From positions 1-32,435 of the forward strand of contig JAUWZT010000003.1 in NCBI GenBank assembly GCA_030615145.1: 32,435 nucleotides of DNA. The letters run 5' to 3'. The position numbers were made by a program, and so were the translations under genes. The notes below the pieces were generated by a model. The model did no database searches and was not told where the DNA came from. It worked only from the letters and a program-made list of their open reading frames with translations. Shown in pieces: positions 1-32,435 of the stretch; within the stretch, counting starts at the first letter, position 1; each line of letters opens with the position of its first letter. The stretch comes from Promethearchaeota archaeon (GTDB lineage: Archaea > Asgardarchaeota > Lokiarchaeia > Sigyniarchaeales > SOKP01).

Positions 1-97
1 AAAATTTTCTCTCTGAAATTATATATTTATGTTCTTACTATTTCTATTTTAACAACAAATTTTTTTTTAATCATTAAATCATCGAGTGAAAACCGTT

Positions 98-1018
98 ATG
101 ATTAGCAAAACCATTTTACATATGATCCACGACTTAAAAACAGATAAAACTTCTGGAGCGAGTGAGTTAATAGAATTCGCACTTGAAATTTTAGAAGCCT
201 ATCTTCATACTATAAAAGATCCTAATATGGATATAACAGAGGATATATTAGTATTATCTAAAGAACTATTTAACGTTCGCCCAAGTATGGCTCCTATAAT
301 CAATACAATTGGATATTTTATTCATGATTTGGAATTTTTCAGCAAACAAACACTTTTAGAAAAATTTAAGACATTTCCTGCAGAAAGATTAAGGATAGAT
401 GACGCTTTGACTTCCGCGTTTCATTCGTTTTTAGAGAGATTCGAAGGGAAGAAACTAAATGTAATGTTAATCTCTTACAGTACTACAATTATTAAGCATT
501 TGAAAGAAAATACAAAAAACGATTTTACCTTTTACATTTTAGAATCTCGTCCTTTGTTTGAAGGGCGACGTACTGCCGAAATATTGTCTTCTAATTTTGA
601 AACACATTTAATAACAGATTCAGCGATGGGGAAATTCATCAAAAAAGTTGATATCGTTCTTCTCGGAATTGATAGCATACTGCGAGATGGGTCAATAGTA
701 AATAAGATAGGGAGTTATCCTTTAGCATGTATTGCCGCTGCGAATAATAAAGATGTTTACGCAGTTGGGGATTCTTTTAAATATAATTTAAAGAGTCATT
801 ATAACCAGAAAATAATTATTGAGACCAAGCCAATCTACGAAGTATATTCTAAAAAAATTAAAAAAGAATTGTTTAAAGTCCATAATTTTTATTTTGATAT
901 AACCCCATCTAACTATTTTAAAGAAATAATCTCCGATTTAGGAGTATTAACGACGCCAGAGTTTTTGGAGAAGGTCAAAAGTACGCTTCCATTAGAATGG
1001 TTCAAATCATTTCTTTAA
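98..1018 (+). CDS. IF-2B family protein (aIF-2B/eIF2B alpha-beta-delta-like; R15P/MTR-1-P isomerase fold)
   Basis: Family motifs SGASEL, RPSMAP, SYSTT, ESRPLFEG, ITDSAMG, GIDS..DGSIVNKIGSY and FDITP. ATG at 98 is preferred over GTG at 86 because GAGTGA (84-89) looks like an SD site. Confidence 0.85.
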   Translation: MISKTILHMIHDLKTDKTSGASELIEFALEILEAYLHTIKDPNMDITEDILVLSKELFNVRPSMAPIINTIGYFIHDLEFFSKQTLLEKFKTFPAERLRIDDALTSAFHSFLERFEGKKLNVMLISYSTTIIKHLKENTKNDFTFYILESRPLFEGRRTAEILSSNFETHLITDSAMGKFIKKVDIVLLGIDSILRDGSIVNKIGSYPLACIAAANNKDVYAVGDSFKYNLKSHYNQKIIIETKPIYEVYSKKIKKELFKVHNFYFDITPSNYFKEIISDLGVLTTPEFLEKVKSTLPLEWFKSFL

Positions 1019-1101
1019 AATCCAAGTTCTATTTTTTATTTTTAAACATTTTTGGCGGATAACTATAAATATTTTGTACAAAGAATTTAATTTAGGGTAC
1101 T

Positions 1102-2280
1102 ATGTCAATTAATGAAAATTTAGCGTATGAAATAACTAAAAGATTATCATTTCCTCGATTAGTTGGCTCAGAAGGAGAAAAAGAGGCAATCAAAGTAGTT
1201 GTAGACGAGTTTGAAAAGATGGGTTATAATACCGTCAATCGCGAGAAATTTAAAACTTCGCTATACAATTGGAAGAGGATCGAACTTTTATTTTTAATTT
1301 TGGGAATATTATATATCTCTTTAGCGATATCGTATTACAATTTACCAATTTTATCTTTGGTTATCATATCTCTAATTGTAATATGTTTGTTAAAATTAAG
1401 TAAGATTTCTGATTCAAATAGGATAAAATTAATGAAGAATGATAGGTATAATTTCGAAACTGAAAACATTTATGTAAATTTAAAAAGCAAGAATTCTTTG
1501 GCCAATCTTATCTTTATTGCTCACTACGATTCGAAGTCTCAACTTTACTCTTCAAAAGTTAGGATTTATTTAATAATGGCCTCTGTTTTTGGCGGAATAA
1601 TTCTATTAGTTGTATTTTTCGTCTTAAGCGTTTTAAAGATTATTTTTATGTTTAATAATCTCATCTTGAATAACATACTTTTAGGCGTCAGCATAGTAAT
1701 TGGAATATTAGCAATATTAAATTTTTTCAACAAAGTCGGGAATAAATCTCCAGGAGCAACAGATAATGCTACGAGCGTTGGTACAGTTATTGCCCTCTCG
1801 AAATATTTTAAGAACAATCCTTTAGAAAATATTGATTTTACGTTTTTAATTACGGGTTCTGAAGAACTTAACCTAGGTGGAGCGATTGATTTCATCCAGA
1901 AACACAAAAATGAATTAGATAAAGACATAACATATTTTATAAACTATGATCTTGTAGGTGCATATGGCGTGTTAAGAAACGTTACTTCTCACGGAATTCC
2001 GAAGAAAACAACCAGTACAAAATTGAACGAGCTACTTAGGAATAGTAGTAAAGATTTAGGGATTGAAATAAAGGAGATTTATTTTCCTATGGGAGCAGGT
2101 GGAGATCATATGCCCATCGTAAACTTGGGGTATATGGCTTGCGTACTTGGTTCTGCGGGATGCATAAAATATGTCCATTCTAAAAAAGATACGATGAGTT
2201 TAGTTTCTAAAGAGGGTTTAAATAACATTTTGAGTTTATCAATTGAGGTTGCGAATAGGTTAAACAAAGAATTAACTTAA
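1102..2280 (+). CDS. Membrane-integral M28 family Zn metallopeptidase
   Basis: AHYDS, GATDNATSV, GSEE, NYDLVG, GGDH and VHSKKD motifs, with two inserted hydrophobic hairpins. Confidence 0.85.
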   Translation: MSINENLAYEITKRLSFPRLVGSEGEKEAIKVVVDEFEKMGYNTVNREKFKTSLYNWKRIELLFLILGILYISLAISYYNLPILSLVIISLIVICLLKLSKISDSNRIKLMKNDRYNFETENIYVNLKSKNSLANLIFIAHYDSKSQLYSSKVRIYLIMASVFGGIILLVVFFVLSVLKIIFMFNNLILNNILLGVSIVIGILAILNFFNKVGNKSPGATDNATSVGTVIALSKYFKNNPLENIDFTFLITGSEELNLGGAIDFIQKHKNELDKDITYFINYDLVGAYGVLRNVTSHGIPKKTTSTKLNELLRNSSKDLGIEIKEIYFPMGAGGDHMPIVNLGYMACVLGSAGCIKYVHSKKDTMSLVSKEGLNNILSLSIEVANRLNKELT

Positions 2281-2305
2281 ATTGCTTCTTTAATAAATAA
2301 TTTCT

Positions 2306-3658
2306 CTAATCTACTTTTTCTGCCATATAAGATCTCAAAGATATAATCGCTATTGCATACAAAGGAATTACGGATAATTCGATAAATATTGAGATCATGA
2401 AAGGAGCGCTTGGACCTAAATTATCCCAAGCCAGACCTCCTAGAGTTGGGCCTAAAACAGCACCTAATAAGCTTAACCACTGAGCAGCCCCAAAAATTTT
2501 TCCACGGTGGATTTTTGATATTCGACTGAGGACATTTTGTAAAATTAAGTTCCCCCCCCAAGCAAAAGTTGCGTCAAAAAGTAAGATAAAACCAAACATC
2601 AATCCCGATGTAGAATTAATTATAAACCAGGTTACTAACGCCCCTAACCCGCTTACAACAGCAATCCCTAATACGGGATTTACCTTATCAGCAATCTTAC
2701 CTATTTTAGGGGCAAATAATAAAGATAAAACCTGAGCGGGAAAATAAATTAACATTACTAGAATAGGCATCTCAACTTTCAATTCTTCAATCAAATAAAC
2801 TTGAAAGAAGGGATACGCTAAAGATTGATTCATACTACTCACCATAAAGGCAATGGTCAACACGCTGAAACCGAAAAAAAAACCCGTCGCTAAGTTGTTC
2901 TTGGGTTTTATAGAAGAATCTGGTATCACTGGTTCTTTAGAAACAATGATTGGTTCGACTGAGGATGGAAATAAATTGAAAATGTGCTTATCGTATGTAA
3001 GTTCTTCGTCGACTTTACGATGAAAAATTATACCTCCAAGAACATTAGATGCAGCAAACAATATTAGTGGGCTGTAAACCAAAAAAAGATTTTCAGGCGT
3101 AAATATAATTGCTAAACTAAAAATAATAAAACTAATAATTGATCCAAATAGGTTTCCTTTTCCTATCATTCCAGCTCGTTTTCCGAACGCAAAAGAACGA
3201 TTTGATTTATTTGACTTCTCGGAAATTAATGTATCTAATGGTGTCCAAAAAAAACCTACAAAAAACCCTAATACAAACATCCCAATAGCAAATATTAATA
3301 AAGAAGATAATAAAATACCCAGAAACATTAAAATATAGCATACCCCACGCCCAAAACTCCCTATTAGGATTAATAACTTTTTTGAAACTCTGTCAGTTAA
3401 ATAACCAACAATTGGAGCACTGATTAACCCCCCCGTAACTTGTATTGAAAATGTAAGCCCTAACACCGTTCCCGAAGCCCCTAATAATTGGACTGTGACG
3501 TACGGGATCAAAAATGAGAAAAAAAAGAATCCCATGCTGTTCCAAAAGATAATTCGGATCATAGGATCGAAATCTGGAGTAATCTTCATTGCGTTTGCGT
3601 TTGTATCTGGCGTACTTTCAGAATCAAAAAGATTACCGTTATCAGTATTGTGCGACAA
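2306..3658 (-). CDS. MFS transporter
   Basis: About 12 hydrophobic segments; MFS motif A-like GYLTDRVSKK and GKIADKVNP; TTG start preceded by AGGGAG. Confidence 0.85.
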   Translation of the reverse strand: MSHNTDNGNLFDSESTPDTNANAMKITPDFDPMIRIIFWNSMGFFFFSFLIPYVTVQLLGASGTVLGLTFSIQVTGGLISAPIVGYLTDRVSKKLLILIGSFGRGVCYILMFLGILLSSLLIFAIGMFVLGFFVGFFWTPLDTLISEKSNKSNRSFAFGKRAGMIGKGNLFGSIISFIIFSLAIIFTPENLFLVYSPLILFAASNVLGGIIFHRKVDEELTYDKHIFNLFPSSVEPIIVSKEPVIPDSSIKPKNNLATGFFFGFSVLTIAFMVSSMNQSLAYPFFQVYLIEELKVEMPILVMLIYFPAQVLSLLFAPKIGKIADKVNPVLGIAVVSGLGALVTWFIINSTSGLMFGFILLFDATFAWGGNLILQNVLSRISKIHRGKIFGAAQWLSLLGAVLGPTLGGLAWDNLGPSAPFMISIFIELSVIPLYAIAIISLRSYMAEKVD

Positions 3659-3833
3659 TTAGAAAAGCTCCCTTAAAACTATTATATGTATTAAAAATCC
3701 ATTTCCTAAAAAGTTCGTTATTTTAAGTTTTAACTTAAATTTATTGAATAAATGGATAAAACTTAATTTTTTAAGAAGATTTTTCTTAATACAACTTATC
3801 AATTAGAAAATAAAAATAAATTTTTAGAGAAAA

Positions 3834-4832
3834 ATGTTAACTCCAGAACACGTTAAAGAAATTTTAAAGGATTACACCGTAAATCTTCGATTCCACGCAC
3901 GCGGGGGGCAAGGAGGCGTTACTGCTTCTAACCTGTGCGTCGAAGCTTTTTATGGCTATGGCGTCTGTCAACCGAGATTTGGAGCAGAACGAATGGGGAG
4001 TCCAACTGAAAGCTATGTAAGGCTTTCTGCGAACTCAGATTTAGTAAGGTCAAATGAACAAGTGTATGGCCCTCATTTCGTATCTGTGTTAGATGAATCG
4101 TTACTCTCAGAAGTAGATGTAACCGCTGGCGTACCGAAAGGTGGTTGGTTGATAGTAAATACAGTAGCGGACCAACTAACCATTCAAGAAGCTGTAAAGA
4201 GAAAAGACATAAACATTGCTACTATAGATGCGACCCGAATTGCTCTAGATGTTTTAGGTCGAAACATTACAAATACTATAATATTAGGTGCTTTAATAAG
4301 AATCTCCCACCTCTTTACTCTCGAAGAATTATCTAATGCAATCATGAAGCGATTCAAAGGAGCTATAGCTGGAAAAAATATCGAAGCAATAAAGCAAGCA
4401 ATTGAAGAAACTTGCATATTTGACATCGGAGTCGACCCAGATTTTACGGTTGACACTAAAGTACCGTGGCAACAAATAGATTTAGGCTTACCTGGATATA
4501 AGGAATTAGATAAAGCGGGTGTTTGGTATTGCGACGAAGAAGTAATCCCTGTTGGAAGCGATCAAGTGAATACTGGTTCATGGGGCGAATGGGATGTGAT
4601 TTGGGATGCGGAAACATGTACAAATTGCGCTCAATGTTGGTTCATTTGCCCTGATTTTGCCATTCTTAGAGAGAAAAGGGAAGACGGCAAATATCATATG
4701 ATTGGAATTGATAGACTTCATTGCAAATCATGTTTAAATTGTCTAAATATATGCCCTGTTCAAGCAATAAGTAAAAAATTAAAGCAAGGACCGGCTGCTT
4801 GTGCAGTACCGGAAGAAAGTGGAGGTAATTAA
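3834..4832 (+). CDS. porC: 2-oxoacid:ferredoxin oxidoreductase gamma subunit fused to delta (2x[4Fe-4S]) subunit
   Basis: Gamma motifs RFHARGGQGGVTA, FGAERMGSP and NTIILGA. C-terminal delta motifs TGSW, CTNCAQCWFICP and CKSCLNCLNICP. Confidence 0.92.
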   Translation: MLTPEHVKEILKDYTVNLRFHARGGQGGVTASNLCVEAFYGYGVCQPRFGAERMGSPTESYVRLSANSDLVRSNEQVYGPHFVSVLDESLLSEVDVTAGVPKGGWLIVNTVADQLTIQEAVKRKDINIATIDATRIALDVLGRNITNTIILGALIRISHLFTLEELSNAIMKRFKGAIAGKNIEAIKQAIEETCIFDIGVDPDFTVDTKVPWQQIDLGLPGYKELDKAGVWYCDEEVIPVGSDQVNTGSWGEWDVIWDAETCTNCAQCWFICPDFAILREKREDGKYHMIGIDRLHCKSCLNCLNICPVQAISKKLKQGPAACAVPEESGGN

Positions 4833-4833
4833 A

Positions 4834-6057
4834 ATGTCAGTAGAACCAATGAAATTATTTTTCAAAGAGATTAAAGAGCCCGTCGAGACGGCAATGATTG
4901 GGAATTACGCTGTGGCCGGAGGAGTTACCCAAACGGACCCTGATGTAATTTGTGCTTTTCCTATTACCCCTCAAACTCAATCCGTTGAGGGTTTATCTGA
5001 TGTCGTTCATCAAGGAAGATTAAAAGCAGCCTTCGTCAATGTCGAATCCGAATTAGCAGCTATTAGTTATTCAACGGCAGCTTGCGCTGCAGGTGCCAGA
5101 ACCTTTACTGCTACAGCATCACAAGGCTATTTATTAATGTCAGAAGCCTTGCCTATGGCAGTTGGTTGGCGTGTCCCGTTAACGATGATGATTTCAGCGA
5201 GAGCTTTTAATGCTCCTAATCTTTCTATATGGAACAGTTGGGAATATGTGTTAACTGATTACGGTTGGAACTGTGTAGTATCGGAGAATGTTCAAGAAAC
5301 CTACGATGCAGCAATTTTGTCAGTTATAATGTCAGACAATTCTTTGTTTCCAACTATGTTTGTACACGACGGTTTTATTATTTCTCATTCCGTTCAGAAA
5401 TTATGGTTAATTCCAGACGAGGTTGTACGGAAATTAACACCAAAAAAACCTCGCCACACAATCTCAACTGAGCGTCCTGGTGTATGGGGAGGGATTGTAA
5501 CTCCAAGCTTTTTCATGGAAGGAAGGAAGAATCTTGATGAAGCGAAAAAACCCGTGTTAGATATAATGAAAAAGGCGTTCGAAGAATTCGGAAAAGCGAC
5601 TGGGCGTCATTATAACTTAATTGAAACCTACAACTTAGACAACTCTTCAAAGACTGCGTTTATTACTATGGGATCGATGTGTGGAAACATCATTAGTTGG
5701 ATGACTAAAAACAAGGACATAGGATTGATAAAAATCAGAGCATACAGACCTTTTCCTTACGAGGAATTACAAAAGATTGTCCAAGAGCATAACATCGAAA
5801 AACTAATTATTCTAGAAAAATCAGATTCGCTAAATAATCTTTTACCACCATTTGCCACTTCAATAGCTACGGCGTTGTATCCGCTTAAAACTCTATTTAG
5901 ATGCTATATTGTAGGCTTAGGTGGACGAGATGTTACTCGAGATGAGTTCGCGGTTGTAAAGAAGAAAATGGAATCTGTTAACGATATGAAAGGGCAGCTC
6001 TATAGTTACCTTGGCGTACGGGAGACCAAAGATAAAATCTATGAGGTGAACAGATAG
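4834..6057 (+). CDS. porA: 2-oxoacid (pyruvate-type):ferredoxin oxidoreductase alpha subunit
   Basis: GNYAVA, FPITPQT, VESE, RTFTATASQG, DGFIISH, RPFP and GLGGRDV motifs. Start corrected to ATG 4834, which has SD GGAGGT at 4821-4826. Confidence 0.93.
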   Translation: MSVEPMKLFFKEIKEPVETAMIGNYAVAGGVTQTDPDVICAFPITPQTQSVEGLSDVVHQGRLKAAFVNVESELAAISYSTAACAAGARTFTATASQGYLLMSEALPMAVGWRVPLTMMISARAFNAPNLSIWNSWEYVLTDYGWNCVVSENVQETYDAAILSVIMSDNSLFPTMFVHDGFIISHSVQKLWLIPDEVVRKLTPKKPRHTISTERPGVWGGIVTPSFFMEGRKNLDEAKKPVLDIMKKAFEEFGKATGRHYNLIETYNLDNSSKTAFITMGSMCGNIISWMTKNKDIGLIKIRAYRPFPYEELQKIVQEHNIEKLIILEKSDSLNNLLPPFATSIATALYPLKTLFRCYIVGLGGRDVTRDEFAVVKKKMESVNDMKGQLYSYLGVRETKDKIYEVNR

Positions 6058-7146
6058 ATGTCAAAACCAGAAAGAAATATAATTAAATTTGAAGATATAT
6101 TAGCTAGAGATGGAAAATGTAATGTTTTATTTTTAAACTACGATAACGAAGCTTTTATGAACACAGGGATTCAAGAATCAGGCGCTACGCCACCGCACGC
6201 TTCGACAACCACCGGACCCGGTGGAGAAAAAATTCCCGGAAAAGTTGGTGTAAAACAAGATTTAGTTACTCCTTTTGCTTTTTACGGGACAAAATCGTTA
6301 TTTTTAGCAACGGCAAACCCCGCTTATCCAGCAGATTTTATGGGAAAAGTTGCTGATGCGTTAAAGTCAAACGGGTCTGCTTTCATTCAAACATTAGCTG
6401 ATTGCATGAGGGGATGGCGACATCCTGCCGAAGACGCCGTGAAAATCTCAAAACTAGCTACTGATTGCGGTTATTGGCCTCTTTACACTATAAGAGTAAA
6501 AGAAGGCATTCCAACATTTTCTTATTATCGTGGATTAGATATAGATAAGGAAAAATTTGTAGAATACTTAAAATCTATGGGCCGGTTTAGACATCTCTTT
6601 AAGCCACAGTTCTTGGAAAAAGAAATTGATGAAATAATTTACTATACTGAACAACGTAACCTTAAATTAAAAGGACTTATTGAACAGTTTGGAGCCGAAA
6701 AGCCAATAGACTTTTATCAAGTAAATCGAAGAACTTTAGAACCTCAAACTCACTTACATCCTGGCCACGGATTATGCCCTGGTTGTGGCGCTGGAATGGT
6801 TTTGAATCAGATGGCTACAGCAGCTACAGCAGTCGCGGGTAACAACATTATTTACGTGAATAATACGAGTTGCAGTGAAGTATCGACAGCGAAAGATTTT
6901 GTAACTTCTTGGAAAGTTCCTTGGGTTCACCACTTATTTGAAAGTGGAGCTACTATAGCTGAAGGAATAAGCACAACTTACAAAATTCTTAAATCTAAAG
7001 GTTTGTTCAATGGAGAGGTGCCGTATGTTATTCACATTGCCGGCGACGGTTCTACATACGATATTGGATTTCAATTCCTTAAAGCAGCCCTTATCCGAAC
7101 AAGCTCTTTCGTTGAAATGAATGAATATTTAACTAATCAGAAATAA
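6058..7146 (+). CDS. porB: 2-oxoacid:ferredoxin oxidoreductase beta subunit, circularly permuted
   Basis: The N-terminal part carries YDNEAFMNTGIQESGATP..STTTGP, CMRGW, GYWPLY and GRFRHL, which are normally C-terminal. The C-terminal part carries PGHGLCPGCG, TSCSEV, VPWVH and GDGSTYDIG, which are normally N-terminal. SD GAGGTGA at 6043-6049. Confidence 0.92.
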   Translation: MSKPERNIIKFEDILARDGKCNVLFLNYDNEAFMNTGIQESGATPPHASTTTGPGGEKIPGKVGVKQDLVTPFAFYGTKSLFLATANPAYPADFMGKVADALKSNGSAFIQTLADCMRGWRHPAEDAVKISKLATDCGYWPLYTIRVKEGIPTFSYYRGLDIDKEKFVEYLKSMGRFRHLFKPQFLEKEIDEIIYYTEQRNLKLKGLIEQFGAEKPIDFYQVNRRTLEPQTHLHPGHGLCPGCGAGMVLNQMATAATAVAGNNIIYVNNTSCSEVSTAKDFVTSWKVPWVHHLFESGATIAEGISTTYKILKSKGLFNGEVPYVIHIAGDGSTYDIGFQFLKAALIRTSSFVEMNEYLTNQK

Positions 7147-7170
7147 TTTTATTTTACTTTATTTTTTTTT
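7147..7170 (+). terminator. Oligo-T tract, putative archaeal intrinsic terminator of the por operon
   Basis: TTTTATTTTACTTTATTTTTTTTT directly after the porB stop. Confidence 0.5.
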
Positions 7171-7228
7171 GAAATTATTATAGTGGAATACAATTTTTTA
7201 CATATAGTGCATTTATTAGAGTAATATC

Positions 7229-8512
7229 ATGTTTAAAATGAGTTTACAAGAGTGTTTGGCAAGGCGTAAAGATTGCTCTGGTGAGGGTCGTATTTTACAC
7301 TTATCTGTAGTTGAAGAGATTTGTAACTCTACACTTCAAGCGGCACCTTCAAATTCTCTATTTGTTGTATTACCGGATGGGGAGGATTACACTGGAGGGG
7401 CGTATAAATATAATAGCGATGGTTTGGTTCGATTAACTGATAAAGAAAAAACAAAATTTACCATGGAACTTTATCCTGAATTGTTTTGGAAGGAATCTAT
7501 TGAATTTGAGGATTTGATTCGGGTAGGGATTACATGGCAATATCTCTCATTAAAAGTGGATAGTATAGGGCTTGGTGTATCACAACGAGCAAGAGCGCCT
7601 AAAAAATATAATAAACTCGTCAACAATTTAACGAATCAAAATTATACCTTCTTATATTCGGTAGCAGTTCGAGAGAGAGATAGGGCAGCATTAGTAGAAG
7701 ATACTTCAGAACCTCTTCAAAAAAAAGCAGAGGAGGATACAATTTTACTCGACACTCCAGCTTGCTACAAGGACCGCGCAATCTATGAGAATAAGTATAA
7801 AGGTATTCCACTAGACGATGCTATTTTTAATCGGGTTGATGAAAAGACACCAAACCATACAAATTTACACCAAATCTCTCAACTGCTCTGGGCTTGTCAA
7901 GGAGAAAACGATCATACGACTCATGGAAACCGTGATGCTTTAGAGAAAAATGGATACGGTCGTGTGCATGCATCGGGATGTGCTGGATATGCAGTGTATC
8001 CAATATTATATGTAAATGATCTTGCTAATGTCCCTAATGGATCATATCTTTATAATCCCGTCGGATATTCTGCGTTAAATAGATGGATTAAGGTTGATGG
8101 AACCATAAGATACGACCATTTTATAAAAAAATTTAGCTCTGAGACTTTTAGCGCTGAGATTGAAAAGGAGTTTGAGATTAATTTCTCTAATTATGCCATA
8201 TTATTATGTGTTGATCGAAAAAAGCCTTGCGCGGGATTAATGCACAGAGTTATGAACCTTAAGTATTGGGCCGAAGTTGAGGCGGGAATGGCGTTAGCAG
8301 GTTTACAATTACAAGCAAATGCTTTAGGTTTGAAATGGCAAAAGAAAATATTGTCAAATCCAGATGATCCAAAATATAGAACATTGTTCAATCTCGATTC
8401 TGCTGAACAATCGATAAATAGTGTGGCAAAAAATTTAGTAAATCGTGCAAATAATGAGCGGGTGTCCCTTGAAGGAAGTTTGATACCAACTGTGCTATTT
8501 CATTTAATATAA
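7229..8512 (+). CDS. SagB/ThcOx-like nitroreductase-fold protein with two tandem domains
   Basis: C-domain: PLDDAIFNR, ISQLLWACQG, GRVHASG..YAV, GSYLYNP, EAGMALAGLQLQANALGL. The N-domain has degenerate equivalents: SLQECLARR, AAPS, GAYKYN, GITWQYLSLKVDSIGLG. Confidence 0.7.
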   Translation: MFKMSLQECLARRKDCSGEGRILHLSVVEEICNSTLQAAPSNSLFVVLPDGEDYTGGAYKYNSDGLVRLTDKEKTKFTMELYPELFWKESIEFEDLIRVGITWQYLSLKVDSIGLGVSQRARAPKKYNKLVNNLTNQNYTFLYSVAVRERDRAALVEDTSEPLQKKAEEDTILLDTPACYKDRAIYENKYKGIPLDDAIFNRVDEKTPNHTNLHQISQLLWACQGENDHTTHGNRDALEKNGYGRVHASGCAGYAVYPILYVNDLANVPNGSYLYNPVGYSALNRWIKVDGTIRYDHFIKKFSSETFSAEIEKEFEINFSNYAILLCVDRKKPCAGLMHRVMNLKYWAEVEAGMALAGLQLQANALGLKWQKKILSNPDDPKYRTLFNLDSAEQSINSVAKNLVNRANNERVSLEGSLIPTVLFHLI

Positions 8513-8625
8513 TTTAAAACTTTTTTTGGATAATAATAGCTTAGAACAGGACGATCGATGATTTCGTGATCCCACCACGCATTCATTCGCTCCTTTGCTT
8601 TATCAGAGTCCTCTTTATATCCCAT
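8500..8625 (-). pseudogene. 5' remnant of a paralog of the URO-D-like gene at 12310-13566
   Basis: Translates MGYKEDSDKAKERMNAWWDHEIIDRPVLSYYYPKK(VLNYIK*), versus MEYKEDIDEAKERMRAWWDREIIDRPVFSYYFPKK in the intact gene. The upstream ~35 bp is also similar. Confidence 0.9.
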
Positions 8626-8678
8626 AAAAATAATATTAAAGCAAGATAAATTAATCTTTTCTAAAACTAGGAAATAAT

Positions 8679-9173
8679 TTATGATTCAATTTCTGATGAA
8701 TGATCATCAATTACTTTTATCTTTTTGATCTTTATTATGTAATGAATGTAAATTGCGAGACCTGGGAGAAAAATCCCTATCTCCATTGCTAGGGCTCCAA
8801 ACCAGGTGCTAAACACGCCAAGTCCTATCGTTAGGGAATCATTAAAGAGAAGTGGTAATCCGCCAGGCCATCCAATGAAATCCAAAACCCAATGGCTGAA
8901 AACAAGAAGTCCGATAATCATACTTACATAGAAGTTTTGAGTATTTTGTGTTTTCTTTGAATTTAGGAGAGTTGTTATGAGTACGGTAATTAACATTGCA
9001 CTAGCAGACCAAACCGCTGCCATAAAAAGCCCATGAGAAGGCCAAAACGCGAAAATAAATATATTGAACAAGATATCAAGAACCATGGTGCTTATTAATA
9101 AAGCCCACAGGGGTATTTGGGGAAAAAATCGCTTGGTGGCTAATCCTATTCCAAAATGAGCTAAAAAAGGCAT
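8679..9173 (-). CDS. Membrane-bound metal-dependent hydrolase (YdjM-like)
   Basis: N-terminal HFG, LD, SHG and SHWVLD motifs within hydrophobic helices. Confidence 0.7.
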   Translation of the reverse strand: MPFLAHFGIGLATKRFFPQIPLWALLISTMVLDILFNIFIFAFWPSHGLFMAAVWSASAMLITVLITTLLNSKKTQNTQNFYVSMIIGLLVFSHWVLDFIGWPGGLPLLFNDSLTIGLGVFSTWFGALAMEIGIFLPGLAIYIHYIIKIKKIKVIDDHSSEIES

Positions 9174-9348
9174 TGTAATTTGGATTGTGTGAATTATTTA
9201 ATAAACTTATCTAAACGGACAACTCCATTCAGGTCATGCCCTTGTGATTAAAATTTCTGTTTTTCAAAGTAAATAAAAATCTAGAAAAAAAAGTGCTTAT
9301 TAAATGTGTGTATGTATATGCGCATAAAAAGAAAATAAAAAAGATAGA

Positions 9349-9594
9349 TTAAGGTAATAATTGAGAGAGAATTATAGTAGCAGTATTTAAAACTATGAAA
9401 TCACCTTCTTCTGGTGACACTCTTAAAGATTTAAGAGCGATTCTAAAACCACTTAGAGAATCGATGGGAAAATCTACTCGTCCAGTTTTTTTGTTCTCTA
9501 AAAAAAATGTTTTCTGATCTATTCCACACTCCATTAGTCTGAAAACTGGCAGAGTGTGCTCAGATCCATCCTTCAAGGTAATTATAATATCCAT
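9349..9594 (-). CDS. Small hypothetical protein, paralog of 9664-9921
   Basis: 36/80 identical residues in an ungapped hand alignment with the neighbouring ORF. Confidence 0.8.
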   Translation of the reverse strand: MDIIITLKDGSEHTLPVFRLMECGIDQKTFFLENKKTGRVDFPIDSLSGFRIALKSLRVSPEEGDFIVLNTATIILSQLLP

Positions 9595-9663
9595 TTGATG
9601 CCACTTTCTTGATTTATATTTTTTTTTATTTTATATTATTTTTAATTATGCGTATAGAAATTT

Positions 9664-9921
9664 TTATGTTAAATGTTTAGAAAGAATTCCAACTGCTGCA
9701 TATAAAACCGGTCTATCATTCTCGTAAGCTGCTTCGGTTACCCATTTCCTGTAGATTTTAAATCCTTTAACATTATCAAGAGGAATTTCAATACGACCTT
9801 CTTTTTTGTTTTCGATAAAAAAGTTATTCTCAATAGTACCACATTCTTTTAATTTAACAATTGGTATTTCATGTTGAGTCCCATCTTTTAAGAAAATAAT
9901 TAAATCCAATAGATTCACCAT
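9664..9921 (-). CDS. Small hypothetical protein, paralog of 9349-9594
   Basis: Shares LKDG..H..P, ECG, FF.ENKK.GR, P.D...GF.I and ILS with the neighbouring ORF. Confidence 0.8.
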   Translation of the reverse strand: MVNLLDLIIFLKDGTQHEIPIVKLKECGTIENNFFIENKKEGRIEIPLDNVKGFKIYRKWVTEAAYENDRPVLYAAVGILSKHLT

Positions 9922-10066
9922 TTTTAAATTTCAATTATGAATATGAATATTAATCCTCTTATACTATAAAAAGCTTCAACTTTTTTGAAATTCATCAAAA
10001 TTTTAAGATTTGAAATATCAAATTATCTTTTAACATTAATACTTAAAAAATTTGACAGATACCTAT

Positions 10067-10591
10067 TCATTTTCTATCGTTTATTTTTTCAATTTCTTTT
10101 AGAATCTTTGAAAATATGTTAGTAGATATTCTAAATGTGGTGTTTTCTATTAGGAATTGGAGAAAATATTTGCATTCCTTTTTTGTTATTAGTCTTTGAT
10201 GTAATGCTTTAAGAATAATGCCTAATGTACCAGTGATCTTAAGTTCAAGCGTTCGCGCTATCTCTCGAGCTGTCAAATCATCAATGATAACGATAATTTC
10301 TTCGGTTTTATCTTGCATCTCTTTCCCAAGAGCGATAATAGAAGCCTCTCCAGAGTGGATTTGTAAATCTTCAAGTCTTTTTATGAGTTGTTTGGAGCTC
10401 GAGTTTTTTACGGTTAACCAGTCTGAAAAGCAGTCTTCTAAAATCAGAAATTCAGGAACAGTTTCATATCCTAACACTTCCTTCTTGACTATTGTCGTAG
10501 TATAACATGTTGAAAAAAGTTTAGGAAGTAATGTAATTGCTCCTATTTTCCCTAAATAGATTAGTGGAGAGGCATTAATTATAGCAATCAC
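10067..10591 (-). CDS. PIN-domain toxin, DUF3368 family
   Basis: NASPLI, LQIHSGEASII, IIDDLTAR and GTLGIIL motifs; 4-bp overlap with the upstream antitoxin gene. Confidence 0.88.
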   Translation of the reverse strand: MIAIINASPLIYLGKIGAITLLPKLFSTCYTTTIVKKEVLGYETVPEFLILEDCFSDWLTVKNSSSKQLIKRLEDLQIHSGEASIIALGKEMQDKTEEIIVIIDDLTAREIARTLELKITGTLGIILKALHQRLITKKECKYFLQFLIENTTFRISTNIFSKILKEIEKINDRK

Positions 10592-10899
10592 GATGTATTT
10601 AAACCCATGGCAAATTCGAGATCTTCTTTAAGAGCTTGTTCGTCATATCCTGAAGGATAACGGTTCTTCAGTTCATATAGCATTTTTCTTAGCGAGACTC
10701 CGGCTATTTCTGCCGCTTTCCATGCACTAATATTCTTTTCGCTAACATCATTACAAAGAATTTCTATCATCTCCTCGGAAAGCGATTTCTCCAATAATTG
10801 ACGAATGTATGTGGATTTATCGATTACTTTTAATTTCTTAAGTAAAAAACTCAGTTTTCGTTCTAAGTCATCATCTATTCTTACTGAAAGAATTTTCAT
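10588..10899 (-). CDS. UPF0175-family antitoxin with N-terminal ribbon-helix-helix
   Basis: ILSVRID...KSTYIRQLL (RHH) and ISAWKAAEIAGVS...LKEDL (UPF0175); the usual partner of DUF3368. Confidence 0.85.
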   Translation of the reverse strand: MKILSVRIDDDLERKLSFLLKKLKVIDKSTYIRQLLEKSLSEEMIEILCNDVSEKNISAWKAAEIAGVSLRKMLYELKNRYPSGYDEQALKEDLEFAMGLNTS

Positions 10900-11130
10900 A
10901 ATATTTACCTATGTATACTAGAGCATTCCGTGTATATATACTTTTTTTTGGAGAGGATTAATCCCAGTAAAAATTATCAAAAAATATTAAATCAAGGAAG
11001 AAAATTAAATAATCATAAGTTACCAGTTCATTTTAAAAACTTATTAATTAACTAATCTTTTTTAACGTAATATTATTCTACTCATTATTAATCTCTTTTA
11101 ATTTTAAATCAACTAATTTTCGCATAAATT

Positions 11131-12291
11131 ATGGTCTTATCAAAACGTGAACGGGTATTCAAAACTCTCGAGCTTGATGGTGAACCTGATATGGTTCCTA
11201 TACATTTATTTGGCTTTGAGCAAACAGGGCTTTCTTTCCAAGCTTTTAAAGAATCAGAAGAAAGGAAAAGATATCATAGTTCCGTAAAAAATACGAAATC
11301 TAATGTTAAATACTATATTACAGAACAACGCTTTTGGAACGCCGATCTTTATGGAATGGACCCATTTGGGGAAAATAAAATAAAAGTGAGATACGAAAAC
11401 GCCCCTCCTGAATACGCTGGCTGTCGTCTTAATAGGATGGACGGCAGATTATATAGAACTGTGAAGCAAGTTAATACAGGTTTGGAATATGCTTGGTATG
11501 TTGGTGGTTATTTTACAAATCCGGAGATCTTGCACTCTTATTGGGATCAGTATGGAAAACCCACTGAATTGATTAACGATAGGGTTAAATACTCGACTCA
11601 AAAATGGGAAGGATTTGTTGAAGCCCTTGCGCCTTATTTCTATCCAATGGCAAATTTACCACTAAATCCATCTGAAGTTTTAATTGGGGGTCTTTCTTTT
11701 ACTCGTTTTGCTTATTATTTACGTAAAAACCCCAAATTTATTCACGAAATTATGGACGAGTACACGAAAGTTAATATTGAAATAATTAAAAGGTTAGCTG
11801 AAGTGAGCGTTGATATAGTTATGTTTGGCGATGATTTGGGTTATAAGGACAATGGATTTTTTTCTTTAAAAGTTTTTCGAGAATTTATCCTTCCATATCA
11901 CAAAAGGATTTACCAAACATGCAAAAAAAGGGGTGTATTAGTTGTACTCCATTCTTGTGGGAAAATTGATCAATATCTACCTGATCTAGTTGATGCTGGT
12001 CTTAATTGCATTCAATCTTTAGAAGCAACGGCAGGAGTTGACTTGGCTGGATTAAAAGAATCGCTAGGAGATCGTTTGTGCTTTATGGGTGGATTGGACT
12101 CCTCAGGGGTTTTAACTCATGGAACTCCAAAAGATACGGAAGAAAATGTAAGAAATACAATAAAGAAGGCGGGAAAAGGCGGCGGTTATTTTGTAGGGCC
12201 TAGTCATGACATCTTAAATATGCCGTGGGAGAATGTTTTAGCAATGAGAGCTGCTATAGAGAAATATCGAAAATATCCATTAAAACTTTGA
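11131..12291 (+). CDS. Uroporphyrinogen decarboxylase/MtaA-CmuA family TIM-barrel protein
   Basis: SKRERV, GDDLG, HSCG, LE..AGVD, MGGLD and GGGYFVGPSH motifs. Confidence 0.88.
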   Translation: MVLSKRERVFKTLELDGEPDMVPIHLFGFEQTGLSFQAFKESEERKRYHSSVKNTKSNVKYYITEQRFWNADLYGMDPFGENKIKVRYENAPPEYAGCRLNRMDGRLYRTVKQVNTGLEYAWYVGGYFTNPEILHSYWDQYGKPTELINDRVKYSTQKWEGFVEALAPYFYPMANLPLNPSEVLIGGLSFTRFAYYLRKNPKFIHEIMDEYTKVNIEIIKRLAEVSVDIVMFGDDLGYKDNGFFSLKVFREFILPYHKRIYQTCKKRGVLVVLHSCGKIDQYLPDLVDAGLNCIQSLEATAGVDLAGLKESLGDRLCFMGGLDSSGVLTHGTPKDTEENVRNTIKKAGKGGGYFVGPSHDILNMPWENVLAMRAAIEKYRKYPLKL

Positions 12292-12309
12292 GAAATTATT
12301 AGTGAAATA

Positions 12310-13566
12310 CTATACGAGGGTTTTTTCAGTCATAGAACTATTAATCTCCTTAAGTAAATCTTTTTTAAACTTGTTATTTAACTCAATTCCATTTAATATT
12401 AAGAACTCCTCTAATTCTTCTTTCGTTAGTTTCTTTTTCCCTTGTTTTTCTATCCAATTCCTTGCTTTAAATATTAATTTGCCTTCATTACCGCCAATAA
12501 ATTTCGGTAAGTAGAGATTTGCAATAAATTCTGTTCGGTAGAAGGTTCTTACAAATAACCCTTTAGAGTCAAGTTTGTTATATAAATTAGAAACTTGCTC
12601 TGGCGAGGCATCTATTACCAAATTTTTACCTGTTTTTTGAATTTTCTTATAAAGTGATATCCATATTTCTGATCCCATTGGAGCACTTCCTGCACCTGGA
12701 ACCCATTGAATCCCCGTTATAGCAGGTTCGACCAATAAGGAATCTAAGTGAGGAAGTGCGTTGGGACCATCTAAATGATAAATTGCGTAATCCAAATGTT
12801 CTGCTTGAGCTACAAGATCAGGTAAGGCAAACCTTTTAAACCATTTTGGGTTTAACATCGCACTAAAATCGCATTGCATGGGATAACTCCTTTTTCCACA
12901 CCAAACATTGAGCCAACTACTACATCCATCTCCATATTTATCAATAATATCTTGTAATTTATCATAAACTTGTAGTAGTTTTTCAAGTATGATTGAACGA
13001 CATGTGTCAATAATTTCAGGCTTTCTCTTCATAGTTAAAATTATATTAGTTGGTCCTAAAAATGCTGAAAGTGTATCTAAAACACCTCCTAAATCAGTTT
13101 GTGCTATAGTATAGTTTCTACCTGCTCGTTTTGCCGCATATTCAGTAATTCTTAATAGTCGTGAATACCATTCATTGTTTTGATTTAGTTTGACGCTTTC
13201 AAGATATTCTGTGATATCCTCTATTTTTGTTGGACGACTAAACCAAACTGTGTTCGATTGGAATTTTGGTTTAACTCCAAAAACTGCTGCCGCAATTCCA
13301 GGACCATAATTCGGGAAATAGCGAGGAATAGACTCACCCCCATAATACGTAATTTCGGCTCGCTTTTCAAACCCATCAAGAGCATTTTCAATTCCTTCAT
13401 GGTCTTGTGCTAAATCCCAATTTTCACCGACGATATCTAAATACGCACCAAGTTTTCCCCTTTTTTTAGGAAAATAATAACTAAAAACTGGACGATCAAT
13501 TATTTCTCGATCCCACCACGCTCTCATTCGCTCTTTAGCTTCATCAATATCCTCTTTATATTCCAT
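12310..13566 (-). CDS. URO-D-like fold protein (AWW...DRP / YHLDG subfamily) with C-terminal extension
   Basis: AWW...DRP, NYGPG, DLGG..D, QCDFSAM, YHLDG and IQWVPGAG motifs. Start set to ATG 13566 by comparison with the remnant at 8625. Confidence 0.8.
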   Translation of the reverse strand: MEYKEDIDEAKERMRAWWDREIIDRPVFSYYFPKKRGKLGAYLDIVGENWDLAQDHEGIENALDGFEKRAEITYYGGESIPRYFPNYGPGIAAAVFGVKPKFQSNTVWFSRPTKIEDITEYLESVKLNQNNEWYSRLLRITEYAAKRAGRNYTIAQTDLGGVLDTLSAFLGPTNIILTMKRKPEIIDTCRSIILEKLLQVYDKLQDIIDKYGDGCSSWLNVWCGKRSYPMQCDFSAMLNPKWFKRFALPDLVAQAEHLDYAIYHLDGPNALPHLDSLLVEPAITGIQWVPGAGSAPMGSEIWISLYKKIQKTGKNLVIDASPEQVSNLYNKLDSKGLFVRTFYRTEFIANLYLPKFIGGNEGKLIFKARNWIEKQGKKKLTKEELEEFLILNGIELNNKFKKDLLKEINSSMTEKTLV

Positions 13567-13697
13567 AAAAAATATATCAAAACAAAACAAATTAATCTTT
13601 ACATTTTACAATTATGTAGTACACTCAAATCTTGAAGAATTAAATATTAAATCAGAAAAACAAGAAGATCAATTAAAAATGCTGGAATAGAACAATT

Positions 13698-14600
13698 TCA
13701 GAAATAATGATTATTGATATTTGGAATTTTTATTTGAGGTGCATATTTCTTTATATATTCTAATGATGCTATAATGTCTTTTTTTGGTAATTCAAATACG
13801 ATTGGACCCTCGAAATTCTTTCTATGAATTAAATTTAAGAACTCTGGAGGAAAATTTGAACCTGTACCTAAAGCACAATGATCAGATAGTAAATTATCAG
13901 CATTATAATCTTGTAGGTGAATTTCTCCTGTTAGCTCTAAATATTTATCAGTAATCTCTACTAAATCACAATCTCCCGAAAAACCTCCTAAAATATGAGC
14001 AGTATCAATACAAAGCTTAGTATTTAATTTTTTAACCATTTTAATTGTTGCGTCTAATGGAAATTCTAAAGTTTCTATCGCTATCTTTTGACTATTCACG
14101 CCTGTTTTATCTAATATTTCTTCAATGCTCTGAATTGAAGAATTCGTAAAAAGTTCTATTGCTACTGGAAAAATATCAGGACCCTTGATGAAATCCATTG
14201 CATCAGCAATAAATTCACCTGTTGGATGTAAGACATAAAATTCAATATCTTTTTCTAATTCTATAAATGTTTCATAAGAATCTACTATCGAATTTATACT
14301 TGCTTCACGGATGAATTTATTTGGGCTAGCAAGCTCAAGACTTATGAAAGGAAGATGTGCAGAATATGTTATATCATATTTCCTCTTAATAATTTTCAAT
14401 CTCTCAATTTCGTCTTCGTTGATTTGAATGGGAAAGATTTGAAAGATGTCAAATGTAATCTCAAAGTGTTTATATCCTGTTTTAGCAACACCCTCAACAA
14501 GTTCTGAAAGATTAAACTCTACAAATCCCGATAGACCCTTTTCTTTTAAGATTTTCTCAATTACAAATTCAAGTGATAATGGGGAAACTCCAAATCTCAT
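13698..14600 (-). CDS. AP-endonuclease-2/xylose-isomerase-like TIM barrel, possibly CbiR-like cobamide phosphodiesterase
   Basis: HLP, VLHP, AIET, CIDTAH, EIHLQD, DH..LG and GPIVFE metal-ligand pattern. The fold call is solid; the CbiR assignment is tentative. Confidence 0.7.
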   Translation of the reverse strand: MRFGVSPLSLEFVIEKILKEKGLSGFVEFNLSELVEGVAKTGYKHFEITFDIFQIFPIQINEDEIERLKIIKRKYDITYSAHLPFISLELASPNKFIREASINSIVDSYETFIELEKDIEFYVLHPTGEFIADAMDFIKGPDIFPVAIELFTNSSIQSIEEILDKTGVNSQKIAIETLEFPLDATIKMVKKLNTKLCIDTAHILGGFSGDCDLVEITDKYLELTGEIHLQDYNADNLLSDHCALGTGSNFPPEFLNLIHRKNFEGPIVFELPKKDIIASLEYIKKYAPQIKIPNINNHYF

Positions 14601-14773
14601 ATAAATTAATATGAAATTTTTATAATAAGTTTAATTGAGTGAGAATTAGGTCTCTTAAGTATTTTAAATCTATTACTTCGAAAAATATTTTAAATGTTTC
14701 GGTTTTAAAGGGAACTTAGTTTTTAAAGTATGATTAATTTTAAAGAACAGCCCGATTAATGGTTATTTTCAAT

Positions 14774-15949
14774 ATGAATTTATCAAAAAGAGAACGAGTT
14801 ATCAGGACCTTAGAACTCGATGATAATATTGACATGCTACCCGTTCACTATTTAGGTTTTGAAAAAACAGCTAGTTCTTATCAGAAATTTCTAAAAACTG
14901 ATGAATATAACAAGTATAAGACAATTGTAGAAAACGATTTCTCTAAAGTAAAATATTGTTGGGCGGGTGATATTACTGATTTACGATTCTGGAACGTAGA
15001 TTGCCATTCCATGGATCCATGGGGGCCTAAAAAGTTCAAAGAACCTACAAAGCGTGCTCCTCCAGAATATCCCGATTGTTTAATAAGTGCAATTGATGGA
15101 AGATTGTGGAAATTTGTTAAACAAGTCGATACTGGCTTAGCTTATCTGTGGTATGTTGATGGATATTTTCGAACTCCGGAAACAGTCCATTATTATTGGA
15201 ATAAATATGGAAAACCTTCAGAGCAGATTAATGATAAGCTTAATTATAAGCCCCAAATTTGGGATGGATATGTAGATTCTTTAAAAAAGTATTTATATCC
15301 GATGGCGTTCGTACCTGTTGCTATTCATGAATCTTTATTTGAAGGGATGACAATGGGCCGCGTAGCCTATTACATGCGGAAAAATCCCCAATTTATCCAT
15401 GAGGTTCTTAGCGAGTATACTAAATTAAACATAGAAGTTATTAAGCGCGTTCATGAAGCTGGTGTAGATATAATTTTCTACTCAGACGATTTAGGGTATA
15501 AAGGGCGCTCAATTTTATCAATTGAACAGTTTAAAAAGTTCATTCTTCCCTATTATAAAAAACTGTATAAAGCTTGTGAGCAAAGAGGAATGTTTGTTGT
15601 TCAACATTCTTGTGGATATATTGATAAAAACCTACCTTATATGGTAGAAGCGGGACTTAACTGCATTCAGGCACTTGAACCTGCTGCAGGTGTCGATTTG
15701 GCTTACCTAAAGCAAACTCTTGGTGATAAATTAAGTTTTATGGGAGGAATAGATTCAAGTCGGATTCTTAATTTTGGAACACCTGACGACATTGTACAGG
15801 AAGTAAAGCGTTGTTTGAAATCAGCAGGTTATAATGGCGGTTATTTTGTTGGTCCTAGCCATAATATTTTAAATGCTCCTTGGGAAAATATTGTGGTATT
15901 AAGAAATGCAATTGAAAAATATCGAAAATATCCATTAAATCTGAATTAA
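14774..15949 (+). CDS. URO-D/MtaA-CmuA family protein, close paralog of 11131-12291
   Basis: SKRERV, SDDLG, HSCG, GGYFVGPSH, and the identical C-terminal AIEKYRKYPL. An alternative ATG lies at 14759. Confidence 0.88.
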   Translation: MNLSKRERVIRTLELDDNIDMLPVHYLGFEKTASSYQKFLKTDEYNKYKTIVENDFSKVKYCWAGDITDLRFWNVDCHSMDPWGPKKFKEPTKRAPPEYPDCLISAIDGRLWKFVKQVDTGLAYLWYVDGYFRTPETVHYYWNKYGKPSEQINDKLNYKPQIWDGYVDSLKKYLYPMAFVPVAIHESLFEGMTMGRVAYYMRKNPQFIHEVLSEYTKLNIEVIKRVHEAGVDIIFYSDDLGYKGRSILSIEQFKKFILPYYKKLYKACEQRGMFVVQHSCGYIDKNLPYMVEAGLNCIQALEPAAGVDLAYLKQTLGDKLSFMGGIDSSRILNFGTPDDIVQEVKRCLKSAGYNGGYFVGPSHNILNAPWENIVVLRNAIEKYRKYPLNLN

Positions 15950-15978
15950 AAGACATCAGTAAAACAAAATTAAAAACC

Positions 15979-18117
15979 CTATTTTTTGAGAATTGCGATT
16001 ATCGGTGATAAAGGAGATATCTCTACATTAAATTGATAGATGTTTTTTGAACTCTGAGTTAATTTTATAGTAGAAATCTTTTGATTTATCCCATTATAAA
16101 TTTCTACAGTGTTAACTTCCAAACCATATTTTAAGGAATCAAATTGAATTTCTATCATTTGAACTCGACTACTTAAATTATAGGCAGTAATAAGTCCTAA
16201 CTTGTCAACTTCATCCACATGAAGGTGAATATTGTTCTTAATTCCATAAAATGTCCCTCTAGCTAATATTGGTTTAATTTTTTTATAAAGTATCATTGCT
16301 TGTTTTAAAGCTTTATATTTTGGGTTTTCTCTATCACTAAGTCCGCCAATCCCTAAGTGTCTTACGAGAGATGCATACCACCAGAATTGTAGCATATTTT
16401 CATTGTCGCTATTCTCATTTATGTGTAAATATAAAGGAAAAGAATATGCTAAATTATATTCAAACAATTGAGTTGACCTTCCAGATAAAATGTCTTGCAT
16501 TGGATTCCACATACATTCAAACCCCCAGTTCTCATCGAAACTGTTTGGAAGGTTTTGTTGATAATAGAGTGGATGTCGAGGCTTTAATCCCCTGTCATGT
16601 GCTTCGATGAGTATGTGTGGATATTCTTTTTTAACGCTTTGAATTACCTTTAATATGTTTTCAGCGTGAGTTTGTCTTCTCATCGGAACTTCATGCCCGT
16701 GCTCTTTACTGAAACATCCGAGATTGTCTGCCATGAACGTTGATAAATCAGTAAAATCAAACATGAAAAAATCTATTCCTTCCTTGGCTAATTCTAATAA
16801 TCTTCGGGATTTTTCCTTCAACCAATGTTCATTAGCACACAAACAATAAAGATTTATATACGGATCTGCAACAAGCTTTACTCCTTTTCGAGATCTGAGA
16901 TAAAATTCATCTGGTTCATTTTCCCCCTCAAAATTCATCATGAGATGCAACGCAAGCTTTAATCCGTATGTTTCATGGATGGTTTTTGAAAATTCTTTTA
17001 GAGTACCGAATCTTTGTTCATTCCAAATTTCAGAACCAAGAGCAGTATTCCAGCCAGGATCCAAATAGAGACATTCAGCTCCAATATCTCGAGCAATCTC
17101 TGCTTCATTGTAGAGCTGTTCTAACGTATAGACTTCAAATTCTGCCTTATCCACGAAGAATCCGACTTTTTCTGCTGCCCAACCTAAATTATATAATTCG
17201 TTCCAATGCACTGGTGGATTATAATCTTTTTTAAATTTATGACCATTTTCCTCAAGATGACTTCTATATAGGTAATACCCCTCCCTATAATCGCCCTCAT
17301 AAACAGCATATCTCGAAACGCCAAAAGAATAACTTTGATGGGGTTCTAAGGTAGTCGCCAATTCGGGATTACCATCGTATAGAGAAACTCCGCCAAAGAG
17401 GAAGAATACATCTTCAGCACCTCTTCCCGGTAATGTGGTTGAGATTCGGTTAAACCTTGAATGTTCTATTTGTGACGAATCATATTTACATATGAGTAAT
17501 CCACCGTCTTCTGTCCCCCAGAGCCACCCTTCAGCACAATATCCTGGCATCTCTGCTTCTTTAGCGACCCAAGCCCCAAATAGTATATCATTAGCACTGA
17601 ATTTTTCCTTTCTTCTATCCTCTCCATACCCTAAAAACCTTCGAGTGGGGATTGAAGTTAGTGTATGTTCATCCAAATGATCAATCCAACCCTGGTATTG
17701 CTTGAATAACGCCTTCTTAAACCCAAAATTGATCAACCCAAATCTAACTCTTTTATTCCCGTGATTGATTAGTGTAATATATTCGTTCAGCCATTTATTA
17801 CTAGATTCTAATTTAATCTTATGTTCGATTTCAATGTTCGTGTTTTGAAATATTCCTTTAATCACGAGCGTATTATCATCGATCAAGTGGATGGTCCTTG
17901 TCTGCAATTTCTTTGCTTTATATTCCTCCCCTAAATGAGACAAATATACATATCGAGAACCTCTTTTTCCAGAAGTCAAAATACTATAATGATAATCCTG
18001 ATCTGCATAGATTTTATCATTCGCTTTACTGTATAATTTGTAAATAAACCTATTTTTATTATTTTGAATTTCCAACTCCCAATATTGATTGGATAGAGTA
18101 TAACGAGTTCTGTTCAT
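15979..18117 (-). CDS. GH36/clan-D-like glycoside hydrolase (alpha-galactosidase-like)
   Basis: N-terminal beta-rich domain, then PPVHWN, LYLDPGW (compare DDGW), GLKLALH and GIDFFMFDF (nucleophile position); short C-terminal beta domain. Confidence 0.65.
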   Translation of the reverse strand: MNRTRYTLSNQYWELEIQNNKNRFIYKLYSKANDKIYADQDYHYSILTSGKRGSRYVYLSHLGEEYKAKKLQTRTIHLIDDNTLVIKGIFQNTNIEIEHKIKLESSNKWLNEYITLINHGNKRVRFGLINFGFKKALFKQYQGWIDHLDEHTLTSIPTRRFLGYGEDRRKEKFSANDILFGAWVAKEAEMPGYCAEGWLWGTEDGGLLICKYDSSQIEHSRFNRISTTLPGRGAEDVFFLFGGVSLYDGNPELATTLEPHQSYSFGVSRYAVYEGDYREGYYLYRSHLEENGHKFKKDYNPPVHWNELYNLGWAAEKVGFFVDKAEFEVYTLEQLYNEAEIARDIGAECLYLDPGWNTALGSEIWNEQRFGTLKEFSKTIHETYGLKLALHLMMNFEGENEPDEFYLRSRKGVKLVADPYINLYCLCANEHWLKEKSRRLLELAKEGIDFFMFDFTDLSTFMADNLGCFSKEHGHEVPMRRQTHAENILKVIQSVKKEYPHILIEAHDRGLKPRHPLYYQQNLPNSFDENWGFECMWNPMQDILSGRSTQLFEYNLAYSFPLYLHINENSDNENMLQFWWYASLVRHLGIGGLSDRENPKYKALKQAMILYKKIKPILARGTFYGIKNNIHLHVDEVDKLGLITAYNLSSRVQMIEIQFDSLKYGLEVNTVEIYNGINQKISTIKLTQSSKNIYQFNVEISPLSPIIAILKK

Positions 18118-18282
18118 TAAATATCGCTAATTTTGTTAATTTTAATGCAAATACGAATTAAATTTATATATTTTAATATTTTAAAAGCATTTTAGGTTAA
18201 AAGTTAAATCTATAAATACAACTTCGATTAAAATTAATTAATCTATAATTTGAATACAAACATATAAAGAGATGAATGATTA

Positions 18283-18561
18283 ATGAATCAAACAGATGTG
18301 GAATTAGAAGAAACGATATACTCCGGTTTAAATATCCTATCATTTAGCATGTACCAAATCGTGTGGACAATTACTATTTCTGCTTTAAACTTGACCTACT
18401 TTTTTTTCTATCATACAGTAGTCGGGCTCGAGCCGATTTACATATTTCTTGCTATGGCTATTTTTACAGCATGGGATTCGATCAACGAGCCTTTAATCGG
18501 TTTTTTAGTTGACAGGAACTTTAAGTGGACTAAAAAATGGGGTACTTATTGTCATTTTTAG
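18283..18561 (+). pseudogene. Truncated 5' fragment of a GPH-family transporter
   Basis: FYHTVVGL.P and PLIG.L.DRNFKWT.KWG match the downstream gene; homology stops abruptly at about 18543. Confidence 0.85.
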
Positions 18562-18683
18562 CATAAATATTCAGTAAAAAAAGGGAAATATTTAAAATAA
18601 GAAAAGTTGATTAGTATTAATCAAAATTTTTTGTAAAAAATTTATAATTTAAAAATATCTAAAAATCTAAAATTGGTGTTTTT

Positions 18684-20126
18684 ATGGCTGAAAATGAAGA
18701 AACAACTTCAAGACATTCTTTTTTGACTTTTCTCTCTTTTGGTACCTACAATTTCACCTGGACAATTCCAACAGCAACAATGAGTCTTTTTATGTTTTAT
18801 TTTTATCATACAGTTGTCGGTCTTGACCCTCTTTGGATATTGACTGTCGTTGCTATAAACACAGTATGGGCTGGTCTTAACGACCCTTTAATAGGGTGGC
18901 TAACCGATCGAAATTTTAAGTGGACAAGAAAATGGGGTCGACGCTTTCCGTGGATAGTAATTGGCTTTATTCCACAATCTTTATCTTTAATCATGATATT
19001 TTCTCCTCCAGATCTACCAAAGGATTCCTTTGGTGTACTAATAAATCCTTTGCCAGTGATGCTTTGGCTTTTGCTCTCCCTATTTGTGTTTGATTTATTT
19101 ATTACACTTGTAGATATCCATGTATCTATACTTCGTGCTGACAAATTCCGAACTGAAACAGAAAGAAGGAAATATGCAGGATCTTGGGGTATCTTTGACA
19201 TGTTCGCACAAATCCTTGGAATGATGCTTCCACCGCTTTTTCTGTTCTTTGGATCCACAATATTATCATATACCGTTATGGCAGCAATTATGGCTGTAAT
19301 AGCTATTATTTTTGGCATCACATTTATCCCTGGAGCCCGGGAGGACAAGATCATTATTGATCGATATTACTCAAGAGACTACGAACGATTGCATGTATTT
19401 AAAGGTCTATGGATAGTTCTTAAACAGAAAAGTTTTATTGCTCTCTATGCTCATTACGTTCTGTGGCTCGCGGCTACTGCATCGATAATGACTGGAATGG
19501 TAGCATATTTAGTAACATTTATTTTAAAATCTAATGATCCAGATACCATGATCCCACTTCTCGCAGCTCTTCTCTTGGGATCATTAATTTCTATTCCAGT
19601 TTGGCTCAAAATTCTAAAAAAAACGAATAACAATAAGAAAACCTATATTATCGGAAGCCTTATATTATGTGCTCTTACAGTGCCAATCGGCTTTTTCCAA
19701 ACAGAGATTGATTTAATGATTATGTTGTTTTTATTTGGTCTCGGAAATGGATGTGTGTGGACTATTGGAATGCCAGTATTGTTTTCGAACGCACAAGATG
19801 ACTTTGTTGTGCGTACTGGGAAGAACCAGAAAGGTATCCTTGTTGGTACTTGGGCAGTAATAGGACTCATTACAGCTTTTATTGACGAAGCATTAATAGC
19901 ATTGGTATTCACTTTTACTGGATTTGATGCAGGAATCCCGGATTATGCAGCTTTAGTTGCATCTGGTGCAAATGTAGAATTAGTTCAATTAGGAATCCGT
20001 CTCCTTCTAGGCATTATCCCTGCGTTGCTCATTTTAGTAGGCACATTGATCTTTTGGAAATTCTATCCCCTCACTCAAGAAAAAGTTCTAGAAAACAAAG
20101 CTAAGCTACTTGAACTTGGCTTTTAA
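18684..20126 (+). CDS. GPH (MelB-like, MFS_2) glycoside/sugar:cation symporter
   Basis: NDPLIGWLTDR..WGRRFPW, ERR, GF.AG and FYPLT motifs; about 12 transmembrane segments. Confidence 0.9.
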   Translation: MAENEETTSRHSFLTFLSFGTYNFTWTIPTATMSLFMFYFYHTVVGLDPLWILTVVAINTVWAGLNDPLIGWLTDRNFKWTRKWGRRFPWIVIGFIPQSLSLIMIFSPPDLPKDSFGVLINPLPVMLWLLLSLFVFDLFITLVDIHVSILRADKFRTETERRKYAGSWGIFDMFAQILGMMLPPLFLFFGSTILSYTVMAAIMAVIAIIFGITFIPGAREDKIIIDRYYSRDYERLHVFKGLWIVLKQKSFIALYAHYVLWLAATASIMTGMVAYLVTFILKSNDPDTMIPLLAALLLGSLISIPVWLKILKKTNNNKKTYIIGSLILCALTVPIGFFQTEIDLMIMLFLFGLGNGCVWTIGMPVLFSNAQDDFVVRTGKNQKGILVGTWAVIGLITAFIDEALIALVFTFTGFDAGIPDYAALVASGANVELVQLGIRLLLGIIPALLILVGTLIFWKFYPLTQEKVLENKAKLLELGF

Positions 20127-20168
20127 ATTATTTTTTTTTAAAAAATCAAGCTATTTTAAAATCCTAAT

Positions 20169-21302
20169 TCAAAATTTTAAAGGATACTTTCCATACTTCT
20201 TTGTAGCAGAAATCATCGTAAGAACATTTTCAAGTTTACAAGAATTCGTTATGTCTGTGCAAGGGCTCAAAATATAACCCCCACCTTCGCCAGCGTCCCG
20301 AATGCACTTTTTCACAGCGTTTACGACGTCGTCTTTTGTGCCATAGGGTAAAAGTTGAGAAACATCAATATTTCCGACCAAACATAGCTTATCTCCATAT
20401 TTTTCCTTCAAGTACTTCAAATCCATACCTGCCATCGGCTCCAGAGATTGTACGCCGTCAAAACCTGCTTCGATTAGCCCATCAAAATATGGTTCAGTAA
20501 AACCATCCGAGTGAAAGATCGCATATTTCCCTGCTTTTTTTACCTCATGAACGATTTTCTTATATGCGGGTACAATCAGTTCACGATGGTATTTAGGATT
20601 TATCATAGTAGTATTCTTTAAAGCAGAGTCATCACATAGAAAGAAGATCTCAAAATCTGTTTCAGCTAACATCTTTGCTGCTTGCACCGCTTTTTTAGTT
20701 CTCAATTCAATATATCTTTTTATTTTGCTTTTGTTTTTTCTTATTAATTTTATTAGCAATCCTAAGCCAATTCCTTCCCAAATTGGTTCTAATATATAGT
20801 CTAAGTGAGCACAAGGAACAATTTCGTCCACTGGGAACTTTTTAAGCCTTTTATTGATTTTAGAAGCAAAATCGGGGCCTTCTTCCCATTCAACATCGTA
20901 GTAAGTATCGTAAAAGTAATCTGCCATTTCCTCAGAATTGATGTAATTTTTTAAATACCAAGAGAGGTCTGAGCCCGTCGGTGGCTTTTTCAAAAAAAGT
21001 CTGCCATCGATATCAATGTATTTGTTAGGGTCTTCCGGTTTAGGAATTGGATGTTCGTTCAAATAACTTTGAGGTAGATGAACTGGAAAACCCTGAAAAC
21101 CCCAAGAAGAATCAAACCCTAATTTTTTGTGAAAATTCAAATCTAAATAATAATAAAAGTATTTTCTAACCCTTTTGAAATCAGCACCCCAATATTTTAA
21201 TAGTTCTTTTCTAAAGCCAGGCATGATTTCTTGACAGAAAAGAGGTATCCGATCGACTTCTTCGTGGTTTAACGCTCTTAACATTCTTTCTCGTGCGTTC
21301 AT
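20169..21302 (-). CDS. URO-D/MtaA-CmuA family protein
   Basis: MNARERM..AL..EEVDRIP, CDD, FHSDG, LEPMAGMD, GNID and GGGYILSPC motifs. Confidence 0.88.
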   Translation of the reverse strand: MNARERMLRALNHEEVDRIPLFCQEIMPGFRKELLKYWGADFKRVRKYFYYYLDLNFHKKLGFDSSWGFQGFPVHLPQSYLNEHPIPKPEDPNKYIDIDGRLFLKKPPTGSDLSWYLKNYINSEEMADYFYDTYYDVEWEEGPDFASKINKRLKKFPVDEIVPCAHLDYILEPIWEGIGLGLLIKLIRKNKSKIKRYIELRTKKAVQAAKMLAETDFEIFFLCDDSALKNTTMINPKYHRELIVPAYKKIVHEVKKAGKYAIFHSDGFTEPYFDGLIEAGFDGVQSLEPMAGMDLKYLKEKYGDKLCLVGNIDVSQLLPYGTKDDVVNAVKKCIRDAGEGGGYILSPCTDITNSCKLENVLTMISATKKYGKYPLKF

Positions 21303-21405
21303 GATTTCTAGGATGTTTTAATTTTAAATTTTGTGTAAGATAAGATAAAAAGAAAAGAAATAATCCGAAATTAAATTTATCTATTTTCTAATTCTAATAA
21401 CTTAC

Positions 21406-22176
21406 ATGGCAATATTAATTGAAAAAAAATATCCTGTATTTACCATTGTTATTAATAATCCCGAAGTTAAGAACGCAATAGATGGACCTACAGCTCAAGA
21501 ATTGAGCGTTGCATTTAGAGAATTCGAAAACGATAAAGAAGCTTTAGTTGCTGTATTATGGGGCTCTAATGGAACGTTTTGTTCGGGTGCAAATCTGAAA
21601 GCTATTGCTGAAGGGCGAGGAAATAAAATAGAAAAAGATGGAGATGGTCCGATGGGTCCAACGCGGATGTTTTTATCAAAGCCAGTTATTGCAGCTATAG
21701 CGGGATATGCTGTTGCTGGAGGATTAGAGCTTGCTCTATGGTGTGATATGCGTGTTGTTGAGAATGATGCAGTTTTTGGAGTATTTTGTCGTAGATTTGG
21801 AGTACCTCTTATAGATGGCGGTACTGTAAGATTACCAAGACTTATTGGATTAAGTCGAGCTATGGATATGATTCTTACTGGACGTCCTGTGAATGCTGAA
21901 GAAGCACTCGCGTGGGGGCTTGCTAATCGAGTAGTTGCTATAGGTCGATCGAAAATAGAAGCAGAAAAATTAGCAAGAGAAATTGCGGCTTTTCCAAAAA
22001 CTTGCATGAGAAACGATCGCTTCTCCGCTTATGAACAATTTGGATTAGATATTAAAGATGCGATGGTAAATGAATTTGAATATGGTTTAAAAACTTTAGA
22101 AAGCGGAGAATACATAGAGGGAAGTCAAGCTTTTACTAAAGGCAAAGGTAAACACGGTAATTTTAAGAAGATATAA
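21406..22176 (+). CDS. Enoyl-CoA hydratase/isomerase (crotonase) family protein
   Basis: FCSGANL, KPVIAAIAGYAVAGGLELALWCD and FCRRFGVPLIDGGTVRLPRLIG motifs. Confidence 0.93.
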   Translation: MAILIEKKYPVFTIVINNPEVKNAIDGPTAQELSVAFREFENDKEALVAVLWGSNGTFCSGANLKAIAEGRGNKIEKDGDGPMGPTRMFLSKPVIAAIAGYAVAGGLELALWCDMRVVENDAVFGVFCRRFGVPLIDGGTVRLPRLIGLSRAMDMILTGRPVNAEEALAWGLANRVVAIGRSKIEAEKLAREIAAFPKTCMRNDRFSAYEQFGLDIKDAMVNEFEYGLKTLESGEYIEGSQAFTKGKGKHGNFKKI

Positions 22177-22200
22177 AATAATATGTAATATGGTGATTAG

Positions 22201-22623
22201 ATGATTGTGTTTGAAGAATTTAGAGTAAAAACCCCAGAAAGAGAAGTTTTACTAGAAATTACAAATGAAATTAGAAGGATTGTAAGGAATTCAGGCATAA
22301 ATAAAGGCGTATGTCGTATATTTGTACCTCATACTACTGCGGGAATAACTATTAATGAAAACGCTGATCCCTCCGTTATGAAAGATATTTCTAATTATTT
22401 GAGCAAGTTGATACCAAAAGGTGGAAGTTTAGGATATTCGTTTAGACATATGGAGGGTAATTCAGACGCGCATATTAAATGCTCTTTAACAGGGCACTCA
22501 TTAGAACTATTAATTCATGAGGGTAGATTAATGCTTGGAACATGGCAAGGTGTAATGTTTGCAGAATATGACGGTCCGCGAAACAGGAAAGTCTTTGTCC
22601 AAATTCAAGGAGAAATTAATTAA
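22201..22623 (+). CDS. yjbQ: YjbQ/UPF0047 (secondary thiamine-phosphate synthase) protein
   Basis: HTTAGITINENADP, H.EGNSDAHIK, LGTWQ and EYDGPR motifs; SD GGTGA at 22192-22196. Confidence 0.95.
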   Translation: MIVFEEFRVKTPEREVLLEITNEIRRIVRNSGINKGVCRIFVPHTTAGITINENADPSVMKDISNYLSKLIPKGGSLGYSFRHMEGNSDAHIKCSLTGHSLELLIHEGRLMLGTWQGVMFAEYDGPRNRKVFVQIQGEIN

Positions 22624-22645
22624 AATAATATCAATAAATTATATG

Positions 22646-23884
22646 TCATTTCTTTACTAATTTCAACGTTATAAAGAATGTGATAACTACCAAACCATTA
22701 ATTAAGTAAAAGGGTAAAAATATATAGATTTCCCCTAAAGCACTAATAACAATTGGTCCAATTGCGCTACACAAAAATCCTATAGCGTTGTTAAATCCTA
22801 TGCCCGTACCTTTTAAATCCGGGTCAATTTTTTCGATAATGTTTAATAGTAATGTGTTTCCCGCTGGTTCGTACAACGCTAACCCTATCCCAACAAATAT
22901 CGTAATAATTAAAAATACAATCAGATTAAAAACAATACTAGTCAAGAACGGAAGAGCAAAAAAGATAACAACCACCTGCCCTACCAACATCATTTTTCTT
23001 GGGCTATGACGATCTGTTAATCTACCAGAGATAAACACAAATATAATGTAAGCCGCTACAATAAGAATTAATGCATAACTCGTTTGAATTTCGTCTAAAA
23101 TAAATTGGACTTGTAAGACCCAAATTAAATATGCTATAATCCCTCCAAATATAAACCACCTTACGCTATTTAAAAAAATTGTAATTATAAACTGTCGTTC
23201 TTGTATTAAGATTTTTATATTTTCTAAATTTAGCGACATTTTATTCTCATTTTTGGGACTTTCTAAATCGGATTTCACCTTTTTATTTCCCTTTTCTTTC
23301 AAGAAAATAATCATAACTACCCCCGATATTATTGTTAAAATCCCTGAAATAGAAAATATATTCCTAAACCCTAAATATGAAGAGATATAGCCCCCAATAA
23401 CGATACCTCCAAAGTAACCTAAGGACATCGATAACGCGAATAACCCCATTCCTTTTCCGTGCTCTTCTTTCTCGTAAATATCACCAATAATTGCTTGTAA
23501 AATTGATGTATAAGCTCCTGCCCCTTGAATTGCTCTAAAGATTATAAGTTGAACAATGTCCTGAGCGATAAAACATAAAAATGTTCCAATAATGTATATA
23601 ATCAATCCGATAAGTACAACTAATCTTCTACCATACTTATCAGAGGCAGCAGCGAATGGAAATTGAAACACTGATTGCGTTACAGAAAAAATCCCTATTA
23701 CGATTCCATAAGCGGTAAGTGTTCCAGATAGGCTTATAATAAAAGAAGGTAGCCCAATATTAACCACACTTATTCCTAAATTTCTAAAAAATACTCCCAT
23801 TAAGATAACAAAAAGCAAAATTTTTACATGCTTTCCAAAATTGCTCTTTGAACGCTTTAAATTATCCTCAGTTTTAATTCCCAT
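22646..23884 (-). CDS. MFS transporter (DHA1-like)
   Basis: SDKYGRR, RAIQGAGA and GRLTDRHSPR motifs; about 12 transmembrane segments. Confidence 0.9.
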   Translation of the reverse strand: MGIKTEDNLKRSKSNFGKHVKILLFVILMGVFFRNLGISVVNIGLPSFIISLSGTLTAYGIVIGIFSVTQSVFQFPFAAASDKYGRRLVVLIGLIIYIIGTFLCFIAQDIVQLIIFRAIQGAGAYTSILQAIIGDIYEKEEHGKGMGLFALSMSLGYFGGIVIGGYISSYLGFRNIFSISGILTIISGVVMIIFLKEKGNKKVKSDLESPKNENKMSLNLENIKILIQERQFIITIFLNSVRWFIFGGIIAYLIWVLQVQFILDEIQTSYALILIVAAYIIFVFISGRLTDRHSPRKMMLVGQVVVIFFALPFLTSIVFNLIVFLIITIFVGIGLALYEPAGNTLLLNIIEKIDPDLKGTGIGFNNAIGFLCSAIGPIVISALGEIYIFLPFYLINGLVVITFFITLKLVKK

Positions 23885-23994
23885 TTATTTGAGAAATTAA
23901 GAAGTAAATTTAAAGTTATTTTTCGCAATATTTTAAACTTTTAATACTCATATTTACATAATCTTAGTTATTAATTTGGAAAAAAGGGATATTA

Positions 23995-25053
23995 TTGGAG
24001 TTTGGATTTAATTCTTTATCAAATTTAGCCCAGATTAGGAAAGATGTGAAGAGAAAAAGAATTTCTAGTTATGATAAAACAGGGGCAAATGCTGATTTCT
24101 TTACTTACAAGGGCAACGAAATAAGGGAAATTTGTAACATTGAAGGCGCTGGAATGATAAAACACATCTGGATGACGATTGCCTCGGGAGACCCTTATTA
24201 CTTGAGAAAAACAGTTATTAGAATGTGGTGGGATAACGAAGAGCACCCTTCAGTAGAGTGTCCAATAGGAGACTTTTTTGGTGTGGGGCACGCAAAAACC
24301 GCAAATTTTTGGAGTTTACCGCTTTCTATGGGGCCAGAGGACGGAAAAGGATTTAATTGTTTTTTCCCAATGCCATTTTCAAAACGAGCTCGAATAGAAA
24401 TTGAAAATGAAAGTGATACTCCCCTGACAACTTATTTTTATATTGATTATGAAGAATATAGCGCGTTAGACTCTACTTATGGTAGATTTCATGTTTTTTG
24501 GAATCGCGTAAATCCATGTGAAGGAAGCGATTATAATAAAAAGAAGATAGTGGAATTCAATTTTAAAAAGAATCCAACGCACGAGAAAGATTATTTTGTT
24601 ATGAACGCCGAAGGTGAAGGCCATTTCGTTGGATTTCATTTAGATATTCATAATTTGTATGAAACTGAGAAACATAACTGGCCCGGTGAAGGAGACGATT
24701 ACATAGAGATCGATGACGCCGAAATTATACTTTACGGAACAGGGACCGAAGATTATTTTTGTACTTCGTGGTGCCCAACCCAATATTATTGTTCGCCTTA
24801 TTTTGGAATTCCATTGCCAGGAGGTAAAAATTGGAGCGGTAAAATATCCTATTATAGGTATCACATTGAAGATCCAATATATTTTCATAAAAATATTAAA
24901 GTAAAAATAGAGCACGGTCACGCGAATCAAAGATCAGACGATTGGTCTTCAACAGCTTACTGGTATCAAACAGAACCGCATCAGAAATTCAAATCTTTTC
25001 CGGTAGTTGACGATAGATTACCTAGAGAAGAACCTAAAGAGATCGAAACTTAA
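23995..25053 (+). CDS. DUF2961 / glycoside hydrolase family 172 protein
   Basis: SSYDKTGANAD, GMIKHIWMT, PSVECPIGDFFG, FPMPF, GEGDD, GTGTEDYF, IEHGH and YWYQ motifs; TTG start. Confidence 0.92.
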   Translation: MEFGFNSLSNLAQIRKDVKRKRISSYDKTGANADFFTYKGNEIREICNIEGAGMIKHIWMTIASGDPYYLRKTVIRMWWDNEEHPSVECPIGDFFGVGHAKTANFWSLPLSMGPEDGKGFNCFFPMPFSKRARIEIENESDTPLTTYFYIDYEEYSALDSTYGRFHVFWNRVNPCEGSDYNKKKIVEFNFKKNPTHEKDYFVMNAEGEGHFVGFHLDIHNLYETEKHNWPGEGDDYIEIDDAEIILYGTGTEDYFCTSWCPTQYYCSPYFGIPLPGGKNWSGKISYYRYHIEDPIYFHKNIKVKIEHGHANQRSDDWSSTAYWYQTEPHQKFKSFPVVDDRLPREEPKEIET

Positions 25054-25085
25054 AAATAAAAAATTTTTTATAAATTCTTTAATAT

Positions 25086-26582
25086 TTATTTGTCATCTTC
25101 AACAACTTTTAAACCTAAAATTTTTGCTCCGTTTATGAAATCTTCCTTCCAATCGCCTATGAAAGTTACCCTATGCCATCCAAATGCGTTCCAATCATAG
25201 TTTTCCATAATTTTTTCAACATCGCTTTCTACTAACATTTTAGAAACGCAACCTTTTTCATCCACTATGTTATCTATTATTTTTCCCGTACGGATTGAGA
25301 TTTTTTTTTCAAAAACGCTGATTTTAATAGTCGTTACTGGTTTCCCTATTGGAAATTTAACGCGAGGCGAGGCGCCTAAAAAATGAGTTTCACCATGGTA
25401 AACGATATCATAAGGCGCTTGTGGACCCTCTGGTCCTTGCAAATTGCATGGCGCTAAACAATGCATATACGTGATTTGATTTTTTTTTATATCAAAAGTG
25501 TGGTTGGACACATATCCTGGTCTACCAGTTAAGTACAGTCCAAAAAGAAAGCTTATGGTCGAATCCATATCAGACTCACATATGCCGTATTTTCCTTCTT
25601 TACTTAATTCGAAAAAAGCCATGCAAGGATAAGCGGGAATCGCGCCGCACAATAAGAATGTGCCACAATCGGGAGTAAAAATGTCAATGTCTTTATCTTT
25701 CAAGATATTTTTAAAAGCTAGATATAGTTTTGCGGAATTTAAAATGGTTTTATCCGTGGGTTCTACTAAAGAAGCATTTTTAATCCATTTTTGAGCGATC
25801 TCTTTTGCTTGGTCTGTGTTAACCTCATTATAATATTTGAGAATCTCCTCTGGATCTCCTCTAATCATTTCTATGTCGAAAACATTTTTTAAAATTTCTT
25901 TATAGAGCGCTTCATCCTTTCTCCACTGGTGTGCTTGATCTAAACCAACTGTATCGGTATAAAATTCAAATTCCTCATCGCTACTCATTTTACTTATTTG
26001 ATCCAAAAACTCTGGATGATTTTTAGCTAATCGCATTCGTTCGGGATTAAATAACCCTAATATGACATCCCAGTTCATTTTAATGATGTCCTTGGCGTAA
26101 ACCAAGACCTTTTTTCCCCTTAAACGCATAAGATTAAACATGTTCTCAAATGTCTTGTCAAAATCTTCTAAATTTTTTGAAGACAAAATAGATAGTTGAT
26201 AATTCTTGTCTTTAACACTTGAGAATATTTTTGTGAATGTATGGTCTCCAGCATAAATAAAATTAGCCAATATTACCGGCTTTTTGCTCTCAACAAATTC
26301 AATGCCAGCTTGAACAATCCCTGGATCTCCATAATGCCCTATCGTAAAAACTATAACCCCATCAGCCTCTTCGATATCCTTTTTAATCTGGTTAACTAAT
26401 TCATTATCGTATGTTGTAATAATCTCACTATAGTTAAACTCAATTTTATTAAATTTCTCGTTTAGATGTTTTCTAATGGAATCTATCGTTTTGTTATTGT
26501 CATATCCCAAATAAGGCCATCCAGCTTCCCATTGTGGTTTTCCTATAAACACAACTTCTATTTTTACATCTTTATTATTCAT
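25086..26582 (-). CDS. L-fucose/L-arabinose isomerase-like protein
   Basis: YPCMAF, ICESD, HC..P, GC.SK and GWHRV motifs of the FucI/AraA-like family. An alternative GTG start lies at 26594. Confidence 0.7.
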   Translation of the reverse strand: MNNKDVKIEVVFIGKPQWEAGWPYLGYDNNKTIDSIRKHLNEKFNKIEFNYSEIITTYDNELVNQIKKDIEEADGVIVFTIGHYGDPGIVQAGIEFVESKKPVILANFIYAGDHTFTKIFSSVKDKNYQLSILSSKNLEDFDKTFENMFNLMRLRGKKVLVYAKDIIKMNWDVILGLFNPERMRLAKNHPEFLDQISKMSSDEEFEFYTDTVGLDQAHQWRKDEALYKEILKNVFDIEMIRGDPEEILKYYNEVNTDQAKEIAQKWIKNASLVEPTDKTILNSAKLYLAFKNILKDKDIDIFTPDCGTFLLCGAIPAYPCMAFFELSKEGKYGICESDMDSTISFLFGLYLTGRPGYVSNHTFDIKKNQITYMHCLAPCNLQGPEGPQAPYDIVYHGETHFLGASPRVKFPIGKPVTTIKISVFEKKISIRTGKIIDNIVDEKGCVSKMLVESDVEKIMENYDWNAFGWHRVTFIGDWKEDFINGAKILGLKVVEDDK

Positions 26583-26673
26583 TTTAAAATTCACTACGAA
26601 TCAAAAAATTATATTACTTATCTATTAGGTTTTGAACTTTAAAAACATTAAAAATTTTAAAAATAAAATTTTT

Positions 26674-26690
26674 CCGAAAAAACTTAAATA
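26674..26690 (+). promoter_or_regulatory. Putative archaeal BRE + TATA box for the vapBC operon (leaderless)
   Basis: CCGAAAAAAC-TTAAATA ending about 22 nt before ATG 26713. Confidence 0.5.
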
Positions 26691-26712
26691 TTCTGACAAC
26701 CATTTTATTTAT

Positions 26713-26973
26713 ATGATAATTGATGAGAAAGTAAAAGTCGGTAAAAAAGGGGAGATCCTTCCAAAAAAACCCTTGAGAGAAATTTCCGGTATCCGACCAG
26801 GAGATAATGTATTAATTGAGGCTCAACCTGGTCGACTGATAATAAATAAAATTTTTACTGTCAAAGAACTTCTAGAAATGCCAATCATTTCGCAAGGAAC
26901 AGCTGAAAGCGTAGAAAAGGATATTGAAGAAGAAATGAAAATACAAGAGAAATTGACAAATGAAGAACATTAA
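26713..26973 (+). CDS. vapB: AbrB/MazE/SpoVT-family antitoxin
   Basis: VKVGKKGEILPKKPLREISGIRPGD is the AbrB signature; acidic tail; overlaps the PIN gene. Start corrected to 26713. Confidence 0.88.
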   Translation: MIIDEKVKVGKKGEILPKKPLREISGIRPGDNVLIEAQPGRLIINKIFTVKELLEMPIISQGTAESVEKDIEEEMKIQEKLTNEEH

Positions 26974-27460
26974 ACCTTTAATAATGGATACAACCTATAT
27001 TTTACCATTATTCGGTATTAAAATAATAGAACTAACCAATTTTAAAAAATTCTCTAAAAAACTCTGGTCAAATGGATTAAAAGGATTAAATCTATACTTA
27101 CCCTCAACTTGCTTAATGGAGGTTTTGTTTAAATTAACCGGGGAATATCGAAAGAGTAATAATGTTGATGTACTTAAACGTTACGCCATAGCAATACCTT
27201 CAATACTTTCCTTCAGCTCGATACAAATCTTCAACCCACTACTAAATCCTGAAGCAATAAGGATTGCGATTAACATAAAATATGCCGGCCATACTGATCT
27301 TATGGATTGTTTAATTGCTGCCAGTGCTGCGGCATTAAAAGGGATATTCTTGACAGAGGATATTGAATTGAGTAAAATTTTAAAAATTATTCCGGAAACC
27401 AAAAATGTTTCTATTTGGTCTTGGAGTGATCTTATTAAGAACGAATTTGCTCAAGATTGA
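26960..27460 (+). CDS. vapC: PIN-domain VapC-like toxin
   Basis: MDTTYILP, LMEV, DLMDCLIAAS and LTED supply the acidic PIN residues. Confidence 0.88.
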   Translation: MKNIKPLIMDTTYILPLFGIKIIELTNFKKFSKKLWSNGLKGLNLYLPSTCLMEVLFKLTGEYRKSNNVDVLKRYAIAIPSILSFSSIQIFNPLLNPEAIRIAINIKYAGHTDLMDCLIAASAAALKGIFLTEDIELSKILKIIPETKNVSIWSWSDLIKNEFAQD

Positions 27461-27474
27461 TATAAGTAAGTTTT

Positions 27475-27651
27475 TTAATTAATGAAATATATTGGACTCG
27501 ACCATGATTGATGTCCATTATCTAAAGTTATTTTAACATATAGATGGTCGTCTTTTTCCCTATTATTTGCCAATAAAATCGATCTTTCAAGCTGGATCGA
27601 GAAATATGGATTTACATCTGGAACTTTAAAAATAAAATTTTTGTAAAAACC
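27475..27651 (-). pseudogene. 3' remnant of a DUF3604-like gene
   Basis: Open frame with no ATG: ...FKVPDVNPYFSIQLERSILLANNREKDDHLYVKITLDNGHQSWSSPIYFIN*. The Y-V-K/R-x-T-x-x-D/N-G-H-Q-x-W-S-S-P-I pattern is the typical DUF3604 C-terminus. Confidence 0.7.
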
Positions 27652-27667
27652 TTATTGAATCAATTAA

Positions 27668-29110
27668 TTAAACGTTTCTTTCACGTTTCCAATTAGCATT
27701 ATCGCTAGTTCTTAAATACCACCTTAAAAGTTTCTCTTTAAGATCAGCTTTAATTTTGTCGTAAGCATATATGTCAATTAAATTACTAGCTTCATTTGGA
27801 TCGTACATTAAATCGTAAAGCTCTTCCTTCCCACTATCTCGAATGACGAGTTTCCATGTTTTGGTTCTTATCATAGCAGATCGAGCTACGGTTGATGGAT
27901 TTTCTTGAGGTATATTAGTTTTATCGTAATAAATACCAATACCCTGCATTTCAGGACTTTTAACAACCGGTTCAAAACATTGAGGTTCGCGAGGGTTATA
28001 TCCTCCCTCAGCAAAAACAGCATCTCTTAGTTTCAGTAAGCTTCCTTCTAGAAAAGGAATTAAATTCTTGCCAAAGTGAGTATATTGAGTTTCAATTTGA
28101 GCAATATTCAATACTGTAGGAAAAAGATCAATAGTTTGAACAAATTGCTCGTATAGAATTCCTTTTGATTCGATACCAGGTATTTTTGTAATTAACGGAA
28201 CATTGATAAGACAATCTTGGAACGCGTTAGGCCATTTTTCTGTTAATCCATAGTCTCCCGTATAATCTCCATGATCAGAAAAGAAGAATATTGCGCTATT
28301 TTCATAGGCTCCGAGACTCTTTAATATATCGATTATTTGCCCAACTTGGTAATCTACGCGAGAAACCATTCCATAATATGTAGCGATAATTTCTTTAAAA
28401 TCATCTTTATCTAAATTGTTCAAACCGTACTTTCCTTGAATTAAACGCATAAATTCTGGCTTATCGTCCAATTTAGGCGGCACTGGGGCTGGTACTAATT
28501 CTCGATCGTACATAGAAAAGTAAGGCTCCTCAACCCTGTAAGGAGTATGAGGGAAGTTCAAGGCAATATATAGGCAAAAAGGATTCTTAGGATCAGAATT
28601 CAAATAGTTAATTGCCTTTTGAATAATATGATAATCAATATCTCTTGATTCTTCTAATGTTCTCTCACCATAATAAAAAGATTTTCTCATAGGATGATCT
28701 AAGGGATAGGGATTAGTTTTCCAAGCACCCATTTTCGTTCTTAACCTTTTCGTTACGCTTTGGCTAATAGCATCTTTACTAAAAAGATCGTTTCTTCCAA
28801 TCCATATGACTTCGTAGCTTTTTTCCTTAAGAAACTTAAAAAGATTTTCTTCGTGCGGTTGTAATAATTGGTAAAGGCTTCTGTGCCCATTCGAGTGTAC
28901 ATATTGACCGGTAAAAGTACAACATCTAGAAGGTCCGCAAACTGGATTAACGGTAAAACAATTAGTAAAAGCAGCGCCGTCTTTAGCAAGTTTATCAATA
29001 TTTGGCGTTTTAATAACGGGATTTCTTCGACCATCAAAAGAAACGCAATCTCCACGCATTTCATCTGCTAAAAAAATAATAATATTAGGAAGCAGTTTCT
29101 CTTTTGCCAT
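27668..29110 (-). CDS. Cys-type formylglycine-dependent sulfatase (S1 family)
   Basis: PNIIIFLADE, TPNID.LA, CGPSR, PH.PY, SDHGD and ELYDL..DP.E..NL motifs. An alternative ATG lies at 29119. Confidence 0.93.
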   Translation of the reverse strand: MAKEKLLPNIIIFLADEMRGDCVSFDGRRNPVIKTPNIDKLAKDGAAFTNCFTVNPVCGPSRCCTFTGQYVHSNGHRSLYQLLQPHEENLFKFLKEKSYEVIWIGRNDLFSKDAISQSVTKRLRTKMGAWKTNPYPLDHPMRKSFYYGERTLEESRDIDYHIIQKAINYLNSDPKNPFCLYIALNFPHTPYRVEEPYFSMYDRELVPAPVPPKLDDKPEFMRLIQGKYGLNNLDKDDFKEIIATYYGMVSRVDYQVGQIIDILKSLGAYENSAIFFFSDHGDYTGDYGLTEKWPNAFQDCLINVPLITKIPGIESKGILYEQFVQTIDLFPTVLNIAQIETQYTHFGKNLIPFLEGSLLKLRDAVFAEGGYNPREPQCFEPVVKSPEMQGIGIYYDKTNIPQENPSTVARSAMIRTKTWKLVIRDSGKEELYDLMYDPNEASNLIDIYAYDKIKADLKEKLLRWYLRTSDNANWKRERNV

Positions 29111-29242
29111 GTTTAACATTTATCATTTAAGATTTAAAAATTTAATAATTAATAATTCAAGGTTATTTTAAAATATTCAAAATCTAATATGAATATCCCA
29201 ACACTTTTAATTTTCGAAAAATTATTCAAAAGGATATAAACT

Positions 29243-30403
29243 ATGAACTCAAGGGAAAGAGTAAATACAACTTTAAATCATAAAGAACCCGATAAAGTTC
29301 CGATTGATTTAGGAGGAAATCAATCAAGTATTCATATTAAAGCGTACAAGAAATTATTGGATTACCTTGAAATTGAAGATGAGAACGTTCAATACGCTGA
29401 TTTCGTTCAACAAATCGTACGCCCATGTGATAAAGTCTTAGAAAGATTTAGCATTGATGTAAGATATGTTCAACCTTTAGGGGGGATGGTTAGAGTTATA
29501 GATATGGAACCTCAATACGAGGGCAAATATGTGGGCGTTTATGACCAGTTTGGTGTGTTTTGGGGGAACGACGCTAAAAAAGATTTAGACGAGATATTAT
29601 ATTACGATCCTGTTATTCATCCTTTTGCTGATTTTAAATCTGTTAGCGATATAAGAGATTTTGACTGGCCCAATGGGAGAGATAAAACACCCTTTAACGG
29701 ATTGAAGGAATACGCTAAAAATTTGCGCGATAATACTGATTTTGCATTATCGACTCCTCCAGTTGGATGCATTTATGAATATTGCACGTTTTTATTTGGT
29801 TTCATAAAAACTTTAAGATATTTAAGAATTAAGCCAGAATTACTAATTGCAGCAATGCAAGGTTTATTAAAGTATTGGACCGATTATGTTACGACCTTTT
29901 TAGACGAAGTTGGAAGTTATTTAGATGTAGTATGCATCAACGGTGATCTTGCGGAACAAGCAGGACCTATAATGAGTGTTAAGCTTTACGAAAATATGAT
30001 AAAACCGATAGAAAGGAAATTATCAAAAAAAATTCGCGAATTAGTAGAAACGAAAATAAACTATCATTCCTGCGGTTCGATTTCGCTATTTATACCCCAT
30101 TTTGCTGAGATTGGGTATGATGTTATTAATCCAGTACAAATAAGTGCCTATGATATGGAGCCTTGTTCCCTAAAGAAGCGATTTGGAGATATAATGTCGT
30201 TTTGGGGTGGTTTATGTAACACTCAAAATACATTACCCTTTGGAACGCTTAAAGAAATAAGGGACGAGGTACGAAGAAATTTCGAATGTTTGAAACCCGG
30301 CGGAGGTTTTGTTGCGTCTAACATCCATAATATAACTGCCGAAGTTCCTCCTCAGAATATTGTAGCCATGTTTGATGCCGCTAACGAGTTTGGAAGTTAT
30401 TAA
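29243..30403 (+). CDS. URO-D/MtaA-CmuA family protein
   Basis: MNSRERV...LNHKEPDKVPIDLG, GDL..Q, HSCG, NPVQISA, FWGG and GGGFVASNIHNI motifs. Confidence 0.9.
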   Translation: MNSRERVNTTLNHKEPDKVPIDLGGNQSSIHIKAYKKLLDYLEIEDENVQYADFVQQIVRPCDKVLERFSIDVRYVQPLGGMVRVIDMEPQYEGKYVGVYDQFGVFWGNDAKKDLDEILYYDPVIHPFADFKSVSDIRDFDWPNGRDKTPFNGLKEYAKNLRDNTDFALSTPPVGCIYEYCTFLFGFIKTLRYLRIKPELLIAAMQGLLKYWTDYVTTFLDEVGSYLDVVCINGDLAEQAGPIMSVKLYENMIKPIERKLSKKIRELVETKINYHSCGSISLFIPHFAEIGYDVINPVQISAYDMEPCSLKKRFGDIMSFWGGLCNTQNTLPFGTLKEIRDEVRRNFECLKPGGGFVASNIHNITAEVPPQNIVAMFDAANEFGSY

Positions 30404-30469
30404 TAATAGAGTTTTTTTACAATCAATGTTTTAATAATAAAATATTAACCTAATTAAGGGTGAAAAGAT

Positions 30470-31336
30470 ATAAAAAGTAAGAATTTTAAAATTTTTGACG
30501 CTCATCTTCATACCTATGGTACATTTCTACCTAAAAATGAAGATTTAATTAGTTATCTGGATAAACACAACATCGAAAAAGCAATTATTACTACAGTTAA
30601 TAGAGCAGCAAGCTCCAAAATCTATGCTGACAAAGATAACACTGTTGAAAATAACTCTTCTAACAATGATGTCGTAAAGAGAGCGTTTGAAAACTTAAGG
30701 AGGTTAATGCCAAAAGGTCAATTGGACCATCAAGATGTTATTAACATATCAAACAAAGATCCAGAAAGATTTTATAAATTCTTCTGGTTCAACCCAAAAA
30801 TCAAACCTGAAGATGAGGAGAGCAATTACAAAGTCTTAGAAGATCATTTTGACTTAGGTTTTTGTGGGGTTAAGATCCATTCCGGCATTCACTTAATAAA
30901 AATTCCAAGAGATATCATAAAACTAGTTTCTTTTATGCAAGATTATGACATGAAATTTCCGTTATTCGTTCACTTTACGCCAAAATTTTCTGCTTTTGGA
31001 GGAATAAGCAGTAAAGATATAGCAAAATTAGCAAAAAATTATCCAAATTTGCGTATCATTATTGGACATGCTGCGTTGGCAATGGAGTTTGCAATAGATC
31101 TTGGAATGAGCTTAAAACAATATAAAAACGTATTTTTTGAAACTTCGTGTTCTATACCTTACGGGATATTAGGTTTGATAAAAATGGTAGGGCATAAACG
31201 CATATTATTTGGAACAGATGCGCCAGTCACTAATCCAATAAAACTTGAAATTGATAAAATATTATGCTTACCAATTACCGATGATCAAAAACGCGATGTT
31301 TTTTTCAACAACATTGACAGCATAATTAGAAAATAA
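30470..31336 (+). CDS. Amidohydrolase_2 family metal-dependent hydrolase (true N-terminus upstream of the ORF-track ATG 30707)
   Basis: The frame is open from 30464 and encodes KIFDAHLH (HxH at about 30503-30511), followed by GVKIH, FVH, IIGH, FETS and ILFGTDAP. Start is probably ATA 30470. Confidence 0.8.
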   Translation: MKSKNFKIFDAHLHTYGTFLPKNEDLISYLDKHNIEKAIITTVNRAASSKIYADKDNTVENNSSNNDVVKRAFENLRRLMPKGQLDHQDVINISNKDPERFYKFFWFNPKIKPEDEESNYKVLEDHFDLGFCGVKIHSGIHLIKIPRDIIKLVSFMQDYDMKFPLFVHFTPKFSAFGGISSKDIAKLAKNYPNLRIIIGHAALAMEFAIDLGMSLKQYKNVFFETSCSIPYGILGLIKMVGHKRILFGTDAPVTNPIKLEIDKILCLPITDDQKRDVFFNNIDSIIRK

Positions 31337-31557
31337 ACCATTAATTTTCAAAGGTTTTAAATTTTTTTAGATTACCTTTCAAATCTTCCACTAACATTTT
31401 ATCGATATTAACTAATTAATTAATTTTGACTTTAAAATTATTGTCGAGAAAATAATTAACGATTAAGTCGATTATTTCTGTTTTAATAATAGAATATATA
31501 AACGTAGTTGTGTAATTTTTTATTATAATCTTGTAAAAAATTATCAGAGTTGATAAA

Positions 31558-32124
31558 GTGAAAAATTTAGGGGATGATAATTACTACAAAGAGAACAATA
31601 ATTGGGACGTCATAGAAGTTTCAAAGGTTAACGACAAAATTATTAAAAAGCTTTTAAATTATCTGAAATATGATATATCAGAAAACTTCTTTATTTCCTT
31701 TGAAAGCCTTTTAAAATTAGGAAATAAAGTTCCAGAAGCTACAATTCAAAATATTATCAATGAGTTAGACCAAACTCACAATTTCAAAAAGGACTTGTTT
31801 CATTTCATTTTAAGCTTTGTAAAAAATGGCACAGTAGAATTTCACTTATTACCTCAAATATATAGCCCAGATTTCATTGTTAGGGCTCGAGCCATAATGA
31901 AAATAAAACAAAATAACGATACAAGATATCTAAAGTTCCTACTCCCGTTATTAGACGACCCTGACGATTCCGTAAGATGGAGCGTGATAAAATTCTTGGC
32001 TAAGCATAAAAATAATCCAATAATCTTTAATGAATTAAAAAATCACTTGAATAAGGAGTTAAATCCTATAATTTATAGTAATTTGAAGGAAATATTTGAA
32101 TTAGAGCTTAAAATTAGAGAATAA
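31558..32124 (+). CDS. HEAT-repeat domain protein
   Basis: SPDFIVRARAI, LLPLLDDPDDSVRWSVI and ELNPII are HEAT/PBS-type repeats. Confidence 0.75.
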   Translation: MKNLGDDNYYKENNNWDVIEVSKVNDKIIKKLLNYLKYDISENFFISFESLLKLGNKVPEATIQNIINELDQTHNFKKDLFHFILSFVKNGTVEFHLLPQIYSPDFIVRARAIMKIKQNNDTRYLKFLLPLLDDPDDSVRWSVIKFLAKHKNNPIIFNELKNHLNKELNPIIYSNLKEIFELELKIRE

Positions 32125-32301
32125 AGAATAAGAGAACATAAAAAATACAACTTAGAATTACATCTATTTTTAAATATCTTGGTGTTCTCTTTTTTTGTAG
32201 AAATTCACTGCTGAATTTTGTTAATTCAAGACTTATCTTATTTAAAAAAAAAGTAAACAATTAAAAAAGACATTTTTAATTATATATATATACACACTTT
32301 A

Positions 32302-32433
32302 CTAAAACTTTGTATATATTTTGATGCGGGAGTGAACTCGATAGAGTAAATCTTGACACTCTTTCTTATATTCGGCCATCTCGTGCAACTTTAATTCTTT
32401 TACGATCGAATCAAACGCTTTGGAAAATGGCAG
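32302..32433 (-). CDS. 3' end of an unidentified CDS running in from beyond the window
   Basis: Open frame LPFSKAFDSIVKELKLHEMAEYKKECQDLLYRVHSRIKIYTKF* with coding-like base composition. Confidence 0.5.
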   Translation of the reverse strand: MPFSKAFDSIVKELKLHEMAEYKKECQDLLYRVHSRIKIYTKF

Positions 32434-32435
32434 GT

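Follow-up and report, generated by a model that had tools for sequence, protein, structure and literature searches.

A contiguous GDG-x-N motif counts as a hallmark of ThDP enzymes, and the locus described here raises the question of whether such an enzyme can be encoded, and kept by natural selection, with that motif divided between the two ends of its chain. The locus lies in a 32,435-nt stretch of archaeal DNA from the class Lokiarchaeia (GenBank assembly GCA_030615145.1, contig JAUWZT010000003.1, positions 1 to 32,435 of the forward strand; hereafter the window), in which a first-pass annotation made from the sequence alone had read the open reading frame at 6058–7146 (+ strand, 362 amino acids plus stop) as a naturally circularly permuted beta subunit, with coordinates and motifs that all agree with the sequence. 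Profile, PDB-chain, six-frame, HMM, and hhalign alignments lead us to regard it as quite probable that this frame encodes a circularly permuted ThDP/[4Fe-4S] beta subunit of a three-gene PFOR/VOR-type 2-oxoacid:ferredoxin oxidoreductase (OFOR), to which it would contribute the PP domain (domain VI) beside gamma-delta and alpha partners. The first-pass annotation was unaware of any described permuted OFOR beta subunit, and we likewise found no description of a permuted OFOR in the literature searched, which covered few subscription journals and excluded supplements and Asgard-isolate gene tables, where such a gene might be listed.

The frame sits in an operon with two partner genes on the same strand. 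The first encodes a gamma-delta fusion subunit (3834–4832, 332 aa) with a POR gamma domain at residues 24–191 and a 2x[4Fe-4S] ferredoxin domain at residues 255–312 (Pfam POR, E 5.8e-27, plus Fer4 families), scoring 151.7 bits against NCBIfam PorC_KorC (cut-off 81.1) and 54.8 bits against PorD_KorD, under the cut-off of 60.05. The second encodes the alpha subunit, comprising domains I and II (4801–6057; Pfam POR_N, E 2.5e-52; PFOR_II, E 7.3e-13; PDB 9bt4_B, E 4.6e-54), whose true start is likely the ATG at 4834, one base past the gamma-delta stop; in an alignment of alpha homologues, conservation sets in at K11-M12. The alpha stop codon (6055–6057) directly abuts the beta ATG, 8 nt 5′ of which an SD-like GAGGTGA (6043–6049, + strand) can be read from the sequence, and beta is in this way encoded together with alpha (I, II), gamma (III), and delta (V). 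A T-rich tract 3′ of the beta stop (7147–7170, + strand) probably marks where the transcription unit ends; a consensus scan found no bacterial-type terminator at the beta 3′ end, the consensus being bacterial and uninformative for this archaeon.

Both halves of the beta protein are homologous to PorB (NF008819 and NF008818; 9bt4 chain C) over nearly the full canonical length, at ~40% identity, and they stand in reversed order: residues 22–194 correspond to canonical PorB positions ~119–283, and residues 228–347 to ~5–115. Against the NCBIfam PorB model NF008819 (whole-protein E 1.1e-64), residues 20–192 align to profile positions 118–291 of 300 as one of two stretches, while a six-frame genome search with the same model placed nucleotides 6115–6633 on profile positions 118–291 and 6724–7113 on 4–122. 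The PDB chains 9bt4_C (E 1e-45) and 5c4i_C (E 4.7e-46) each gave a two-piece alignment in swapped order, and an HMM of 53 canonical relatives took residues 22–194 at positions 161–321 and residues 225–352 at 43–163. With hhalign, the C-half and N-half pieces reached 100% and 99.9% probability and covered ~105–310 and ~3–130 of a 311-aa template. The swapped order is confirmed and lies far beyond chance, with two half-domain homologues exchanged and joined via their old termini, as in natural circular permutants. Aligning the halves to PorB profiles, as the first-pass annotation had proposed, gave matches in swapped order and no collinear full-length alignment, and its reading of a circularly permuted subunit is supported by these two-piece alignments. 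Homology of the PorB/VorB type (the NF008819, NF008818, and TIGR02177 class) spans the whole canonical PP-domain length, but the whole-protein bit scores fall below the curated cut-offs (PorB 218.6 vs 405, VorB 182.2 vs 405, TIGR02177 14.2 vs 261.9). Pfam TPP_enzyme_C matches residues 20–111 only (23.2 vs 21.9 bits), and the Atlas feature matches of an 89% identical relative (P0004) were to generic TPP_enzyme_C clusters only.

Along the chain (all + strand), a new N-terminal extension delimited by a 25-member alignment (residues 1–21; 6058–6120) precedes the homologue of the canonical C-terminal half (residues 22–194; 6121–6639; 9bt4_C 119–283), which contains the strand plus YDNEAFMNTGIQ, C116, GYWPLY (residues 138–143), and MGRFRHL (residues 174–180). 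D29-N30, the distal half of the diphosphate/Mg motif, lies at 6142–6147, and C116 (6403–6405, within LADCMRGW) occupies the canonical CPxGW position of the fourth proximal [4Fe-4S] cluster cysteine, pairing with the Cys of APCPKGW / APCPTGW in 5c4i_C and 9bt4_C. An internal linker (residues 195–228; 6640–6741) unites the native C-terminal tail with the native N-terminal leader; hhalign carries residues up to 218 to template position 310 of 311 and resumes at template position 3 from residue 223, with ~4 residues between. The homologue of the canonical N-terminal half follows (residues 229–347; 6742–7098; 9bt4_C 5–115), with the cluster ligands C240-x2-C243 (6775–6786, in PGHGLCPGCG beginning at 6760, paired with CAGC of the PDB chains) and C272 (6871–6873, in NTSCSEV, paired with the Cys of TGC), VPWVH, G329-D330-G331 (7042–7050, the proximal half of the diphosphate/Mg motif), and the next helix, its last residue being R347. 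A new C-terminal extension (residues 348–362; 7099–7143), delimited by the same alignment, ends the protein. The four cluster cysteines, the frame, the SD site, and the operon position are intact, as first annotated, by sequence, alignment, and gene order.

The cut falls after R347, which matches the R of canonical ..ERG, and before N22, the first residue of the strand ending in YDNE; that is, after the GDG (329–331) helix and before the YDNE (28–31) strand, inside the GDG-x-N diphosphate/Mg motif, which bears out the first-pass placement of the break at the helix-to-strand loop. GDG and Y28-D29-N30-E31 are separated by 299 residues in the chain and their order is reversed. The protein shares with PorB the GDG, the DN strand, NTGIQ, the four proximal-cluster cysteines, GYWPLY, RF(R/K)HL, and alpha, gamma, and delta partners; unlike PorB, it has its halves exchanged, the GDG-x(about 26)-DN motif (contiguous in PorB) divided between its ends, end extensions of 21 and 15 residues, a fused gamma-delta partner, and scores under the cut-offs. 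In layout, the chain starts with the strand bearing YDNEAFMNTGIQ, continues through the canonical C-terminal half including Cys116, passes mid-chain from the old C-terminal tail almost directly into the old N-terminal leader, and then runs through the canonical N-terminal half (Cys240, Cys243, Cys272) to end just past GDG and its helix. In the folded protein, both chain ends should adjoin, and the Mg-diphosphate site would be formed by D330 and N30, which lie close to the C-terminus and the N-terminus, respectively. We infer this single Mg-ThDP site from homology; a native-like fold, cofactor binding, catalysis, and a substrate are likewise predicted from sequence.

The best-scoring solved beta chain, 5c4i, comes from an oxalate oxidoreductase (OOR), which we take to be that of Moorella thermoacetica. 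The OOR beta subunit is in canonical order. The gamma-delta protein matches the OOR delta-subunit model NF045790 at positions 57–307 of 316 (E 3.6e-19), yet the scores against the OOR models NF045790–92 stay well under their cut-offs for beta (195.3 vs 590 bits), alpha (135.9 vs 500), and delta (69.1 vs 230). Alpha carries the ITP Thr and the ARA Arg as in PFOR chains, with ITP where OOR alpha has IRP, and is otherwise PFOR-like. Nine of the ten closest canonical representatives score best as PorB. The substrate class would seem to be PFOR/VOR-like, not oxalate.

Rearrangement has precedents of another kind among ThDP enzymes. One preprint (10.1101/2021.03.21.436335) terms the alternation of PP-PYR-x and PYR-x-PP among ThDP families a circular permutation of domain order, across which the GDG...N motif is said there to be 'strictly maintained'. 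The change described there moves whole domains, whereas the break in the permuted beta falls within the PP domain and splits the motif itself. The split-gene transketolase of Carboxydothermus hydrogenoformans (PMC7661550) is a ThDP enzyme that tolerates a chain break, as the present protein appears to, but here the chain is single and the break lies within the cofactor motif.

The first-pass annotation had suggested searching other Asgard genomes, and the same permutation was found throughout one class. A permuted beta (E <= 1e-60) was present in 129 of the 161 genomes of the window's class (G000 included) and in all seven sampled families (f1, 106/134; f31, 1/1; f2, 12/14; f32, 4/4; f4, 1/3; f3, 2/2; f33, 2/2), and in 34 of 40 high-quality class genomes. 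Outside the class, it occurred in one of 223 genomes, which sample 26 further families of the phylum, and this sole carrier is likely a binning contaminant. In a library of 1.84 billion representatives, the only junction-collinear proteins among the best 150 of 1373 matches (E <= 0.001) were P0121 and a fragment, P0122. Permuted sequences form one clade (42/42 tips, support 1.0) on a stem of 0.82–0.86 substitutions per site, which suggests a single origin. The neighbours of this clade are poorly resolved, namely an alpha-beta fusion (P0246) with a fragment (P0190) and then giant fusions, whose position may reflect long-branch attraction; the canonical PorBs of Asgard archaea attach no closer than the fourth node up (support 0.85). 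An apparent alpha-beta fusion in another genome (G153) was rejected, its 715-aa open frame being a scaffold gap of N. On our reading, a single rearrangement preceded the radiation of the Lokiarchaeia and was maintained by purifying selection afterwards.

Most likely, the permutation arose by fusion of two tandem copies whose outer parts were then lost. Only ~4 residues separate the native C-terminal tail from the native N-terminal leader, an arrangement that is the simplest outcome of head-to-tail copies. Among 270 fetched proteins, the order of halves was C-N in 122 and N-C in 128, with a single half in 20, and no N-C-N-C tandem intermediate occurred. At low stringency, hhalign matched the canonical helix with the N-terminal extension, and the loop and strand with the C-terminal one, but we rejected this likeness as a relic of duplication when an offset-scan control gave no significance either for the N-terminal extension (z -0.44, rank 229 of 333; gapped z 1.64) or for the C-terminal one (z 0.77 to 1.61); one window chosen post hoc, NEYLT, reached z 2.45.

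A different course, unlikely in our judgment, is that beta was split at the helix-strand loop and re-fused in the opposite order, or that a mobile element seeded the break, without any tandem duplication. The missing relics (offset scan) and intermediates (270 proteins) speak for it, as does the ThDP motif being a hot spot of invasion in relatives: in the two closest intein-bearing canonical relatives of the query, P0124 (48% identical) and P0135 (42%), a LAGLIDADG intein separates ..FTYV from CYDNE at a distance of 5 residues from the cut, and P0142 has two inteins within the motif. The tail-to-leader joint, on the other hand, is what head-to-tail copies give, and no natural split was found. 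Three proteins holding only the C-half (P0205, P0216, and P0218) start a few residues from the cut, and we rejected them as natural splits, given that P0216 and P0218 are fragments without a start Met and P0205 resembles a truncated gene call; of 80 related loci, 77 have a frame that stays open over 90 or more codons on the 5′ side, two more lie at a contig edge, and one has 72 codons.

Whichever route was taken, the permuted gene is under constraint. In an alignment of 25 members (55–89% identity), N27-A32, G329-G331, C116, C240, C243, and C272 are invariant in 25/25, as are YDNEA and NTGIQ, and in the linker region L207, Y220, and Q230 do not vary either. The N-terminal extension follows a loose motif, N-I-I-x-h-x-D/E-L/I-L, with I9 conserved in at least 90%. 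Purifying selection acts on beta (pN 0.155 vs pS 0.718; 276 pairs, 24 genes), a figure that is crude because synonymous sites are saturated. It extends to the extensions and linker (pN 0.21–0.25 vs pS 0.68–0.72), including the N-terminal (0.212 vs 0.677) and C-terminal (0.232 vs 0.721) extensions. The novel ends claimed at the outset stand; at 21 and 15 residues, they are lineage-specific and conserved. In 20 of 21 other loci with sufficient upstream flank (the exception being L009), beta comes after genes for gamma-delta and alpha, with alpha its immediate 5′ neighbour, and four loci (L026–L029) keep alpha there although their beta is only 52–63% identical. Contigs from RNA libraries of two studies, a type of contig that can also hold DNA, cover 5800–6743 and 6159–6867 of the window; some derive from relatives because they are only 90–99% alike to it. 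These invariant motifs, the pN/pS values, the kept operon order, and the RNA-library contigs lend indirect support to a working enzyme. More tentatively, and on balance rather improbably, the chain ends might close the Mg-ThDP pocket, with the extensions as a clasp gating cofactor loading or activity and the rearrangement perhaps seeded by a mobile insertion; if true, a clasp of termini would be a new way of building and controlling a ThDP site.

The case for a working enzyme has to be set against a catalytically dead paralogue, which would fold and bind alpha with no productive ThDP binding, its role being that of scaffold, regulator, or electron-transfer-only subunit. Scores beneath all curated cut-offs would fit this, as would the long stem, which suggests that change accelerated in a burst once the halves had been rearranged. 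The same genome also holds a canonical PorB operon with its own alpha. Moreover, 32 of the 161 class genomes, including 6 of the 40 of high quality, have no match at E <= 1e-60 (one of them, G057, has a 105-residue contig-end fragment at E 3.8e-60), and the permuted enzyme is therefore dispensable or replaceable. Loss of catalysis would not, however, be expected to spare GDG, YDNEA, NTGIQ, and four cysteines in every aligned member, and alpha, itself 65–96% conserved, retains the PFOR-type substrate-binding Thr and Arg positions; we consider a dead paralogue improbable.

An assembly or binning artefact, in which two canonical half-genes were wrongly joined, has nothing in its favour except the fragmented assembly of the window's own genome (236 contigs, 85% complete), and we reject it as vanishingly improbable, the misassembly feared in the first-pass annotation being excluded by the same order in 122 of the 270 proteins, from many sources, and in 129 of the 161 genomes, by permuted genes located in genomes of a single contig and on contigs as long as 959 kb, by an independent 1540-nt DNA contig (record 13, run X2) that bridges all junctions over 5800–7263 with 35 differences and no gaps, and by a separate long-stemmed clade that is no mosaic of canonical halves.

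A separate observation concerns three relatives (L131–L133), whose permuted genes, still under selection, are interrupted within the NTG|IQ motif by a conserved 30-nt hairpin that contains an in-frame TGA. This insert calls for bypass, splicing, or decoding of its UGA as selenocysteine. Rfam gave no match at E <= 1 in these three, and a metagenome pattern scan for the TGA insert returned 119 stretches, 0/119 encoding a beta homologue, with a pattern that was too loose. A bypassed 30-nt insert, if true, would to our knowledge be the first hop element in an archaeon.

The permuted beta subunit, read as a probable component of a PFOR/VOR-type enzyme, bears on how these archaea are understood. The permuted proteins carry the NCBI product name 'hypothetical protein' because the rearrangement puts their scores under the model cut-offs, so metabolic reconstructions of these archaea probably overlook one OFOR. 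Ferredoxin-dependent 2-oxoacid oxidation is central to Asgard energy metabolism and to one model of eukaryogenesis, according to one source (10.1101/726976). Found in each of the seven sampled families of the class vs one of 223 genomes elsewhere in the phylum, the permutation is a clean rare genomic change and a usable phylogenetic marker. It also offers a natural test of how far the ThDP site tolerates rewiring, and a design for split or permuted OFORs. One archaeal class, then, appears to keep under selection an enzyme whose ThDP motif would be assembled from both ends of its chain.

The gene at 6058-7146 (+), encoding 362 aa, is the third of a tightly packed unit, preceded by an OFOR gamma domain fused to a two-cluster ferredoxin (delta; 3834-4832) and by an alpha subunit (POR_N + PFOR_II) that starts at 4801 or 4834 and ends at 6057. 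In the window sequence its ATG directly adjoins the alpha stop, an SD-like GAGGTGA lies before it at 6043-6049, and a T-rich tract lies 3' of the beta stop; the reading frame, motifs, coordinates, SD site and operon position reported in the first-pass annotation were all correct on re-reading. Every comparison with canonical beta subunits split this protein into two swapped pieces. NCBIfam PorB (whole-protein E 1.1e-64) matched in two stretches, one of which put residues 20-192 on positions 118-291 of the 300-position profile, while on the DNA the PorB model matched 6115-6633 to profile 118-291 and 6724-7113 to profile 4-122. The solved PFOR beta chain 9bt4_C aligned through its residues 5-115 to query 228-347 and through its 119-283 to query 23-194, and the oxalate oxidoreductase beta chain 5c4i_C likewise aligned as two pieces in swapped order. 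An HMM built from 53 canonical relatives assigned query 22-194 to positions 161-321 and 225-352 to positions 43-163, and profile-profile comparison gave probabilities of 100% and 99.9% for the two pieces. These alignments bear out the claim that the halves are swapped relative to canonical PorB, and the cut does lie inside the diphosphate/Mg motif (GDG...DN): R347, which corresponds to the arginine of the canonical ..ERG turn that follows the GDG helix, is on one side of the break, and N22, which opens the strand ending YDNE, is on the other. At the other end of each half, profile-profile comparison followed the query through residue 218 as far as position 310 of the 311 in the template, and picked it up again from residue 223 at template position 3; judged from the alignments, the internal join is a fusion of the former C-terminal tail with the former N-terminal leader.

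By homology, each half would keep all secondary-structure elements of the ThDP-binding (PP) domain, with the break in a helix-to-strand turn, and because of this the permuted protein would be expected to fold like canonical PorB, with the chain termini adjacent to one another at the cofactor site. A single Mg-diphosphate would be coordinated jointly by N30 and by D330, three residues into the last 34, and the proximal cluster would be ligated by C116, C240, C243, and C272. A complete native tail joined to a complete native leader would be expected of a head-to-tail duplicate after fusion and trimming, and the proposed origin by tandem duplication and trimming stands in so far as this join fits it; however, a script locating each half found neither tandem halves nor a duplication intermediate among 270 fetched proteins, and the terminal extensions are not demonstrably relics of duplication. 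Fission followed by re-fusion is a possible alternative origin, though no natural split was found. Separately, the ThDP motif is an insertion hot spot. Of the canonical relatives with inteins, the two closest (P0124, 48% identity to the query, and P0135, 42%) have a LAGLIDADG intein placed between ..FTYV and CYDNE, which is 5 residues away from where the permuted chain is cut. A further canonical relative, P0142, has a pair of inteins: the first follows GDGA and the second separates YMN from TGIQ.

Searching 5.8 billion proteins gave 636 matches; the 120 listed, most of them full-length, were between 55% and 96% identical and came from NCBI, JGI, ENA, and Logan assemblies with contigs of up to 959 kb. 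By the script, 122 of the 270 fetched proteins had the canonical C-terminal half first (C-N order), 128 were canonical (N-C order), and 20 held one half only. Further, an independent DNA run yielded a 1540-nt contig that covers 5800-7263 with 35 differences and no gaps, crossing the boundary of alpha with beta, the internal join, and the end of the gene, and so providing DNA that bridges the junctions. An assembly artefact is ruled out by the proteins in C-N order together with this gap-free contig, and the permuted order is real. Metatranscriptome contigs from two studies (X15 on 5800-6743 and X19 on 6159-6867), one of them bridging the internal join, are 90-99% alike and come from libraries of a kind that can hold DNA; they are a hint of transcription rather than proof.

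At a match threshold of E <= 1e-60, the permuted gene was present in 129 of 161 genomes of the window's class and in all seven families (f1, 106/134; f31, 1/1; f2, 12/14; f32, 4/4; f4, 1/3; f3, 2/2; f33, 2/2), including 34 of the 40 high-quality genomes (completeness >= 90%, contamination <= 5%). Genome G057, counted as a miss, carries a fragment of 105 residues at the end of a contig (90% identity, E 3.8e-60). The search for the same permutation in other Asgard genomes was positive in all seven families of the class, while elsewhere in a 300-genome phylum sample it found one copy (G211) among 223 genomes in 26 other families. That copy, 86% identical, is truncated where its 2.8-kb contig ends, and its genome, from a family outside the class, is 8% contaminated, so the copy is probably a binning contaminant; its locus (L030, G211:C23:1-2801) encodes gamma-delta, alpha, and the first 266 beta residues, 75-86% identical to the window. 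The remaining outside-class genomes matched only approximately residues 20-236 (E 1e-21 to 1e-38). An exhaustive HMMER search over 1.84 billion cluster representatives gave 1373 matches at E <= 0.001, and among the best 150 only P0121 (365 aa, 55% identical) and the fragment P0122 were collinear across the join. Source names among the matches listed were Lokiarchaeota, Promethearchaeota, or Promethearchaeia, with one each of Thor-, Hermod-, and Helarchaeota.

For phylogeny, the halves were aligned separately to the canonical HMM and merged in alignment space, using 42 permuted sequences (non-redundant at 85%, drawn from 107) and 75 canonical ones. The permuted sequences formed one clade (support 1.0, stem 0.82, mean within-clade depth 0.49), which persisted (42/42, support 1.0, stem 0.86) when 97 canonical genes, drawn from Asgard genomes and from named genomes of bacteria and archaea, were added. 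Nearest to it, with weak sister placement, were one alpha-beta fusion protein together with a fragment of such a fusion, followed by giant fusions of many domains; the canonical PorBs of Asgard archaea joined four nodes up. The permutation is one event, followed by constraint. Across 25 aligned members, the most distant at 55% identity, the four cysteines C116, C240, C243, and C272 were invariant, as were N27-Y-D-N-E-A32, N35-T-G37, Q39, G329-D-G331, D335-I-G337, and R347. Across 24 permuted genes (276 pairs), pN was 0.155 against pS 0.718, and in the N-terminal extension, linker, and C-terminal extension pN was 0.21-0.25 against pS 0.68-0.72, all rough values with synonymous sites saturated; the new extensions and linker are looser than the rest and still constrained.

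Among 23 other loci, 21 had flank upstream of beta, and alpha lay directly upstream in 20, with gamma-delta preceding alpha wherever the flank was long enough. Even the most distant loci keep alpha upstream (beta 52-63%, alpha 65-73% identical). The exception, L009 (genome G258), has no alpha within 1.5 kb and instead an unrelated 385-aa gene 5' of beta (L009:213-1370), whose product has repeated GRWCP(K/Y)C motifs. Downstream of beta, a 427-aa gene (window 7229-8512, +) with a weak SagB-type/nitroreductase-like stretch (TIGR03605 E 3.6e-10, below cut-off) is kept at 87-93% identity in L009-L012; the other loci, most covering only ~1.5 kb downstream, gave no match. In L009 a 170-aa gene (L009:2607-3119) and its 99-aa partner intervene between beta and the 427-aa gene, and a close homologue, by eye, of the 170-aa protein is encoded in the window at 10067-10591 (-; 174 aa); the pair looks like a mobile two-gene cassette. 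Partial extra copies, both of the 3' part, lie downstream of the permuted gene at L019:2079-2231 (residues 308-358, 80% identity, after an inserted 204-aa gene) and L134:3752-3961 (residues 264-333, 49% identity, 3 stops).

The window's genome also encodes a canonical PorB with its own alpha (contig 57), a PorB fragment at a contig end (contig 83), and a third OFOR alpha beside a weak beta-type match (contig 8), so the permuted enzyme is an additional paralogue. The 10 nearest canonical representatives scored best as PorB (9) or VorB (1), and the window's alpha, which aligns best to PFOR alpha 9bt4_B, has both the ITP and ARA positions of PFOR chains, with ITP where oxalate oxidoreductase has IRP; on these sequence grounds the enzyme reads as PFOR/VOR-like.

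In 3 of the 129 genomes, from two genera, an in-frame insert of 30 nt, whose second codon is TGA, separates G37 from I38 of the invariant NTG|IQESG motif (G321, L131:1352-1381; G377, L132:1332-1361; G376, L133:1281-1310). These genes have no other stop, and comparison of the insert-bearing copies gave pN/pS 0.06-0.26 both sides of the TGA (pS 0.70-0.88); they are under purifying selection on both sides. The insert folds as a 9-bp hairpin with a 5-nt loop, flanked by a CUG/CAG helix; of the 9 pairs, 3 carry changes in both partners, 1 has become G-U, and none is disrupted. The covariation score was reached by 16 of 500 shuffles and is thin evidence with three sequences only. The codon that precedes TGA (AAU, AAU, AGC) is similar to codon nine of the insert (AAC, AAC, GGC), at the 3' base of the stem, and this layout agrees with that of hop elements, comprising a take-off codon immediately ahead of a stop, together with a hairpin and a landing triplet; the relevant section of PMC8211752 describes such elements only in gene 60 of phage T4 and as the byps of yeast mitochondria. 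SepSecS scored above its curated cut-off in all three genomes and the window's own, so selenocysteine decoding of the TGA is possible. No canonical bulge-helix-bulge intron motif was seen by eye at the insert, and Rfam gave no match at the three loci; translational bypass, selenocysteine decoding, and excision from RNA are candidate readings. Gene callers shorten the gene; P0105 is the ORF downstream of the TGA in L131. Since 12 of the 120 listed clusters (P0087, P0089, P0090, P0093, P0094, P0098, P0105, P0107, P0110, P0112, P0113, P0120) start at an internal Met (window residue 81, 95, 100, or 117), N-terminal interruptions may be commoner than 3 in 129 genomes; 11 of the 12 end at the normal C-terminus, and P0107 diverges after residue 328.

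Circular permutation is known to occur naturally. Full-text literature searches found no description of a permuted OFOR or of a permutation inside the PP domain, in keeping with the novelty claimed for this beta subunit, and the permuted proteins are annotated as 'hypothetical' at NCBI and as OFOR beta subunit at JGI. Domain-order permutation between ThDP families has been described, with the motif itself 'strictly maintained' (10.1101/2021.03.21.436335). With 2-oxoacid oxidation central to Asgard metabolism, as stated in 10.1101/726976, the permuted beta subunit is of real interest for ThDP and OFOR enzymologists and for Asgard metabolism.
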